The notes under the pieces: model-generated
The model's input: the letters and a program-made list of their open reading frames with translations, nothing else
Databases searched by the model: none
Told to the model about the DNA's origin: nothing
In this document: one piece after another, positions 1 through 64,000 of the stretch
Layout of the letters: the number at the start of each line of letters is the position of its first letter
Position numbering within the stretch: position 1 is the first letter of the stretch
Translations under genes and position numbers: made by a program
Assembly (NCBI GenBank): GCA_016931615.1
Contig: JAFGEL010000062.1
Coordinates: 25,837 to 89,836, forward strand
DNA length: 64,000 nucleotides
From: Desulfuromonadales bacterium
GTDB taxonomy: Bacteria > Desulfobacterota > Desulfuromonadia > Desulfuromonadales > Geopsychrobacteraceae
Reading direction: 5' to 3'

Positions 1-896
1 AGGACTGGATAGCTTCCGGGCGCCATGGGGAAATGGATTATCTTCACAGAACGCACGCTGAGCGCTCTGATCCATGGCGGTTATTTCCCTTTGCCCGCTC
101 GGTGATTGTTCTCACTTTTGCCAACCATTGGCATGCGGACCAGGTTGCGAACCCTTTTCCCGAACCGGGGGCAGATGCTCCTCTCGGCTTTCTGTCGGCC
201 TATGCCCGTGGACCGGATTATCATTCCACCGGGCAGGAACTTTTAACCCGACTGAAGAGGCTGCTTGGTGCCGATCTGCTGGCCGAGGGAAGTGTCGACA
301 GCGGGGCGGTTTATGAGCGCCTGTTTGCACTCGCTGCCGGTCTGGGGGGCAGCGGTGGGAACAACCTGCTGCGCGATCCTGTGCTTGGGACACGGGTGTT
401 TATTGCCTGCCTTTTTGTTGATGCACTGCTTCCCGAAATCCTTGGGGATCCTCGAATGCCCTTTCCATGTGAGGGCTGTCGGGCCTGTAGTGCTCATTGT
501 CCCACCGGAGCTATTGAGTTTCAACAAGCAATCGATGCCCGGCGTTGTATCAGCTATCTGACCATTGAAAAAAAAGGCCTGTTGTCGCGCGCTGAAGGAG
601 GGATGATCGGTGACTGGCTGTTCGGTTGTGACGGCTGCACCAGGGTCTGTCCGCCGGTTGCCCGCAAGGATCTGCGGATTCCGGTTGATCTGGAATGGCT
701 GCTCAAAGCTTCATCCTCGACCGTCGCGGGGGTGCTCAAAGGCACCGCATGCCATTACGCCGGGGTGACCAGATTACGCAGGAACGCTGTGGTCGTGCTG
801 AAAAATATGGCGACACCGAAAGCCGGGGATCTTCTCGCCTGGGTTCATCAACGGACCGGGAGTGCCCTCATCCGGGCACAGATTGAGGCCTGGTAG
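1..896 (+). CDS. queG: epoxyqueuosine reductase QueG, N-terminus cut by window edge
   Basis: The frame of ORF 33..896 stays open back to base 3 (..DWIASGRHGEMDYL..). It has two ferredoxin-type 4Fe-4S Cys motifs (CEGCRACSAHCPTGAI; CDGCTRVCPP). The length and layout fit the QueG C-terminal two thirds. Confidence 0.8.
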   Translation, partial: DWIASGRHGEMDYLHRTHAERSDPWRLFPFARSVIVLTFANHWHADQVANPFPEPGADAPLGFLSAYARGPDYHSTGQELLTRLKRLLGADLLAEGSVDSGAVYERLFALAAGLGGSGGNNLLRDPVLGTRVFIACLFVDALLPEILGDPRMPFPCEGCRACSAHCPTGAIEFQQAIDARRCISYLTIEKKGLLSRAEGGMIGDWLFGCDGCTRVCPPVARKDLRIPVDLEWLLKASSSTVAGVLKGTACHYAGVTRLRRNAVVVLKNMATPKAGDLLAWVHQRTGSALIRAQIEAW

Positions 897-901
897 CTCA
901 T

Positions 902-1306
902 TCAGCGAATTTTCTGCAGCCAGAAGGTGTTGTTTTCGAGGGGGTCATGGAAGCGGATATAGCCATGCTTGACGACCGGGGTTTGCCGCTCGATGAGATC
1001 CCCCTCGTGGTACAGGCGGTCAACAAAGATCAGACTGCCGAGCGCGAATCCGTAGCGTCTGATCGCTTGCAGGGCGTACGCGGAACAGGTCGGGTCCATA
1101 CTGCAGCGGGGGCCGTCGATCGCGCTCAGATACTTCTGGAAGAAGCGGATTGAGGCGATTGAAAATGACGCTCCCGCGTCTTCCGGCGGGTTTCCCCGGA
1201 ATGTAACTTCCCATGGTTCCCAGCTGCTGTCGGCACGACAATCCGGCGCGGCGAAGACCAGAGACATGACCACCAGTGCCGTGTACAGCGGGGTGTTTTT
1301 TTTCAT
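902..1306 (-). CDS. YidD-family (membrane protein insertion efficiency factor-like) protein with N-terminal signal peptide and C-terminal extension
   Basis: The motif IRFFQKYLSAIDGPRCSMDPTCSAYALQAIRRYG matches the YidD signature (CxxxPTCSxYxxxA). A hydrophobic signal peptide is present (MKKNTPLYTALVVMSLVFAA). The protein is 134 aa, longer than canonical YidD. Confidence 0.55.
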   Translation of the reverse strand: MKKNTPLYTALVVMSLVFAAPDCRADSSWEPWEVTFRGNPPEDAGASFSIASIRFFQKYLSAIDGPRCSMDPTCSAYALQAIRRYGFALGSLIFVDRLYHEGDLIERQTPVVKHGYIRFHDPLENNTFWLQKIR

Positions 1307-1309
1307 GGC

Positions 1310-2620
1310 TTACTTATTACTGTTCTGCCGCCCGTGAATGGCGGCCATGCGTTCACTGATGGTTTTCTCATAGCCGCGCTCCACCGGGCGGTAGAAAATT
1401 TTTTCCTCCAGTTCTGCCGGGAGGTAGGTTTGTTCAGCAAAACCGCCCTCATGATCGTGGGCGTAGCGGTAGCCCTTACCATAGTCAAGGTTTTGCATCA
1501 ACCTGGTCGGTGCGTTACGGATGTGTTTCGGGACGGCCAGGGCCCCACTTTTGCGGACTTCCTTCAGCGCTTCATTGATACCGACATAACTGGCGTTACT
1601 CTTGGGAGCCGTGGCCAGATAGGTCACGCCCTGAGCAAGGTTGATACGTGCTTCCGGTAAGCCGACGAAATGCACGGCCTGCTGAACGGCCAGGGCGATC
1701 TGCAGGGCACGCGGGTCGGCGTTGCCGATGTCTTCGGAAGCCAGAATCACCATGCGGCGCGCAATAAACAACGGATCTTCCCCGGCTTCGAGCATGCGGG
1801 CCAGCCAATAGAGTGCGGCATCAGGGTCGGAACCGCGCATGCTTTTGATGAATGCCGAGATGACATTGTAATGCTCTTCGCCCCCCTTGTCATAAAGCAG
1901 GATCTTTTTCTGCAGAGCCTCCTGTGCCTCACTCAGCGAAATATCTCTGGATTGTGAAGCGGAGACGATCATATCCAGGGTTCCCAGGGCGATGCGGGCA
2001 TCGCCTTCGGCCTGTTCGGCGATCAGGTCAAGCGCCTCCGGAGACACTTTCAGGTCGGGAATGTTGATCCCCTGCGGAGCGGTCAGGGCCCGCTGAAGAA
2101 GAATTTTCAGGTCTGCACCGGTAAGCTTTTCAAGCACAAATACCCGCGAGCGGGAGAGCAGAGCCGAGTTGACTTCGAAGCTCGGATTTTCCGTCGTCGC
2201 GCCGATGAGAATAATGTCGCCTTTTTCGACCGACGGCAAAAAGGCATCCTGCTGAGCTTTATTGAAGCGATGAATTTCATCAACGAAGAGCAGGGTTTTC
2301 TGATGATGATAAGCGCGCTGGGTTTTGGCTTCAGCGACAATTTCGCGAACCTCTTTGATGCTGCCCAGTACAGCTGAAAAGAACACGAAACGGCTTTGCG
2401 TGCAACGTGCGATCACCTGCCCAAGGGTCGTTTTCCCTGTGCCCGGAGGGCCCCACAGGATGAGAGAGGACAACTGGTCTTTTTCTATCAGCTTTCTCAG
2501 CAGTTTGTCCCGCCCCAGGAGATGCTGCTGGCCGACAACTTCATCCAGGTTTTGTGGCCGCATGCGTTCGGCAAGGGGGGTGTCCGGGCTGTTAGACAGC
2601 GAGTTTTCAAACAGGTCCAT
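1310..2620 (-). CDS. rarA: replication-associated recombination protein A (AAA+ ATPase RarA/MgsA)
   Basis: It carries Walker A ([13 protein letters not shown]) and Walker B ([12 protein letters not shown]). The conserved MgsA C-terminal region is present ([34 protein letters not shown]). Length is 436 aa. Confidence 0.92.
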
Positions 2621-2808
2621 ACTCTCTCCCGCGTTGATACAGCGGTCAATCTAGCATGTGAACGCACTGATAACAACTCTCTAAGCCTTTGAATGAGATA
2701 GACTTTTAAATAGTCCTATGATAGAAATCGGGCGTTTATGGGGTTGTCTTCGGAACTGGCCCTCTGATGATTTAACGTATTGTTATTTAAATTGATTATG
2801 AGGACCAA

Positions 2809-3666
2809 ATGGTGAAGAAAATCGGTATATACGCCAAGAAAAATCATCCTGACGTTGAGCAGATTGCCATTGAAATCTGTGAGCGATTTCGTCGCGAGGG
2901 GATCGAGGTCCTGCTTGAAGACCGTCTGGCTGAATTGATCGGACAGATCAACGGCCATGCTGGTGAGGATATTCCTGAACAGGTTGATCTGATCATCGTT
3001 CTGGGCGGTGACGGGACCCTGATTTCGGTGGCCAGACAGGTTGGTGGGCTCAATGTTCCGATTGTCGGTGTCAACCTGGGTCGCCTGGGTTTTTTGACCG
3101 AAGTGACCCGTGACGAGTTACCACAGATGCTTGAAGTGCTGATATCCGGCGAATATCAGGTCTCCGATCGCATGATGCTGGACGCCGCGATCCTGCGTGA
3201 TGGTCAGGTCGTCGGCCAATATACCGTCTTGAACGATGTGGTTATCAACAAAGGGGCCTTGGCCCGGATTATCGACCTGGACACCTATGTCGACGGCCGG
3301 CTTTTAAGCAGCTACAAGGCCGACGGCCTCATCGTTGCCACCCCGACCGGGTCTACCGGCTATAACCTGGCGGCTGGTGGGCCGATTATTTATCCCGAAA
3401 TCAACAGTTTGATGATTTCTCCGATCTGTCCCCACATGCTGACCAATCGGCCTATTGTGCTCTGGAGCCGCTCAGTCATTGAAATCGATGTCAAGTTTGA
3501 AGATGATGTCGTCTTCTTTACCGCTGATGGTCAGGTCGGCCGCAAGTTGCTGCCCGGCGACCGCGTCCAGGTGCGTCGTTCCGAAGCGCGTACGCGTCTG
3601 GTGAACAGCCCGAGCAAAGATTATTTTGAAATTCTCAGGACCAAGCTGAGCTGGGGCGAAAGATAA
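2809..3666 (+). CDS. nadK: NAD+ kinase
   Basis: It has the GGDGTL motif (IIVLGGDGTLISVAR) and the NADK C-terminal motifs (DGLIVATPTGSTGYNLAAGGPI). Length is 285 aa. Confidence 0.9.
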   Translation: MVKKIGIYAKKNHPDVEQIAIEICERFRREGIEVLLEDRLAELIGQINGHAGEDIPEQVDLIIVLGGDGTLISVARQVGGLNVPIVGVNLGRLGFLTEVTRDELPQMLEVLISGEYQVSDRMMLDAAILRDGQVVGQYTVLNDVVINKGALARIIDLDTYVDGRLLSSYKADGLIVATPTGSTGYNLAAGGPIIYPEINSLMISPICPHMLTNRPIVLWSRSVIEIDVKFEDDVVFFTADGQVGRKLLPGDRVQVRRSEARTRLVNSPSKDYFEILRTKLSWGER

Positions 3667-3704
3667 GCGCTGGTTTTACAGGGTGAGGGAATGGTTCAGA
3701 GTCT

Positions 3705-5375
3705 ATGTTGAGCGATTTGATAGTCAAAAACTTTGCCATTATCGAAAATCTGCACGCCCGGTTTTCTTCAGGCTTTAACGTGCTGACCGGGGAAACCGGG
3801 GCGGGGAAGTCGATTATTATTGACGCTGTCAACCTGTTGCTGGGGGGCAGGGTCCGGGGTGAAGTGATCCGTACCGGAGAACAGGAGGCCTCCGTTGAAG
3901 CCATTTTTGATCTGGGTTCAGACAGTCCGTTTCTGGACACCCTGGTCGCCGCCGGTCTGGATGATGGCAGTGAGTTCGTGGTCAGGCGGATTCTCGCGCG
4001 CAATGGTAAAAACCGGGTTTTTGTCAATGGCTCTCCCGTGTCCCTCACGCAACTGCGTGAATTGACCGCCGGTCTGGTCAATATTTATGGCCAGCACGAG
4101 CATCAATCCCTGCAGCGCATTGAAACCCATCTCAGTCTTCTGGATCATTTTGCCGGGCTGCAGCCTGAGTTGCAGGCTTACCAGCTTGTTTATAAAAATT
4201 ATCTGCGCCTGCAGAAAAAACTGGAGCATCTTGACCTCGCCGAACGCGATCGCCGCCAGCGCTTAGACATGCTTGCCTATCAGCAGAAGGAACTTCAGGG
4301 CGCCAGGTTGCAAGAGGGAGAAGACAACGACCTTGAGCATGAACGCTCTCTGCTGCTCCACGCGGAAAAACTCGCCGCAGGAACCTCGGGGGGGTATGCC
4401 GAGCTTTATTCCGGTGATGCTGCGGCCTGTGAGGCCATTGCTGCCGTCGCCGGCCGACTTGAGGCGCTACAGCAGGTTGATCCGAACTTAGGGCCGCTGG
4501 CCGAGCGCTTGAGGGAATATCAGTATGGCCTTGAGGATGTTGCTGAAGAGCTTCGCACCTATTCCGAAGCCCTTGATTTTGAAGCTGATCGCCAGCAGCA
4601 GGTTGAGGAACGCCTGGCGCTGTTAGCCAGTCTCAAACGTAAGTATGCGCCGAGTGTCTCCGGGCTTCTCGAATATCTGGCCGGAATTACTCAGGAACTG
4701 GAAGAATTGAAGGATATTGATGGCCTCAGGGCTGAGCTCAGCAGGGAATTGACGGCACAGCAGCAGGCATTGACGGAAACCGGCCGCAGCTTGAGCCGCA
4801 GGCGCGAAAAAGCCGCCGCCGAGCTGTCGGCGACAGTAGAGCGTGAACTTGCTGAGCTGGCCATGCCCCAGGCACGCTTCAGTATGAAATTCGTGTCTCT
4901 GGAAGAACCGGCTGAGCAGGGGCTTGAGACTGGCGAGTTTTATCTTGCCGCCAATCCCGGTGAAGCTGCACAGCCTCTGGCAAAGATTGCTTCGGGAGGC
5001 GAGCTGTCACGAATTATGCTCGCCCTGAAAAGGAGTGTGCCCGAAGGAGATGGAGTGAGAACCCTGATTTTTGATGAAGTGGATGCGGGTATCGGCGGTG
5101 AGGCCGCGACTGCAGTCGGCGAAAAAATCAGTCGTCTGGGGACCACTCACCAGGTTCTCTGTGTCACACATCTGCCTCAGGTAGCCGCTTTTTCGAATCA
5201 TCATTACCGGGTTGCAAAACAGGAGCAAGCGGGGCGGACATCGACAACTCTGACCCGTCTGGGTGCAGAAGATAAGGTTTTTGAGATTGCCCGAATGCTG
5301 GGTGGCTCTCATGCCGGCAGGCAGGCACAGGTTCATGCCCGCGAGCTGATTGCAATGTCCTGTCCGGATCATTAG
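3705..5375 (+). CDS. recN: DNA repair protein RecN
   Basis: The N-terminal Walker A is GETGAGKSIIIDA. A long coiled-coil middle follows. The C-terminal SMC signature is SGGELSRIMLALK and Walker B is LIFDEVDAGIGG. Length is 556 aa. Confidence 0.93.
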   Translation: MLSDLIVKNFAIIENLHARFSSGFNVLTGETGAGKSIIIDAVNLLLGGRVRGEVIRTGEQEASVEAIFDLGSDSPFLDTLVAAGLDDGSEFVVRRILARNGKNRVFVNGSPVSLTQLRELTAGLVNIYGQHEHQSLQRIETHLSLLDHFAGLQPELQAYQLVYKNYLRLQKKLEHLDLAERDRRQRLDMLAYQQKELQGARLQEGEDNDLEHERSLLLHAEKLAAGTSGGYAELYSGDAAACEAIAAVAGRLEALQQVDPNLGPLAERLREYQYGLEDVAEELRTYSEALDFEADRQQQVEERLALLASLKRKYAPSVSGLLEYLAGITQELEELKDIDGLRAELSRELTAQQQALTETGRSLSRRREKAAAELSATVERELAELAMPQARFSMKFVSLEEPAEQGLETGEFYLAANPGEAAQPLAKIASGGELSRIMLALKRSVPEGDGVRTLIFDEVDAGIGGEAATAVGEKISRLGTTHQVLCVTHLPQVAAFSNHHYRVAKQEQAGRTSTTLTRLGAEDKVFEIARMLGGSHAGRQAQVHARELIAMSCPDH

Positions 5376-5551
5376 GGCTTGATCGGCTACGGAGCCACTT
5401 TCCGGCCGATAGATTGATTATGCCATTCGGGATGATCAAGTTTGTTATACGGAAGGCGATTTGCCTGCTGTCAGGTTCCGGTGATAAATCTTCTGGACTC
5501 AATATGAGAGACATGTTATTAGTGGATATCAATAATTGATATGGGCGCCTC

Positions 5552-5920
5552 ATGAAAGCTGTTGATATCTTTAAAACCTGTAAAATCTGCAGGAGTCTCT
5601 GGTCCTCGCGTGATCAGTTTATCGCTGATCCCGAGGTGACCCTGGTTGGCTACCAGGCTAACTTTGTAGTGCTTGAAAAGGGCTTGTTTTTGTTCAACCA
5701 TTCATGTCAAGGTACAATGGCGATAGACGTTCAGGCTTTTGCCGACCTCTACCAGGGCCCGGTTTTTGAGCGTCGGCTGCAGGGGTCTGAGGATTGCGCC
5801 GGGCATTGTCTGCATCACAACGATCTACAGCCCTGTCCGGCCCAGTGCGAATGTGCGTATGTCAGGGAGATTATCTCTCTTCTGCAGACGGCCAGCCCGC
5901 AGGTTTGTCAGGTCGTATAA
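5552..5920 (+). CDS. hypothetical Cys-rich protein
   Basis: This is a 122-aa ORF with CxxC at the N-terminus and several C-terminal Cys/His residues (CAGHCLHH, CPAQCEC). I recognise no family. It fills the recN-M23 gap. Confidence 0.35.
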   Translation: MKAVDIFKTCKICRSLWSSRDQFIADPEVTLVGYQANFVVLEKGLFLFNHSCQGTMAIDVQAFADLYQGPVFERRLQGSEDCAGHCLHHNDLQPCPAQCECAYVREIISLLQTASPQVCQVV

Positions 5921-5940
5921 GAGGGTACAGGGGACTATTT

Positions 5941-6804
5941 TTGGCAAAGCGTTTCTCTCTCATCATCATTCCCGATTCAGACCGCCAGGTCCGCCGCGTT
6001 CAGGTGCGTTCAGGTTGGCTAACGGCAGGGTTCTGCTGTGCTGTCGTCCTGTTTGGGCTGTCGGCGTTTTTCACCTACAGTTATTTCACTCAGCAATTGG
6101 ATCAGGCTGAACTTCTGCGCTTAAGAGCTGAAAACAGCCGACAGAGGCAGGATCTGCAGCGGCTGGTTCTCGATCTTGAAAATGTCCAGTTTGAATTGAA
6201 CTCTCTCGCGGAAACGGATGCCCGGGTCAGGCAACTGGCAAGTCTGGACTCCGAGCCTCAGGGCCTTCCTGTTGCGATTGGTGGTTTGCCGGAAGAAGCT
6301 GAGGGCTCGATTGACGAGATTCAACGCCAGATCAATCAACTGCAGGTTGAGATTGAGTTGCGCCGCCAGAGCCAGGAAGACGTCAGAAATCTTCTTAATG
6401 ATCAGGTTTCGATCAGTCGGGCAACGCCTGAGGGCTGGCCCACCAAAGGCTGGATCACGTCTTATTTCGGTATGCGCAAATCGCCCTTTACGGGACGCAG
6501 GGTGATGCACGAGGGGCTGGATATCGCCGCCAATACCGGCACGCCTGTTTATGCCACCGCAGACGGGATTGTCGCCCGGGTCGAGTATTCAAAAAGCTAC
6601 GGCAAAACGGTTGTTGTTGATCATGGTTACGGCTATCGAACCATCTTCGGCCATAACTCCAAAATTCTGGTCAAATCCGGTCAGCGTGTCAAACGCGGGG
6701 ACAGACTTGCTCTTGTCGGTAATACGGGACAATCGACCGGTCCCCACCTGCATTATGAACTGCGCATGAATGGTGTGCCGATCGATCCGCGTAAAACGCT
6801 TTAG
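5941..6804 (+). CDS. M23 family metallopeptidase (EnvC/NlpD-like murein endopeptidase) with N-terminal anchor and coiled coil
   Basis: LytM/M23 motifs are present: HEGLDIAANTGTPVYATADG and GNTGQSTGPHLHYELRMNG. The track ORF starts at 5794 but would overlap the upstream ORF. An in-frame TTG at 5941 gives the typical N-terminus (L)AKRFSLIIIPDSDRQVRRV. The start is uncertain. Confidence 0.8.
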   Translation: MAKRFSLIIIPDSDRQVRRVQVRSGWLTAGFCCAVVLFGLSAFFTYSYFTQQLDQAELLRLRAENSRQRQDLQRLVLDLENVQFELNSLAETDARVRQLASLDSEPQGLPVAIGGLPEEAEGSIDEIQRQINQLQVEIELRRQSQEDVRNLLNDQVSISRATPEGWPTKGWITSYFGMRKSPFTGRRVMHEGLDIAANTGTPVYATADGIVARVEYSKSYGKTVVVDHGYGYRTIFGHNSKILVKSGQRVKRGDRLALVGNTGQSTGPHLHYELRMNGVPIDPRKTL

Positions 6805-7058
6805 CAACCGGTGTCAACGGTGTGACCGGTTCCTCCATTCGCCCGCTCCAATTCCTCTTTTCTTTTTCTGTTTCTGCACTGAAAATCCAGATAATTCAAG
6901 TGTTTTAGCCTTTCATTAATGCTTGTGGGCGGTTCTTTCACTGTGTTACTATGCCGACCGTTATTTAATATAGTTTTGTCATTAAATTCTTCTTTTTAAC
7001 CTATTGATTTTGACCTGCCCTTGTCCACAAGTAAGGGTCTTTGGAGTGATATAGCGCC

Positions 7059-9749
7059 ATGATTCGCAGTCTGGTCCAGAAAGTTGTCGGAAGCAAAAAC
7101 GAGCGTGATCTGAAAAAGCTTCAACCCCAAGTTGCACAGATCAATGCGCTTGAACCTGAATTTGAACAGTTGAGTGATGCCCAGCTGCGGGAAAAAACCC
7201 CTGAATTCCGTCGGCGTCTGGCCCAGGGAGAAAGCCTTGACCAGTTACTTCCGGAAGCCTTTGCGGTGGTCAGGGAAACCAGTAAGCGCGTGCTGGGAAT
7301 GCGTCATTTTGATGTTCAGATGATCGGTGGCATGGTTCTCAATAGCGGCAAAATAGCCGAGATGAAAACCGGTGAAGGTAAAACCCTGATGGCAACCCTG
7401 CCGATCTATCTGAACGCCCTGACCGGGAAAGGAGTTCACGTCGTTACCGTCAACGATTATCTGGCCAGCCGTGACGCTGACTGGATGGGGCATATCTATA
7501 GATTTCTCGGCCTGACGGTTGATTGTATCGTTCACGGGCTGTCCGATCAGCAGCGTAAAACGGCCTATGCTGCTGACATCACCTACGGGACCAACAACGA
7601 GTTCGGGTTTGACTACCTGCGCGATAATATGAAGTTTGATCTGGGTGACTATGTACAACGTGATCTGCACTATGCCATTGTCGACGAAGTTGACTCGATC
7701 CTGATTGATGAAGCCAGAACGCCGTTGATTATTTCCGGACCGAGTGAAGCCTCCAGTGAACTGTATTACCGGGTTGACAGGATCATCCCGCGGCTGAAAA
7801 AAGGTGAAGTTATTGAGGAGCGGGACGGTAAAATCGGCCAGGCGACCAAGACGCACACCGGTGATTTTACCGTCGATGAAAAAGCGAAATCGGCTGCACT
7901 GACCGAAGAAGGCGTCGCTAAAGTCGAGAAATTGCTCGATGTCGAAAATCTCTATGAACCGCAGAATATCGAGTTGCTGCACCATGTCAATCAGGCACTC
8001 AAGGCTCATGCCCTGTTTAAAAAAGATGTCGATTATGTCGTTAAGGACAACGAGGTTCAGATTGTCGATGAATTTACCGGCAGGCTGATGCCGGGACGCC
8101 GCTGGAGCGATGGTTTACACCAGGCGGTCGAAGCCAAGGAGGGGGTTAAAATCGCCAGTGAGAATCAAACTCTGGCAACCATCACCTTTCAGAATTACTT
8201 CCGCATGTATGACAAACTGGCCGGGATGACCGGGACCGCTGAAACGGAAGCTGCCGAATTCAGAGAAATCTACAACCTGGATGTCACCGTGATCCCGACC
8301 AACCGACCGATGGTTCGTCAGGATATGGCGGATGTCATTTATAAAACGGAAAAAGAGAAATTTCTTGCGGCGATCGAAGATATCGTTGAATGCCATAAAA
8401 GTGGTCAGCCGGTTCTGGTCGGGACGATCACTATCGATAAGTCCGAAGTGTTGTCGACATTGTTGAAAAAGCGGGGAGTTCCGCACAATGTTCTCAATGC
8501 GAAACAGCATGAACGTGAGGCTTTTATAGTCGCCCAGGCCGGGCGCAAGGGCGCTGTGACGATTGCCACCAATATGGCCGGGCGTGGAACCGATATCGTC
8601 CTTGGCGGTAATCCGGAGATGATGGCTCGGGCCGAAGCGTCCGGCGCAGAAAATCCCGAAGAAAAATTCAACCAGTTGCTGCCGGGTTTCAAGGAACGCT
8701 GTGAACAGGAGAAACAGGAGGTTCTTGAAGCTGGCGGACTGTACATTCTGGGCACCGAGCGCCACGAGTCGCGACGTATTGACAATCAGTTACGTGGTCG
8801 TTCAGGCCGTCAGGGAGACCCCGGGAAGAGCCGTTTTTACCTGAGCCTTGAAGATGATCTGCTGAGAATTTTCGGTTCACAACGGGTAGCTTTTGTAATG
8901 GATAAGCTGAGAATTCCCGAAGGTGAACCGATTGAGCACGGCATCATCAGCAAGGCGATTGAGAACGCCCAGAAAAAAGTCGAGGCTCACAACTTCGATA
9001 TCCGCAAGCATCTGCTGGAATATGACGATGTCATGAATCGTCAGCGTGAAGTCATCTATACGCAGCGGCGCGAAGTTCTCGGCGGAGAACAGCTCAAAGA
9101 GACCTACCAGGGAATCGTCCTTGAAACCATTGAGGATATGATCGCCTCATTCTGTCCGGAAAAAACCACTGCCGGCGACTGGGATTGGGAAAGACTGACG
9201 GAGGATTTTTTCAATCAGTTCTACTTTGTTCCCGATTTCACGGCGCTGGATCAGAAGGCGGTCAAGCGTGAAGAGCTGGAAGCCTGGCTCAAACAGCAGG
9301 CTGAGGCGCGCCTGAATGAAAAAGAAGCTGATTTTACCCCTCCCATCATGGAACAGTTGATGCGAATTCTGCTGCTGCAGGCGATCGATACGCAATGGAA
9401 AGACCATCTTCTCTCGATTGATCATCTTAAGGAGGGGATCGGTCTGCGCGGTTATGGCCAGAAAAATCCCAAAGAAGAATACAAGCGCGAAGCATACAGC
9501 CTGTTTATGGAGATGATGGGACGGGTTCGGGGTGAGGTGCTGCAGAAAATCTTCCGCATCCAACTGGCGCGGGAAGAAGATGTCGAGCAGATGGAAGCCC
9601 AGCAGCGCAAGCAACAACTGTCGCTGAACAAGGTTGGTGGCGAAGATCAGGGAAAAACTCCGACGACGCGTGATCAGGATAAAGTCGGGCGCAATGATCC
9701 CTGCCCCTGCGGGAGCGGCAAAAAATATAAGAAATGCTGTGGAAAGTAG
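7059..9749 (+). CDS. secA: preprotein translocase ATPase SecA
   Basis: The 896-aa protein has the DEAD-like motor ([28 protein letters not shown]). It ends with the zinc-binding tail [14 protein letters not shown]. Confidence 0.98.
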
Positions 9750-9776
9750 GCTCTGTCTTAACTGGACTGGTTCACA

Positions 9777-11471
9777 ATGGCTGACCAACAACCAAAACCG
9801 GCAATTTTACTGATTGATGATGTGCCGCTGATCCTGGATCTGCTGGAAGATATCCTGGAGAGCCTTGAGTACCCGGTTCTGCGCTTGGAGTCAGGGCTGG
9901 GGGTGACGCAGATTCTGGATCGTGAGACTGTCGCCCTGGTGTTCTGCGATGTGGCCCTGCCGGATATCAACGGCGTGAGTGTTTTGCGCATGATCAAGCA
10001 GCACAGCCCCGAGACCCAGGTTATCATGATATCGGGGCAGCAGGATTTTGATGTCGCGCGCCAGGTGCTGCGGGAACGGGCTTTCGACTATCTGGTGAAA
10101 CCTTTTTCCCAGGAGGAGGTCCTCCGGGTTTCGCGTCAGGGGATCAGTTCTTACTACCATGCGGTGCATCAGAACCAGGCCCGGCTTGAAGCCCAGAGAA
10201 GAATGGCCGATCTGATTCTGTTGAGAAAAGTCGGGGAAACAGCCAGCTCAAGAAGTGATCTGCAGGAGCTCTTTGATCAGATTCTTGACTCGATCGTTCA
10301 TTCAGCGGGAGTCGAGGTGGCTTCTCTAATGTTGGTCAAGGACGATGGCTTACTGCATATCGCCTCGGCACATGGTCTGGCGGAGGCGATCGCCAGTTCT
10401 GTCCGCGTGGCGTCGGGAGAGGGTATCTCCGGTCATGTCCTGGCAACGGGAGAACCGATCCTGGTTCCGAATATCGATCAGGATAGCCGCTTCGAAAGTC
10501 TTTACGGGGGACAGCGCTATAAAACCCAATCCCTGCTCTCGGTTCCGATCTTCGTGCGTGACGAGCTGGTCGGGGTCATCAATGTCAACAACAAGATATC
10601 CGGTGAATCCTTTGATCTTGAGGACCAGAATCTGTTGATCGCGATTGCCAACCAGGTTGCTCTGGCGATGGAAAACTTCGAACTGATCAACAGCCTGCGT
10701 CAGCAGGCCCTGGTGCTGGAACGCACCAATGAAGATCTGGTCCGGGTCAACCGGGCCAGGACGCGATTGGTGTGCAACCTGTCCCACGAGTTGAAAACGC
10801 CTTTGACATCGATCATGGGATATATCGACCTGTCGCTGTCATTTTTCAATAAATTGTCTGAAGAAGAACTCAAAGACAATCTGGTTCAGGTGGGAGAAGA
10901 AGGCAAGCGCCTGGAACGCCTGATCACCGGCATGCTGAGGTTGTTTTCCATTGAATCCGAACGGGAAGTCTGGCGCTGGAAAGCTTTCGGGGTGCCTTGG
11001 CCGATCGCTGATGCCCTGCAGTATTACAATGCCAAGATGAATGAACGCAAACTGGTGACCGAACTTGATCTGGCCGAGGATCTGCCGGAAATCTACGGGG
11101 ATCAGGAAAAGTTCGGAATGGCCTTCAATGCCCTGATAGATAATGCCATCAAGTTCAATCGCGAGGGCGGGCTGGTCCGTGTTAAGGCTGAAGAAAGAAT
11201 CTACGAGGGTTTGCCCTATGTTTACCTGCAGGTCTTTAACCAGGGTCAGACCGTTCCTTTGGAAGCGCACGAAACGATTTTCAATTCCTACACTCAATTG
11301 GGCGATATCGACACGGAGAAGCCGCATGGAGTCGGGATTGGTCTGGCTCTGACCAAGGTCGTCGTCGATCGCATGGGGGGTGATATCTTCCTTGAAGAAA
11401 TCGCCGGTGAAGGCACCTGCTTCGGCTTGTTGTTGCCCACCGAATCAACCTACAATGAGCTCAAAGGCTGA
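9777..11471 (+). CDS. hybrid sensor protein: N-terminal receiver (REC) - GAF - HisKA/HATPase histidine kinase
   Basis: The REC domain begins ILLIDDVP and includes DVALPDINGV. A GAF-like middle region is present (GEGISGHVLATGEPILVPN). The H-box is LSHELKTPLTSI. ATP-lid motifs are DNAIKFN and GVGIGLALTK. Confidence 0.85.
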   Translation: MADQQPKPAILLIDDVPLILDLLEDILESLEYPVLRLESGLGVTQILDRETVALVFCDVALPDINGVSVLRMIKQHSPETQVIMISGQQDFDVARQVLRERAFDYLVKPFSQEEVLRVSRQGISSYYHAVHQNQARLEAQRRMADLILLRKVGETASSRSDLQELFDQILDSIVHSAGVEVASLMLVKDDGLLHIASAHGLAEAIASSVRVASGEGISGHVLATGEPILVPNIDQDSRFESLYGGQRYKTQSLLSVPIFVRDELVGVINVNNKISGESFDLEDQNLLIAIANQVALAMENFELINSLRQQALVLERTNEDLVRVNRARTRLVCNLSHELKTPLTSIMGYIDLSLSFFNKLSEEELKDNLVQVGEEGKRLERLITGMLRLFSIESEREVWRWKAFGVPWPIADALQYYNAKMNERKLVTELDLAEDLPEIYGDQEKFGMAFNALIDNAIKFNREGGLVRVKAEERIYEGLPYVYLQVFNQGQTVPLEAHETIFNSYTQLGDIDTEKPHGVGIGLALTKVVVDRMGGDIFLEEIAGEGTCFGLLLPTESTYNELKG

Positions 11472-11474
11472 CTT

Positions 11475-12662
11475 ATGAGTAACTCGATACCATCCGGATT
11501 CCGTTTCTCGGCACTGGCAAGCGGCATAAAAAAAACCGGAAAAATGGATCTGGGGCTGATTGTTTCAGATGTTCCGGCAGCTTGTGCAGGGGTTTTTACC
11601 CGGAACAAAGTTGCCGCGGCACCGCTGCAGCTGACGCGTCGAAATATCGTTGCCGGGCGCTGTCAGGCCATCCTCGTCAACAGCGGCAATGCCAACGCCT
11701 GTACCGGTGAGGAAGGTTTGCAGGTCGCAGAGAAGACCCTCCGGCTCGCGGCGCGGTCATTGGACCTGAGCGAGGAGCTGGTAGCGGTTTCGTCGACGGG
11801 GGTGATCGGTGTCCAGCTGCCCATCGAGCCCTTTGAAAGAGCGCTTCCCGAGCTCGTTTCCGCTCTGGGTCCTGATCAGGCGGAGCAGGTCGCCGAGGCA
11901 ATGAGAACGACCGACGCTTTTGTCAAGACAGCTTCAGCTCTGGAGCCCGGGCCCGATGGTTACAAAATTCTCGGCCTGGCCAAGGGGGCAGGGATGATTC
12001 ATCCCAATATGGCCACGATGCTTGCATTCGTTCTGAGTGATGCCAGCATAGAGCGCACTCTGCTTGATGAAGCTCTGCATAAAGCTGTTGAGAAAAGCTT
12101 CAACTCGATTACCGTTGATGGTGATACCTCGACCAATGATATGGTTCTGTTGCTGGCAAACGGTTGCGCGCACGGGCCGATGATCAACCCCGGGACTTTA
12201 GAGGCTGAGAAATTTTATCGTCACCTGGATCGCGTGCTTCTTGACCTGGCGAAAATGATTGTGCGAGACGGCGAAGGCGCGACCAAGCTGGTCGAAATCA
12301 AGGTCACTGGAGCGCTTGACCCTCAGGCGGCGAGAACGGCGGCCTGCTCGGTTGCTACATCATCACTGGTCAAGACCGCCTTTTTCGGTGAAGATGCCAA
12401 CTGGGGACGTATCATCGCGGCTGTTGGATACTCAGGCATTGACGTCGATCCTGAGAGGATAGATATCAGTTTTGATCAGGTCCCGGTGGCTCGCAACGGA
12501 CTTTCCACCGGTCCGGAAAAAGAGGCTGAGGCGACGCTGGTTCTCAAAAAACCTGAATTCGTTGTGACGATTGATTTAAATCAGGGTAACGCCGAACACA
12601 GTTACTACACCTCCGACCTGAGTTACGAATACGTCAAAATCAACGCCGCTTATCGTACCTGA
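11475..12662 (+). CDS. argJ: bifunctional glutamate N-acetyltransferase / amino-acid acetyltransferase ArgJ
   Basis: The 395-aa protein has the ArgJ autoprocessing region (GMIHPNMATMLAFV) and the conserved C-terminal end SYEYVKINAAYRT. Confidence 0.92.
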   Translation: MSNSIPSGFRFSALASGIKKTGKMDLGLIVSDVPAACAGVFTRNKVAAAPLQLTRRNIVAGRCQAILVNSGNANACTGEEGLQVAEKTLRLAARSLDLSEELVAVSSTGVIGVQLPIEPFERALPELVSALGPDQAEQVAEAMRTTDAFVKTASALEPGPDGYKILGLAKGAGMIHPNMATMLAFVLSDASIERTLLDEALHKAVEKSFNSITVDGDTSTNDMVLLLANGCAHGPMINPGTLEAEKFYRHLDRVLLDLAKMIVRDGEGATKLVEIKVTGALDPQAARTAACSVATSSLVKTAFFGEDANWGRIIAAVGYSGIDVDPERIDISFDQVPVARNGLSTGPEKEAEATLVLKKPEFVVTIDLNQGNAEHSYYTSDLSYEYVKINAAYRT

Positions 12663-13360
12663 TGACAGCCTCTTCAAAGACAAGCCCTGCCGGTCTGATC
12701 GATCATACGTTACTGCTCCCGACTACGACTGCAGCAGCTATAGAAAGCCTTTGTGAAGAGGCGGTCGAACATGCTTTTGCCAGCGTCTGTATTCCTCCCG
12801 TTTTTGTTCCCCATGCCGCCAGAGCCCTTTATGGTTCCGGGGTAAAAGTCTGTTCCGTAGTCGGTTTTCCCTGTGGATTTTCGACCCCCAGAAGTAAAGT
12901 CCAGGAAGCTGTCGAGCTGATTTCGTCTGGCGCCGAGGAAATCGACATGGTTATGCAGATCGGGTCTTTTCTTTCCGGGGACATCAATTTTGTGGAAGAT
13001 GAAATTGCCCAGGTTGTTATTGCTGCTGAAAAATCACCCGTCAAGGTGATTGTCGAGTGCTGCTACCTGTCCAGGGCGCAGAAAATCGAAGCGACTGAAA
13101 TGGTTTGTCGTGCGGGTGCTGATTTTATCAAAACCTCAAGCGGTTTCGGCCCTTCCGGAGCCGTTGTCGCCGATGTCGCACTGCTGGTGGAAAACTCGGC
13201 TGGCAGGATAGGGGTCAAGGCGGCTGGCGGTATTCGTTCGTTTGCTGACTATTGTCAATTCGTTGCCGCCGGAGCAACCCGTATCGGCAGTAGCTCCGGA
13301 CTGGCCATCATTGAACAGTGGCAGCAAAATGAATTCGCATCGTCATGTTCCAAAGGGTGA
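12662..13360 (+). CDS. deoC: deoxyribose-phosphate aldolase
   Basis: The N-terminus is DeoC-like (LIDHTLLLP). The class I aldolase Lys regions are VKVIVE and FIKTSSGF. Length is 232 aa. The start overlaps the argJ stop. Confidence 0.85.
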   Translation: MTASSKTSPAGLIDHTLLLPTTTAAAIESLCEEAVEHAFASVCIPPVFVPHAARALYGSGVKVCSVVGFPCGFSTPRSKVQEAVELISSGAEEIDMVMQIGSFLSGDINFVEDEIAQVVIAAEKSPVKVIVECCYLSRAQKIEATEMVCRAGADFIKTSSGFGPSGAVVADVALLVENSAGRIGVKAAGGIRSFADYCQFVAAGATRIGSSSGLAIIEQWQQNEFASSCSKG

Positions 13361-14532
13361 TTCTTATTGTTCTGGATGGGGTTGGTATCGGGGCCCTACC
13401 GGACGCTTCAATCTACGGCGACCAGAACGCTGCAACCCTGCAGCATGTCGCTGAAAGGGTTGGTGGGCTGCAACTCCCCTGTCTGGAAAAACTGGGACTG
13501 GGGTGCATTGCTCCGGTTGCCGGCCTGAAATGTCATCCGGCCCCCCTTGCCGGTTGGGGAAAGATGAGTGAACTGAGTCCCGGCAAAGATTCGGTGACCG
13601 GACATTGGGAAATTGCCGGGGTGATTCTTGATCAGCCTTTTGCGACTTTTCCTGAGGGTTTCCCGCAAGAGATCATCACGGCGTTCAAAGCGGAAACCGG
13701 CCTTGTGCCGTTGGGTAATCTGGCGGTCAGCGGTACGGAAATCCTGCGGCTGCTGGGAGAGGAACATCTCAGAACCGGTCGTCCGATCGTTTATACGAGC
13801 AGTGATTCAGTGTTTCAGATTGCTGCCCACGAAAAGATTATCTCACGTAAGGAGTTGTATCGGATCTGTCGGCAGGCAGAGAAGATATTGCAGCCCTATA
13901 ATGTTTGTCGGGTTATTGCCCGTCCTTTTGAAGGGGCCTGCAGAGATGACTTTTATCGTACCGACGGCAGACATGATTTCCCTGTTAAGCCGCCTGAAAC
14001 AACTCTGCTGGAAGAGCTGAGCAATGCCGATGTGACAACCTGTGGAGTGGGTAAGATCTACGATCTGTTTGCCGGTGTCGGAATCAAGCTGAGTTATCCG
14101 ACCAGGAATAATTTTGAAGGTATGGCCATGACCCTGAGTTCTCTGAAAAAAATTAAACAGGGACTGGTTATGACCAACCTGGTAGATTTTGATATGCTGT
14201 ATGGGCATCGTCGAGATGCAGAAGGTTTCGCTGAGGCGCTGATGGAATTTGACCGCTGGTTGCCGGATCTGCTCGAAACCATGGCTGCCGATGACCTGTT
14301 AATCATGACGGCGGATCATGGTTGTGATCCGACCACACCAGGAACCGACCACACGCGCGAATATGTTCCTTTGCTGGTTTATTCAGCCAGTCTGGGAGCA
14401 CCAGTGTCGCTGGGAATGCGTCGGACCTTTGCCGATGTCGGCGCGACTGTGGCGCAGAATTTTGCTGTACAATCAGCTCATGGTCAAAGCTTTCTCCCGG
14501 ATTTGCAGGCATGCGTCGGGACGCGGGATTAA
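13345..14532 (+). CDS. deoB: phosphopentomutase
   Basis: The N-terminus is RVILIVLDGVGIGALPDA, and the motifs TADHGCDPT and DHTREYVPLL are present. Length is 395 aa. It overlaps the deoC 3' end by 16 nt. Confidence 0.9.
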   Translation: MFQRVILIVLDGVGIGALPDASIYGDQNAATLQHVAERVGGLQLPCLEKLGLGCIAPVAGLKCHPAPLAGWGKMSELSPGKDSVTGHWEIAGVILDQPFATFPEGFPQEIITAFKAETGLVPLGNLAVSGTEILRLLGEEHLRTGRPIVYTSSDSVFQIAAHEKIISRKELYRICRQAEKILQPYNVCRVIARPFEGACRDDFYRTDGRHDFPVKPPETTLLEELSNADVTTCGVGKIYDLFAGVGIKLSYPTRNNFEGMAMTLSSLKKIKQGLVMTNLVDFDMLYGHRRDAEGFAEALMEFDRWLPDLLETMAADDLLIMTADHGCDPTTPGTDHTREYVPLLVYSASLGAPVSLGMRRTFADVGATVAQNFAVQSAHGQSFLPDLQACVGTRD

Positions 14533-14555
14533 ATCTAGATACAAGGGGATCGAAT

Positions 14556-14942
14556 ATGTGGAAAAAAACTTTTTTGCTGGTCTTGGTGTTATGTGTGAGC
14601 TTTTCATGGCAGGTGATCGCCGCTGTGACTGTGGCTGACGGTGCCATTACCTCGGCGATAGAAAATCAGATGCCGGTTGACCGAATCGAATCCTATGCCG
14701 CCGATTTTGGCAAATTATACTGTTTTACCCGCATTGTCGGGGCTCAGGGAGAAACACAGGTCACCCATGTCTGGTTTTATCAGGATGATGAAATGGCGCG
14801 GGTGACCCTGCCGGTTCGTTCTGCAGACTGGAGGACCTATTCATCGAAACGTTTTCTACCGCAGTGGGCCGGGGAATGGCGAGTTGTTGTTCTCGATGCC
14901 GAGCAGAATGTGATTTCGACACTGCCGTTTCGATTGGAGTGA
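14556..14942 (+). CDS. DUF2914-like secreted protein
   Basis: A signal peptide (MWKKTFLLVLVLCVSF) follows an AAGGGGA RBS. The C-terminal pattern (..GKLYCFTRIVGA..VTHVWFY..W..VVLD) resembles DUF2914. The track start at 14511 overlaps deoB and is less likely. Confidence 0.5.
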   Translation: MWKKTFLLVLVLCVSFSWQVIAAVTVADGAITSAIENQMPVDRIESYAADFGKLYCFTRIVGAQGETQVTHVWFYQDDEMARVTLPVRSADWRTYSSKRFLPQWAGEWRVVVLDAEQNVISTLPFRLE

Positions 14943-14952
14943 TGCCGGAGTT

Positions 14953-14987
14953 AAAAAGGCGACCTGAAGCAGGTCGCCTTTTTATTT
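14953..14987. terminator. bidirectional rho-independent terminator between convergent genes
   Basis: The hairpin is AAAAAGGCGACCTG-AAGC-AGGTCGCCTTTTT, with an A-tract 5' and a T-tract 3'. Confidence 0.65.
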
Positions 14988-15001
14988 GAGCGATGAAGCG
15001 A

Positions 15002-15427
15002 TTATTTCTTTTTTCGGGCCGCCCTCGCTTTAGCCAGATTGTCAGCCAAGCCCCGATCGACAGCCATCTGTCGGCGACTTTCGGAATAGTTCTTTGCCGC
15101 AAGTGATTGACTGCGGGGAATATCGAACTGCTTGCGATATTCGTTGGCGGTCATTTCATGGGCTGTTTTGAGGTGGCGAGAGAGGGTAGTGAAACCTTTA
15201 CCGCAAATCATGCAGTAGATTTTGTCTTTGCCAAACGCTTTTTTTCTGCTTACGGCCGGGGTGTCTTCATCTTTTTCCGCCGGTAATTCGGTAGCTTCAC
15301 CTTTTTCTAATGCGCTCAGTGCCGAATAGAGTTCGTTCAGTTCCGCGAGAAGTTCCTCTTTTGTCATCGGTGTGGTTGAAGCATGGGCTGCAATAATATC
15401 TGCAGCCATTTCCATGATTGTTGACAT
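15002..15427 (-). CDS. MucR/Ros family zinc-finger transcriptional regulator
   Basis: The Ros/MucR zinc-finger core is CMICGKGFTTLSRHLKTAHEMTANEYRKQFDIP. The 141-aa length is typical. Confidence 0.85.
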   Translation of the reverse strand: MSTIMEMAADIIAAHASTTPMTKEELLAELNELYSALSALEKGEATELPAEKDEDTPAVSRKKAFGKDKIYCMICGKGFTTLSRHLKTAHEMTANEYRKQFDIPRSQSLAAKNYSESRRQMAVDRGLADNLAKARAARKKK

Positions 15428-15635
15428 TGAATATCCTCCTGTCAGGTTGGATGGTTAGAATTAAATCAACACTATCCCCCCTCCTGATTCGATAAAATGA
15501 TCATCTTTGTTTATGTTTACATGTAAATTCAGGAAAAAACAAATTTTTTTATTATTATTTAAGTTATTAAACGTTTATATTCGAATGGAACAATGTGAAA
15601 GATTCCATAGCATTTGATTTCAATAGGAGCACTTT

Positions 15636-16676
15636 GTGAGTATAAGAACGTCACAGGAAGAATTGGAACTTTCGACTCTGGCTCAGGACGCCTGCTTCAG
15701 TTCTCGAAGCAGGGGGCGTCAATATCAATCCAAAGCCTGCTCAATAAGAACAGTATTTCAGCATGATAGGGACCGTATCCTACACAGTAAAACATTCAGA
15801 CGTTTGAAGTACAAAACTCAGGTTTTTCTGTCACCCGAGGGAGATCATTATCGAACCCGATTGACTCATACGCTGGAAGTTTCTCAGGTGGCCCGGACAA
15901 TTTCCCGGGCGTTACGGTTGAATGAAGATCTCACGGAAGCTATTGCTTTGGGCCATGATCTTGGGCACACACCTTTTGGACATGCCGGTGAAAGAGTCCT
16001 CAATGAGCTGGTTCCGGGTGGATTTCATCATGTCCGTCAGAGCTTGCGGGTTGTCGAGGTGCTGGAAAAGAACGGCAAAGGGCTGAACCTGACCTACGAG
16101 GTTCGTGATGGCATCCTCAAACATTCCAAGGGGCAGGGTGGTCTTCTGACCCCGGGTCCCGAATCCCGCGCCAGTACATTAGAAGGTCAGGTTGTGCGAC
16201 TGGCTGATATTATTGCCTATGTCAGCCACGATCTGGATGATGCCATTCGTGGCCAGGTGATCAATGCTTCACAGATACCAAAAGCCATATCAGACGTCGT
16301 TGGCCTGAGGCATTCGTGTCGAATCGACAGAATGGTCAGGGATCTGATCGCCGCATCTGCTGACAGGGGTGGTCGGCAAATTTGTCTTTCCGCTCAAATG
16401 GATGAGGCGATCCGCAACCTCAGAAGTTGGCTGTTTGAAAATGTTTATCAGGCTGAATGTGTTCAGGCTGAATTTGATAAAGCCTCTTATCTGTTGCGGG
16501 AACTTTTTGTCTATTTTCTCGCTAATGAAGAAACCTTTCTGCGCTATGGCGGTAAGCGTCTGGGGGACGACAGTCTGGAAATTTCCGTTGCTGATTTTAT
16601 CGCCGGAATGACTGATCGTTTCGCTCTGGCTCTCTACCAGGAGCTTTTTCTTCCGCGACCCTGGAAGATTCTTTGA
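15636..16676 (+). CDS. dGTPase-like HD-domain triphosphohydrolase (Dgt family type 2)
   Basis: It begins with GTG. Matching motifs are FQHDRDRILHSKTFRRLKYKTQVF, RTRLTHTLEVSQVAR and LGHDLGHTPFGH. Confidence 0.85.
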   Translation: MSIRTSQEELELSTLAQDACFSSRSRGRQYQSKACSIRTVFQHDRDRILHSKTFRRLKYKTQVFLSPEGDHYRTRLTHTLEVSQVARTISRALRLNEDLTEAIALGHDLGHTPFGHAGERVLNELVPGGFHHVRQSLRVVEVLEKNGKGLNLTYEVRDGILKHSKGQGGLLTPGPESRASTLEGQVVRLADIIAYVSHDLDDAIRGQVINASQIPKAISDVVGLRHSCRIDRMVRDLIAASADRGGRQICLSAQMDEAIRNLRSWLFENVYQAECVQAEFDKASYLLRELFVYFLANEETFLRYGGKRLGDDSLEISVADFIAGMTDRFALALYQELFLPRPWKIL

Positions 16677-16798
16677 TGTGCTATCACTTATTGGAATTTA
16701 TTGATAAAAGCTTGACACTTTTTAATCTGTGTGCTAGCTTTTGACGCAGTTTCCTTGGAAAATCAGGGGGTTCGAAGATATTCGTAGGGGCGATCGGG

Positions 16799-17245
16799 GT
16801 GGATCACAACAAAAAGCTGATTTTTCAATTAGGTCGGATTGGCTTTCTGCTTGATCTTACCCATGTTGTTGAGGTGGTGGATCCGGTTCAGGGGCTGTTT
16901 GATCCTGGTCGCAGTGATATCGCTCAGGGGATTGTTGCCGCACTGCGTTTCCGTCAGACCTGGATCCCTGCTGTCGACCCGGCTTTGAAGCTCGGCTTGA
17001 GTGCGCAGAAAAAAATCGTCGCCAGGGCAGCGATTGTGCTGCATGGTCATGAGGGCAACTGGGCTGTTCTGGCCGATAGCGTTACCGAATTGTCGTTCGC
17101 GGATCAATTGATTCCTTGTGATATTCCTTTTTTGTTGAAGGTCTCAGCCATGGGTTATTATTCTCAGGTATTCCTGCTGAACAATGAGCCCTGGGTTGTC
17201 TTTGATCCTGAGGATTATTATGGGGCTTCGGCACAATCAGCATGA
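16799..17245 (+). CDS. CheW-like domain protein (divergent)
   Basis: The 148-aa size fits a single domain. The pattern F.LG...F.L....V.EV.....L.P......GI.A.LRFR...IP.VD......L fits CheW-like coupling proteins. It is translationally coupled to the next gene. Confidence 0.5.
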   Translation: MDHNKKLIFQLGRIGFLLDLTHVVEVVDPVQGLFDPGRSDIAQGIVAALRFRQTWIPAVDPALKLGLSAQKKIVARAAIVLHGHEGNWAVLADSVTELSFADQLIPCDIPFLLKVSAMGYYSQVFLLNNEPWVVFDPEDYYGASAQSA

Positions 17246-17703
17246 AACGCTACGGGATCTTTCATCTGAATCAGTTGGAGTATGCGATTTCACTGACGCA
17301 GATCAGAAAAATCGTTCAGAATGCCCGAACATTTCTGTTGCCGAGATTGCCGCGGGCCGTATCTGCGGTACTGGTCGATGAAGGGCAGCTGGTCCCGGTT
17401 CTGGATCTCGGCCTGTTGAGTGGGCAGCCATCAGTCACGGATGAGGAGCTTTGTGCCTATCAGGTCCTGGTTGAATCCGAATATGGGACCATCGCTTTGC
17501 CGGCAGCCTTGAATGGAGCAATTGTTGCTGAAACAAAAGGGACATTATCCGATTCTACAGAATCCAAAATGTCATGGATAATGAATGAATTTATCTATCA
17601 GAACGTCCGATATAAAATTCTCGATATTAACTTTCTGGCCATTGAAATGACACAGAACTTTTGGCGGAATCAACTGGATACCAGTGGTGCGAGGAGACAT
17701 TAA
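17242..17703 (+). CDS. CheW-like domain protein (divergent)
   Basis: The 153-aa protein reads YGIFHLNQLEYAISLTQIRKIV....LLPRLP..VSAVLVDEGQLVPVLDL, which looks CheW-like. Its stop overlaps the start of the next gene (TAATG). Confidence 0.5.
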   Translation: MKRYGIFHLNQLEYAISLTQIRKIVQNARTFLLPRLPRAVSAVLVDEGQLVPVLDLGLLSGQPSVTDEELCAYQVLVESEYGTIALPAALNGAIVAETKGTLSDSTESKMSWIMNEFIYQNVRYKILDINFLAIEMTQNFWRNQLDTSGARRH

Positions 17704-19580
17704 TGATGAAGAAACTGCTGTTGGCCGATGACAGTATCACGATTCAAAAAGTTGTCGGTATCATCTTCGCGACAGAAGATTTTGAACTGACCATGACGGA
17801 TGACGGTAACAGCGCTCTTGCCAAGGCGAAGGAGTTGTTGCCTGATCTGGTCATAGCAGATATCTCGATGCCTGGTATGGATGGTTTTGAGCTGTGCCGC
17901 GCCATCAAGAGTGATTCCAGCCTTGCACACACCTCGGTGCTGTTGTTGCCCGGAGCTTTTGATCACTTTGATGAAGCCCGCGCGCAGGAGGTTTGTGCTG
18001 ACGGCTGGCTGACCAAACCTTTCGAGTCGCAGGCGCTTCTGGACAAGGTTGCCCAGTTGGTCGAAGCTGAGCCGGTACGGCTGGCCGACAGCGATGAAGC
18101 CCCGGCTCAGGATGCGTCCGCCGAAACGCAGGATGAGGCTGAAATGCCGGCTGACGACGGATTGGACGAAACTGTTCTCGGCCTGAACGAGCTTGACGCC
18201 CTTGAAGCTGCTGCGGAAACCGAAGAGGAGTCCCCCGATGATATCTGGGACGCTGTTTCTTTTGAAGAGGATGATCTTCAGTCTGATGAAGAAGTAGCAG
18301 AAGAAGAGGACTCTCCTTTTGAAGCGGCATTTGTTGAGCCGGACGAAATCACCGCCGACGGTGATAGCCGCTTGGAAGAAACAGCTGTTTCAGAAGCTTC
18401 TGCGCTTTCCAATCAACCGGATATCGCCTCTGAAGACGTTCAGGAAGACGTTCAGGAACCTCAGCCGGTTGAACTTTCTGAAACAGACATCGCCCCAGAA
18501 GCATCTCTGGCCGAAGAACATGATTTCGAGTCGTCCTCTCTTGATGAAGCTGACACAGTCGATTTTTCGACCTTTGAAGAGAATGAACCGAAGAGTGAAG
18601 AATCCGGAGCTGTTGAACCCTCGCAGGAAGAGGATGTTTCTATTGCGATGGTTTCCGAAGAAGAGCCTCTCGAATTAACTGAAGATTTCGCCATTGAAGA
18701 CTTTCCGGAAGTTGAGAGCGATGCCGCGGATGATTCCGGGGCTGATATCGCTCTTTCTGAAGATGAAGTCGTTGTCAACGACACTGCTGAGGCCGAGAGT
18801 GACATGGTCCAGAAGGACGATGTGGTGTCTGGCGGGGAACCGGGATTCTCCCACGAACCGGCTGAAGACCAGACTGACTTCGAAGCAGATGTAACGGAAA
18901 GCGAAAGTTTGTCTGGCGAAATTTCAGTGGATCAGGAAGGTCCGGACATTCTGGATCTTGCTGAAGAGGAGATCATCGACGACGATAATGAAGCAGTCCC
19001 AGTTGATTCAGTCTCCGAGGATTTCAGTAGCGCTTCAGGGTATGAGCCGGAAGACGAAGATCTTGAACCGGTCGAACTGCTGCTCCAGGATGACGAGGCT
19101 AGCCAGACTGAAAGCGATTTTTCCTCCCCCGAAGATGAAACTTTTGACGACGAACCCGAGATGACGGAAGCTTTTTCCGTAACCGGGCAGTTTAGCTCCG
19201 ACGAAGCTGCGGCTGAAGCTGATCAGATCGAAGTGGAGCCCGAAGAGGCGGAGGACGACGGGTTCTATTTCGACGCTGCCGAAGAGGACGAAATGTCCAT
19301 TGCGGGTGTTGCTGCGGCAGCTGTCCCGGACACGGGCGAAAGCTTTGCCGCTGGGACTGGGACTGCCATGCACGAACCGGCCGTTGCAATGGTCGAAACA
19401 CAGTTGCGCGAGCTGTCGGAAGAAGACCTGAAGCTTGTGGTAGCAAAAGTGGCTGGTCCAATTATTGAGAAAATGGCCGGAGAAATGCTGGAGCAGATTG
19501 CCTGGGAGGTTGTTCCTGATCTGGCCGAGGCCCTGATCAAGGAAGAAATTCGCAAGATTAAAGCAGCCGTTTCAAACTAG
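17703..19580 (+). CDS. CheY-like response regulator with ~430-aa polyacidic low-complexity linker and conserved amphipathic C-terminal segment
   Basis: The REC domain reads KKLLLADDSITIQKVV...DLVIADISMPGMDGFELC...TKPF. It is followed by a stretch dominated by D/E/S/A with almost no K/R. The C-terminus is LKLVVAKVAGPIIEKMAGEMLEQIAWEVVPDLAEALIKEEIRKIK. The start at 17703 was chosen over 17661 because of the coupling overlap. Confidence 0.75.
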   Translation: MMKKLLLADDSITIQKVVGIIFATEDFELTMTDDGNSALAKAKELLPDLVIADISMPGMDGFELCRAIKSDSSLAHTSVLLLPGAFDHFDEARAQEVCADGWLTKPFESQALLDKVAQLVEAEPVRLADSDEAPAQDASAETQDEAEMPADDGLDETVLGLNELDALEAAAETEEESPDDIWDAVSFEEDDLQSDEEVAEEEDSPFEAAFVEPDEITADGDSRLEETAVSEASALSNQPDIASEDVQEDVQEPQPVELSETDIAPEASLAEEHDFESSSLDEADTVDFSTFEENEPKSEESGAVEPSQEEDVSIAMVSEEEPLELTEDFAIEDFPEVESDAADDSGADIALSEDEVVVNDTAEAESDMVQKDDVVSGGEPGFSHEPAEDQTDFEADVTESESLSGEISVDQEGPDILDLAEEEIIDDDNEAVPVDSVSEDFSSASGYEPEDEDLEPVELLLQDDEASQTESDFSSPEDETFDDEPEMTEAFSVTGQFSSDEAAAEADQIEVEPEEAEDDGFYFDAAEEDEMSIAGVAAAAVPDTGESFAAGTGTAMHEPAVAMVETQLRELSEEDLKLVVAKVAGPIIEKMAGEMLEQIAWEVVPDLAEALIKEEIRKIKAAVSN

Positions 19581-19719
19581 ACTGACAAGCCGCAAAAACT
19601 TCTCTCTTCGGGGGGAGACAGGGAAATCTTGACTTCCTTGACTCCCCCCTTTATTGTCCCCTGCACATATCCCTTTTTGAATACCTCAGCAATAGAACAT
19701 GATGAAGGACTGACCTGAA

Positions 19720-22377
19720 ATGAGCAAAGATTTACCGAAAGGTTATGAACCGACTCAGGTTGAGCAGAAATGGTTTCGCACCTGGGAGCAGCAAGGTGCT
19801 TTCCATGCCGATGAGCTTTCTTCAAAGCCTCACTATTCCATAGTCATCCCGCCACCGAACGTGACCGGCGTGTTGCATATGGGGCACGCCCTGAATAACA
19901 CCCTGCAGGATATTCTCTGCCGCTGGAAGCGCATGTGCGGCTACGAAGTTCTGTGGATGCCCGGAACGGATCATGCGGGAATCGCGACTCAGAACGTCGT
20001 GGAAAAACAGTTGGCGGCCGAAGGTCAGGATCGTCACGATGTCGGCCGCGATGCTTTCATCGAACGCGTCTGGCAGTGGCGCGAAGAGTCTGGCGGGCAG
20101 ATTATCAATCAGCTCAAGCGCCTGGGTGCCTCCTGTGATTGGGAGCGGGAGCGCTTTACCATGGATGAAGGTCTCTCCCGGGCCGTGCGTCAGGTGTTTG
20201 TGAAACTCTACGAAGACGGTCTGATTTACCGCGATAACCGTCTGATCAACTGGTGCCCCCGATGTCACACGGCCCTGTCGGACCTTGAGGTTGAACACGA
20301 TGACAAACAGGGGCACCTCTGGCATCTCCGTTACCCGGTTGTCGGCTGTGATCGCTCCCTGGTTGTTGCCACGACCCGTCCGGAAACGATGCTCGGCGAC
20401 ACGGCTGTAGCTGTTCATCCCGATGATGAGCGGTATCAGAATCTGATCGGTCAAAAAGTGCTGCTGCCGCTGGTGAATCGCGAAATTCCGATTATCGCCG
20501 ACGATTATGTCGATAAGGATTTCGGCAGCGGCGCGGTTAAGATCACTCCGGCTCACGATTTCAACGATTTTGAAATCGGTAAGCGGCATGACCTGGAATT
20601 TATCAATGTTCTCGATGAGTCGGGTTTTGTCAATGAAAACGGCGGTCCCTATGCCGGGATGGAAAGAGGTAAAGCTCGCGCCAGGGTTGTGGCTGATCTT
20701 GAGATTCAGGGTTTGCTGGAAAAAATCGAGGACTATGCCAATGCTGTCGGTGAATGTTATCGCTGCAAAACCATCATCGAACCCTACATGAGCAAGCAGT
20801 GGTATGTCGCCGTCAAGCCCCTGGCCGCTGAAGCGATCAAGGCGGTCGAAACGGGACGCACCAAGATACTGCCGCAACAGTGGGAAAAAACCTACTTTGA
20901 ATGGATGTACAATATTCAGGACTGGTGCATCAGTCGGCAGATCTGGTGGGGGCACCGGATTCCGGCCTGGTTCTGCGATGAATGCGGAGAAATATCGGTT
21001 GCTCTTGAAGATATCTCTTCCTGCGCACATTGCGGTAGTGCGAAAATTCATCAGGAAACGGATGTTCTTGATACCTGGTTTTCTTCGGCCCTGTGGCCGT
21101 TTTCCACCATGGGCTGGCCGGAAAAGACCGAAACTCTCAGCAAGTTTTACCCAACCAGCTGCCTTGTGACCGGTTTTGATATTCTGTTTTTCTGGGTGGC
21201 CAGAATGATGATGATGGGCATCAAGTTTATGGCTGATGTTCCCTTCAGCGAAGTTTATATCCATGCCCTGGTTCGTGATGCTCAGGGTCAGAAAATGAGC
21301 AAAAGCAAGGGGAATGTTATTGACCCCCTGACCATCATTGATGAATACGGTGCCGATGCTTTTCGTTTCACCCTCTGTGCCTTTGCCGCCATGGGACGGG
21401 ATATTAAATTATCGACGGAGAGGATTGGCGGCTATCGGAACTTTGTCAACAAGCTTTGGAACGCCAGTCGTTTTGCCCTGATGAATCTCGAGGATTTTGA
21501 TCCGACTCAATACCCACTGGAAAGTGCCGACCTGTCACTGGCCGACCAGTGGATCCTGGAGCGTTATGCTTTTGCCGCACGAGAAACCAACCGGGCGCTC
21601 AAGGATTATAAGTTTAATGACGCTGCGGGGGTCCTCTACTCTTTCACCTGGCATGAGTTCTGTGACTGGTACGTGGAGCTGAGCAAAGGTAACCTTTACG
21701 GAGATGATCCGGCGGCACGCCAACAGACGCAAGCCGTACTGTATATCGTTCTGGAAGGTCTGCTGCGGATGCTTCACCCGATTTTACCCTTCGTCACAGA
21801 AGAAATCTGGCAGGCTTTACCCGGTCGGCGCCAGGTTGAATCGATCATGCAGGCGGACTATCCTGCGGGGGCCATTCTAGACACTAATGCGGAGGATGTT
21901 GCTGCAATGGTTTGCGTGATGGATGTTATTCGCGCAATCCGTAATGTACGCGGCGAACTGGATCTGCCCCCAGGCAAGAAAATTAACGTCGTTCTCGACT
22001 GCAAATCAGCCGTCTCAGAGAACGCAGTACAGATGGGTAAAGACTATATCCTCTCACTGGCACGGGTCGACTCATTGACCTACGGTATCGGAATAGAGAG
22101 GCCGAAACAGTCTTCAACCCAGGTGGCCGGAGATGTCGAGGTGCTGATCCCTCTGGCTGGTCTGATTGATGTGGCCGAGGAGGAGAGCCGCCTGCTCAAG
22201 GAGGTTGCCAAGGTTCAGAAGGATGTTGACTTTTTCACCAAGAAGCTTGGCAATAAAAAATTCGTTGACAACGCCCCACCACAGGTTCTTGAAAAAGACC
22301 GCGGCAAGCTCTCTGCGGCCCAGGAGAAAAAGAGTATTCTGGAACAGAGTCTGAAGAAAATTCAATCACTCAAATGA
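19720..22377 (+). CDS. valS: valine--tRNA ligase
   Basis: The 885-aa protein has the class I HIGH motif (PNVTGVLHMGHAL) and the KMSKS motif (GQKMSKSKGN). A C-terminal coiled coil is present. Confidence 0.98.
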   Translation: MSKDLPKGYEPTQVEQKWFRTWEQQGAFHADELSSKPHYSIVIPPPNVTGVLHMGHALNNTLQDILCRWKRMCGYEVLWMPGTDHAGIATQNVVEKQLAAEGQDRHDVGRDAFIERVWQWREESGGQIINQLKRLGASCDWERERFTMDEGLSRAVRQVFVKLYEDGLIYRDNRLINWCPRCHTALSDLEVEHDDKQGHLWHLRYPVVGCDRSLVVATTRPETMLGDTAVAVHPDDERYQNLIGQKVLLPLVNREIPIIADDYVDKDFGSGAVKITPAHDFNDFEIGKRHDLEFINVLDESGFVNENGGPYAGMERGKARARVVADLEIQGLLEKIEDYANAVGECYRCKTIIEPYMSKQWYVAVKPLAAEAIKAVETGRTKILPQQWEKTYFEWMYNIQDWCISRQIWWGHRIPAWFCDECGEISVALEDISSCAHCGSAKIHQETDVLDTWFSSALWPFSTMGWPEKTETLSKFYPTSCLVTGFDILFFWVARMMMMGIKFMADVPFSEVYIHALVRDAQGQKMSKSKGNVIDPLTIIDEYGADAFRFTLCAFAAMGRDIKLSTERIGGYRNFVNKLWNASRFALMNLEDFDPTQYPLESADLSLADQWILERYAFAARETNRALKDYKFNDAAGVLYSFTWHEFCDWYVELSKGNLYGDDPAARQQTQAVLYIVLEGLLRMLHPILPFVTEEIWQALPGRRQVESIMQADYPAGAILDTNAEDVAAMVCVMDVIRAIRNVRGELDLPPGKKINVVLDCKSAVSENAVQMGKDYILSLARVDSLTYGIGIERPKQSSTQVAGDVEVLIPLAGLIDVAEEESRLLKEVAKVQKDVDFFTKKLGNKKFVDNAPPQVLEKDRGKLSAAQEKKSILEQSLKKIQSLK

Positions 22378-22384
22378 GTTGATG

Positions 22385-22419
22385 ATGACCGGAAGGGGAT
22401 GACTTTTCCGGTCATTTTT
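22385..22419 (+). terminator. rho-independent terminator after valS
   Basis: The stem ATGACCGGAA...TTCCGGTCAT is followed by TTTTT. Confidence 0.6.
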
Positions 22420-22766
22420 GTTCCTGCAAACCTTTATCGTTTCTGGCTTCTCCGGATGATTAGAATTTGCCTATCTGGAGTTTTTTTTGTTTAATTTTAT
22501 AACAATGTTTAGTATACAGTATACGATTTGTAATTTTTCCGTGGCCTGAATATCTCGGGTTCGGTTCAGTTTTAAATGACACCGAAAGGATGTCGATTAT
22601 GACCAGGAGGATAAAATACTGGCGTGGGCCACCAGGATACGCTGACAAGGCCCAATTTCAGGAAGAGAGAAGGGCGGGACCGGGGTGAGCCGGTTGATCT
22701 GGTGATTGAATTTGGGCAAAGTGCCCTGATTGACAATCAATTCACATTTTCGAGGGATATTTAACT

Positions 22767-23438
22767 ATGAATCTGTTTACAAGCACTGTAGGAAGAAAGA
22801 TTCTGATGGCGGTGACCGGTTTGTTGCTGATCGGCTTCATTACCGTCCATCTCCTGGGAAATCTGTCGATTTTCTGGGGAGCCGATGCAATCAACGCTTA
22901 TGCCAAGCATCTCCATGACCTTGGTCTGCTGGTCTGGGTCTTCAGGCTGGTGATGCTCTGCCTGTTCGCTATTCACATTACGTTTGGCGTTCAGCTTTAT
23001 CTGGAAAACCGGGCTGCCAACTCCGAGGATTACGCAATCCAAAAGACCCTTGTCACGACCTTTTCGGCAAAAACAATGGTTTTCACCGGTCTGATCATTC
23101 TGGCCTTTCTGCTTTACCACCTGCTGCATTTTACTGTTCAGGTGACCAATCCGGCTATCTCCGCAACGAATCTGCCTCTCGTTGACGGGCATCTGGATGT
23201 CTTCTCCATGGTTGTCCTGAGTTTCCAGAAGGTCTTCATTGCGGTCATTTACATCGTGGCCCTGATTGCCCTGTTCCTGCATCTGAGTCACGGGCTCCAG
23301 AGCTGGGTTCAGACCCTTGGCTGGAGTACAGGTCCGAGCCAGGATAAAGTTACTGCAGTTGGCAAGATTCTGGCTATCGTTTATGGCTTGGCTTATATCG
23401 CCATTCCATTGTTCATTCTCGCTCGCATTGTGAAATAG
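22767..23438 (+). CDS. sdhC: succinate dehydrogenase/fumarate reductase cytochrome b subunit (b558 family)
   Basis: The 223-aa polytopic membrane protein has conserved His in TM helices ([23 protein letters not shown]). It lies directly upstream of the flavoprotein and Fe-S subunits. Confidence 0.8.
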
Positions 23439-23448
23439 GGGGCTTATT

Positions 23449-25368
23449 GTGATTCTAGACGGAAAAGCACCTACAGGACCTATTGAGACTTCATGGGATC
23501 GCCATCGCTTCGACATGAAGCTGGTCAATCCATCCAATAAACGTAAATACAAAATTCTCGTCGTTGGTACCGGTCTGGCCGGGGGTGCCGCTGCTGCATC
23601 GCTAGGCGAACTCGGATACAATGTCGAGGCTTTCTGCTACCAGGACAGCCCACGCCGTGCTCACAGTATCGGTGCCCAGGGTGGTATCAACGCTGCAAAA
23701 AATTATCCCAGCGACGGTGACAGTATTTACCGGTTGTTCTATGACACGGTCAAGGGGGGCGATTTCCGTTCCCGTGAAGCAGACGTCTGGCGTCTGGCTC
23801 AGGTGTCGAACAATATCATCGATCAGTGTGTGGCCCAGGGAGTTCCTTTCGCGCGTGATTATGCCGGTTATCTCGACAACCGTTCCTTCGGCGGTGCTCA
23901 GGTTTCGCGGACGTTTTATGCGCGTGGCCAGACCGGTCAGCAGTTGCTGCTCGGCGCCTATTCGGCCCTCTCACGTCAGATCAAAAACGGTTCGGTCAAG
24001 ATGTTTGCCCGCCGCGAAATGCTTGATCTGGTCGTGGTTGACGGCGTGGCAAAAGGGATCACCTGCCGTAACCTGTTGACCGGTGAGATCGAATCTTACT
24101 GGGGCGATGCGGTCATTCTTGCTTCCGGCGGCTATGTCAACGTTTTCTACCTGTCGACTAATGCCATGGGCAGCTCGGTTACCGCGATCTGGAAAGCAAC
24201 CAAAAAGGGCGCCTACATGGCCAACCCCTGCTACACCCAGATTCACCCGACCTGTATTCCGGTTCACGGTACTCATCAGTCCAAACTGACCCTGATGTCC
24301 GAGTCATTGCGTAACGATGGTCGGATCTGGGTTCCCAAGGATGCGGCGAATTGCGAAAAACATCCGAATGATATTCCGGACGAAGATCGTGATTACTATC
24401 TCGAGCGTAAATATCCTTCGTTCGGTAACCTTGCTCCGCGTGATATCTCTTCACGTTCGGCTAAGGAAGCTTGTGACGATGGCCGCGGTGTCGGTGACGG
24501 CAAGCGTGGCGTCTACCTTGACTTTGCCGCCGCTATCAAACGTGTCGGTCAGAAAACCATTGAAGAGCGTTACGGTAACCTGTTTGAAATGTATGAGAAA
24601 ATTACCGACGAGAATGGTTATGAGCGTCCGATGCGGATTTACCCGGCACCTCACTACAACATGGGCGGCCTCTGGGTTGACTATGAGTGCCAAAGTAATA
24701 TTCCTGGACTGTTCGTTCTTGGTGAAGCCAACTTCTCGGTTCACGGTGCGAACCGCCTCGGTGCTTCGGCCCTGATGCAGGGTCTGGCTGATGGTTATTT
24801 CGTAATTCCTTACACCATCGCTCCCTATCTGGCCTCTCTCAAGAATCCGGGAGCTGTTAAAGAGGATCATCCCGAGTTCAAGAAGTCTGCCGAAGAGGTC
24901 GAGGCCCAGATGGACAGACTGCTGTCGATCAAGGGCAAGAAGACCGTCATGGACATCCACAGAGAACTCGGACATGTCATGTGGGAAAATGTCGGTATGG
25001 CCAGAAGCAAAGAGAGTCTGGAAGAAGCTCTTAAACGCATTCCGGAAATTCGCGATGAGTTCTGGAACAACGTCAATGTCCCCGGCGAGTCCAAGAGCAT
25101 TAACCAGCAGCTGGAGAATGCCTGGCGTTTGGCTGACTTCCTCGAGTTCGCTGAAATGATGACCTATGATGCGCTGAACCGTGAAGAGTCCTGTGGTGGT
25201 CACTTCCGGGTTGAGCACCAGACCGATGAAGGCGAAGCAATGCGCGACGATGAAAACTTTACCTACGTCGCCGCCTGGGAATTCAAGGGTGTTGGCAATA
25301 AGCCTGAGCTGCATAAAGAGCCTTTGAAGTTTGAAAACATCAAACTTGCCGTGAGGAGTTATAAATAA
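23449..25368 (+). CDS. sdhA: succinate dehydrogenase/fumarate reductase flavoprotein subunit
   Basis: It starts with GTG. The FAD fold is [15 protein letters not shown]. The covalent-FAD His region is [14 protein letters not shown], and the C-terminal motif is ESCGGHFR. Length is 639 aa. Confidence 0.94.
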
Positions 25369-26129
25369 TGAACCTTACATTGCATGTATGGCGCCAGAAG
25401 GGGCCACAGGATAAAGGAAAGCTGGTGACCTATCCGGCACCGAACGTCGACTCGGATATGTCATTTCTGGAAATGCTCGACGAAATCAATGACGAACTGA
25501 TCAGAAAAGGTGAAGATCCGATCGCCTTTGATCATGACTGCCGCGAAGGTATCTGCGGCATGTGTTCACAGGTCGTCAATGGCCGTCCTCACGGGCATCA
25601 GGAAAGAACCACGGTTTGTCAGCTGCATATGCGTCAATTCAATGATGGCGACGAGATCTTTGTTGAACCCTGGAGAGCGAAAGCTTTCCCGATTCAAAAA
25701 GACCTGATTGTTGACCGTTCATCCATGGACGTGATTATGCAGGCCGGTGGTTATGTCTCCTGCCACACCGGTGGTGTTCCGGACGGCAACACCTTCCCGA
25801 TTCCGAAGAAGGTTGCCGATTACGCTATGGACGCCGCCGAATGTATCGGTTGCGGCGCCTGTATTGCAGCCTGTCCGAACAGTTCGGCGATGCTCTTCAC
25901 CAGTGCCAAGGTTGCCCAACTCGCGGCATTGCCCCAGGGTAAACCTGAAGCCCGCAAGCGGGTTCAGGCTATGACCAAGGCTCTGCTGGATGAAGGTTTC
26001 GGTAACTGTACCAACCACTATGAATGCGAAGCGGCCTGTCCGAAAGGCATCAGCGTCAAATTCATTGCTAAGCTGAACCGTGAATATCTGAAGTCGATGA
26101 TTCCCAGTTCAACGGCTGAGCCGGTTTAG
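25368..26129 (+). CDS. sdhB: succinate dehydrogenase/fumarate reductase iron-sulfur subunit
   Basis: The 2Fe-2S motif is CREGICGMC. The 4Fe-4S/3Fe-4S motifs are [12 protein letters not shown] and [12 protein letters not shown]. The start overlaps the sdhA stop. Confidence 0.92.
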
Positions 26130-26158
26130 TCTCCGTATAATTATCAGTGTCGTATTAT

Positions 26159-26188
26159 GGGCGGATCTTTTGATCCGCCCTTTTTTTT
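26159..26188 (+). terminator. rho-independent terminator after sdhCAB
   Basis: The hairpin GGGCGGATC-TTTT-GATCCGCCC is followed by T8. Confidence 0.75.
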
Positions 26189-26251
26189 GATTCCTGATCA
26201 TAAGCGGATTAGACTACTATATACGTCATATAGGCTTTATTCATTCAAAGG

Positions 26252-27865
26252 TTGCCGCAGCCGAAATCCATTGCAATGATATCTTTGTCAAGTAAATCAA
26301 CTCTCCATGCTTCTCCTGCTGATCAGACGGCAATTGATTTTCTTCCCTTTGCTTTTGAACATCGTCAGGGCTTGTGCCTGGATCAACAGTATGATCATAT
26401 TCAGCAGTTCAAGCGGGGGATAATCAATCAGCTGGATATTTTGCGCCTCGTGCTTGAGGCTGCATCGGTAATTCTGCTCTGGGAAAATCTCCTTGAAGAA
26501 CATTTTGTCTGCTATGCCTGTTCTTCAGAAATTGAGGTCCTGAGTGGGCCCTTTCCTAAGGGGGCCGGCATATTGGGGGGATTGAAAAATCGAGATGAGT
26601 TGGTACTGCCCCTCTATAAGCTCAATAGTCCTTCCATACCCTATTATCGTGACAGTGCCCGGGTCAGAAGTTTTTATGCCTCAAAAATCAAGTCATTTGA
26701 TTATCAGTCAAATCCCTTGCCTGCACTTCTCTGCATCGATTTTGCTCAGGAAACACAATTCAACAGTTCACGGCGCGAGCTTCTGGCACGCTGTTGTGCG
26801 CAGATATATGCGGCTTATGATCAGACCTCAAATTATCTGTATGTCAATTACGAACGTCAAACGCTGCAGCAGGTTTTCAACAGCCTGCAAACGTTGAATG
26901 GTTCGCTTGATTCTGAATCCGTTTTCGCCGCTGTTGAGAAGGCCATCAGCTTTATCGTCAAAGCGGATCTGGTCATGATCGGATCTATTGTCGGCGGTAG
27001 GCTACGGCTGGATTATGTTTCGCTCGAAGAGCTTGGGGATCATGTCAAGCAACACTTCCCTCTCGAGGATTCAGTGACCGGCCAGGTCGTGAAATACAAA
27101 AGACCAATGCCTGATTCAGCTCGCCTGCCGCAAGGAGCCCAACTGATCAATGGACTTTACAGTTTGCCGGAATGTGGTTCTCAGGCAGTTTTTCCCCTTT
27201 TCCAGGACGAAGGACCGGTAACCGGGGTGCTTATCATAGCCACGTTCGAACCAAATCCCTTGCTCCGCAGTCGTCGTGAACTGTTGGAGATGGTTTGCAC
27301 TCAGCTGGTGATAAAGCTTGACTTGGCCGCAGCTCATGACAAGATCAACCGGATATCCATGCAGGACAGCCTGACCGGCGTTGCAAATCGTCGGGCCTTT
27401 GAGCGCGGACTTCAGGCAATGCATGAACGAATGTTGCGCTCGGGAACATCATATAGCTTGATTCTCTGTGATATCGATCACTTTAAGCAGGTGAACGACA
27501 GTTATGGCCATCCTTTTGGCGATCAGGTGATCATCCAGGTGGCGCAGCAGTTGAATAATGTGGTCAGGGCCGTTGATCTGGCTGCCCGTGTCGGTGGAGA
27601 AGAATTCGCGATTTTACTCGAAGGGACGGGCCGAAAAGGGGCCTATGAAGTTGCCGAGCGTTTGCGGGAAAATGTCGAGAAATTGCGATTACTGTTCGAA
27701 CAGAAGCCTGTCAAGGTGACGATCTCGATAGGAATTGCGACCTTTTCTGAAGATACGCAAGATCGTAATCGCCTGTTCGGCCGCGCAGATCAAGCATTGT
27801 ATCAGGCGAAGAATCAGGGGCGTAATTGCTCCGTGGCCTGGACTCCGGAGCTTGAAACCAGCTGA
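26252..27865 (+). CDS. GAF-domain diguanylate cyclase (GGDEF)
   Basis: The C-terminal GGDEF domain has an intact GGEEF active site and an RxxD I-site 5 aa upstream (RAVDLAARVGGEEF). The N-terminal ~350 aa is GAF-like. The start is TTG at 26252 or ATG at 26276. Confidence 0.85.
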   Translation: MPQPKSIAMISLSSKSTLHASPADQTAIDFLPFAFEHRQGLCLDQQYDHIQQFKRGIINQLDILRLVLEAASVILLWENLLEEHFVCYACSSEIEVLSGPFPKGAGILGGLKNRDELVLPLYKLNSPSIPYYRDSARVRSFYASKIKSFDYQSNPLPALLCIDFAQETQFNSSRRELLARCCAQIYAAYDQTSNYLYVNYERQTLQQVFNSLQTLNGSLDSESVFAAVEKAISFIVKADLVMIGSIVGGRLRLDYVSLEELGDHVKQHFPLEDSVTGQVVKYKRPMPDSARLPQGAQLINGLYSLPECGSQAVFPLFQDEGPVTGVLIIATFEPNPLLRSRRELLEMVCTQLVIKLDLAAAHDKINRISMQDSLTGVANRRAFERGLQAMHERMLRSGTSYSLILCDIDHFKQVNDSYGHPFGDQVIIQVAQQLNNVVRAVDLAARVGGEEFAILLEGTGRKGAYEVAERLRENVEKLRLLFEQKPVKVTISIGIATFSEDTQDRNRLFGRADQALYQAKNQGRNCSVAWTPELETS

Positions 27866-27869
27866 ACCC

Positions 27870-28466
27870 TCAGTTTTTCCTGAACAGGAGGGTCGCAAAT
27901 TCGTCAAGAAGACGGCTTTTAATCAATTCACAGCCCAGGCTGATATATTTTTTTTTAATATCGAAGTTGTATTCCCACAAAATCCCCGATAACAGGATGT
28001 AAGCACCGGATTGAGCTTTCTCAACCAGCGGCACAGCAACATCAAGCAGAATATCACCGTAAATGTTAGCCAGAATCAGGTCAAAATCCTCCTCATCCAG
28101 AGTCTCCAGCGTTGTGCACAGGTGATGAACCCGCTGATCAAGTCCGTTGAGGGCACAGTTACGCCGGCAACTGTTGACGGCTGTTTGATCGATATCGACA
28201 CACCAGGCTGAAGCAGGGCTCCCCAGAAGGCGTGCCGCTATGGTCAGAATGCCTGTGCCGCTACCGAGATCGAGGATTTTGCGGCAGTTTTTCAGAGAAA
28301 GGGTTTCCAGCAGTTCCAGGCAGCTTCTGGTGGTTTCATGTTCGCCGGACCCGAATGCTCCCCGTTCCATGACCAGGTTTAGACGGCCTGTCGTTTCCGT
28401 GGAGATGTCTGAAGGCTGAATCAGGAAACGTTCTCCGACTTCAAATGGTTTATAGTCTTCGCGCAC
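27870..28466 (-). CDS. PrmA-like SAM-dependent methyltransferase (short form)
   Basis: The motifs GSGEHETTRSCLELLE and ILDLGSGTGILTIAA match the ribosomal protein L11 methyltransferase family. At 198 aa it lacks the usual N-terminal domain. Confidence 0.6.
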   Translation of the reverse strand: MREDYKPFEVGERFLIQPSDISTETTGRLNLVMERGAFGSGEHETTRSCLELLETLSLKNCRKILDLGSGTGILTIAARLLGSPASAWCVDIDQTAVNSCRRNCALNGLDQRVHHLCTTLETLDEEDFDLILANIYGDILLDVAVPLVEKAQSGAYILLSGILWEYNFDIKKKYISLGCELIKSRLLDEFATLLFRKN

Positions 28467-28476
28467 GCTAAATGAC

Positions 28477-29421
28477 CTATAAAAGGCTGGTGGTCTTCAA
28501 TAAAATCAGCAGAACGGTGTAGGTCAGCGCTGAGAACAGCGTTGAAATCATGACGATTGATCCTGCTAATTCGGCATCTCCCTTCATTTGATGAGCCATA
28601 ATATAGGTTGCTGTAGCTGCAGGAGTTCCGGCCATGAGAATGCCGATTCCCAAGTCGCTGCCTCTGACTCCCATGGGATAGAGAAATATCACCGCCAACA
28701 GGGGTAACAGCAGCAGCTTGAGCGCGCTGGCGAGCCCTGCGAGTTTCAGGTCGCCTTTGATGCGTTTTAAAGAGAAGGATCCACCGATCGCCAGCAGGGC
28801 CAATGGCAGGGCCAGTCCCGCGGTGATATTGAGAGACCGGTCGATAATAATCGGAATCGGCAGTTTGAAGAAGCTCCAGACAATCCCCATAAACGAGGCG
28901 ATGATCAGTGGATTCAAAGCCAGTTGACCCAGCCAGCCGGGAATGTCCCCATCGTGATTGTTCCGGTGTGGAAGAATCAGTGCCAGGATCGCAAACAGGT
29001 TCAATACCGGGACCAGAAAACCCATCAGAATGCCGGCACTGGTTAAGCCCTCTTCGCCGTAGGCATTCAGGCAGATGGCAAGACCGATGTAGGCCAGGTT
29101 GCCGCGAAAAGATCCCTGGGAAAAGCTTCCCCGAATCGGTGCGGAAAACCCTTTTAACGCTCCATACGAGTAGGATAAGAAGAACCCTGCGACAATGACC
29201 AGGGATGAACCGATGACCAGAGGACCGTTAAAAAAACTGCTGAAATCGGCCGTACCGATTTTATAAAATAAGAGGATCGGTAGAAAAACGATATAAACCA
29301 ATTTGTTGGTCTGATGAAGAAACGTTTCGTCAAACAGCCTGAGCCTGTTGAGCCCGGCTCCCAGGGCGATGACCAGAAAAACCGGAAGAACTATAACGAT
29401 CGTATCTAAAAATAGGCGCAT
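28477..29421 (-). CDS. AEC (auxin efflux carrier) family transporter
   Basis: The 314-aa protein has ~10 TM segments. The N-terminus (MRLFLDTIVIVLPVFLVIALG) and the overall pattern are typical of the AEC/MleP family. Confidence 0.8.
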   Translation of the reverse strand: MRLFLDTIVIVLPVFLVIALGAGLNRLRLFDETFLHQTNKLVYIVFLPILLFYKIGTADFSSFFNGPLVIGSSLVIVAGFFLSYSYGALKGFSAPIRGSFSQGSFRGNLAYIGLAICLNAYGEEGLTSAGILMGFLVPVLNLFAILALILPHRNNHDGDIPGWLGQLALNPLIIASFMGIVWSFFKLPIPIIIDRSLNITAGLALPLALLAIGGSFSLKRIKGDLKLAGLASALKLLLLPLLAVIFLYPMGVRGSDLGIGILMAGTPAATATYIMAHQMKGDAELAGSIVMISTLFSALTYTVLLILLKTTSLL

Positions 29422-29722
29422 GGCATACTCCGAAGTTCGGGAAGAATAGCTCAGTTGTCACAGTCTGTCCATTTTTGTGATCACGACACGAAAAGTATTC
29501 TGACTCCGTTCGTCTGACTGAATCGCGACGCTACGGAAGTATTCCCCTGAGGTGATATAGACAGCTTAAAAGCGCTTCTGTAGAATATTCACCAATGATC
29601 AACGTAGATTTTCAGTCTTTCGGGCCGTAATGAATAACCTCAGCCTGCCTTTTTCCAAAGAAGTGTTCTGCCGGGATAGCAGATGAAACCGGTGGGTGAC
29701 TCAGGGGTAAATGGAGAGGGCC

Positions 29723-30294
29723 ATGACGCGGACGATTCTTGTCGTTGATAATGACTCCTCGCTGTGCAGAATCATGGAGTTCAACCTTCATCAGGCCGGT
29801 TATCAGGTTACTGTTGCCGGTGATGGCGCGGAAGGATTTATTCGTTTAAACGCCATCGCCCGCAAATGCAGTAATAATGTCCGAAATGGGTGGATATGAT
29901 TCGCTGAAAAAGGTTCTTGCCTTGAGCTGTAGATTGGTGCCTAAGGAACCTTCTCCGGCTTTTCCGCGTGAGTTGTCACCTGTCTCCAGAAATATGACAG
30001 GCCCGGGATTGTTCCTGAACTTGAAAATGTGGTTGGACAGATGCTAATTTTGAGGAGTTCCGATCGGTTGGACCTTGCCGATTTTCCCGAACGGATAGGA
30101 CTTTCGGCGACAACAACTGGTGGTGTGTTAACTCTCCCTGAATAGAGTGTTCTCTTGAAAACCTGAAGAAGGAGGCGGTTAGAGAAGCATACAGACGCTG
30201 TCATAGGAATAAAAGCAAGGCTGCGGGTTTTCTTAAAATACCGCGTCACAGCTTGCTCTACCGTCTTGAGAACTATGATATTCAACTGCAATAG
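29723..30294 (+). pseudogene. decayed sigma-54-dependent (NtrC-type) response regulator: REC fragment plus Fis-type HTH remnant, AAA+ core deleted
   Basis: The N-terminal fragment MTRTILVVDNDSSLCRIMEFNLHQAGYQVTVAGDGAEGF then loses frame. The rest of REC (MSEMGGYDSLKKVLAL) is in another frame. The C-terminal remnant LENLKKEAVREAYRRCHRNKSKAAGFLKIPRHSLLYRLENYDIQLQ* ends at 30294. The span is ~570 nt, whereas I expect roughly 1.3-1.4 kb for an intact gene of this family. Confidence 0.6.
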
Positions 30295-30310
30295 AGAGAT
30301 CTTCATACTG

Positions 30311-31615
30311 ATGAAACGTTTTTTGCCAGGGTTGTTTTTGATCCTTATCGTCACTCTTCCGGTTTCTGCTGCCGAACGTCGAACGCCGATCGTTGATGCA
30401 GTTGCCAAGGCCAGGGACGCTGTAGTCAATATCCGCACCGAACAGATCATTCAGCGGCGCAGCAGCCCATTCTTCGGTTTCGGCGATTCGATATTTGACC
30501 AGTTTTTCCAGGATATGCTGCCCCCCAGGAGCTACAAGACTCAGTCCCTCGGTTCTGGAGTGATTATCGATGCCCAGGGACATATTTTGACAAATGCCCA
30601 TGTGGTCGATAAAGCCTCGAAAATTTTTGTCGCTTTGACCGGTCAGCAAGGTGAGCTCGAAGCCCGTCTGATCGGTGCCGACGAGCGTATTGATCTGGCC
30701 GTTCTGGAGATTGTCGATAAGGGGCCTCATCCGTTTCTCACGCCTGCCCGTTCCGATGACCTGATGCTGGGAGAAACGGTCATCGCGATCGGCAACCCCC
30801 TTGGTCTGGGGCACTCGATAACGACCGGGATCGTCAGTTCCCTGCAACGCCGGGTTCAGATCAATGATCAGCTTTCGTCGGTTTTTATTCAGACGGATGC
30901 TCTGATAAACCCGGGTAACTCGGGAGGGCCACTGATTAACGTCAACGGTGAGCTGATCGGGATCAATACGGCCATTGCAAGACAAGCTCAGGGCATAGGA
31001 TTTTCTATTCCGATTGATACGGCGAAAAGGGTGGTCAATGATCTGATCAGGCACGGTCGGGTCCGGCATGGATTTATCGGGATCATGGTCGGGGCTGTCA
31101 GCTCGACCTTTATCCGTTCATTTGGCGAAGCCGGTGTGCTGATCGATGAAATCCTGCCCCGTTCCCCCGCACAGCAGGCCGGACTCAAGGTTGCGGATGT
31201 GATTCTCTCCATTGACGGTGTCGCGGTCACCTCACCGGTTCAATATCATTCACTGATGCAGACTTACACTCCGGGGGACAGTATCGAGGTAGATCTGCTC
31301 AGGGGAAAGCAGAAAGTGCAAAAACGTATCGTCCTGTCAACCTTGCCTGAGGGTTATGAAATGACCTATACTCAGCGCGTTTTTGGTTTTGTGCTGAAAG
31401 AGGCGCGCAGCGGTCTGGTTGTCCACAGTGTCGACAAGGACTCTCCTGCCGACCGGGTTGGCATTCGCCCCGGTGATCTGATTGCAAAAATTGATAATCT
31501 TGAAGTCGATAAATTAGCGGACTACCGGCTGGCGATCGAAGGTCGAATCGGGCGGGTCCCCTTAACTTTTACCGTCATCAGGGATAACCTCGGTTACCTC
31601 GTCGAACTGCCCTGA
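30311..31615 (+). CDS. periplasmic serine endoprotease DegP/HtrA-like (trypsin domain + 2 PDZ)
   Basis: A signal peptide is present (MKRFLPGLFLILIVTLPVSA). The catalytic triad context is TNAHVV, DLAVLE and GNSGGPL. Two PDZ-like regions follow. The ATG at 30311 is preferred over the track start at 30266. Confidence 0.88.
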   Translation: MKRFLPGLFLILIVTLPVSAAERRTPIVDAVAKARDAVVNIRTEQIIQRRSSPFFGFGDSIFDQFFQDMLPPRSYKTQSLGSGVIIDAQGHILTNAHVVDKASKIFVALTGQQGELEARLIGADERIDLAVLEIVDKGPHPFLTPARSDDLMLGETVIAIGNPLGLGHSITTGIVSSLQRRVQINDQLSSVFIQTDALINPGNSGGPLINVNGELIGINTAIARQAQGIGFSIPIDTAKRVVNDLIRHGRVRHGFIGIMVGAVSSTFIRSFGEAGVLIDEILPRSPAQQAGLKVADVILSIDGVAVTSPVQYHSLMQTYTPGDSIEVDLLRGKQKVQKRIVLSTLPEGYEMTYTQRVFGFVLKEARSGLVVHSVDKDSPADRVGIRPGDLIAKIDNLEVDKLADYRLAIEGRIGRVPLTFTVIRDNLGYLVELP

Positions 31616-31643
31616 ACAGGTCACTATATAAAAGGATCAACGA

Positions 31644-32183
31644 ATGAAAAGACTTAAAAAACTCTCATCGCTGGTTGTAATTGCTTTCAGCTTTTTCGTA
31701 TTGAGCGCCTGTAATAATTCGGAACAGCCGGCACAGCCACTTTCTCAGGGTGGGCTGATCGGTCAGCCGGCCCCCGATTTCAGCCTGACCGACATACACG
31801 GGAAGCAGGTGAGTTTGTCGCAATACAAGGGGCAGGTTGTCGTGCTGAATTTCTGGGCGACCTGGTGCCCACCGTGCCGCGAAGAGATGCCGTCCATGGA
31901 AAAGCTCCATCGTGATTACCAGGATAAGGGGCTGGTTATGCTGGCGGTGAATGTTGATAAAAATCCTCAACAGGCCGTGGCCGATTTCTTGCGCGAGCGA
32001 CCCTACAGCTTTAGCATTTTACTCGACAGCCAAAATGTGGCGCAAAACACCTACGGGGTTTTTCGTTTTCCGGAAAGTTTTATCATCGACCGTAACGGTA
32101 TCGTCGTGGAAAAGATCATTGGCGCCCGCGACTGGCTGACCGGACCGACCTTCAAGCTGATCGACTTTTTGATCAACGGTTAA
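31644..32183 (+). CDS. TlpA/ResA-like thiol:disulfide oxidoreductase lipoprotein
   Basis: It has a lipobox (FVLSAC) and a thioredoxin-fold active site ([14 protein letters not shown]). Length is 179 aa. Confidence 0.82.
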
Positions 32184-32416
32184 GCTTTCGATCTCGATCC
32201 TGGAGAGTCGGCGCAGGCGGTTTCATGTTCTGTCGGCAGCTCTATTTGTTCAAATCAGCCGCCTCTTCGGGTCTTTTTGTTGGCTTTATCCGGTTTGAAA
32301 GAGATTAATTTTCCGCAGCTTGGATTTATATAACTCATTCTCAAGAGTTCTAGTCGTTTATCTGCGTATAATTTACCGTTTTTACTTGACCTTTACTCTC
32401 CCGTCCTTTAGTTTTC

Positions 32417-32431
32417 TGAAAGTCATTTTCA
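32417..32431. promoter_or_regulatory. candidate Fur box (7-1-7 palindrome) upstream of fur
   Basis: TGAAAGTCATTTTCA is an inverted repeat TGAAA-N5-TTTCA. It matches TGATAATNATTATCA at 11 of the 14 defined positions. It lies 25 nt upstream of the fur ATG. Confidence 0.45.
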
Positions 32432-32455
32432 ATTTCACTTTGGGGTGTTTTCTCC

Positions 32456-32890
32456 ATGGATCGTATCGCTCTTTTCAATGATTATCTGCATCGGCAGGGA
32501 CTTAAGAATACCAGTCAGAGGATGGCTATCCTTGAACGTTTTCTGCGCTCGAAATCCCATTATTCGACGGAAGACCTCTATCTGAAATTACGTAAGGACC
32601 ATCCTAAAATCGGGTATGCGACGGTCCATCGCACGCTGAAGTTGCTGGCCGAGTGCGGTATTGCCGTCGAATTGAATTTTGGTGACGGTCAAACCCGTTA
32701 TGAACCCGTCAAGGCTGACCAGCATCACGATCATCTGATCTGCACCAGTTGTGGGAAAATCATCGAGTTCTCCGAACCACGGATTGAAAATCTTCAGGAA
32801 CAGGTTGCCAGACAGCACGATTTTATCATCCACAGCCACCGGCATGAACTGTACGGCCAGTGTGCCAAATGTGCTGCTGAAAACCGCTAG
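32456..32890 (+). CDS. fur: Fur family transcriptional repressor
   Basis: The 144-aa protein has the winged-helix segment ISLATVYRTL-like (GYATVHRTLKLL). Metal sites are HHDHLICTSCGKIIEF and HELYGQCAKC. Confidence 0.88.
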   Translation: MDRIALFNDYLHRQGLKNTSQRMAILERFLRSKSHYSTEDLYLKLRKDHPKIGYATVHRTLKLLAECGIAVELNFGDGQTRYEPVKADQHHDHLICTSCGKIIEFSEPRIENLQEQVARQHDFIIHSHRHELYGQCAKCAAENR

Positions 32891-32929
32891 TTAATCTTTG
32901 CAGTTACGCACCAGGAAAGTCTCTCTTTT

Positions 32930-34888
32930 ATGTCAGAACAGCAGTCATCGTCACCAAAAGTTGTCCTGGTCGGCAATCCCAATGTCGGGAAAAGTGTCCT
33001 CTTCAATGTGTTAACCGGGGCCTACACGACGGTCTCCAATTATCCCGGGACTTCGGTTGAAGTTTCGCGTGGGCATTGCACCATTGATGACCAGCGCTAT
33101 GAAATTCTCGATACGCCCGGCATGTATTCGATGATGCCGATCACTGATGAAGAACGGGTTGCGCGCCAGATTTTGTTGAAAGAGGATCCTCACGCAGTCA
33201 TCCATATCATCGATGCCCGCAATATCGACCGCATGCTGCCGATCACCCTGCAGCTCATTGAAGCTGGTCTTCCGGTCGTACTGGTCGTCAATATTCTTGA
33301 CGAAGCGAAACGCCTGGGGATGGAGCTTGACCTGGAGTTATTGCAGGACCACCTGGGGATTCCGGTTATCGGGGCCGTCATGAAGCGGCGTATCGGTTTG
33401 CACGAGCTGCGTCGGGCCATTGCTGATTACGCCATGGTCCCTCATAAGCCGTTTGCCTATGCTGCTGATCTGGAAGCGGACATCAACAAGCTGGTCCGCC
33501 TGATTCATGGAGATTATCGCCTCAGCCGCAGGGCTACCTGTCTGCTGCTGATGCAGAAGGATGATGACATTGAGGCGCTGGTCGAGAAAAATGAGTCCGA
33601 GAGCAATTTTCTGCAGCTTAAAGACGGCCTGCGTGAAATTATTTTCAAGCGCCGCGCTGATCTCAATCTGCAGATCAGCCTTGAACGTAAAAAAGTCTGT
33701 AAACGGATGCTCGACGGCGTTGTCACCCAGATTATCAAGGACGTCGAACCACTAGGGGAAAAGCTCTCTAAACTGATGATGAATCCATGGACCGGAACGC
33801 CAATACTGCTGCTGGTGGTGTATTTCGGTTTATATAAGTTTGTTGGTGGCTTCGGTGCCGGAACCCTGGTCGACTTTCTTGAAGGTAACCTGTTTGAAAA
33901 CTATGTGAATCCTCCGGTAATCAACTTTGCCGAAAAATACCTGACGCAAAGGTGGCTTTACGAATTGACCGTCGGAGAGTACGGGCTCTGGACACTCGGT
34001 ATCCGTTATGCGGTTGCTCTTGTGTTACCGATTGTCGGAGCTTTTTTCCTGATTTTTTCACTGCTGGAAGATACCGGATATTTTCCCCGCCTGGCCTTGC
34101 TGGTTGATCGTTTGTTCAAGCGCATCGGTCTTTCGGGCAGGGCTGTGATTCCCATCGTGCTCGGGTTCGGCTGCGACACTATGGCAACCCTGGTGACGCG
34201 GACGCTTGAAACCCGACGTGAACGGATCATTGCCACTATGTTGCTGGCTCTGGCTATCCCTTGCAGCGCCCAACTCGGGGTCATTCTTGGACTGCTTTCA
34301 GCCGCGCCCAACGCCCTTGCGGTCTGGAGTATTTTTCTCCTGCTGGTCTTTCTGTTGATCGGTTTTTTGGCTGCGCGCTTGCTTCCGGGAGAAAGTCCGG
34401 TATTTTATATGGAAATACCGCCTCTCAGGTTGCCGCAGCTCAGGAACGTCGTGGTGAAAACCTTAACCCGCATGCAAAGTTATTTTGTTGAAATATTGCC
34501 GCTTTTCCTGTTTGCGTCGGTGATCCTATGGGCCGGAAAAATGACCGGCACTCTGAGCACGGTTGTCGGTGCCCTGTCGCCGGTGGTGAAGGCACTCGGT
34601 TTGCCTGTCGAGGTGACTACGGCGTTTGTTTTCGGTTTTTTCCGCCGCGATTTTGGTGCCGCGGGGCTTTACGACCTGCAATCTTCAGGGTTGTTGAATA
34701 TCACCCAATTGACAGTGGCAGCGGTCACCTTGACCCTGTTTGTCCCCTGTGTCGCCCAATTTCTGGTGATGTTAAAAGAGCGAGGGGTCAAAACGGCGCT
34801 GGGGATATTTGTCTTTGTCACCCTCATGGCGTTTTCGTCCGGATGGTTTTTGAATAAATTTTTGCTGGCGACGGGACTCCTGGCGTGA
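32930..34888 (+). CDS. feoB: ferrous iron transporter FeoB
   Basis: The N-terminal G-domain has GNPNVGKSVLFN and DTPG. A polytopic C-terminal permease follows. Length is 652 aa. Confidence 0.94.
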   Translation: MSEQQSSSPKVVLVGNPNVGKSVLFNVLTGAYTTVSNYPGTSVEVSRGHCTIDDQRYEILDTPGMYSMMPITDEERVARQILLKEDPHAVIHIIDARNIDRMLPITLQLIEAGLPVVLVVNILDEAKRLGMELDLELLQDHLGIPVIGAVMKRRIGLHELRRAIADYAMVPHKPFAYAADLEADINKLVRLIHGDYRLSRRATCLLLMQKDDDIEALVEKNESESNFLQLKDGLREIIFKRRADLNLQISLERKKVCKRMLDGVVTQIIKDVEPLGEKLSKLMMNPWTGTPILLLVVYFGLYKFVGGFGAGTLVDFLEGNLFENYVNPPVINFAEKYLTQRWLYELTVGEYGLWTLGIRYAVALVLPIVGAFFLIFSLLEDTGYFPRLALLVDRLFKRIGLSGRAVIPIVLGFGCDTMATLVTRTLETRRERIIATMLLALAIPCSAQLGVILGLLSAAPNALAVWSIFLLLVFLLIGFLAARLLPGESPVFYMEIPPLRLPQLRNVVVKTLTRMQSYFVEILPLFLFASVILWAGKMTGTLSTVVGALSPVVKALGLPVEVTTAFVFGFFRRDFGAAGLYDLQSSGLLNITQLTVAAVTLTLFVPCVAQFLVMLKERGVKTALGIFVFVTLMAFSSGWFLNKFLLATGLLA

Positions 34889-35073
34889 ACTGTGGGTTTT
34901 GTCACAAGGAAATACCGGATACCGTTGGTATGCCGGATGGTGAAAAAGCCTGTGGAGCCTGTTTGGGGGGGTGTCGCAAAATTCATTGCCCCTTTTGTGG
35001 TTACGCCAATCCGGCTCCGGGGAAATATTTAAGCCGCTTCCTGAAAAAAGAAAAGGTTAAACACCATGGATAA
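34885..35073 (+). CDS. small Cys-rich zinc-ribbon-like protein coupled to feoB
   Basis: The 62-aa protein has a GTG start overlapping the feoB TGA (GTGA). It contains seven Cys in CxxC-type pairs (CGFC, CGAC..GC, CPFC). Its 3' end overlaps the start of the next gene. Confidence 0.5.
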   Translation: MNCGFCHKEIPDTVGMPDGEKACGACLGGCRKIHCPFCGYANPAPGKYLSRFLKKEKVKHHG

Positions 35074-35719
35074 GCTTTCGGAAAAAGCCGAGGAGATTCT
35101 TGAATCCCTCTGGGTGATGACGGTTGAAGGGGATAATGTCGGGTGTCTCCTCAGTTCTCTCAAGGTGGAACTGGATTCTGAAGAATTGCTTGAGTTGATT
35201 CAGCGTGCTTACGTTGAAGTTCGCGATGGCCGTGTCCACCTGCGCAAAGAAGGGCGTGCGGAGGCCCAGATGACCGTGCGTCGGCACCGCCTGGCGGAAC
35301 GCTTGACCATGGATATCCTGGGGATTGAAGGCGAAGAGGGGAATGAGCAGGCCTGTGCCTTTGAACACCTTCTCAAACAGGGGGTTGATACCAAGCTCTG
35401 TACCTTGCTGAACCATCCGACAACCTGTCCGCATGGTAACCCGATTCCTCCGGGAGAGTGCTGTGACGCTGCACGCCAGCAGGGTGAGCCGGGGATTGTT
35501 CCGTTAACGGAGTTAAAACCGGCAGAAACCGGTGAAATTGCCTACCTGGCTGCAAGTGATGATAAAAAAATGCAGAAATTGATGAGCATGGGGGTTCTTC
35601 CCGGGAGTCAGCTGTCCTTGGTTCAGAAGTTTCCCAGTTATATCTTCAAGGTCGGACATTCCCAGTTTGCCGTAGACGATACCCTGGCTCGGGAGATTTA
35701 TATCCGTCGTCCACATTAA
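35066..35719 (+). CDS. DtxR/IdeR family metal-dependent regulator with C-terminal FeoA/SH3-like domain
   Basis: The dimerisation and metal-site helix is RRHRLAERLTMDILG, with CPHGNPIP downstream. The C-terminal FeoA-like segment is GEIAYLAASDDKKMQKLMSMGVLPGSQLSLVQK. Confidence 0.8.
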   Translation: MDKLSEKAEEILESLWVMTVEGDNVGCLLSSLKVELDSEELLELIQRAYVEVRDGRVHLRKEGRAEAQMTVRRHRLAERLTMDILGIEGEEGNEQACAFEHLLKQGVDTKLCTLLNHPTTCPHGNPIPPGECCDAARQQGEPGIVPLTELKPAETGEIAYLAASDDKKMQKLMSMGVLPGSQLSLVQKFPSYIFKVGHSQFAVDDTLAREIYIRRPH

Positions 35720-35745
35720 CAGTCGTATGCCTGTATTTTGACCTG

Positions 35746-35778
35746 AAGGCCGGTTGAAAATAACCGGCCTTTTTATTT
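35746..35778 (+). terminator. rho-independent terminator after the fur-feoB-dtxR locus
   Basis: The hairpin AAGGCCGGTT-GAAAAT-AACCGGCCTT is followed by TTTATTT. Confidence 0.65.
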
Positions 35779-35858
35779 GCTTGTCATTGCCAATTGTTTT
35801 TCAGTTCAGATATACTGCTGCACTGTTTACTCAGTTACCCTATGTCAGGAGATGTCCC

Positions 35859-36954
35859 ATGTTTCGTGAGCCAAAGGAAAGTGTTAAGGAACTGCAGGAA
35901 AAGCTTCAGGAATTATGGAGGTATCTTTGACGTTCCGGGCAAGCAGGAGAGGGTTTCGGAACTTGAAGCCGAGATTGCCCGGCCCGATTTCTGGAATCAG
36001 GGGGAACAGGCCCAGGAAGCGCTGAAAGAGCGCACCCGGCTGCAAAAAGTTGTTGAAGACTGTAACTCGGCGCGCCGGCAGCTTGAAGATCTTCACGTCC
36101 TGATTGAACTGGGCGAAGAGGGTGAAGATGACGAGACCCTCGCCGAGGTCAATGCCATGCTTCCGGATCTGGAGAAGCAGATTGCCCGGATGGAATTTTC
36201 ACGCATGCTCTCCGGCGAACACGATGCCAGTAATGCGACAATCAGTATCAATGCCGGTGCCGGTGGAACAGAAGCCCAGGACTGGGCCGACATGATCCTG
36301 CGTATGTACACGCGTTACTGTGAGCGGAAAGGTTTCAAGCTCGAATTTACCGACTATCAGCCGGCCGAGGAAGCGGGGATCAAAAGTGCGACCTTCAGCG
36401 TCGAAGGTGACTACGCCTATGGTTATCTGCGTTCAGAAAGCGGGATCCATCGACTGGTGCGGATCTCCCCTTTTGACGCCAATGCGAAACGGCACACGTC
36501 ATTCTGTTCGGTGTTTGTTTTTCCCGAGTTGGACGATTCGATTGAGATTGAGATTGAAGATAAGGATATCAAGGTCGATACTTATCGGGCCAGCGGGGCC
36601 GGTGGCCAGCATGTTAACAAGACCGATTCAGCCATTCGCATCACTCATCTTCCCACCGGAATTGTCGTCGCCTGTCAGAATCAGCGTTCCCAGCACAGCA
36701 ATCGGGCCACCGCGCTGAAACAACTCAAAGCTCGGCTTTACGAGATGGAGATCCGTAAAAAGGAAGAAGAAGCAGCCGCTCTGTCTGAAGAAAAAAAGGA
36801 CATCGGTTGGGGCAGCCAGATCCGCTCCTATGTGCTTCATCCTTACCGCATGGTCAAGGATCACCGCACGGCATTTGAGACCGGCAATACCGATGCTGTT
36901 CTGGACGGCGATCTCGACGGATTTATTGAAGCCTACCTTCTTCAGGGCAAATAA
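35859..36954 (+). CDS. prfB: peptide chain release factor 2 with programmed +1 frameshift
   Basis: Frame 0 reads MFREPKESVKELQEKLQELWRYL and ends at the canonical slippery site CTT TGA C (35925-35931), preceded by the SD-like GGAGG. The +1 frame continues as DVPGKQERVSELEAEIARPDFWN. Later it carries the SPF and GGQ motifs (RISPFD, GAGGQHVNKTDSA). Confidence 0.93.
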
Positions 36955-36966
36955 TCGTCCCCAATG

Positions 36967-36998
36967 AACGGCGCCGTCCTCATGATGACGGCGCCGTT
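36967..36998 (+). terminator. strong hairpin after prfB (12-bp perfect stem, no clear T-tract)
   Basis: The hairpin is AACGGCGCCGTC-CTCATGAT-GACGGCGCCGTT. Confidence 0.45.
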
Positions 36999-37025
36999 AG
37001 TCATTGACTTGCCGAAGACTTTTGA

Positions 37026-38540
<1,515 letters not shown>

Positions 38541-38543
38541 TCA

Positions 38544-40103
38544 ATGACGGATATTCATCGTGACAAGATTCTCATTCTTGACTTCGGTTCGCAATACACC
38601 CAACTGATAGCCCGGAGAGTGCGGGAAAACCATGTCTACTGTGAACTGCATCCCTTTGATATGGCCTGGGATGAGATCAAAGCATTTCAGCCTTCCGGGA
38701 TTATTCTCTCCGGGGGACCCAAGTCGGTCTACGACGAGGGGGCTCCGGCCGTTGCAGAAGAGCTGTTCGAGCTTGGTGTGCCGGTGCTGGGGATCTGTTA
38801 CGGCATGCAGTTGATGAGCCGGCATTTCGGTGGCACTGTTGTTCCGGCCGGCAAACGGGAATACGGGCATGCCGTGCTGTCGCGTCTGAATGTTCCCGGG
38901 CCTTTGTTTGATGGCTTTTTCACCGATGGACATGCCGACGTCTGGATGAGCCATGGTGATCATGTCGAACAACTGCCGAAGGGCTTTTCCGTTGTTGCCA
39001 GAACCGACAATGCCCCGGTTTGCGCGATTCAGAATGTTGAAAAACGTTTATATGCCGTGCAGTTTCATCCTGAAGTCAATCACACCCCTCAGGGTAACAT
39101 CCTGATCAACAATTTTGTCCGCCAGATCTGTGGATGTCAGGGGCTGTGGACGCCGGGCCAGATCATAGAAGATGCGATCATCAGGATTCGCGAACAGGTT
39201 GGTGACGACCAGGTCATTCTGGGATTGTCGGGTGGGGTTGATTCCTCGGTTGCTGCGGCACTGATTCATCAAGCCATCGGAGAGCAACTGCACTGTGTTT
39301 TTGTCGACAACGGGCTTTTGCGGCTGAATGAGGGTGACCAGGTCATGGCAACCTTTGCCGGCAATATGGGGGTTAAGGTGACCCGTGTTGATGCCCAGAA
39401 ACGTTTTTATGCTGCCCTGGCGGGGGTTACCGATCCGGAAAAAAAACGTAAAATCATCGGCAACCTTTTCGTTGATATTTTTGAAGAGGAAGCAAACAAA
39501 GTTGAAGATGCCAAGTGGTTGGCCCAGGGTACGATTTATCCCGATGTGATTGAGTCAGCCGGGGCGAAGACCGGCAAGGCGCATAATATCAAAAGTCACC
39601 ACAATGTCGGTGGACTGCCCGACTATATGAAGCTTCAGTTGCTTGAACCGCTCAGGGAGCTCTTTAAAGATGAAGTTCGCGCCATCGGCGAGGAGTTGGG
39701 GTTGCCCCATCAGATGGTCTGGCGTCATCCTTTTCCGGGCCCGGGTCTGGGAGTCAGAATCCTGGGTGAAGTGAAGGAAGAATACTGCGAGATTCTCCGG
39801 CGAGCCGATGCGATTTATATCGACGAACTTTATGAAAGTGGCCATTACGATAAAATCAGCCAGGCCTTCACGGTTTTTCTGCCTGTCAAGTCGGTGGGTG
39901 TGATGGGCGACGGTCGGACCTACGAGTATGTTGTTGCCCTACGTGCCGTAGAAACGAAAGATTTTATGACCGCAGGCTGGTACCCGATGCCTTACGCTGA
40001 TTTGGCCCGCATCAGTAACCGCATCATCAATGAGGTGAAAGGGGTCAACCGGGTGACCTACGATATCTCGAGCAAACCCCCGGCGACGATTGAGTGGGAA
40101 TAA
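38544..40103 (+). CDS. guaA: GMP synthase (glutamine-hydrolysing)
   Basis: The GATase domain has GICYGMQ and FHPE. The ATP-PPase P-loop is [10 protein letters not shown]. The C-terminal end is KPPATIEWE. Confidence 0.97.
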
Positions 40104-40121
40104 CTAAATTCATCCTGTCTG

Positions 40122-40147
40122 AGGCCGTCCCTGATCTTGGACGGCCT
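40122..40147. terminator. hairpin between convergent guaA and MCP gene
   Basis: The hairpin is AGGCCGTCC-CTGATCTT-GGACGGCCT. Confidence 0.4.
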
Positions 40148-40154
40148 GTCCGGT

Positions 40155-41942
40155 TCAACCAAGTAAAACTTGTGGGTTGAACCCCAGCCGAACCGCACCC
40201 CAGTGCCGCCCCTCAACATGAATCGGCAGGGATAGATCACTGAGGATCTCCCCGGTGTCGCGCATATAGGTCTGAAGAAGAAAGTTGTCTGTATTGCGGG
40301 CGCTGCGAATGCCGGTCGGATCATTAAAGATGCGTTTGTCACGGCTGTTGAGGGTGTCCCGATCCGGATTTCCGGTTAGCGGCTGGGAGAAGACGCTGTT
40401 GTGGGTGGGGCCGTAACCATTGGTGTCAACGCATATGGCAAATATACCCGATGGAATTTTGCTGAGCACCTGGTCATAAAGCGGCTGGAGTTGTTGCGCG
40501 AAGATCTGGTCATATCCGGTTGAATATTTCTGGGGTTGGGTCCCGGGAATCCCCTGATAGTTTGTATCGAATACGTTGTGTCCTTCACGTGCCAACCGTT
40601 TTATGGATTCGCCGGCCTGATCACGAAAGCTTCGGCCAAGAGCCAGTATCTGCTCAAAGACTCCTTCACCGGTGATGAATTTTGCCACCAGTTGCTGCAT
40701 CGATTCGCTGATCGCCTGAAGGTCGACGGTGACCTTCTCTGATGAGTTTGTTTGCGCAACGACGACATTGCTTAAATCGCAGATATTGGAGACTTTTTCA
40801 TGGGTCTGCATATTGGCTGCTGAAATTTCTTCCACGGACGCTGTGATCTGGGTCAGCAGCCCGTAGTTGTCATCGAACTCTTTGATCAGCCCTTCGTAGT
40901 TGTCGCAGGCCATGCGTGAAACTTTCATGGTGTTTTCAGCGGCGGTATTGATGGCATCCGCTTCAGCAAGAGCATTGTCAACGCTGTTGAGCATGTCAGT
41001 AATCTGGACAGCAATCTGTTCACTGGCGTTATTGGCCTCTTCGGCAAGCTTTTTGACTTCGGTTGCTACAACCGAAAAGCCTTTTCCCGCCTGACCGGCC
41101 CGCGCAGCTTCCACCGCTGCATTGAGCGACAAAAGTCCTGTCTGGAAAGAGATCCCCTGGATGATAGAGATGATCTTGCGGATGTCTCGAGACTTGTCTC
41201 CCATATTTTTAATGGTATCGTCATGCTGATTGATCTGTTTCAGCATGGTCTCCATGTTCTGATTGACGGATTGCAGTTCGCTCAGGGCATCGCGCGCACT
41301 GTTGAGACTTTCTGACGTGGACGAAGCGATATGCTGGGCATTATCTGATATGTTCCCCAAGGTTTGGGTCGCCACCTGGCTGTTGCCGAAAACCACTGTT
41401 GACAGTTCCCCCTGGCTATGGGCTTTAGCTGAGACATCTTTGACCTGATTGACGACTGTGGCAGAGCCGACAGCGACATTGATCCCCATCTGCCGTAAAG
41501 TGTGAACGGTTTCTCTGAGCTGATCGAGGAATCGATTGTAGTTCTGGGCGAGGTCTCTGAACTCGTCGTGAGTTTCGGTTTGCAGGTGGTTTGAAAGGTT
41601 GATTTCTCCTGCCGACATGGCTTCGAGCTGATGATTCAAGTTACGAATCGGTCTGACGATCAGATAACGAAGAAAGAGCAGGGAGCACACTGTTGCAGCA
41701 ATAGCAATAACCAGAAGAGCAGTTGCCTGCCAGGTCATCCGTGAGGTGATGGCGGTCAGGGACGCCGTATCTGCGGATATGGTTGATATGGCGTCCTGCA
41801 AGCTTCCTACGTTGAGATAGATACTTAGAAAAAGCAGCAATTGCAGGATGAACAGGGCGAGGATGTTGCCGGTCAGTTTTCGAGTAAGAGTGTTGAAAAA
41901 AGCCTTCTCAAGACCGCTGTAAAGATTTCTGAACATGTCCAT
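40155..41942 (-). CDS. methyl-accepting chemotaxis protein with C-terminal (post-signalling-domain) ~170-aa putative sensor module
   Basis: The N-terminus has 2 TM segments followed by HAMP. The MA hairpin tip is [33 protein letters not shown]. An extra C-terminal domain ends [17 protein letters not shown]. The start at MDMFRN (GGAAAG RBS) is preferred to the track start at 41972. Confidence 0.85.
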
Positions 41943-42127
41943 GGGTACTTTCCGACTGGGTGAAAGTGTCATTTAAAACATGGTTATATAATTAGGTTTT
42001 ATAATAAATAGATTCTAAGGAAGTCAAGGTTTTTAATTTTTTCTGAGGCGTTTGTTGCGTGGGTCCGCACATGTTAAACTTCAAGCAGTTCGTTGATACC
42101 ATTGGTGATGACAGATAAGGAGATTCC

Positions 42128-42661
42128 ATGAAAAGAGCGTGTCTGCTGACAGGTCTGATATGTATATTTGTTCTGCCGGTCTTTGCCGGCCAATATCAGG
42201 ACCAACTGGACCATCAGTCCTGCAGTTATTGCGGCATGGATCGAACCATGTTCGGTTACAGCCGCATGCTGGTGCAATATGAGGATGGCGGCGAGGTTGG
42301 AACCTGCAGCATCCACTGTATGGCTCTGGAATTTGCCAATGCCATTGATCGTATGCCCACCAAGATCTTTGTCGCTGATTTTAATACCGGAGAGCTGATT
42401 GGGGCTGAAGAGGCCATCTGGGTTCTCGGGGGTGATAAGCCGGGCGTTATGACCTCGCGGGCCAAATGGGCTTTCGCTCAGAAATCTGCTGCTGCTGCTT
42501 TTGTCGCTACGTATGGTGGAACTATCATTGATTTTGACCAGGCGATGAAAGCCGCTTATGAAGATATGTATCAGGATACGCAGCGGATGCGTAAAATGCG
42601 AGCGATGAAAAAGAAAAAGATGGGGGCAATGCCCATGCCTCATGGCAGTAAAACCCAATGA
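42128..42661 (+). CDS. NosL-family (copper-chaperone-like) periplasmic protein, paralog 1
   Basis: A signal peptide is present. The CxxCGM motif is SCSYCGMDRTMF, followed by CSIHC and a NosL-like C-terminal half. Confidence 0.65.
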   Translation: MKRACLLTGLICIFVLPVFAGQYQDQLDHQSCSYCGMDRTMFGYSRMLVQYEDGGEVGTCSIHCMALEFANAIDRMPTKIFVADFNTGELIGAEEAIWVLGGDKPGVMTSRAKWAFAQKSAAAAFVATYGGTIIDFDQAMKAAYEDMYQDTQRMRKMRAMKKKKMGAMPMPHGSKTQ

Positions 42662-43128
42662 AATTTCTGTTCCTCTTTTTGGGTAAAGCCTGTGTGGTTT
42701 TAGTGCTTTTTCTTATTCCCTTGCAGGTCGGCGCTTTTGAGCCGCAGCTACCCGGAAAGAGGGATCGTTGCCCGGTCTGCGGAATGTTTGTCGCTCCGTA
42801 CCCGGACTGGATTGCTACGCTGGTGCTGAAAGATGGGCAGCAGATTTATTTCGATGGCTGTAAGGATCTGTTCCGTTACTATTTCAGATTGAAGGCTGAA
42901 CAGGTTGAGGAGATCGAGACAATTTATGTCACCGAGTATTATCGCGCTGAGCTGGTCCCGGTAACGGAGGTACTTTTTGTCTTAGGCAGCGATGTCTATG
43001 GACCGATGGGCAAAGAGTTGATACCTGTCAGCGGAGAAGATCTTGCCCGAACATTTATGGCTGATCATGGCGGTAGCGGGTTTTTCTCTTTTGATGCAAT
43101 CACTCCGGAATTGCTTCCGGTGGACTGA
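42658..43128 (+). CDS. NosL-family periplasmic protein, paralog 2
   Basis: A signal peptide is present. The motifs are RCPVCGMFVAPYPDW, YFDGCKDLFRYY and GSDVYGPMGKELIP. The start overlaps the upstream stop (ATGA). Confidence 0.7.
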   Translation: MKFLFLFLGKACVVLVLFLIPLQVGAFEPQLPGKRDRCPVCGMFVAPYPDWIATLVLKDGQQIYFDGCKDLFRYYFRLKAEQVEEIETIYVTEYYRAELVPVTEVLFVLGSDVYGPMGKELIPVSGEDLARTFMADHGGSGFFSFDAITPELLPVD

Positions 43129-43460
43129 TGTTTAAGAGCTGGTTATTTTTCATTTTCTGCAGCATCCTGGCGCTGTTCCTTGCCGCCCTCCTGGTCCAGG
43201 GGGCCGTTACCTCGGGACCGGTGGTCGCATCGCTCCCAGATGGAAAAGCCAAACAACAACTTGTTAGCCGGTTGCGGCTGACTGATTTGTCTTTATGCAG
43301 CGAAGCGCGCTATACCAGGCACCCTTCCCAGGCCGATCTGTTTTCAGCTTTTCAGGATTATCCCGGTTCATTTGAGCACTTTCCCACGGGGTCGATTATT
43401 CTGCCGCAACTGGAGGGTTTCAATAATCAGTTGCGGATTGTACGGCAGGGGGAAAATTAG
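43128..43460 (+). CDS. hypothetical N-terminally anchored periplasmic protein
   Basis: The 110-aa protein has one TM segment (WLFFIFCSILALFLAALLV) followed by a soluble domain. I recognise no family. Its start overlaps the upstream stop (TGATG). Confidence 0.45.
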   Translation: MFKSWLFFIFCSILALFLAALLVQGAVTSGPVVASLPDGKAKQQLVSRLRLTDLSLCSEARYTRHPSQADLFSAFQDYPGSFEHFPTGSIILPQLEGFNNQLRIVRQGEN

Positions 43461-43461
43461 C

Positions 43462-44619
43462 ATGCGACGCCTGCTGAAAATTCTCGATTTTACCCTGTCC
43501 AGCCTGTTGAAAAGAAAATACAAGAATTTTGCCCTGATTGCGGTGTACGCCTTTACCATCGCGGTTCTCGGGTCGGTACTGTTTTTAACCCAGGCGTTGA
43601 AATACGAAGCCACCGGAAGTCTCGAAACAGCGCCGGACATTGTCGTTCAGCGGATCTTTGCCGGTCGCCATGACCTGATCCCGGTCAACTACGCGGAAAC
43701 GATTCGTCGGTTGCCGGGAGTCAAGTCGGTATCTTCGCGGGTCTGGGGTTATTATTATGATTCCCTGATCAAGGCGAACCTGACGTTTCTCGCAAGCGGA
43801 TCTGATCGGCAGACCCTTGACCTGCTTGAAGGGCGTCTGCCTCTTGCGGATGACGAATGTTCTATCGGCATGGGGATTCAGTCTGCCTTCGGCCCCGCGA
43901 TCGGCGACAGTCTGGCTCTTGAGGATAGTGCAGGAGCCACGAAGACCTTTCAGGTTGTCGGCCTGTTTCGGGCTGAGTCGAATCTTTTAACTAATGACCT
44001 GGTGATTTTTCAGGAACAGACGCTGAGGGCCTTTTTCAATATTGATTCCTCTCTGGCCACGGACCTGATCGTCGAAGTTTACAACCCGCGGGAAACCAAG
44101 ACCCTGGCCAAGAAAATCAAATATCACCTGGCTGACACCCGGCCGATTACCCGTGATGAAATCCTTCACACTTATGAAACTCTGTTCAACTGGCGCAGCG
44201 GAATGATGCTCGCCGTGGCGACCGGAGCACTGATCGCTTTCTGTATTCTGGCCTGGGATAAAGCCACCGGACTGAGTGCTGAGGAAAAAAGGGAGATCGG
44301 GATCCTTAAGGCCCTGGGGTGGGAGACTGCGGATGTCTTGACGGTCAAGTTGTGGGAGGGTTTGGTGATTTCTTTGACCTCCTTGTTGATTGGCCTGATT
44401 GGCGCCTGGGTTCATGTTTTCGTTTTCGGCGCTCCAGCTCTGACGCCGCTGCTCAAGGGCTGGTCGGTTCTTTACCCCGATTTTGCCTATACGGCGCTGA
44501 TCGATATCTACCAGGTCTTTGTCCTCGCGATGTTGACGGTTGGACCGTACATAGCCTGTACACTGATCCCTGCATGGAAGACCGCCGTGACCGATCCTGA
44601 TCTGGTGATGAGGGGGTGA
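43462..44619 (+). CDS. ABC transporter permease, FtsX/MacB type
   Basis: The layout is TM1 (FALIAVYAFTIAVLGSVLFL), a ~200-aa periplasmic domain, then three C-terminal TMs with an FtsX-like motif (EIGILKALGW). The ATG at 43462 lies 2 nt after the upstream stop. The track start at 43372 was rejected. Confidence 0.8.
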   Translation: MRRLLKILDFTLSSLLKRKYKNFALIAVYAFTIAVLGSVLFLTQALKYEATGSLETAPDIVVQRIFAGRHDLIPVNYAETIRRLPGVKSVSSRVWGYYYDSLIKANLTFLASGSDRQTLDLLEGRLPLADDECSIGMGIQSAFGPAIGDSLALEDSAGATKTFQVVGLFRAESNLLTNDLVIFQEQTLRAFFNIDSSLATDLIVEVYNPRETKTLAKKIKYHLADTRPITRDEILHTYETLFNWRSGMMLAVATGALIAFCILAWDKATGLSAEEKREIGILKALGWETADVLTVKLWEGLVISLTSLLIGLIGAWVHVFVFGAPALTPLLKGWSVLYPDFAYTALIDIYQVFVLAMLTVGPYIACTLIPAWKTAVTDPDLVMRG

Positions 44620-45317
44620 TCACAATGGCCGGATTACTTAAAATCGATCAACTGACGAAAATTTTCAACCGGCATCGACCGGATGAAACGACGGCATTAA
44701 GTGATCTTTCATTGACTATCCTGCAGGAAGAATGCATTGCCCTCACCGGACCGAGCGGCTCCGGGAAAACCACCCTGTTGAGCCTTCTGGGCTGCATGTC
44801 GCGGCCGACCTCCGGCAATATCCTTTTTCAAGGACGTAATATTTCAAGGCTTCCGGAACGTTTTCTGGCTCAGATCCGCAGAGACTCTTTTGGGTTCATT
44901 TTTCAGCAGTACAATTTATTGCGCAGTCATACGGTTCTGGAAAACCTCATGCTGCCGCTCTACCCGACCGACCGGCAATGGAAAGAGATCAGGCGCCGGG
45001 CTTTGGAGCTGCTGGAGCGTTTTCAACTGGGCAACATGCACAGCAAGAAAATCACCCAGCTTTCCGGCGGCGAGCAACAGCGGGTTGCGATCGCCCGCGC
45101 TCTGATGGCCGATCCTGAAGTGATTATCGCCGATGAGCCGACGGCTCACCTTGATGAACAATTATCCGCTGAACTGCTTGATATCCTGGCGACTTTGAAC
45201 GGGGAAGGAAAAACCATTATTATTGCGACCCATGATCCTTTCATCTACGCGGCCGACATCATCCAGCGCAGAATCTCTTTGCAGCATGGGCACATCACCG
45301 CGGACACAATGCCGTGA
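44616..45317 (+). CDS. ABC transporter ATP-binding protein (LolD/MacB-like)
   Basis: Walker A is [11 protein letters not shown], the signature is [15 protein letters not shown] and Walker B is [12 protein letters not shown]. The start overlaps the permease stop (GTGA). Confidence 0.9.
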
Positions 45318-46321
45318 TTCTGCACCCTGGAATTCTGGCCCTGCTGAGTCTTTCAGCTGTAATCTTCATCATCATGCTGGTTGCCGGCTGGCATAGCCTC
45401 AAACTGATTGTTTATTGGGACGCGAACAGCAGTTCGGAACGACAGCTTTTGCTTGAGCGTAAGACCTGGCTGATTTCGACACTGTTGAACTATACCCTTA
45501 CGGTTCAGATTTTCTCACTCTTGCTGTTTGTCTTTACCGCTGATGATATTCATCGCCTGTTTATCGGGGCGATGTGCGCCACCGGCTCATTGAATGCCAA
45601 CCTGGTCGGTTGGCTGGTGCTGCTGGTCAAAGGGGTACTGCTTTTTATGGCCTCTTTCTGGGTGGTGTTCAATCAACTCGATCAGCGCACGGAAGACGCA
45701 CCGCTCACACGACTGAAATATATCGGCCTGTTGCTGATGACCCCACTGTTTGCCCTGGATCTTTACCTGCAGTGGCGCTATTTCAGTGGCTTGCAGCCGG
45801 AAGTGATCACCTCCTGCTGCGGGTCTCTTTTCAGTGCCGAGGGGGAAGGTGTGGCCGGTGATCTGGCGGGGATGCCTATCGGCCAGGCTATGACGCTGTT
45901 TTTCAGCGTTGCTGGGTTTTATCTTCTGGTGCTTCTGGCCTGCCTGCGGACCCGCAGGGTGATCTTCAGACCCTTGCTCTTTGTTGCGTCCGTGCTGATG
46001 TTTTTTATCTCTCTTGGTGCCGTCGTTGCCTTTATCTCTCTTTATATCTACCAGATGCCGAGCCATCATTGTCCTTTTGACATGCTTCAGGCCAATTATG
46101 GGTATATCGGCTACCCGATGTATATCGGACTCTATTGCGCGGCGCTTTTCGGCATGCTGCCCGGATTGGCCCAGCCACTACGAAAATACATCGGTTTGCG
46201 GCGAGAAATTGATCTGGTGGAACGTCAGTGGCTGCTCAAGGCTTTGGGGGGCATGGTGGTGTTTCTGCTGATCGCTTGCTGGCAGATGATCTTCGGTTCG
46301 TTCAAATTACTGGGTTACTGA
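45314..46321 (+). CDS. hypothetical polytopic membrane protein with conserved-looking Cys motifs
   Basis: The 335-aa protein has ~8 predicted TM helices. Cys motifs are GAMCATGS, VITSCCGSLFS and PSHHCPFD. The GTG start overlaps the ATPase stop. I recognise no family. Confidence 0.5.
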   Translation: MILHPGILALLSLSAVIFIIMLVAGWHSLKLIVYWDANSSSERQLLLERKTWLISTLLNYTLTVQIFSLLLFVFTADDIHRLFIGAMCATGSLNANLVGWLVLLVKGVLLFMASFWVVFNQLDQRTEDAPLTRLKYIGLLLMTPLFALDLYLQWRYFSGLQPEVITSCCGSLFSAEGEGVAGDLAGMPIGQAMTLFFSVAGFYLLVLLACLRTRRVIFRPLLFVASVLMFFISLGAVVAFISLYIYQMPSHHCPFDMLQANYGYIGYPMYIGLYCAALFGMLPGLAQPLRKYIGLRREIDLVERQWLLKALGGMVVFLLIACWQMIFGSFKLLGY

Positions 46322-46716
46322 TTCTCGGGTTTTTTGCCGAATCTATCGGCCAGTGCTGCAAAAGGGGAATGGGAGAGCAACTCTTCTTCGGGGCTTGAAT
46401 GCGAGACATCGGCCCGGTCTTCCTGAATGCTGCGGGTATGCTCGTGATCATGACAATAAAGACAGAGCAATTCCCAGTTGCTGCCGTCTGCGGGGTTGTT
46501 GTCATGGTTATGATCGATATGATGGACGGTCAGTTCCCGTACGTTTTTACCCTCAAACTCACGCATGCAGCGCGCACAAACCCAGGGGAAAAGCTTTAAC
46601 GCCTGTTCCCGGTACCCACCCTGACGCTCTTTCTGCTCCTTGAGCATCTTTGCAACGATGCGGTTTTGCTCGTCTTCACTCAATTTTCTGTGGGATTTAG
46701 CCATCTGACAGCTCAC
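46315..46716 (-). CDS. yajD: HNH nuclease family protein YajD
   Basis: The block YREQALKLFPWVCARCMREFEGKNVRELTVHHIDHNHDNNPADGSNWELLCLYCHDHEH closely parallels E. coli YajD as I recall it. Its 3' end overlaps the convergent membrane-protein gene by 7 nt. Confidence 0.8.
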   Translation of the reverse strand: MSCQMAKSHRKLSEDEQNRIVAKMLKEQKERQGGYREQALKLFPWVCARCMREFEGKNVRELTVHHIDHNHDNNPADGSNWELLCLYCHDHEHTRSIQEDRADVSHSSPEEELLSHSPFAALADRFGKKPENQ

Positions 46717-46798
46717 ATGCCCTTTACAGGTGCAACTGAATTGGTAAGCTTTATCATAGCGGAAAAATTGAATAATAAAAACCTTTGGGAGAAAAGTT

Positions 46799-47287
46799 AT
46801 GAATGTCTTTGATTACGCGATGAAGATGGAATTGGAAGGCCAAGCGTTTTATCAGAAGCTGGCTGCGGAAACCGCTTCTGAGGGGTTACGTAAAATCTTT
46901 ACCGAACTGGCGGATGACGAACAGAAACATTATGCGATCTTCAGCAAGCTCAAGGCGGCCGAGGGGGTTGATGCCATGGCCGATAGCCGCGCCCTGGAAA
47001 CCGCCAGAAACCTGTTTTCCGAGTTGCAGGCTGATCAGGATAGCAATCAGCTGCTCAAGACCAACCTGGATGGCTATCAATACGCCATGCAGGCCGAGAA
47101 GGAGAGCGCTGACCTCTATCGGGATGCGGCTGAAAAAGAGCCAGACCCTGCAATCAAAGAGCTGCTGCTGAAAATTGCTCAAGAAGAGGACAAACATCTG
47201 AATATCCTCGAAAATATTTTCGACTTTGTGAACGCGCCGACCCAGTCCCTGGTCTGGTCGGAGTTCAGCAACCTGAAAGAGTACTAA
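46799..47287 (+). CDS. ferritin-like (rubrerythrin-type diiron) domain protein
   Basis: Two ExxH-type motifs sit in a four-helix pattern (MELEGQAFY...DDEQKHYAIF; MQAEKESADLY...QEEDKHLNIL). Length is 162 aa. Confidence 0.7.
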   Translation: MNVFDYAMKMELEGQAFYQKLAAETASEGLRKIFTELADDEQKHYAIFSKLKAAEGVDAMADSRALETARNLFSELQADQDSNQLLKTNLDGYQYAMQAEKESADLYRDAAEKEPDPAIKELLLKIAQEEDKHLNILENIFDFVNAPTQSLVWSEFSNLKEY

Positions 47288-48816
47288 CCGTCGGTGTAGC
47301 ACTCGAACCAGGTTTTTGCTTCGGCGTAGTCTTCCAGGTAGGTGGTGGCGTTACCCAGTCGATAGCCGCTGACCAGTGCGGTGATCTCCTGTGTCAGGTT
47401 GGTCAGGGCGTTTTCAATCAGCTTCACCTGAAATCCCGAAGCAGCGAGCTTGAGAACCAGGTCCATGGCCACAACCCGACTGATAATCGTGCCGAGTTCG
47501 GTCAGTTTGCGCTGCGACAAGGGTTGATTTAGAGTGAAATCGAGCAGATTCTTCAAGCGCGGGGCGGCTTCGCCGGTCAACTCATGTGCGTGGAGATAAT
47601 TGAACAGGTTCGGCTGTTTTTCGCGCTGCATCTGCTTCTGGATGGCTTCGGCTATCTGGATATAAAGGATGTCGTTTGACCCTTCGAAAATCTGAAAGGG
47701 TCGGCTGTCGACCAGGGCTCGCCCGGCGATATGATTCAGGCGATAACCTTTCGCCCCCACCAGCTGCAGTAAAGACTGAGCCGCTGACTGCATCAGGTCT
47801 GTCACATAGGTTTTGACGGCATTGGCTTCAAGCCCGGAACCCGAAAGATCGTTTTTCACCGAAGCTTTTTTGCTGCTGTTGAGACACATTGCCGAGCAGA
47901 TGGTAAAAGCTGACTGGAGGCTGGCGATGCGCTGCTGAGCCTGATCGTAGCTGAACAGACTTTTTCCCCCGATCTGGCGTTCTCGGCAGTGTTTCACTGC
48001 TTCATCCAGCATGCGCTGCAGAAAACCCATGCCCATGCCGGGAAACTGCATGCGGCTGCGATGCAGCAGATCGAGCATCATTTTGATCCCGGTGCTCCTG
48101 GGCTGGAGTCTTTGCATCAGGGGGATTTTGACATCGATGCGGTTACGGCCGTAGGGCAGCAGGTAGATGCCGAGGTTCTCGTAATATTCTTCAACCTGGA
48201 TGTTCTGTTCGGGAGCGCTGACATCGCAGATGAAAAAATCGATGTCACGCAGCAGTTTCCCCTGCTCGGTCTTTTGTCTGGCGGTGAGCAGCCAGTAGTC
48301 GGCCCATCCGGTCAATCCCGCCCAGTGCTTGAGGCCTTCAATGTGATAGTGATCACCTCGCTGTTGATATGAACTCTGCATGTGCAGGGCGTCGCTGCCA
48401 TAACCCGGCTCGGTGATCATCAGCCCGCCCATTTTACGCTCTCGCAGAAAGCCGTTAAATATTTGCGGCTTGACGGCATCAACACCATATTTACCCACAG
48501 GTTGCAGAAACAGTGCCCAGTTGATGCCGAAACCGAGTGAGAGGGGCAGAGACTCGTAACTGGCGGCGGCGGCCAGGGCCAGTCCTTCATGAATATGGCC
48601 GCCACGACCACCATGCTCCTGTGGGATATAGGTTGCCAGGGGATTACTTGACATAATCTCCCGCAACATGAAGGGAGGCAGACCGCGCTGAACACTGAGT
48701 TGGTCAATGTCACCACGAACGTGGAATAACTGGTGAAGATTGGCTTTAAAGGCTTCTATGAATTGCGGGAAAGGGGAGAATCCAGTTTTTTCGAGGTTGT
48801 CGGCAACAGTGCTCAT
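47284..48816 (-). CDS. acyl-CoA dehydrogenase family protein
   Basis: The 510-aa protein has ACAD middle and C-terminal patterns (GLMITEPGYGSD, FEGSNDILYIQIA). Confidence 0.8.
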   Translation of the reverse strand: MSTVADNLEKTGFSPFPQFIEAFKANLHQLFHVRGDIDQLSVQRGLPPFMLREIMSSNPLATYIPQEHGGRGGHIHEGLALAAAASYESLPLSLGFGINWALFLQPVGKYGVDAVKPQIFNGFLRERKMGGLMITEPGYGSDALHMQSSYQQRGDHYHIEGLKHWAGLTGWADYWLLTARQKTEQGKLLRDIDFFICDVSAPEQNIQVEEYYENLGIYLLPYGRNRIDVKIPLMQRLQPRSTGIKMMLDLLHRSRMQFPGMGMGFLQRMLDEAVKHCRERQIGGKSLFSYDQAQQRIASLQSAFTICSAMCLNSSKKASVKNDLSGSGLEANAVKTYVTDLMQSAAQSLLQLVGAKGYRLNHIAGRALVDSRPFQIFEGSNDILYIQIAEAIQKQMQREKQPNLFNYLHAHELTGEAAPRLKNLLDFTLNQPLSQRKLTELGTIISRVVAMDLVLKLAASGFQVKLIENALTNLTQEITALVSGYRLGNATTYLEDYAEAKTWFECYTDG

Positions 48817-48867
48817 CGAAGTCTCCGAAATCTATAGGGATTGAATACGGCTTTTCAGGCCACTAAC

Positions 48868-48898
48868 AAAAAACCCCGGTCGTCACCGGGGTTTTTTA
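48868..48898. terminator. bidirectional-type rho-independent terminator downstream of ilvC
   Basis: The hairpin AAAAAACCCCGGT-CGTC-ACCGGGGTTTTTT has an A-tract and a T-tract, so it can terminate in both orientations. Confidence 0.65.
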
Positions 48899-49070
48899 TT
48901 GTTTATGAATGAGGTTGTGAATGTTGAAGACTGAATTTGTTTCTAACCTCTAGTAAGTATCGATCTGCTGTGGTGGTTCAGAAAAGATCATCTTTACCTC
49001 CCTGTCAAAGTTGACTGTTAATGTAAAAATAACACTTTCCTTTCCCCCGTGCAACACACTGACAAAAGTT

Positions 49071-50543
49071 TTACAAAATCGCTTTCATCCCCTGCATGAC
49101 GGAACGCAGTTCCTCACCGACTTCTTCGACCAGGGTGTTACGGATTTCGGCGTTGACGGCTACCAGGGTCTGGTTGTCAACTCCGTTGTCCTTGACATTG
49201 AGACCTTTGCCAATGACATCGGTATCGATATCAGCCATGAAATCTTTCAGCAGCGGAACAGCCGTATGCGCGAACAGGTAGCAACCGTACTCGGCGGTGT
49301 CGGAGATCACCTTGTTCATCTCATAGAGTTTTTTGCGGGCAATCAGGTTGGCGATCAGCGGCGTTTCGTGCAGCGATTCATAGTAGGCGGACTCAGGCTG
49401 CATGCCGGATTCGACCATGATGTCGAAGGCCAGCTCAACACCGGCTTTAACCATGGCAACCATCAGGATGCCGTTATCGAAATATTCCTGTTCGGGGATG
49501 TCGGCTGCCTGGGCGACAGCCTGCTCGAACGGTTCGTTGTTGGTGGCCTCACGCCAGCGCAGCAGGTCGGCATCGTCGTTGGCCCAGTCTTTCATCATGG
49601 TTTCGGAGAATTTACCGGACAGAATGTCGTCCATGTGGCGATGAAAGAGGGGTGTCATGATTTCTTTCAGTTCCTCGGCCAGATCGTAAGCGGCCAGTTT
49701 CGCCGGGTTGGAAAGGCGATCCATCATGTTGGTGATGCCACCATGTTTGAGCGCTTCGGTAACGGTTTCCCAGCCGTATTGAACCAGTTTGCAGGCGTAA
49801 CCGGAGTCGATACCGGCTTCGACCATCTTGTTGTAGAACAGAATCGAACCGGTCTGGAGTACGCCGCAGAGGATGGTCTGCTCACCCATGAGGTCCGATT
49901 TGACTTCGGCGGTGAAGGATGAAAAGAGCACTCCCGCACGATCTCCGCCGGTGCCGCAGCAGTAGGCCTTAGCGATGTCGAGACCGTCGCCGTTCGGATC
50001 GTTTTCCCCGTGAACGGCAATCAGGGTCGGCACACCGAAACCACGCAGGTATTCGGCGCGAACCTCTGATCCCGGTGATTTCGGAGCCACCATGATGACG
50101 GTCAGGTCATCACGGATCTGCATCCCTTCCTCAACGATGTTGAACCCGTGCGAGTAAGAGAGGCAGGCGCCTTTCTTCATCAGCGGCATCACGTGGTTGA
50201 CGATCGGTGTGTGGTACTTATCCGGCGTCAGGTTCAGAACCAGGTCGCCTTTAGGGACCATGTTCTCAATGGTGTCGAATTCAAAATTATTTTCCGTCGC
50301 GTTTTCCCAGGAAATATGCTTCTCGTCGATTTCGATCTTGCGCAAAGCATAAGAGACATCCAGACCGCTGTCGCGCAGGTTCAGCCCCTGGTTCAAGCCC
50401 TGTGCTCCGCAACCGACAATGACGATCTTTTTGCCCTTAAGGTACTCGACACCATTGAATTCGCTGCTGTCCATGAAGCGGCAGTTGCCGAGTTCCTCGA
50501 CCTGGCGACGAAAGGGTAGTGAGCTGAAATAATTTTGACCCAT
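49071..50543 (-). CDS. ilvC: ketol-acid reductoisomerase, long class II (enterobacterial type)
   Basis: The 490-aa protein shares long blocks with E. coli IlvC as I recall it. Examples are [54 protein letters not shown] and ISDTAEYG. Confidence 0.95.
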
Positions 50544-50650
50544 GATGCTTCTCCTTTTATGTGGATGTTATTGAAAAAACGGACTTTTATTGTCGGGCGC
50601 AACCATAGCGGAAAACACTTGTTGCGTAAATTGATTAATTGTATATACAG

Positions 50651-50669
50651 TGTTGCCAAAATCGCAACA
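50651..50669. promoter_or_regulatory. candidate IlvY (LysR-type) operator palindrome in the ilvC-ilvY divergent region
   Basis: TGTTGC-CAAAATC-GCAACA is a perfect 6-bp inverted repeat. It lies 16 nt upstream of the ilvY ATG. A related half-site TTGTTGCG sits ~30 nt away. Confidence 0.4.
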
Positions 50670-50684
50670 TGAGAAAGGTTTCTT

Positions 50685-51572
50685 ATGGATATCAGGGAGC
50701 TCAAAATATTTTTAACCCTGGCCGAGCTGCTCCATTTTGGTCGCGCGAGTCGTGCCTGCCATCTCAGTTCTTCTGCGTTGACCCGCACCATTCAACGGCT
50801 TGAAGACGAGTTGGGACAGCCCCTGTTTGATCGGGATAACCGGAGCGTGCAGTTGACTGCAGCCGGTGTTCACTTTGTTAGTTATGCCCGCAGTGCCGTT
50901 CAAGAATTCGATAAATTCCGGACCAGTCTTTCCGCTGAGACTAAACTTTCCGGAAATTTGTCGATCTATGCCTCGATCACCGCTGTCTACAGTTTGCTGC
51001 CCGACCTTTTGGAAGCTTATCGTCATGCCCATGCCGGGGTCCAGCTGGAACTGCGAACCGGGGCGGCGGAAACAGCCGTGGCCCAGGTTGAAGAGGGGGT
51101 GATCGATATTGCCGTTGCAGCTCTGCCCGACAGAAAGAGTGCAAACATCAATTTTTTACCGATCATGCAGACGCCGTTGGTTTTTATCGCCGGGAAAAAA
51201 GTAAATCTGCATGCGCTGTGCGGTGCTGCCGCGTCGATCGATTGGGCCCGGGTGCCGCTGGTTTTACCGCAAAGTGGACTGTCGCGTCGGCGTTTGGATC
51301 AATGGCTGAAGAAAAAGCGAATTGTCCCGAATATCAGTTCCGAGGTCTCAGGGAATGAAGCGATTATTCCCATGGTTCACCTGGGTGGAGGAGTTGGGGT
51401 TGTGCCGCGGCTAGTTCTGGAGCGCAGTCCCTTTAAAGAGGATGTGAACGTGATTGCTGATGCGCCGCAACTTGAACCTTATGTTGTCGGACTCTGCTCC
51501 AGTCGGAAAACTTTGCATAAGCCCGCAGTTCACGCGTTCTGGGAGTTGGCCAAAGAACAAACGGGAGCCTAG
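50685..51572 (+). CDS. ilvY: LysR family transcriptional regulator, IlvY-like
   Basis: The N-terminal LysR HTH is MDIRELKIFLTLAELLHFGRASRACHLSSSALTRTIQRLEDELG. It is divergent from ilvC, as in enterobacteria. Length is 295 aa. Confidence 0.8.
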   Translation: MDIRELKIFLTLAELLHFGRASRACHLSSSALTRTIQRLEDELGQPLFDRDNRSVQLTAAGVHFVSYARSAVQEFDKFRTSLSAETKLSGNLSIYASITAVYSLLPDLLEAYRHAHAGVQLELRTGAAETAVAQVEEGVIDIAVAALPDRKSANINFLPIMQTPLVFIAGKKVNLHALCGAAASIDWARVPLVLPQSGLSRRRLDQWLKKKRIVPNISSEVSGNEAIIPMVHLGGGVGVVPRLVLERSPFKEDVNVIADAPQLEPYVVGLCSSRKTLHKPAVHAFWELAKEQTGA

Positions 51573-51802
51573 AATGCAGATAGTTGCTCCAGAATCGACC
51601 ATTCCGATGGGAACTGGCCGGTTGCTTTTTTCGAGTAGATCAGTTGCCCATCAACGACAATTTCAAAAACCCCTCCGGATGAGGGGATCAGTTCGGCATC
51701 GATTGAGAGCTGTTTTTTTATCTTGTCCGCCAGACTGGCGGCCCGTGGCCGGTAGCCTCAACTGTTGCAGTATTCGATAGTGATTTTCACTGGTATATCC
51801 AT
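51569..51802 (-). CDS. Rdx/SelW-like selenoprotein (77 aa) with in-frame UGA = Sec at codon 15
   Basis: My own minus-strand translation is MDIPVKITIEYCNS-U-GYRPRAASLADKIKKQLSIDAELIPSSGGVFEIVVDGQLIYSKKATGQFPSEWSILEQLSAF*. The CxxU redox motif after beta-1 and the G.FE(V/I)..DG.LI.SK...G.FP motif are hallmarks of the Rdx family (SelW/SelT/SelH). The ORF track stops at the TGA (51758-51760). Confidence 0.75.
51725..51743 (-). other. SECIS-like hairpin downstream of the selenocysteine UGA
   Basis: The RNA reads UGA-GGCUACCGGCCACGG-G-CCGCC-AGUCU-GGCGG-AC. This is a 5-bp GC stem with a G/U-containing apical loop. The stem starts 17 nt after the UGA, a spacing comparable to the E. coli fdhF SECIS as I recall it. 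Confidence 0.4.
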
Positions 51803-52074
51803 AATTTGAAGGTTCTGTAAGCGAAAAGCAGGTTTGCCACCAAGACACAAAGAACGCCAAGAAAAACACAGGCAAAAGCATTTTAAAGGAGAGTCGCTGA
51901 GGTGGAGAGAAATTCTCTTATATTGGTTTAAAACCAACAAAGCTTTAGATGTTGTTTGATTTTTCTCAGTGATCTCTGTGCACTCCGTGGTAAATGTTGT
52001 TGACCTAGAATTTCTTGGAGGGTCTTGGTAGCTACGTAGCCTATGTTCTGGTTATAGGTCCGGAATTTTACGGT

Positions 52075-52746
52075 TTAGCCGAACAGGTTGCCGGTTGTGT
52101 CGATCTGGTTCGACTTTGTCGCCACTGCTTCCTGGCGGATCATGGCATGGGCATTTTCACGATTCAACTTGCCGATTTTTTTCATCAGCTCAAATGTGAC
52201 ATGCTCGAACCCGAATTGTGATTTGAGGTCTTCCACCATCTTATTCCATAACGCCGCAGCTAATTCAGCATCCGCCATTGCCCGGTGAAATTGGTCGTCA
52301 ACCGGAATCCCCTTGTAACGCACCAGCGTCTCAAGTTTGTAGTTGATCACATCTGGATACAGGCGTTTGGCAACCTGCAGGGTGCAGGCAAAGTTCAGTG
52401 GCCGCTTTTTGCTGAAATTCCACAGTTCGGCTTCAAGAAATTTCTGGTCAAATGAAGCATTGTGCGCGACCAGAGGATGAGTGTCGAGAAACTTGACAAA
52501 TTTCTCCATAACTTCGGGTGCCGAAGGGGCTTCATTGAGCATCACGTTGGTAATACCGGTGATATTTTCGATCTCCCGGGAAATCCAGGAGCCGGGATTG
52601 ATCAGGCTTGAAAAACGTTCGACAATCTCGTTGCCACGTAGCAGGACCGCTCCGATTTCAATCACCCGATCCCCTTCATCTGGGTAAAGGCCGGTGGTTT
52701 CGAAGTCAAGGACGATGATGGATTCTGAAAAAATGTTTTCTCTCAT
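52075..52746 (-). CDS. DnaQ-like 3'-5' exonuclease (DNA polymerase III epsilon family) with C-terminal extension
   Basis: The Exo motifs are VLDFETTGL (ExoI), LVAHNASFDQKFL (ExoII) and HRAMADAE (ExoIII). Length is 223 aa. Confidence 0.85.
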   Translation of the reverse strand: MRENIFSESIIVLDFETTGLYPDEGDRVIEIGAVLLRGNEIVERFSSLINPGSWISREIENITGITNVMLNEAPSAPEVMEKFVKFLDTHPLVAHNASFDQKFLEAELWNFSKKRPLNFACTLQVAKRLYPDVINYKLETLVRYKGIPVDDQFHRAMADAELAAALWNKMVEDLKSQFGFEHVTFELMKKIGKLNRENAHAMIRQEAVATKSNQIDTTGNLFG

Positions 52747-53037
52747 AGTGTTTTCTCTAGATATTTTTAAATTCTGCAGGTTTAACTCCCTGTCTCCTTC
52801 TGGGGGAGTAGCTGGACTCTGGCTAGCTAAAGAAACGCGTAGTTAATTCCCCGCTGTTTGCGGTTAGATGCTTTATTAGCTTTTATATATCTTCTTCCAC
52901 AAGAGAGCTCGTGTCAATCAGATCGATGAAAATAACTATTGTGACTTCTCATAAGTGTCTGTCGAAATTCTTTACATAGATTCTATATGAAAAAACATAT
53001 GCAATGGTTCGTTATGTAAAATCAGGCAGTTATATTT

Positions 53038-53053
53038 TGGAATGATGATTGCA
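53038..53053 (+). promoter_or_regulatory. candidate sigma-54 (-24/-12) promoter upstream of the PEP-CTERM gene
   Basis: TGGAAT-GATGA-TTGCA has the GG and GC elements at the canonical 12-nt register (consensus TGGCAC-N5-TTGCW). It lies ~80 nt upstream of the ATG. Confidence 0.4.
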
Positions 53054-53131
53054 AAGAGTTAGAATATAAGCTGTATTTGGGAGATAAATTTCAAATCTGT
53101 AACCCCTTAAAGGGAGAGAGGGAGGTAAAAA

Positions 53132-53899
53132 ATGAAAAAAATGTTGTTGGGCCTGTTAATGGCCTCGGTATTGAGCTTTGGTACAAATGCCATGGCAGCT
53201 TCATATGCGGACATCGCGTTTGTCATTGATCAATCAGGAAGTATGGGCGGAGAATTCGCTTGGCTCGGTAACAGTATCGCTGGCATCGATAATACCATTA
53301 CGAGTGATTCAGCTATCACAGATGTGAACTACGGTGTGGCAGGTTATGAAACTTATGCCGGTTTTGCGGATTCCCGTAATGCTTGGGCGGATATTACATC
53401 AGATATCAATGTCATTACTACTGAAGTCAATTCTGTTAGTACCTATGGGGGGACTGAGAGGGGTTATCATGCAGCTGATTGGGCTGCTGATAATTTCTCA
53501 TGGACCGGTGGTGCCTATGCCAAGGTCATGGTTCTTATTACTGATGAGGATGCTGATTCTGCCAGCTCGTATAGTTACGGTAGTTTGTACGGCGAAGCAG
53601 CACTGGCTCAGAAAATGGCTGATAGTAATATACTTTTGAATGTTATTACCTCAACAGGCCTTTATTATGTGTGGGATGATGCAGTTTTCGTTAACCCTTC
53701 CAACAATTTTGAAGGCCTTTTTGATTTGAATTATCTGAGAACTGATGCAGCTGGATTTACTGCGGCTTTTACAGCAGCAAAACTTGCTGAGATCATTATT
53801 GTTGACCCCAATCAACCAGTTCCTGAGCCGAGTACTTTCCTTCTTCTTGGTGGAGGTTTGGTAGGTTTGGCTTTTGCCCGCAGGAAAATGAAAAAATAA
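53132..53899 (+). CDS. vWA-domain protein with PEP-CTERM sorting signal
   Basis: A signal peptide is present. The vWA MIDAS motif is DIAFVIDQSGSMGG. The C-terminal VPEPSTFLLLGGGLVGLAFARRKMKK gives a PEP motif, a TM segment and a basic tail. Confidence 0.87.
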   Translation: MKKMLLGLLMASVLSFGTNAMAASYADIAFVIDQSGSMGGEFAWLGNSIAGIDNTITSDSAITDVNYGVAGYETYAGFADSRNAWADITSDINVITTEVNSVSTYGGTERGYHAADWAADNFSWTGGAYAKVMVLITDEDADSASSYSYGSLYGEAALAQKMADSNILLNVITSTGLYYVWDDAVFVNPSNNFEGLFDLNYLRTDAAGFTAAFTAAKLAEIIIVDPNQPVPEPSTFLLLGGGLVGLAFARRKMKK

Positions 53900-53933
53900 A
53901 ATTTCAACACTGAACTATAAAATGTAATATAAG

Positions 53934-53960
53934 AAGGGTGCTTTTGGGCACCCTTTTTTG
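53934..53960 (+). terminator. rho-independent terminator after the PEP-CTERM gene
   Basis: The hairpin GGGTGC-TTTTGG-GCACCC is followed by TTTTTT. Confidence 0.6.
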
Positions 53961-54015
53961 TTTTTACTGACCAATTTGTCGGTATTTTTTACACATAACC
54001 GAGTGTGCTGAGATT

Positions 54016-55032
54016 TTGATGAAGATAAAACGTAAACCCGGCCGTGCACCCAAAAAATACAGTCAGGCTTCACGTCTCCATGACCTGATCCGTATTCTGG
54101 AATCGCGTTACGGGGCGACGGTTGACGAGCTGGTGGAAGAATGTGGGGTGACGCGGCGGACGATTTATCGAGACCTGGAGGCGATCATAGATGCCGGTTA
54201 TCCTTTGGTGAGCGAGCGGCAGGATGACGGGCACGTACTTTACAGCTTCATTTCCGGCTTCAGTAAAATGCCGCCGATCACGTTTTCTCTTGAAGAGCTG
54301 ATGACCCTGTACCTCTGCCGTGGGCAGCTGGAATTTCTTCACGGAACACCTTTTCACGATGATCTGCAGGCGATTTTTTCACGTATCCGTTCCAACTTGC
54401 CGCCCCGCAGTGTGGCCCACCTGGAGCGGCTGGCTGAGGCCTCATCTCCCCGGTTTCTCGGCTTCAAGGATTATTCCCACCAGAGCGAGTTATTGAAACA
54501 GCTGCGCCAGGCTTTGTTGAAGCAGCATCGTTGCCGGATGAATTATCGCCCCGCCAACCGTGAACCGGCAGAATACCTGGTTGATCCTTACACGCTGCTG
54601 TTTTTCAAAAACGGACTTTATATCGGCGGTTACGCGCACAACCGTGAATCGCTCCGGCTTTTTGCTGTTGAACGTATTGAGCGCCTGGAGTTGCAGGACG
54701 AACGTTTTGAAGTGCCGGAAGATTATCGTGTCGACATGCTGACCGGCACGGCCTTCGGGTTGATCGAAGAAGGGGAAAGTCATCATCTTGAAATTTATTT
54801 CAGTTCAGAGGTTGCGCATTACATCCGAGAAAGAATCTGGCACCCGGAACAGCAGATTGAAGAACAGGAAGATGGTGCGCTGATTCTGCGTTTCAGCGCC
54901 AGCGGTGACAAGGAGATCATGGCCTGGGTCTTCTCGTTTATTCCGCATGTCCGGGTGCTGAATCCCCAACCGATTCGTCAGCAATTCACGACTGCTTTGA
55001 AAGAAGCCCTGCGGTTTCAAGCCGAAGAATGA
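54016..55032 (+). CDS. HTH-WYL-WCX transcriptional regulator (YafY/PafBC/BrxR-like architecture)
   Basis: The N-terminal HTH is ATVDELVEECGVTRRTIYRDLEAI. The WYL domain is MNYRPANREPAEYLVDPYTLLFFKNGLYIGGY..RLFAVERI. The C-terminal WCX-like segment is WHPEQQIEEQEDGALILRF. The start is TTG at 54016 or ATG at 54019. Confidence 0.85.
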   Translation: MMKIKRKPGRAPKKYSQASRLHDLIRILESRYGATVDELVEECGVTRRTIYRDLEAIIDAGYPLVSERQDDGHVLYSFISGFSKMPPITFSLEELMTLYLCRGQLEFLHGTPFHDDLQAIFSRIRSNLPPRSVAHLERLAEASSPRFLGFKDYSHQSELLKQLRQALLKQHRCRMNYRPANREPAEYLVDPYTLLFFKNGLYIGGYAHNRESLRLFAVERIERLELQDERFEVPEDYRVDMLTGTAFGLIEEGESHHLEIYFSSEVAHYIRERIWHPEQQIEEQEDGALILRFSASGDKEIMAWVFSFIPHVRVLNPQPIRQQFTTALKEALRFQAEE

Positions 55033-55058
55033 CATAATCTGTCACACGCCTGGTCATA

Positions 55059-55454
55059 ATGAAGGATAACCACAGTTTCTCAAAGGAGGAGACGATGATC
55101 TGGTTATCCTGCATCAGCGAAAAAGATTTGTATATTGACGTGCAGAATGTCAGCTGGAACTTTCAGGATTACGAGCTGTCAGCCAAGGTTCAAGGTGTGA
55201 TCGGTGACGGTGCCCGGGAAAACTGGTGTGAAATGACTCTTGGGGCTGAAGAAGCGATACAGATTTTCCCAGTCTGGAATGAAGACGGCAGTGTCGAGTC
55301 TCTGGTAGAGAGTGTTGATGAGTCTGTGCTGGGTCAACAACTGCTTGCTGAAGTCGGAAAATATCTCTACGATAAGAACCTGTTCAAACCCGTCCTTGTG
55401 GCAGAGGACATTGAACGGCAACCAAGAGAAATGAACGCACAGCTTGCGGCTTAA
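55059..55454 (+). CDS. hypothetical acidic protein
   Basis: This is a 131-aa ORF (possibly starting at MIWLS, 55095). I recognise no family. Confidence 0.35.
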   Translation: MKDNHSFSKEETMIWLSCISEKDLYIDVQNVSWNFQDYELSAKVQGVIGDGARENWCEMTLGAEEAIQIFPVWNEDGSVESLVESVDESVLGQQLLAEVGKYLYDKNLFKPVLVAEDIERQPREMNAQLAA

Positions 55455-55497
55455 CCTGTTGAATCTCAGTCAGTAGGGGGCCGAGTGAGAATGTTAG

Positions 55498-56088
55498 ATG
55501 AGACAGATCGTTTTGGCTTCGACGAGCCCCTACCGGCAAAAGTTGCTGCGCCAACTGGGTTTGCCGTTTACTACCGCTGCCCCCGACTATGCTGAAGAAA
55601 TCGATCCGAATGTCGCCCCGGCGTTGCTGGTGCGGCATCTGGCTCAGGGTAAAGCCCAGAGCCTGGTAGAACGCTATCCTGACGCCCTGATCATCGGTTC
55701 TGACCAGGTGTTCGTTGATCAGCGTGATCGACCCGTTGGAAAACCCGGCACCATGCACAGGGCATTTCTGCAGCTCAAGCAGATGTCGGGGCGCAGTCAT
55801 TGTTTTTTTACCGGTCTGGCAGTCGTTGACAGTCGCACTGGGGTTGCGCACTCCGATTTTGCTACTTTTACCGTCACGTTCAGAACCCTGAGCGATGATC
55901 AGATCAACAATTATCTGCACAGAGAACACCCTCTTGACTGTGCTGGGGCTTTTAAAATCGAAGGTCTGGGTATTGCCCTGATGGAAAAAATGGAGGGCGA
56001 TGACTATAACAGCCTGATCGGCTTGCCCTTGATCAAACTGGTGACCCTTCTGGATCAATTCGGCGTCAGTGTTTTGTCTGGTCTATGA
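55498..56088 (+). CDS. maf: Maf family nucleoside triphosphate pyrophosphatase (YceF-like)
   Basis: The motifs are IVLASTSPYRQKLL, IIGSDQV, GKP and AGAFKIEGLG. Length is 196 aa. Confidence 0.88.
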   Translation: MRQIVLASTSPYRQKLLRQLGLPFTTAAPDYAEEIDPNVAPALLVRHLAQGKAQSLVERYPDALIIGSDQVFVDQRDRPVGKPGTMHRAFLQLKQMSGRSHCFFTGLAVVDSRTGVAHSDFATFTVTFRTLSDDQINNYLHREHPLDCAGAFKIEGLGIALMEKMEGDDYNSLIGLPLIKLVTLLDQFGVSVLSGL

Positions 56089-56165
56089 GCGAAATGAGAA
56101 GCCTCTTATTTTGCTTGATTTATTCTTGAAAGCTGGTTAAAATCCCGCCAAGATATAAAAAAGCG

Positions 56166-56250
56166 ATCTACCGAAAGGGCAAAGCCGGGGTGACCCGGTG
56201 ACGCAAAGCCACGGGTCCAGTCCAGGGACAGCCGGGTTGCCGAAGAAGAT
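56166..56250 (+). ncRNA. GEMM-I (c-di-GMP-I class) riboswitch aptamer, copy 1
   Basis: The GEMM-I core is present: GGGCAAAG-CCGGG-GUGA(GNRA)-CCCGG-U-GACGCAAAGCC-ACGGG...CCGGGUUGCCGAAG. This matches the conserved GGGCAAA, GACGCAAAGCC and GGGUU(A/G)CCGA blocks of Vc2-type aptamers. Confidence 0.8.
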
Positions 56251-56295
56251 GCAGCGCATTTCTTCAAGCCTTTCATAAAAATATGACTTGAGAAG

Positions 56296-56335
56296 CGCTC
56301 ACTTCGGCAACGGGGTGAGCGTTTTTTTGTTTTTG
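56296..56335 (+). terminator. intrinsic terminator = expression platform of riboswitch copy 1
   Basis: The stem CGCTCAC-(12 nt)-GTGAGCG is followed by TTTTTTTGTTTTT. Confidence 0.7.
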
Positions 56336-56409
56336 CTATAATTGAGATGTTGATCATCTTTTTTGAAGGTTGTGTAAAGTTATCAGGTAAGTCGTAGTAT
56401 CAGATTATA

Positions 56410-56490
56410 TCTCCGAAAGGGCAAAGCCGGGGTGACCCGGTGACGCAAAGCCACGGGTCCCATTCAGGGACAGCCGGGTTGCCGAAGAGA
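56410..56490 (+). ncRNA. GEMM-I (c-di-GMP-I class) riboswitch aptamer, copy 2
   Basis: It is near-identical to copy 1 over ~90 nt, differing in a few bases in the P3 loop and P1. The P1 pairing is preserved in both copies with a shifted register (ATCT/AGAT in copy 1, TCTC/GAGA in copy 2). Confidence 0.8.
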
Positions 56491-56526
56491 ATGCAGCGCA
56501 TTCAGTTTCCAGCATCCCGGATTTTC

Positions 56527-56566
56527 AATGCGCTCATCTTCGGCAACGTTGGTGAGCGCATTTTTT
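56527..56566 (+). terminator. intrinsic terminator = expression platform of riboswitch copy 2
   Basis: The stem AATGCGCTCA-(16 nt)-TGAGCGCATT is followed by TTTT (T6 counting the terminal TT of the 3' arm). The upstream segment AGCGCATT (56495-56502) can alternatively pair with the 5' arm. Confidence 0.7.
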
Positions 56567-56601
56567 GCCTTGGCAGTCAAGAAAGGAAATCGGGGGTCAA
56601 A

Positions 56602-59600
56602 ATGAAAAGACACATTTGTTGGCAGCAGTTTTTATTGGCGATGGTTGTCGTGTTCTTTCCCTTGAACGTTTGTGCAAAGACAGTGACACTCTCCTGGGAC
56701 CCGAGTCCAAGCACGATCACCGGGTACAAAATCTACTATGCTGTGAATTCGTCCACTGTCCCCCTTGAAGGGACCGGGGCAACGGAAGGGGACTCGCCGA
56801 TTGATGTTGGGAATGTCCTCACCTTTACCATCAACGGGCTGTCTGACGCGGATGACCACTACTTTGCGGTCACGGCCACCGATGGAACCAACGAAAGTGT
56901 CTACTCCAACACAGTTCACAGCCCGCCGGTGACGAGCAGCAATAGCGCCCCGGAACTTTCTTCTATCGGGAACAAGTCTGTTCTGGAAAATGCCCTCCTT
57001 AATTTTACTGTAATAGCCAACGATGCTGATGGTGACGCTTTGACCTACGGTGTCGAAAATCTTCCGGATGGCGCCGGGTTCAATTCAACAACCGGACAAT
57101 TCAGCTGGACCCCGAATTTTACCCAATCGGGTCTTTATAATTTAGTTTTCAGTGTGACTGACGGCACCGCCAGCGATTCCGAGGCGATTCAGATTACCGT
57201 GACGGATGTTGTGAACAATCAGCCACCGGTATTGAATCCGATCGGGACTCAGACGATCGGTGAAGGGTCCCAGTTAATCTTTACCATTTCCGGCAGTGAC
57301 CCCGACGGTGATGCCTTGACCTACAGTGTGTCTGAACTCCCCGCGGGTTCATTCTTTAATCCGACGACCCGTCTGTTTAACTGGATTCCTGATTTTGACG
57401 ACTCAGTTAATACCAGGGTGTATCCCGTGACCTTTACGGTCAGTGATGGGCTTGCTCAGGATTCGGAAACCGTCACGATCAATGTGACTCATGTCAATCG
57501 TGCTCCGACGCTTGAGGCGATCGGGTCACAATCAATGACTGAATGGGACAGTTTCAACCTTGTTGTCAGCGGGTCGGATCCGGATAACGATGCCTTGACG
57601 TACAGTGCGACCGGGCTACCCGAAGGGGCTGTTTTTACTCCCTCAACCCGGTCATTCAGCTGGATTCCGGACATCAATCAGGCCGGAATCTATCAGGTTG
57701 TCTTCAGTGTCACTGACGGGCTACTGAGTGCTACGGAGACAGTCACCATGACTGTTCTCAATGCCAACGAAGCACCGGTTCTTGCCCCTGTCGGCAGTCA
57801 GTCCGTCAGCGAGGGGGAACTGCTGTCATTTGCTCTTTCGGCAACTGATGTCAACGGTGATCCTCTCAGTTACAATGCCACCGAACTGCCGTCTGGGGCA
57901 GCTTTCGACAATGCCACTCAACGCTTCAGCTGGACGCCTGACTATGATCAAGCCGGAAATTTTACTGTCGAATTCAATGTGAGTGACGGCACTCTAAGTG
58001 ATTCCGAAAGTGTTTCAATAACCGTCAGCAATACAAACAGGCCGCCCACGATCAGCGGTTCTGCGGTCAGCTCGGTGATGGCCACAACTGCTTACCAGTT
58101 TGTTCCCACGGCCGGGGATCCTGATGGCGACAGCCTGACATTCAGCATCGAAAATAAGCCGTCATGGGCAGTGTTTGATGCTGACAGCGGGGCTTTGTCC
58201 GGTACTCCGGATATGGGCCAGACGGGGACTTATCCCGGAATTACCATCACCGTATCCGACGCTGCTGCAGCGACATCATTGCCGGCCTTTGCCATCGAAG
58301 TGACCGCCTATGTTGCTCAGGATTCAGATGGGGACGGAGTTCTTGATCATCTTGATGCTTTCCCGGACGATCCCGCGGAATGGGAGGATACCGACGGAGA
58401 TCAACTCGGGAACAATGCGGACCCTGATGATGACAATGACGGGGTCGCCGATATTCGCGACGGGTTTCCTCTTGATAACAGCAGGGCTGGTTGGGTCATC
58501 ACGGCCACGGCAGGGACCGGTGGGTACATCAACCCCGACGGAGAAACAACTGTTCTCTACGGTGGTTCACAGGCCTATGAACTGACGCCTCTGGCCGGTT
58601 ACTACATGAATGATCTGCTGGTTGACGGGGTATCGGTCGGTCTGATGGAACAGTATGAATTTATCAACATTGATGATCATCATCAGATCGAAGGCGTTTT
58701 TGCACCAATCCCGACCGGGCTCAGTTATGACCCGCTGTCTATCGGATTGATCGGGGTTGATCGGGTTGACGGTGGTGATGACGCTAACAATCTGGTTGAC
58801 AATAAACCGAAGCAGGACCTCGATTATCGCTTCACTATCGTCCTGCGTGATTCAGCACCCGCTGATCAACGGCGTGTCTACCTGGTTCTGAACAGCTATA
58901 AATATCAGCTGCAGTTGGAAAACGGCGCTTTGAGTACTGGTGCTGAATATGCGCTTTCCACCCGTTTAGGTCCGGCTCACTCCCACCAGTTCCATTTTGT
59001 TGCCGAAGATCTTTCCGGAACGCAACTCTGGCGTTATCCGGCAAGCGGAGATCTGCCCGGGCCGATTGTCGAACTTTTAGACGGCAGAAACGTCATCGGT
59101 ATGGTTGCCGATATCAATGCCTACGGCCTGGATGCTCTGGAAGCCTTTGAAGACAAGATCGTTTACCGCTGGATTGCCGATTCGGGCCCGAACGGCTCAT
59201 TCAAACTGGCTGATACCGGTGCGCCTATCGCTTCGGGAGAAGGTTATGTCTTGAAGAAGGCAGTCGGAGGAACACTGCCGGACAGAGCGCTCTATGGAGA
59301 AATTACAGAGGCTGAGCACGAGATACAGCTGAACACCGGTTGGAACCTGATCAGTAACCCTTACGGCGGCAGAGTTGACCTCAGAGATGTCGGTGTGCGC
59401 GTCGGAGCTGCTGCTCCGCAGGGTTGGCTCGATGCCGTGGCAAGGAATCTTGTGGTTGATGCTGTCTACTCATACCTGGGGGAGGATTGGGGTGATACCA
59501 ACGAATTTGCCAGCGCCGGTGGAAGCGCTTCGGCCTACCTGATCCCGTGGATCGGTTATTGGATATATGTCAATCCCAATGAAGAGCCGGTTTCACTGGT

Positions 59601-59622
59601 GATTCCGAAGCCTTTGCAGTGA
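56602..59622 (+). CDS. large secreted surface protein: FN3-like domain, 5 cadherin-like/Ig-like repeats, thrombospondin type-3 Ca-binding repeats, C-terminal beta-rich region
   Basis: A signal peptide is present (MKRHICWQQFLLAMVVVFFPLNVCA). The FN3-like segment is VTLSWDPSPSTITGYKIYY. Five ~95-aa repeats show N.AP.L..IG.Q...E...L.F.....D.DGD.LTY....LP.GA.F......FSWTPD..Q.G.Y.V.F.V.DG. The TSP3 segment is DSDGDGVLDHLDAFPDDPAEWEDTDGDQLGNNADPDDDNDGVAD. The ATG at 56602 has a GAAAGGAAATCGGGGG RBS region. The track start at 56440 lies inside the riboswitch. Confidence 0.82.
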   Translation: MKRHICWQQFLLAMVVVFFPLNVCAKTVTLSWDPSPSTITGYKIYYAVNSSTVPLEGTGATEGDSPIDVGNVLTFTINGLSDADDHYFAVTATDGTNESVYSNTVHSPPVTSSNSAPELSSIGNKSVLENALLNFTVIANDADGDALTYGVENLPDGAGFNSTTGQFSWTPNFTQSGLYNLVFSVTDGTASDSEAIQITVTDVVNNQPPVLNPIGTQTIGEGSQLIFTISGSDPDGDALTYSVSELPAGSFFNPTTRLFNWIPDFDDSVNTRVYPVTFTVSDGLAQDSETVTINVTHVNRAPTLEAIGSQSMTEWDSFNLVVSGSDPDNDALTYSATGLPEGAVFTPSTRSFSWIPDINQAGIYQVVFSVTDGLLSATETVTMTVLNANEAPVLAPVGSQSVSEGELLSFALSATDVNGDPLSYNATELPSGAAFDNATQRFSWTPDYDQAGNFTVEFNVSDGTLSDSESVSITVSNTNRPPTISGSAVSSVMATTAYQFVPTAGDPDGDSLTFSIENKPSWAVFDADSGALSGTPDMGQTGTYPGITITVSDAAAATSLPAFAIEVTAYVAQDSDGDGVLDHLDAFPDDPAEWEDTDGDQLGNNADPDDDNDGVADIRDGFPLDNSRAGWVITATAGTGGYINPDGETTVLYGGSQAYELTPLAGYYMNDLLVDGVSVGLMEQYEFINIDDHHQIEGVFAPIPTGLSYDPLSIGLIGVDRVDGGDDANNLVDNKPKQDLDYRFTIVLRDSAPADQRRVYLVLNSYKYQLQLENGALSTGAEYALSTRLGPAHSHQFHFVAEDLSGTQLWRYPASGDLPGPIVELLDGRNVIGMVADINAYGLDALEAFEDKIVYRWIADSGPNGSFKLADTGAPIASGEGYVLKKAVGGTLPDRALYGEITEAEHEIQLNTGWNLISNPYGGRVDLRDVGVRVGAAAPQGWLDAVARNLVVDAVYSYLGEDWGDTNEFASAGGSASAYLIPWIGYWIYVNPNEEPVSLVIPKPLQ
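56941..58310 (+). repeat. five tandem ~285-bp coding repeats (cadherin-like modules) inside the surface protein gene
   Basis: The repeats are recognisable at the protein level (NSAPEL.., NNQPPVL.., NRAPTL.., NEAPVL.., NRPPTI..). They have diverged at the DNA level. Confidence 0.7.
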
Positions 59623-59637
59623 CAGGAGCGACGCGTC

Positions 59638-60876
59638 ATGAAAACTTCATATAAGTTTCTAAAATTATCGGTGTGTTTCTTCCTATTGATCCTGGCCGCC
59701 TGTAGTGGCGGAGGAGGTGGCGATTCCGACAGTACAAGTCGCACCGCTGACACTGAACTTTCGTCATCAGGCACAGAAACAACCTTGACCGGGGTCGTCG
59801 CCGATGGTTACCTGAAAAGTGCTCGAGTGTTTCTTGACCGGAATGAGAATCGTGCTTATGACAACGGCGAACCGACCGCCTTGTCGGGGCCGGGTGGGTA
59901 CTATTCTTTGACCGTTAATCCTGGTGAAGGAGAACTATACCCGGTTGTGGTTGAAGTGATTGCCGGTGAGACTGTAGATGAGGATACCGGAGCCCCGGTC
60001 ACTCAAGGGTACCTGCTGGAGTCGCCACCCGGTCGTTGGGCATTTATTTCACCTTTGACGACCCTGGTTAAGATTGAACAGGATAAAAATCCCTCGCTGT
60101 CAGAACAACAGTCCGTATTGAATGTCCGTTCTCAGCTTGGTGTGTCCGATGATGTTCCGCTTTTCTCTGATTATCTTGATACGGGGGGGATTGCTGAATC
60201 TCTTGTTGAAGAATACTCAAGAACTCATAAGGCGGCACAGGTTGTTGCCGGCCTGATGGGGATGTTACAGAATGAGATTTTGATTAATCTTGGCGGCCAG
60301 GCTGCTGTCAATGAGCAGGCTCTGATCGCCTATATGATCAGCGATCAGATCATGGGGCAGGCGCACATGATCGAGCAGGCATTCAATGCTGAAAGAAATC
60401 TCGGGGTTACTGTGGACCCGATTATTCTCGCTTCAGCAGTCAGCGCAGAGATCGATACCGCAAGCCTTGATGCTGAATTGCTGGTTGTTTATCAACAGCG
60501 GATCGATCTGGGTCTTGATTATTGGGATATGCAACCTCCTTGCCTGGTGAACCAGTATCCTCTTCCGGGAGATAACGCCCCGGTGACTACAGTTGTTTCT
60601 GTTGCCTTTGACGAAGCTTTGGACGAAACCCTGTTGAATGGCGGAAGTCTTACCTTGTCAGGGTCTGAGGGCAATATTTCAGGCCAGCTGAGTTTTGACG
60701 CCGAGCAAAAAAAACTGACTTTTGTCCCGGACCAGGTACTTCTGCCTTTCAGCGATTATCGAGTGACTTTGAGTGGTCAGTTGGCTGATTCACTGGGGAA
60801 TCCTCTGGGAGAAGATGTCAGCTGGAATTTTGTGACAATTTTCGACCAGACCCCTCCACCTCTACCCGAGTTCTGA
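59638..60876 (+). CDS. lipoprotein with C-terminal Ig-like (SbsA/Big_5-like) domain
   Basis: It has a lipobox (LLILAAC) followed by a Gly-rich linker. The C-terminal segment PLPGDNAPVTTVVSVAFDEALDETLLNGGSLTLSG..ISGQLSFDAEQKKLTFVP resembles bacterial Ig-like domains. It starts 15 nt after the surface protein gene. Confidence 0.6.
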   Translation: MKTSYKFLKLSVCFFLLILAACSGGGGGDSDSTSRTADTELSSSGTETTLTGVVADGYLKSARVFLDRNENRAYDNGEPTALSGPGGYYSLTVNPGEGELYPVVVEVIAGETVDEDTGAPVTQGYLLESPPGRWAFISPLTTLVKIEQDKNPSLSEQQSVLNVRSQLGVSDDVPLFSDYLDTGGIAESLVEEYSRTHKAAQVVAGLMGMLQNEILINLGGQAAVNEQALIAYMISDQIMGQAHMIEQAFNAERNLGVTVDPIILASAVSAEIDTASLDAELLVVYQQRIDLGLDYWDMQPPCLVNQYPLPGDNAPVTTVVSVAFDEALDETLLNGGSLTLSGSEGNISGQLSFDAEQKKLTFVPDQVLLPFSDYRVTLSGQLADSLGNPLGEDVSWNFVTIFDQTPPPLPEF

Positions 60877-60923
60877 TTACGAAAGTGAGCCGGAGGAGGC
60901 CCGTTTTTTACACCGCAGCGGAT

Positions 60924-62240
60924 TTATTCTTCTTCGCTGTCGGGATCTTTGATCAGGCGCTGCTTGATGCGCCTGGTGATGTACCAGATTGTGGCCAGTA
61001 CTACTGGGATTGAGCAGGCGAGAAGTACATTCTTGTCCACTCCCCACTGCTTCAGAGGCAGTCCGCTGAAAAGGTAACTGAGCAGACCGATGGCGTAATA
61101 GCTGATGGCTGCAATGGAGAGCCCTTCCACCGTTTCCTGTAGCCGGAACTGTAACTTGCTGCGCCTGTTCATGGCTGCCAGCTGGGAACGGTTCTGCTCC
61201 TGAAGATTCAGGTTGACCCGGGTTCTCATCAGATCACTGGCCCGTTCGACCCGTTTTGACAGATCATCCATCCAGGCCTGCACCGATTCACAGGTTCTCA
61301 GGGCCGGATTCAACCGCCGGTTGATAAATTCCCCTGCCGAGAGAAATCCTTCAACCTGTTTTTCCTTGATCCCTTCGATGCGGTCTTTGACCAGCTGATG
61401 ATAAGCTTTGGTCGCTGAAAAACGGTGATTTGTTTCTGCTCTGTAGGTCTCAAGCTGAGCCTCAACTTTGGTCAGTTTTTCCAGTAGCTCACGTTCGCTT
61501 TTGGTCGTCTTCAGGTCGGTGACTATGGTCAGGATATCCGCCAGCTGTTTGTCCATTTTAAGCAGCTGGGGAGCAATTTTTTTGGCAATGGGCAGAGCGA
61601 TCAGGGCCAGCAGACGATAGGTTTCAAGATCCATAAGGCGCCGAGCTAGCTGCCCCATCTGAGACGGATTCAGATCCATATTGCGGATGATGAAGCGCCC
61701 GTAGCCATCGCCATGCAGTTTGAAAGCGGTCAGAACCTGGGCCCTGCCTTCGTAGACATCACTGACCATGAGTGATTGTCCCTCAAAATAGCGGGTCAAC
61801 GAGGTCTGCGAATAGTCAAGCTGTTGATCATCAATCAGCAGGTGAAATGCAGCGATGATGTGCCCTGGTAATTGTCTCAGCCAATCGGCCGGCAACAGGT
61901 CGATGGCGGTAAAGTCAAAGGGCTGTCCCGCCGGCGGGGCAGCGTGCATGATGGTGAAGGAATAGAACTCGACATGGCGCTCCCAGTGAATGTCAAAGTC
62001 GCCGAAATCCTGGTGAAAGGCTACGGTGTCGACCTGCGGCTGGTTGACTTCGTAGCGGCGGCAGAGGTCGCAGAGCAGGGTGAACGATTGGTTCAATGCC
62101 TCATGATCGGCACAGCATGAGACCAGATGGGTGATCTGCTGGGGTGTTTCCACTTTGTGAAACGGGCGGATGTGCAACTCGTTGTAGAGTGTTTCACGCA
62201 GGGGGTGAAGTTGATATTCAATGCGACTGCATTTTGCCAT
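60924..62240 (-). CDS. DUF3422-like membrane-anchored protein
   Basis: The 438-aa protein has the N-terminal HPLRETLYNELHIRPF motif. Its C-terminal coiled coil and two TM helices fit my recollection of DUF3422. Confidence 0.5.
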   Translation of the reverse strand: MAKCSRIEYQLHPLRETLYNELHIRPFHKVETPQQITHLVSCCADHEALNQSFTLLCDLCRRYEVNQPQVDTVAFHQDFGDFDIHWERHVEFYSFTIMHAAPPAGQPFDFTAIDLLPADWLRQLPGHIIAAFHLLIDDQQLDYSQTSLTRYFEGQSLMVSDVYEGRAQVLTAFKLHGDGYGRFIIRNMDLNPSQMGQLARRLMDLETYRLLALIALPIAKKIAPQLLKMDKQLADILTIVTDLKTTKSERELLEKLTKVEAQLETYRAETNHRFSATKAYHQLVKDRIEGIKEKQVEGFLSAGEFINRRLNPALRTCESVQAWMDDLSKRVERASDLMRTRVNLNLQEQNRSQLAAMNRRSKLQFRLQETVEGLSIAAISYYAIGLLSYLFSGLPLKQWGVDKNVLLACSIPVVLATIWYITRRIKQRLIKDPDSEEE

Positions 62241-62319
62241 GGTTTATTCCTCAGGCCGGCTAACCAACGCAACCGGCAATAACTTGAATCTGTTGAGTAC
62301 TTTTATGAACAGTATGGTT

Positions 62320-63357
62320 TCAGGAGAATTTTTTGTTTTCCTGCTCCTGAACCCTGATGAACGTGGTTCTTTTGGTCAGTTCCTTTAAAGCCGCTGCGCC
62401 GACGTAGGTACAGGTTGAACGAACTCCGCCAAGGATGTCCTTGACTGTGTCGGCAACCTGGCCACGATAGGGAACTTCCACGGTTTTTCCTTCTGAGGCA
62501 CGATATTCGGCGACTCCTCCGGAATGTTTTTCCATAGCGGTTGATGAACTCATCCCGTAGAAAAGCTTGAATTGTTGGCCATCGCGTTCGACCAGTTGAC
62601 CGCCGCTTTCATCGTGACCGGCAAACATTCCGCCCAGCATGACGAAGTCCGCACCGCCGCCGAAGGCTTTGGAAACATCACCGGCGTTGACGCAGCCGCC
62701 ATCGGAAATAATTCGGCCGCCCAGCCCATGAGCGGCATCCGCACATTCGATAACGGCGGAAAGTTGAGGATAGCCAACCCCGGTTTTAACCCGGGTTGTA
62801 CAGACTGAGCCTGGTCCGATGCCGACCTTGACGATATCGGCTCCTGACAAGAGCAGCTCTTCGACCATTTCGCCGGTAACGACATTGCCGGCGGTGATGG
62901 TTTTGTCTGGAAAACTGTCACGGCAGAGTTTGACGAAATCAACAAAGGACTCGGCATAACCGTTAGCGACATCAATGCAGATAAATTTCAGTTTCGGATG
63001 CTGGGAGATGATCTCCTGCAAATGTTTGAAGTCAATGTCCGCCGTTCCGGTACTGACCATGATGCGCTCATAGATGCCGTCCTCCTGGCTTGACAGGAAA
63101 TGCTCCCACTCTTTAAGGCTGTAGTGTTTGTGGATGGCGGTTAAAAGCCCATTTTCGGCTAGAACTTTGGCCAGTTCAAAGGTTCCGACGGTATCCATGT
63201 TGGCGGCGATCATCGGTATGCCTTGCCACTCCTGACGGCTGTGGAGGAACGTGAAGTTGCGCTCAAGATTGACCTGAGCCCGACTTTTAAGAGTTGATCG
63301 CTTTGGTCGAATGAGGACATCTTTAAATCCCAGTTTGAGATCAGATTCTATGCGCAT
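62320..63357 (-). CDS. guaC: GMP reductase
   Basis: [26 protein letters not shown]... and [12 protein letters not shown] match E. coli GuaC closely as I recall it. Length is 345 aa. Confidence 0.94.
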
Positions 63358-63695
63358 TATTTTATCCTTATGCCGGAAAGAAATTGCAAAAGCAGAGATG
63401 GTGATAAATTAACTTCTGGAAAATACCGCAAGTTGCCGGCAAGGAAAAGAGGCTAGTGATATTTATTCCGCAGGGCGTAAAGGGGTTGCTGTTCTTCCCG
63501 GCTTTTCAGTCTACCGATGACAGTATTTTGAGCTGGTGACCGGACTCAGATTTCTTGACCTCGGAGACAGCGGGGTGTTAAATTCAGACAGCTAATATCT
63601 ATATTTCAATTTCCTAACATATTAATATTACTTATCTTTACTTTGAGCTCTTGCCCTGCGCTTGTGCCAAGACCTTTCAGGATTGTTGAACACTC

Positions 63696-64000
63696 ATGGA
63701 ACATTCAAATTTTGTCCACCTTCACCTGCACAGTCAATACAGCCTGTTGGATGGCGCGATAAAAATTGACGAACTTATTTCCCGGGTCAAAGAATTCAAG
63801 ATGCCCGCGGTCGCCGTGACGGATCACGGCAATATGTTCGGTGCCATTGAATTTTACAGTAAGGCGATGAGTGGCGGTATCAAACCGATTGTCGGTTGTG
63901 AAGTTTATGTCGCTCCCGGGTCGCGGTTTACCAAGAGCAGTGCCCGCGGGTCCTCCGAAGCATCTTATCACCTGGTTCTGCTGTGTATGAACCACACCGG
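63696..64000 (+). CDS. dnaE: DNA polymerase III alpha subunit, N-terminal PHP domain (3' end beyond window)
   Basis: My own translation from ATG 63696 is MEHSNFVHLHLHSQYSLLDGAIKIDELISRVKEFKMPAVAVTDHGNMFGAIEFYSKAMSGGIKPIVGCEVYV... This is the canonical DnaE PHP N-terminus. The frame is open to the window edge and is absent from the ORF track. Confidence 0.9.
   Translation, partial: MEHSNFVHLHLHSQYSLLDGAIKIDELISRVKEFKMPAVAVTDHGNMFGAIEFYSKAMSGGIKPIVGCEVYVAPGSRFTKSSARGSSEASYHLVLLCMNHT

Follow-up and report, generated by a model that had tools for sequence, protein, structure and literature searches.

Organization of the locus

The DNA analyzed here, a 64-kb stretch referred to below as the window, matches without differences the GenBank record JAFGVQ010000004.1, which belongs to a Desulfuromonadales MAG (assembly GCA_016937895.1), position 1 of the window corresponding to approximately position 113157 of this record. 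The locus consists of a short gene on the minus strand, which is interrupted by an in-frame TGA codon and resembles genes of SelW-like (Rdx-family) proteins, an upstream exonuclease gene, a convergent gene of a LysR-type regulator, and ilvC (Table 1).

Table 1. Features of the locus in window coordinates and the evidence on which each assignment is based.
Feature	Position	Strand	Evidence
Putative SelW-like / Rdx-family selenoprotein gene	51569..51802	-	Translation, profile scores, PDB matches, comparison of starts
CxxU redox motif, TGC-AAC-AGT-TGA = Cys-Asn-Ser-Sec	51758..51769	-	Sequence; alignment to the CxxC of 2fa8
Putative bacterial SECIS hairpin inside the CDS	51727..51741	-	Folding, bSECIS criteria, covariation, RNAalifold
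GenBank CDS, 54-aa 'Rdx family protein' (P0002)	51569..51733	-	Gene 3001-3165 of L001 (the window record)
DEDDh (DnaQ/RNase T-like) 3'-5' exonuclease gene, upstream	52075..52746	-	NCBIfam and Pfam RNase_T
LysR-type regulator gene (ilvY-like), convergent	50685..51572	+	Pfam HTH_1 and LysR_substrate
ilvC, divergent from the ilvY-like gene	49071-50543		Pfam KARI

Reading frame, redox motif and start codon

Translation of the minus strand from 51802 to 51569 yields MDIPVKITIEYCNS*GYRPRAASLADKIKKQLSIDAELIPSSGGVFEIVVDGQLIYSKKATGQFPSEWSILEQLSAF*, where the single internal stop is TGA 51758-51760 and the terminal one is TAG 51569-51571. The longest reading, from ATG 51802 to this TAG, comprises 77 codons plus the stop, that is, 77 amino acids including the putative selenocysteine (Sec), and thus reproduces the uninterrupted frame through the TGA that had been put forward in the preliminary description of the locus. 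The putative Sec codon occupies the second position of the CxxU motif (C12-N-S-U15) and aligns with the second cysteine of the CxxC motif in solved structures of Rdx proteins, in agreement with the earlier placement of the TGA at the second redox position. Two further statements of that description hold as well: the mechanical list of open reading frames contains at this locus only a 60-aa ORF ending at the TGA (51758-51940) and an out-of-frame ORF of 72 aa (51663-51881), and the TAG stop of the short gene overlaps the TAG of the convergent ilvY-like gene (51570-51572), giving CTAG on the plus strand.

The extent assigned to the gene in the preliminary description (51569-51802) stands as far as the frame and the stop are concerned, but not for the start, which had been placed at ATG 51802. 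Comparison of start codons has shown that in the orthologs an AAGGA Shine-Dalgarno sequence precedes the start, which is ATG or GTG and lies seven codons ahead of the motif cysteine. Since the position of the ortholog start matches GTG 51790 in the window, and ATG 51802 sits where the orthologs have the Shine-Dalgarno sequence, the true start is probably GTG 51790 (73 aa) rather than ATG 51802 (77 aa). The 73-aa reading is MKITIEYCNSUGYRPRAASLADKIKKQLSIDAELIPSSGGVFEIVVDGQLIYSKKATGQFPSEWSILEQLSAF. The good Shine-Dalgarno sequence of the orthologs is absent from the window, where the ribosome-binding site looks weaker than theirs; an intact protein results from either start.

Family membership

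Profile searches were performed with the translation of the gene in which U was replaced by C. The full-length protein scored above the curated cutoffs of three families: Pfam Rdx (PF10262; 75.1 bits, cutoff 22.6), TIGR02174 CXXU_selWTH (67.3 bits, cutoff 34.2), and the NCBIfam equivalog NF041051 "SelT/SelW/SelH family (seleno)protein" (92.3 bits, cutoff 88). The 62 residues encoded 3' of the TGA match Pfam Rdx even when taken alone (49.5 bits, E=5e-13), and the 15 residues up to and including the TGA position contribute 25 further bits to the Rdx score. The separate match downstream of the TGA, together with the gain upstream of it, shows that the frame is not due to chance, and the fit to the Rdx family on both sides of the TGA, which had been proposed from the sequence by eye and could have failed in a Pfam search of the read-through protein, was thus borne out.

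A sequence search of PDB retrieved only proteins with the Rdx fold, including Agrobacterium Atu0228 (2fa8), MIEN1 (2ljk) and SelW (2npb). In the alignment with 2fa8, the CxxU motif of the window gene is opposite the CxxC motif (yCnsCgy / yCtqCnw), and the same holds for the CxxC of 2ljk. The motif lies near the N-terminus, directly after the first beta strand, and its cysteine is invariant in an alignment of 13 orthologous sequences. A thioredoxin-like alpha/beta fold is predicted from sequence homology to the solved Rdx structures, with E values down to 8e-11.

Conservation of the in-frame TGA

In a set of 160 related loci, to which named genomes and metagenomes contributed 80 each, we read the codon at the U of the CxxU motif. 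This codon was TGA in the window gene and in all 153 related loci (153/153) that matched the family motif, with no Cys codons among them, which answers in favor of TGA the earlier question of whether the orthologs carry Cys or Sec here. Because the query used in the tblastn search carried Cys at the Sec position, the selection of loci was not biased towards TGA. A lone TGC match in L070 was rejected as a Cys ortholog, being an unrelated motif elsewhere in this locus.

The TGA-bearing loci are distributed among Desulfuromonadales (Desulfuromusa kysingii, Pelovirga terrestris, Malonomonas), Acidobacteriota, Calditrichota, Peptococcaceae, Chloroflexi, SAR324, KSB1, Zixibacteria and other taxa. 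The sequence 3' of the TGA, whose lack of conservation would have spoken against recoding according to the preliminary description, is conserved, and the alignment of 139 distinct sequences is free of gaps over the 48 nt that begin with the UGA. The window frame is uninterrupted apart from the TGA and shares 80% identity with that of the nearest relative.

Hairpin downstream of the TGA

In bacterial SECIS elements, a G located roughly 20 nt away from the UGA is conserved (PMC4605307), and the bSECIS criteria specify a loop of 3-9 nt, a stem of 4-16 bp, G in one of the first two loop positions, a distance of 16-37 nt from the UGA to the loop and a minimum free energy of at most -7.5 kcal/mol, the usual loop pattern being N1-G-[G/U]-N-N2 (PMC13188914). 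The hairpin with an AGUCU loop, which the preliminary description had located 17 nt downstream of the UGA, was found at that place, its first base being the 17th nucleotide after the UGA. It consists of the 5' arm CCGCC (51741-51737), the loop AGUCU (51736-51732) and the 3' arm GGCGG (51731-51727), and encodes the A-A-S-L-A segment of the protein. The window hairpin agrees with four of the four bSECIS criteria: the loop is (A)GUC(U) with G at the second position, the stem has 5-6 bp, the spacing is 21-22 nt, and the folding energy is -9.9 kcal/mol for the 18-nt core and -14.6 kcal/mol for the 45 nt after the UGA. Among the orthologs, the loop and stem rules and the spacing rule hold in 139/139 sequences, the G rule in 138/139, and the energy rule in 103/139 when the minimal 18-nt hairpin is considered.

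Covariation was assessed in the ungapped alignment of 139 distinct sequences described above (48 nt from the UGA onward). In the proposed stem, 90.2% of the cells are paired, and 79 cells are compensated on both sides, compared to 18.5±3.5 in column shuffles, none of which reached this value (0/500). When the 3' arm was slid by 1-3 columns, only 3-32 double-sided cells remained, versus 79 in the proposed register. The covariation score is 0.361 against 0.141 in the shuffles, and RNAalifold independently recovered the identical stem. Loop positions G26 and U27 are conserved in more than 90% of the sequences, as expected if they contact SelB. Several of the compensations in the stem alter the protein, producing A-A-S-L-A, A-V-S-L-A, A-S-S-L-G, A-S-S-L-E and A-L-S-L-R in different sequences; since pairing is kept despite these amino acid changes, protein conservation alone is not a sufficient explanation of the stem.

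No match to Rfam SECIS families was found at the gathering score in the whole window, nor at E<=10 in the segment 51560-51830, where the sole match was DUF2800 (E=2.1), attributable to chance. To our knowledge, Rfam has no model for SECIS elements of SelW-like bacterial genes, so that the missing match is no argument against function and is expected for a short, family-specific bacterial SECIS.

Database annotation

In GenBank, only the 54-aa C-terminal part of the protein is annotated (Table 1). This CDS begins at a CTG inside the loop of the putative SECIS; its product would contain neither the first strand nor the active site, and we conclude that it is an annotation artefact and not a real product. 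The nearest full-length homologs in the database read C-N-Q-W-G at the motif (P0001 and P0003-P0012 are all stored with W). The one homolog whose DNA was read, P0001 on L002, has an in-frame TGA in place of the stored W, and TGA also stands at the Sec codon in L003, on which the truncated homolog P0016 is encoded. The contigs that encode the W-bearing proteins are short, about 0.5-1.3 kb, and on them gene callers presumably bridged the TGA by applying an alternative genetic code. Truncated annotation of bacterial selenoproteins is a known systematic error (PMC13326102).

Gene neighborhood

A DEDDh exonuclease gene is located directly upstream, on the same strand, in 22/22 loci of the Desulfuromonadales clade, with a median gap of 40 nt, whereas in the window the gap is 272 nt. 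This spacer (51803-52074) is unique sequence: no repeat of it was found in the window or in the related loci, and it contains no promoter-like site on the minus strand. The ilvY-like regulator converges on the gene from downstream in 18 loci, and 13 loci have ilvC downstream. The neighbors in other clades are genes of an SDR, a DtxR-like regulator and an HD-domain protein, and there is no universal partner. In four metagenomic relatives (L144, L145, L155 and L157), the gene is immediately followed by tRNA-Sec; selD comes next in L144, L155 and L157, and L145 ends at the tRNA. When the fetched loci were searched by tblastn with approximate E. coli probes, selD was detected only in the same three loci, and no match was obtained for SelB.

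The exonuclease gene is a possible operon partner of the putative selenoprotein gene: gene order points to an operon in which the nuclease is perhaps under redox control. The adjacency of tRNA-Sec (four loci) and selD (three loci) in another clade, likewise a matter of gene order, hints at selenium trafficking or at the supply of selenophosphate synthetase. Gene order would thus point to a SelW-like protein that is not a generic antioxidant but has a partner specific to the lineage or takes part in the handling of selenium, which we regard as rather unlikely. We know of no earlier description of either the exonuclease link or the link to tRNA-Sec and selD.

Selenocysteine machinery

The 64-kb window contains no tRNA gene, and NCBIfam annotation of 40 of its ORFs revealed no sel gene. 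The window and approximately 9 kb of the contig beyond each of its ends contain neither selA, selB, selD nor tRNA-Sec; as only about 82 kb of the genome are covered in total, this absence is uninformative. The window also yielded no second selenoprotein candidate, either among long frames interrupted by TGA or among CxxU/UxxC motifs accompanied by a bSECIS-like hairpin, the candidates of these kinds having been rejected as shadows of known genes. SelW-like CxxU selenoproteins have been reported for Geobacter sulfurreducens and Desulfotalea, and selenoproteins in general for Desulfuromonas acetoxidans and species of Geobacter, so that Sec is decoded by members of the order Desulfuromonadales (PMC1794560). 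Together with the tRNA-Sec and selD genes next to the gene in the metagenomic relatives, this lends indirect support to Sec decoding, which we infer for the window organism.

Interpretation of the locus

Taken together, the intact frame, the family match on both sides of the TGA, the TGA of the orthologs, and the agreement of the hairpin with the bSECIS criteria along with its covariation support the Sec recoding proposed in the preliminary description. The locus very likely encodes a Rdx/SelW-like redox protein of 73-77 aa with the motif Cys12-x-x-Sec15, the UGA being recoded through the SECIS. A ribosome reaching UGA 51758-51760 would then not read this codon as a stop; the hairpin at 51727-51741 (loop A-G-U-C-U), 16 nt downstream of the UGA, would act as a bacterial SECIS; SelB·GTP·Sec-tRNA(Sec) would bind the hairpin and deliver selenocysteine to the A site; and translation would run for 62 more codons to TAG 51569. 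The protein would cycle between the selenolate/thiol and selenenylsulfide forms, reducing a partner. Sec insertion is suggested by the anatomy of the locus, and the redox chemistry, thiol/selenol exchange, would be that of the family.

Three other explanations were considered. The UGA might be read through without Sec, with a near-cognate tRNA inserting Trp or Cys, or the Sec machinery might have been lost with little or no full-length protein being made, in which case the hairpin would slow the ribosome or represent a relic. Such a reading would accommodate both the lack of Sec genes in the approximately 82 kb read and the weaker-looking local ribosome-binding site, but we consider it very improbable: the hairpin fits the SelB-binding consensus with a near-invariant loop G-U, its arms are kept by compensatory changes across phyla, the gene has tRNA-Sec and selD as neighbors in relatives, and members of the order are documented to have selenoproteins (PMC1794560). 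Moreover, once Sec is lost from a lineage, one would expect TGA to be replaced by TGC or TGT or the gene to disappear, whereas the window frame is intact and closely similar to that of its nearest relative.

Still less probable is that the TGA is a genuine stop, so that the locus is either a pseudogene created by a nonsense mutation or a gene whose real product is the 54-aa C-terminal fragment. GenBank annotates exactly this fragment, and stop-to-stop ORF calling yields no full-length ORF; however, an identical TGA in 153/153 related loci is incompatible with independent nonsense mutations, and the 14 codons upstream of the TGA are conserved, encoding the partner cysteine and the first beta strand and accounting for the 25 additional bits. 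The annotated CTG start in the hairpin loop has no ribosome-binding site and leaves a fragment devoid of the active site, whereas the orthologs have a Shine-Dalgarno sequence and a start codon (ATG or GTG) placed seven codons ahead of the cysteine. A pseudogene is thus excluded by the universal TGA and by the conservation of the upstream codons and the ribosome-binding site. Finally, UGA might have been reassigned to Trp or Gly throughout the genome (genetic code 4 or 25), which would make the W stored in P0001 and P0003-P0012 real. This reading has next to no probability and is excluded by the use of TGA as the stop of 20/45 long ORFs in the window, the majority of which were confirmed to be real genes; the code is thus not reassigned. 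In addition, prfB, the gene of the UGA-recognizing factor RF2, is present and carries its UGA-dependent frameshift site CTTTGAC, and the homologs belong to many phyla that use the standard code. The W proteins come from contigs so short that gene callers are able to switch to another code in order to bridge the TGA, as is probably the case here.

Relation to known selenoproteins

With the TGA read as Sec, the gene belongs to an already described group. Bacterial SelW-like CxxU selenoproteins with a SECIS in the coding region were described in 2004-2006 (PMC1088965, PMC1794560) and have few or no Cys homologs (PMC1794560). Like those of Geobacter sulfurreducens, Desulfotalea psychrophila and the Sargasso Sea/GOS metagenomes, the window protein is about 73 aa long with an N-terminal CxxU, its in-frame UGA is followed by a putative SECIS within the coding region whose small apical loop contains G, Sec forms prevail over Cys forms, and the curated family cutoffs are passed. 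There is no substantial difference from these selenoproteins, apart from the 54-aa mis-annotation of the window copy and its 272-nt spacer in place of the usual gap of about 40 nt.

Among proteins with solved structures, the best match is the Cys-containing bacterial Rdx protein Atu0228 of Agrobacterium (2fa8; E=8e-11, residues 5-70, with the redox motif aligned). Cys-containing bacterial Rdx proteins (2fa8 and also 2obk, 2oka and 2p0g) differ from the window protein in having CxxC, a length of about 105 aa and R-A-G-W-M-A in place of the hairpin-encoded R-A-A-S-L-A. Similarity extends to mammalian selenoprotein W (2npb, E=5e-6) and to MIEN1/C17orf37 (2ljk, E=2e-10), both being members of the Rdx family with the motif near the N-terminus; however, eukaryotic SelW depends on a SECIS in the 3'-UTR and on SBP2/eEFSec, whereas the putative SECIS of the window gene is within the ORF right after the UGA, as in the bacterial SelB mechanism (PMC1088965, PMC4605307). 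The hairpin resembles the E. coli fdhF-type SECIS and the bSECIS model in being a stem-loop directly 3' of the UGA with an apical G followed by U about 20 nt away (PMC13188914, PMC4605307). It differs in its shorter minimal stem (5-6 bp), in its family-specific sequence and in being unrecognized by the Rfam models.

Judged from its sequence, the gene is an ordinary member of the well-known bacterial SelW-like (Rdx) family. What was found is therefore not new in kind but a textbook case of a SelW-like selenoprotein of bacteria affected by a known class of annotation error, and the locus opens no new biological question. It has value for annotation, as JAFGVQ010000004.1 carries a 54-aa CDS without the active site, and this stub and the homologs stored with W are examples of the systematic mis-annotation of selenoproteins (PMC13326102). 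The locus also provides a clean illustration of how a SECIS in the coding region constrains the protein: the segment A-A-S-L-A co-varies as RNA, appearing in orthologs as ASSLG, ASSLE or ALSLR.

Trp at the Sec position of database homologs

In public protein collections, 12 full-length homologs of the selenoprotein (P0001, P0003-P0012 and P0015) are stored with the motif C-N-Q-W-G, in which Trp takes the place of Sec. The DNA was read for one of them, P0001, and its W is an in-frame TGA. Gene callers appear to have picked an alternative genetic code on the short contigs of these homologs, and this database artefact could mislead Sec/Cys surveys.

Sequence features in and around the selenoprotein gene

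Within the selenoprotein coding sequence, a hairpin that resembles a terminator (CCCCTCATCCGGAGGGG, then TTTTT) spans the conserved PSSGGVFE motif. It is probably a chance occurrence, since two terminator-like sites were observed in the region vs. 1.6 expected. The spacer separating the gene from the upstream DEDDh exonuclease gene is 272 nt long, whereas the corresponding gap in 22 related loci has a median of about 40 nt. The spacer is unique, no repeat of it being found in the window or in the loci, and a search of it for promoter-like sites on the minus strand found none.

Other features of the window

The prfB gene (release factor 2) contains a classic programmed +1 frameshift site, CTT-TGA-C, and therefore the TTG ORF start listed at 35794 is an artefact. 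This frameshift is a second UGA recoding event in the window, unrelated to that of the selenoprotein. The ResA/TlpA-like oxidoreductase is present as the Cys form and is not a selenoprotein here; its similarity to the WAxxUGC selenoprotein family NF041054 scores 70 bits, below the cutoff of 300.

The Rfam scan of the whole window identified a tandem of two different c-di-GMP-I variant aptamers, both scoring above the gathering score, followed after about 115 nt by the gene for a He_PIG/Big_9 repeat protein. Two altered-specificity variants in tandem may be worth a separate study.

Coordinates of the features (window positions unless a locus is named)
Feature	Position	Strand	Evidence
Rdx(TGA)/Sec-machinery linkage	L144 1521-2076
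Rdx(TGA)/Sec-machinery linkage	L145 918-1269
Rdx(TGA)/Sec-machinery linkage	L155 1521-2868
Rdx(TGA)/Sec-machinery linkage	L157 1527-2936
P0001 gene	L002 785-1006
ResA/TlpA-like thiol:disulfide oxidoreductase, Cys form	31644-32183	+	NF041054, sub-threshold
prfB	~35858-36954	+	TIGR00020, 539 bits
prfB frameshift site	35925
Terminator-like hairpin	51670-51686	-
Spacer	51803-52074	-
c-di-GMP-I-GGC aptamer RF03167	56169-56245	+	Rfam, 63.8 bits
c-di-GMP-I-UAU aptamer RF03168	56411-56487	+	Rfam, 72.5 bits
He_PIG/Big_9 repeat protein gene, 1006 aa	56602-59622		GenBank CDS

Linkage to tRNA-Sec and selD

In a metagenomic subgroup of related loci (L144, L145, L155 and L157), tRNA-Sec (anticodon tca) is located within about 60 nt after the family member with TGA at the Sec codon, Rdx(TGA). 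In L144, L155 and L157 selD comes after it, with approximately 59-62% identity to an E. coli SelD probe of approximate sequence; the sequence of L145 stops at tRNA-Sec. This physical linkage of the SelW-like gene to the Sec machinery may be a hint of a role in selenium handling.

Follow-up and report, generated by a model that had tools for sequence, protein, structure and literature searches.

Why should a single 5' leader carry two almost identical riboswitches, and what would such a pair do to the genes behind it? The question is raised by a 64,000-nt stretch of DNA (the window) from a metagenome-assembled genome (MAG) of a Desulfuromonadales bacterium. The reading that we favor, and hold to be probable though by no means certain, is that the leader contains two c-di-GMP-I riboswitches in series behind one promoter, both OFF switches of the Cd1 type, and that they form an old doublet with aptamer cores homogenized by gene conversion.

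Two complete riboswitches in one leader

The leader is 513 nt long, lies between maf and a gene for a He_PIG/cadherin-like surface protein, and contains both riboswitch units (Table 1). Pfam matches in the surface protein are to He_PIG (E 5.4e-60) and Big_9 (E 3e-37), and the ATG at which the gene begins is identical to that in the gene call of the source MAG. The second gene of the operon, with a Big_5 match at E 5.3e-12, begins 15 nt past the first on the shared strand. A surface-protein gene follows the leader, as had been supposed in a first-pass annotation of the locus made from the letters alone. A second, independent assembly of the leader was not found, and the identical protein was matched only in the same MAG.

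Table 1. Positions of the features discussed in the text, in window coordinates.
Feature	Position	Strand	Description
Leader promoter (probable, sigma-70-type)	56115..56143	+	TTGATT, 17-nt spacer, TAAAAT
Unit 1 aptamer (c-di-GMP-I/GEMM-I), including P1	56166..56250	+	Rfam match 56169-56245
Minimal gene-conversion tract (putative)	56189..56225 (unit 1), 56431-56467 (unit 2)	+	window-specific derived states common to both
Unit 1 A strand, GTTGCCGAAG	56236..56245	+	P3 base, C92 equivalent and P1 3' strand; complementary to 56302-56311
Unit 1 hairpin b (GAAGAAGATGC/GCATTTCTTC) and linker	56242..56265	+	from MFE folds; competes with P1
Unit 1 intrinsic terminator, T1	56290..56335	+	stem 56290-56327, GCAA loop, U-run; 17 pairs (terminator scan)
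Unit 1 T strand, CTTCGGCAAC	56302-56311	+	top of T1 5' arm plus loop
Inter-unit spacer	56336..56409	+	without ORF; weak window-specific promoter-like match
Unit 2 aptamer (c-di-GMP-I/GEMM-I), including P1	56410..56490	+	Rfam match 56411-56487
Unit 2 A strand, GTTGCCGAAGA	56478..56488	+	complementary to 56537-56547
Unit 2 linker, AGCGCATT	56495..56502	+	pairs with AATGCGCT (56527-56534), base of T2 5' arm
Unit 2 intrinsic terminator, T2	56527..56566	+	AATGCGCTCA pairs with TGAGCGCATT, then U6; inverted repeat I6
Regulated gene 1	56602..59622	+	secreted 1006-aa protein, repeated He_PIG/Big_9/cadherin-like domains
Regulated gene 2	59638..60876	+	probable 412-aa lipoprotein with C-terminal Big_5 Ig-like domain

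Exactly two riboswitch matches to Rfam were obtained in the window, both in clan CL00126 and each above its gathering score: 63.8 bits for unit 1 (E 9.9e-13; gathering score 59) and 72.5 bits for unit 2 (E 8.2e-14; gathering score 65.9). Four further, lower-ranked matches within the clan exceed their own thresholds, which is consistent with both copies passing RF01051; membership of RF01051 is assigned here on the basis of the clan matches and the number of lower-ranked matches above threshold. An orthologous aptamer (locus L003) scores 72.5 bits on RF01051 itself. Sub-threshold Rfam matches elsewhere in the leader (Ref55, CC2171, GlsR14) were set aside as chance or terminator-like.

The fold is that of the family. 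In unit 1, P1 is formed by ATCT-A-C-CG pairing with CG-AA-G-A-AGAT, followed by P2 and then P3; the P1 of unit 2 is formed by TCTC-CG and CG-AA-GAGA. The P2 loop is the tetraloop GUGA in both window copies; relatives have GYAA, GUGA or GAGA. Across an alignment of 37 sequences, P1, P2 and P3 comprise 22 pairs in which 96.7% of cells are paired, and seven of the pairs show compensatory change; none of 500 shuffles reached the observed values, and slid controls were 18–46% paired. The copies share a direct repeat of 90 nt (56171-56260 and 56413-56502), with 94% identity at a spacing of 242 nt. The aptamer cores are 96% identical; over the whole aptamers, differences are limited to the P1 5' strand (two columns), the P3 loop (three columns) and the P1 3' strand (AAGAT in one copy, AGAAT in the other). 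The main elements of the first-pass annotation – two complete GEMM-I units, each with its own terminator, near-identity over about 90 nt at a spacing of about 242 nt, and differences confined to P1 and the P3 loop – therefore hold.

The predicted ligand

In the model alignments both window aptamers have G20, A47 and C92 at the ligand-contact positions: G stands at model position 10, A follows GACGC and C lies within UUGCCG. The numbering is what we take to be that of Vc2, and the positions were also read off the consensus lines of the models. Of 37 related aptamers, 35 have G at position 20, as does every one of the 20 orthologous copies. A published rule holds that G at this position selects c-di-GMP and A selects c-AMP-GMP (Sherlock et al. 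2022, PMC9481103). The first-pass annotation had aligned a G with Vc2 G20 by eye; G is present in both copies, and the three contact positions together predict c-di-GMP, not cGAMP, as the ligand.

cGAMP riboswitches were first reported from the Desulfuromonadales, to which the host belongs, and two related metagenomic aptamers (L073 and L077) have A at position 20. Both observations would suit a sensor of 3'3'-cGAMP, or a promiscuous one like the GEMM-Ib riboswitches of Geobacter. The A that characterizes GEMM-Ib is absent from both window aptamers, and G occupies the selecting position in these as in every orthologous copy, which makes such a specificity improbable.

A further complication concerns names. 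The best-scoring clan models for the window aptamers are c-di-GMP-I-GGC (RF03167) and c-di-GMP-I-UAU (RF03168), names that presumably refer to the nucleotides at three ligand-contact positions (G-G-C or U-A-U). Despite the best scores, the window aptamers have G-A-C: they read GCAAAG against GCGAAG, GGGCAAA against aaUgCAAA, and UUGCCG against UUGUCa in the variant models. Judged by these nucleotides, the assignment reflects overall likeness to deltaproteobacterial seed sequences and not a variant binding site. Annotators should be aware that clan competition in Rfam labels these canonical aptamers GGC and UAU even with the variant-defining nucleotides absent.

One transcript or two

If the units are to act in series, they must share a transcript. 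The probable promoter upstream of unit 1 is the sole promoter-like site returned by a promoter scan of positions 55500-57200, and its -35 element, TTGATT(T), is invariant in ten of ten orthologous loci, with a TAnnnT-like -10 element at a matching distance. No + strand ORF of at least 20 aa is present between T1 and unit 2, in agreement with the first-pass annotation. The spacer shows little conservation among the ten genomes, either in sequence or in length, and no -35 or -10 element is common to them there. We infer from this pattern that both units are probably carried on one transcript from the conserved upstream promoter.

It might be argued that the units are not serial at all: a promoter in the spacer could drive unit 2 and the operon, leaving unit 1 to end a separate short transcript, either a ligand-dependent small RNA or an insulator against read-through from maf. 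The spacer does hold a weak match that resembles the upstream promoter (TTGATC at 56350-56355, a 19-nt spacer, and TAAAGT at 56375-56380), and the A+T-rich region past T1 includes TATAAT at 56337-56342. However, the promoter scan returned nothing within the spacer, a 19-nt spacing is unfavorable, and the spacer lacks the conservation seen upstream of unit 1. A conserved internal promoter is unlikely on these grounds, and we give the two-transcript arrangement as a whole little credence.

Terminators and alternative pairings

Each aptamer is followed, after about 45 nt, by an intrinsic terminator. T2 has arms at 56527-56536 and 56553-56562 and a hairpin MFE of -20.5 kcal/mol; it was overlooked by the terminator scan because of two U.U mismatches in the upper stem.

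In both units the top and loop of the terminator 5' arm form a perfect complement to the 3' strand of the aptamer, GUUGCCGAAG(A) (the T and A strands, respectively, of Table 1). In unit 1 this complementarity is an inverted repeat of 10 nt at 100% (I5), the segments of which are paired in the MFE fold of the nascent transcript; in unit 2 it extends to 11 nt, again at 100% (I4), and the nascent MFE fold contains nine A:T pairs, where 300 shuffles of the T segment gave 0.05 on average. The property extends to relatives: at least six A:T pairs form in the nascent MFE folds of 27 of 36 related units, and the longest A:T Watson-Crick run has a mean length of 6.8 nt over 22 distinct units, compared to 3.6 nt for shuffled sequences. 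The T strand is also the better conserved side of the terminator. In ten orthologous copies of unit 1, CTTCGGCAAC is 100% conserved, against 85.6% for its terminator partner; in unit 2 the terminator top and loop are 86.9% conserved, against 65.5% for the partner.

A second pairing involves the linkers. In unit 2, the helix formed by AGCGCATT and AATGCGCT is part of a long antiterminator in the predicted nascent fold, and in unit 1 the linker AGCGC..TTCTTCAAG can likewise pair with the base of the T1 5' arm in MFE folds. One ortholog (L064.2) has a compensatory change in the linker helix (GCGTAT/ATACGC), other orthologs have wobble changes, and the T-base:H-base pair of T2 varies among orthologs as U-A, G.U or G-C. 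The first-pass annotation had proposed, for unit 2, an antiterminator formed between the segment just 3' of P1 and the terminator 5' arm. That pairing is real, in that it is present in the nascent fold, but the stronger pairings of 10 and 11 bp between A strand and terminator had been missed; moreover, the AGCGCATT helix alone would give almost no kinetic protection against the terminator, the estimated barrier being 1.6 kcal/mol.

Direction of control

Whether ligand turns the operon on or off had been left by the first-pass annotation as something that could not be decided by eye. Perfect complementarity between A strand and terminator top and loop makes the OFF direction arguable. Both units have a layout like that of Cd1, which predicts OFF switches, with ligand leading to termination. 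Without ligand, the A strand, which takes in the C92 equivalent and the 3' side of P1, would join the linker in pairing with the entire terminator 5' arm and its loop; a long antiterminator would result, and RNA polymerase would read through. With c-di-GMP bound, P1 and the binding pocket would hold the A strand, the top of the terminator would be free to nucleate, and transcription would stop. Two units in series would present polymerase with two checkpoints, so that high c-di-GMP should repress more tightly, and over a narrower range of concentration, than a single switch could.

Folding calculations are consistent with this scheme. The long antiterminator forms in the nascent-transcript MFE of both units (-56.4 and -61.5 kcal/mol). 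No nucleotides are shared between the aptamers, which extend to 56250 and 56490, and the terminators, which start at 56290 and 56527, and folds in which the aptamer is locked retain the terminator; the two structures can coexist. Path barriers, which are crude direct-path estimates that exclude ligand energy, tertiary contacts and the polymerase footprint, amount to 1.6 kcal/mol from ligand-locked aptamer to terminator in both units, 14.5 and 17.8 kcal/mol from antiterminator to terminator, and 8.2 and 9.9 kcal/mol from hairpin b to antiterminator.

Several observations run the other way. In full-length unbound RNA at equilibrium, hairpin b together with the terminator reaches -68.1 kcal/mol, compared to -63.3 kcal/mol with the antiterminator forced, so that the OFF model requires a kinetic trap. 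Two orthologous units (L081.2 and L082.2) have a substitution that makes the A:T pairing weaker and that of the terminator stronger, which counts against OFF. So does the biology: c-di-GMP usually promotes adhesion and induces adhesin-like genes, and repression of an adhesin-like gene at high c-di-GMP is contrary to this.

Hairpin b itself, formed by the P1 3' strand and the linker, is not needed by the OFF model and would suit an ON logic, which counts against OFF.

Hairpin b and the equilibrium fold would be explained if both units acted as ON switches. In unbound RNA, hairpin b would then sequester the 3' side of P1 with the linker and leave the terminator free to form; on binding, P1 would form and the freed linker would pair with the base of the terminator 5' arm, allowing read-through. 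c-di-GMP would in that case induce the operon, with the tandem serving as an AND-like gate for a single ligand. At equilibrium, the MFE fold of the full-length units without ligand consists of precisely hairpin b and the terminator, the linker pairs with the terminator base in the ligand-locked nascent fold, and the linker helix is conserved, with its one compensatory and several wobble changes. Furthermore, an ON direction has been predicted for the c-di-GMP-I riboswitches of Desulfobacca acetoxidans (Sherlock et al. 2022, PMC9481103). Against this, with the aptamer locked, the terminator displaces the linker helix over an estimated barrier of only 1.6 kcal/mol while gaining 10–14 kcal/mol. 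The ON scheme leaves unexplained both the perfect complementarity of A strand and terminator top and loop and the greater conservation of the top and loop relative to their terminator partner. Relatives with minimal platforms (for example, L065) have neither hairpin b nor the linker helix, yet keep the A:T complementarity, and in several unit 2 orthologs hairpin b is weak, as read by eye from the sequences. We regard the ON direction as the leading alternative, a possibility to be taken seriously, but a minor one, and retain OFF as the predicted direction for both units.

An old doublet and probable gene conversion between its aptamer cores

Near-identity of the two aptamers had been taken in the first-pass annotation as a sign of recent duplication, the copies being kept functional. 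We compared ten orthologous loci from Desulfuromusa-like genomes (eight newly fetched, together with L064 and L066), the Maf proteins of which are 72–86% identical to that of the window. All ten carry the doublet at the same locus, among them the cultured Desulfuromusa kysingii (L084), and across these orthologs the signatures of P1 and platform are conserved and differ between the two units. The doublet would thus have arisen before the divergence of the Desulfuromusa-like genomes examined.

The two parts of each unit have different affinities: expression platforms cluster by unit, and aptamer cores cluster by genome. The platforms of the window's unit 1 (W.1) and unit 2 (W.2) are only 60% identical to each other, against 93% and 87%, respectively, to their orthologs in the closest relative, L078. 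In bootstrap analysis of the aptamer core, W.1 and W.2 are mutual nearest neighbors in 98% of replicates; for the platforms, each pairs with its L078 ortholog in 98–99% of replicates. Informative sites in the comparison to L078 divide accordingly, with five paralog-grouping and two ortholog-grouping sites in the aptamer, and none and 17, respectively, in the platform (Fisher p = 0.0005 for the contrast between aptamer and platform). Alignment columns 21 and 26 carry a compensatory change from A-U to G-C in both window copies and in none of 18 other aptamers, and the states at columns 57–59 are rare, each occurring in at most one other of the 18.

Platforms that group by unit, cores that group by genome and a compensatory change unique to the window argue together for gene conversion between the tandem copies, which, so far as the alignments permit judgment, best explains the near-identity of the window's aptamer cores. 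Recent tandem duplication in this lineage would account for the 96% identity of the cores, and Pelovirga-like orthologs with a single riboswitch at the same locus show that a one-unit arrangement exists. A recent duplication would, however, have copied the platform as well, and the platforms are only 60% identical; taken with the unit-specific signatures in all ten Desulfuromusa-like loci, this leaves recent duplication a very small probability, and we abandon it in favor of gene conversion. That the orthologous doublets arose by independent duplications is made improbable by the unit-specific traits that they have in common.

As to why conversion should occur, we can offer a tentative suggestion, for which we claim a good deal less confidence. 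Conversion between the tandem aptamers may be recurrent, and tolerated or even favored, keeping the two sensors at the same ligand affinity. Co-adapted changes in the tetraloop and P3 would travel together, platforms would evolve independently, and the product would be a two-stage c-di-GMP OFF gate controlling an adhesin-like protein. We found no description of gene conversion or concerted evolution of tandem riboswitches in the searchable literature.

Relation to known systems

Beyond what is known of tandem riboswitches, the locus adds something modest: a series of orthologs, a prediction of repression and a caution on annotation. A clean natural series is available in the ten orthologous doublets, the outgroups with one unit and Desulfuromusa kysingii as a carrier in culture; within it aptamers evolve in concert and platforms do not; such a series could be used to probe whether matched sensor affinity matters for 'digital' switching. 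The reasoned prediction, drawn from modeled pairings, is that a pair of c-di-GMP riboswitches would repress an adhesin-like surface protein, the reverse of what is usually expected.

As an arrangement the pair is ordinary. Tandem c-di-GMP-I riboswitches are well documented, and no other known same-class tandem is as common: the catalogue lists 347 doublets and 12 triplets, with enrichment in Thermodesulfobacteriota, the phylum of the host, and a steeper, more digital response is the standard expectation for them (Sherlock et al. 2022, PMC9481103). A triple tandem from Bacillus thuringiensis has been characterized (Zhou et al. 2016, as cited in PMC9481103). Like the catalogued 'pseudo-cooperative' tandems, which often precede surface or adhesion genes, the window pair consists of complete riboswitches with their own expression platforms in one leader. 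It does not differ from them in kind, and is a further example from an uncultured relative of Desulfuromusa.

The closest mechanistic parallel is Cd1 of Clostridioides difficile, a transcriptional OFF switch in which separate aptamer and terminator can coexist and in which the 3' strand of the aptamer, including nucleotides of the binding pocket, pairs with the terminator 5' strand to form an antiterminator whose advantage in stability over the terminator is only transient (Landgraf et al. 2022, PMC9262584). The window units are predicted to have the same three properties: coexisting aptamer and terminator, an antiterminator made by the A strand, and transience of that antiterminator. Cd1, however, is a single unit ahead of flagellar genes in a Firmicute, whereas here there are two units ahead of an adhesin-like gene, each with an additional hairpin b and linker helix, and OFF is a prediction. 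The Geobacter GEMM-Ib riboswitches, such as pilM, share with the window units the aptamer fold, a very similar P3 and 3' strand (GCCGGGUUGCCGAAG), and the bacterial order. They differ in having A20 and in being ON switches, and in the logic of pilM the aptamer 3' strand is itself a part of the terminator (Landgraf et al. 2022, PMC9262584); the window aptamers have G20, and their terminators stand apart from the aptamer.

Two complete units in the leader of an adhesin-like gene

A search of the whole 64-kb window with all 4227 Rfam families gave just two hits that exceed the gathering score; both lie on the plus strand, belong to the c-di-GMP-I clan (CL00126) and fall inside the interval where a first-pass annotation had placed tandem riboswitches. 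Downstream of each aptamer come a G+C-rich hairpin and a run of U; the second terminator, T2, is absent from the terminator-scan output because two U.U mismatches break its upper stem. With both terminators located, the annotated arrangement of two complete units, each an aptamer with its own terminator, is borne out. So is the near-identity claimed over ~90 nt: a 90-nt direct repeat (56171-56260 versus 56413-56502) shows 94% identity at a spacing of 242 nt. As described, the units differ only in the P3 loop and in the strands of P1, and no plus-strand ORF of at least 20 aa lies between T1 and unit 2, in agreement with the claim that none separates the units. The observation itself is thus confirmed in full.

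Features of the leader and its neighbors (window positions)
Feature	Position	Strand	Remarks
PEP-CTERM-anchored protein	53132-53899		
WYL/HTH_11 regulator	54016-55032		
Small protein	55059-55454		no Pfam match
maf	55498-56088		gene 5' of leader
Leader promoter	56115-56143		TTGATT, 17-nt spacer, TAAAAT; sole promoter-like site in scan
Unit 1 aptamer	56169-56245	+	Rfam, 63.8 bits, E 9.9e-13
T1 (unit 1 terminator)	stem 56290-56327	+	terminator scan
Unit 2 aptamer	56411-56487	+	Rfam, 72.5 bits, E 8.2e-14
T2 (unit 2 terminator)	arms 56527-56536 / 56553-56562, then U6	+	repeat search
Secreted 1006-aa protein	56602-59622		repeated He_PIG/Big_9/cadherin-like domains; gene 3' of leader
Big_5 lipoprotein gene			next after 1006-aa protein gene

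Orthologous loci were located via the downstream protein, the aptamer pattern and Maf homologs. In 10 of 10 such loci the leader promoter has an invariant -35 element; the inter-unit spacer is conserved in neither sequence nor length across the 10, and contains no shared promoter elements. The units are likely to act serially from one promoter. A weak match in the window spacer (56350-56380; TTGATC, 19-nt spacer, TAAAGT) aligns with the leader promoter; at the corresponding place in L078, the closest relative, the sequence is unrelated. The match may be left over from a conversion or duplication tract that once extended further, or a chance likeness in A+T-rich DNA. Upstream, a weak terminator-like hairpin with three G-C pairs (56086-56117) lies across the maf stop codon, directly next to the -35 element, and might restrict read-through out of maf.

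The nearest relatives of the window Maf are Desulfuromusa proteins (72-87% identity; Geopsychrobacteraceae, Desulfuromonadales, Thermodesulfobacteriota), and synteny of the upstream neighbors (53132-55454) is kept across relatives. In a Desulfuromonas-labelled MAG (L085:2001-3958) maf directly adjoins a convergent DUF3422 gene, which marks the riboswitch-adhesin cassette as an indel; the riboswitch/He_PIG/Big_5 cassette (56089-60876) is present or absent as a block between conserved neighbors. The leader sequence is known from one MAG, GCA_016937895.1, and no independent assembly was found.

Aptamer class and ligand

Within the clan, the window aptamers score best against two variant families, RF03167 (GGC) and RF03168 (UAU). 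In the model alignments both aptamers are canonical at the three variant-distinguishing positions, reading GGGCAAA rather than aaUgCAAA, GACGCAAAG rather than GACGCGAAg, and UUGCCG rather than UUGUCa. These nucleotides we take to be G20, A47 and C92 in Vc2 numbering. With all three canonical (G/A/C), the nucleotides that define the GGC and UAU classes are absent. Four additional matches within the clan also exceeded their thresholds but were outranked in clan competition, consistent with RF01051 passing for both copies too. Nearly all relatives are likewise labelled GGC/UAU through this competition; such labels on canonical aptamers are an annotation pitfall for automated pipelines.

When 37 related aptamers are aligned, 96.7% of cells in the P1/P2/P3 model are paired and 7 pairs covary, values matched by none of 500 shuffled controls (slid controls were 18-46% paired). 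One P1 pair passes from G-C through G.U to A-U in the second units of Desulfuromusa kysingii (L084.2) and of L086, which fixes the P1 register.

A G at the contact position selects c-di-GMP and an A selects c-AMP-GMP (PMC9481103). The residue aligned with Vc2 G20 does read G in both window copies, as first annotated, and G occupies the contact position in 20 of 20 orthologous aptamers; the predicted ligand is c-di-GMP. Two metagenomic aptamers, L073:755-829 (-) and L077:2436-2510 (-), have P3 and the 3' strand as in the others but carry A20, a cGAMP-type signature. The L077 terminator is without the CUUCGG element, which suggests a different platform logic.

An old duplication with probable gene conversion of the aptamers

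The near-identity of the aptamers had been attributed to a recent duplication, a reading that does not hold: the doublet is present in 10 of 10 Desulfuromusa-like loci with unit-specific signatures conserved (ATCTACCG...GAAGAAGA and CACTTCGGCAACGGGGTGAGCG in unit 1; ATCTCCG...GAAGAGAATGC and CATCTTCGGCAAC in unit 2). Pelovirga-like loci have a single riboswitch. Expression platforms group by unit, in step with the Maf tree; the aptamer cores of the window, L083 and others group by genome. Identity between unit 1 and unit 1 of L078 is 82% in the aptamer core and 93% in the platform, and between unit 2 and its counterpart 88% and 87%; between the two window units the values are 96% and 60%. Compared with L078, five aptamer sites group paralogs and two group orthologs; for the platform the counts are 0 and 17 (Fisher p = 0.0005), and each of the two conflicting groupings has 98-99% bootstrap support. 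The closing pair of the P2 tetraloop shows a compensatory change from A-U to G-C in both window copies and in 0 of 18 other aptamers. The conflicting groupings and the shared compensatory change argue that near-identity reflects gene conversion acting on an old duplication, across a putative tract that includes at least 56189-56225. In the literature searched we found no tandem riboswitches described as evolving in concert or by gene conversion.

The single-riboswitch Pelovirga-like loci (L003:3790-4000, L004:3730-3935, L005:1600-1790) have ~200 nt more leader before the start codon; the extra leader of L004 and L005 has a common conserved segment (..CCCCACTAACGAGCTCCAAT..).

Direction of the switch

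The aptamer 3' strand of each unit, GTTGCCGAAG(A), takes in the P3 base, the C92 equivalent and the P1 3' strand, and is a perfect complement (10 nt long in unit 1, 11 nt in unit 2) of CTTCGGCAAC, which consists of the terminator loop and the top of the terminator 5' arm. This complementarity, absent from the first-pass annotation, was revealed by repeat search; the pairing between linker (the stretch between aptamer and terminator) and terminator 5' arm that had been annotated is also present, and adds to it in the nascent fold. Together the two pairings could sequester the entire 5' arm of each terminator.

When nascent RNA is folded up to the terminator loop, the MFE structure is a long antiterminator (-56.4 and -61.5 kcal/mol for units 1 and 2); with the aptamer locked, the linker helix alone persists and the terminator top is free. 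At least six of the aptamer-terminator pairs form in the nascent MFE of 27 of 36 related units, and the longest Watson-Crick run averages 6.8 nt versus 3.6 nt in shuffles (22 distinct units); the minimal platform of locus L065 has nothing beyond this complementarity. Across the 10 orthologs, conservation of the terminator top and loop (unit 1, 100%; unit 2, 86.9%) exceeds that of the strand they pair with in the terminator (85.6% and 65.5%, respectively), which points to a second pairing partner. Direct-path barriers, rough upper bounds that leave aside ligand, tertiary contacts and polymerase footprint, are 1.6 kcal/mol in both units from linker helix to terminator with the aptamer locked; for unbound RNA they are 14.5 and 17.8 kcal/mol from antiterminator to terminator, and 8.2 and 9.9 kcal/mol from hairpin b, a local pairing of the P1 3' strand with the linker, to antiterminator.

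The main rival, ON logic built on hairpin b, agrees with the equilibrium fold of unbound RNA, draws on covariation in the linker helix and fits the usual biology of adhesins; we consider it unlikely. In the OFF riboswitch Cd1 of C. difficile, aptamer and terminator coexist, and an antiterminator of aptamer 3' strand paired with terminator 5' strand is only transiently stable (PMC9262584). The window units match this logic and differ from the ON logic of the Geobacter pilM riboswitch. Nascent folds, recurrence in relatives, conservation, barriers and the likeness to Cd1 favor two OFF switches, a model in which hairpin b has no necessary role. All functional claims are drawn from sequence and nearest-neighbor energetics.

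Comparison with known tandems

No other class has as many reported tandems with separate expression platforms as c-di-GMP-I riboswitches, with 347 doublets and 12 triplets (PMC9481103), and a triple tandem has been characterized in Bacillus thuringiensis (as cited in PMC9481103). Such tandems show enrichment in the phylum Thermodesulfobacteriota. Of the 16 metagenomic loci that the aptamer pattern picked out, six carry tandems: a triplet at L072:10100-10628 (+), with spacings of 219 and 232 nt, and doublets on five more contigs (L069, L071, L076, L064 and L066). The arrangement in the window is therefore of a kind already well documented; what it modestly adds is the concerted evolution of its sensors and an OFF control predicted for an adhesin-like gene.
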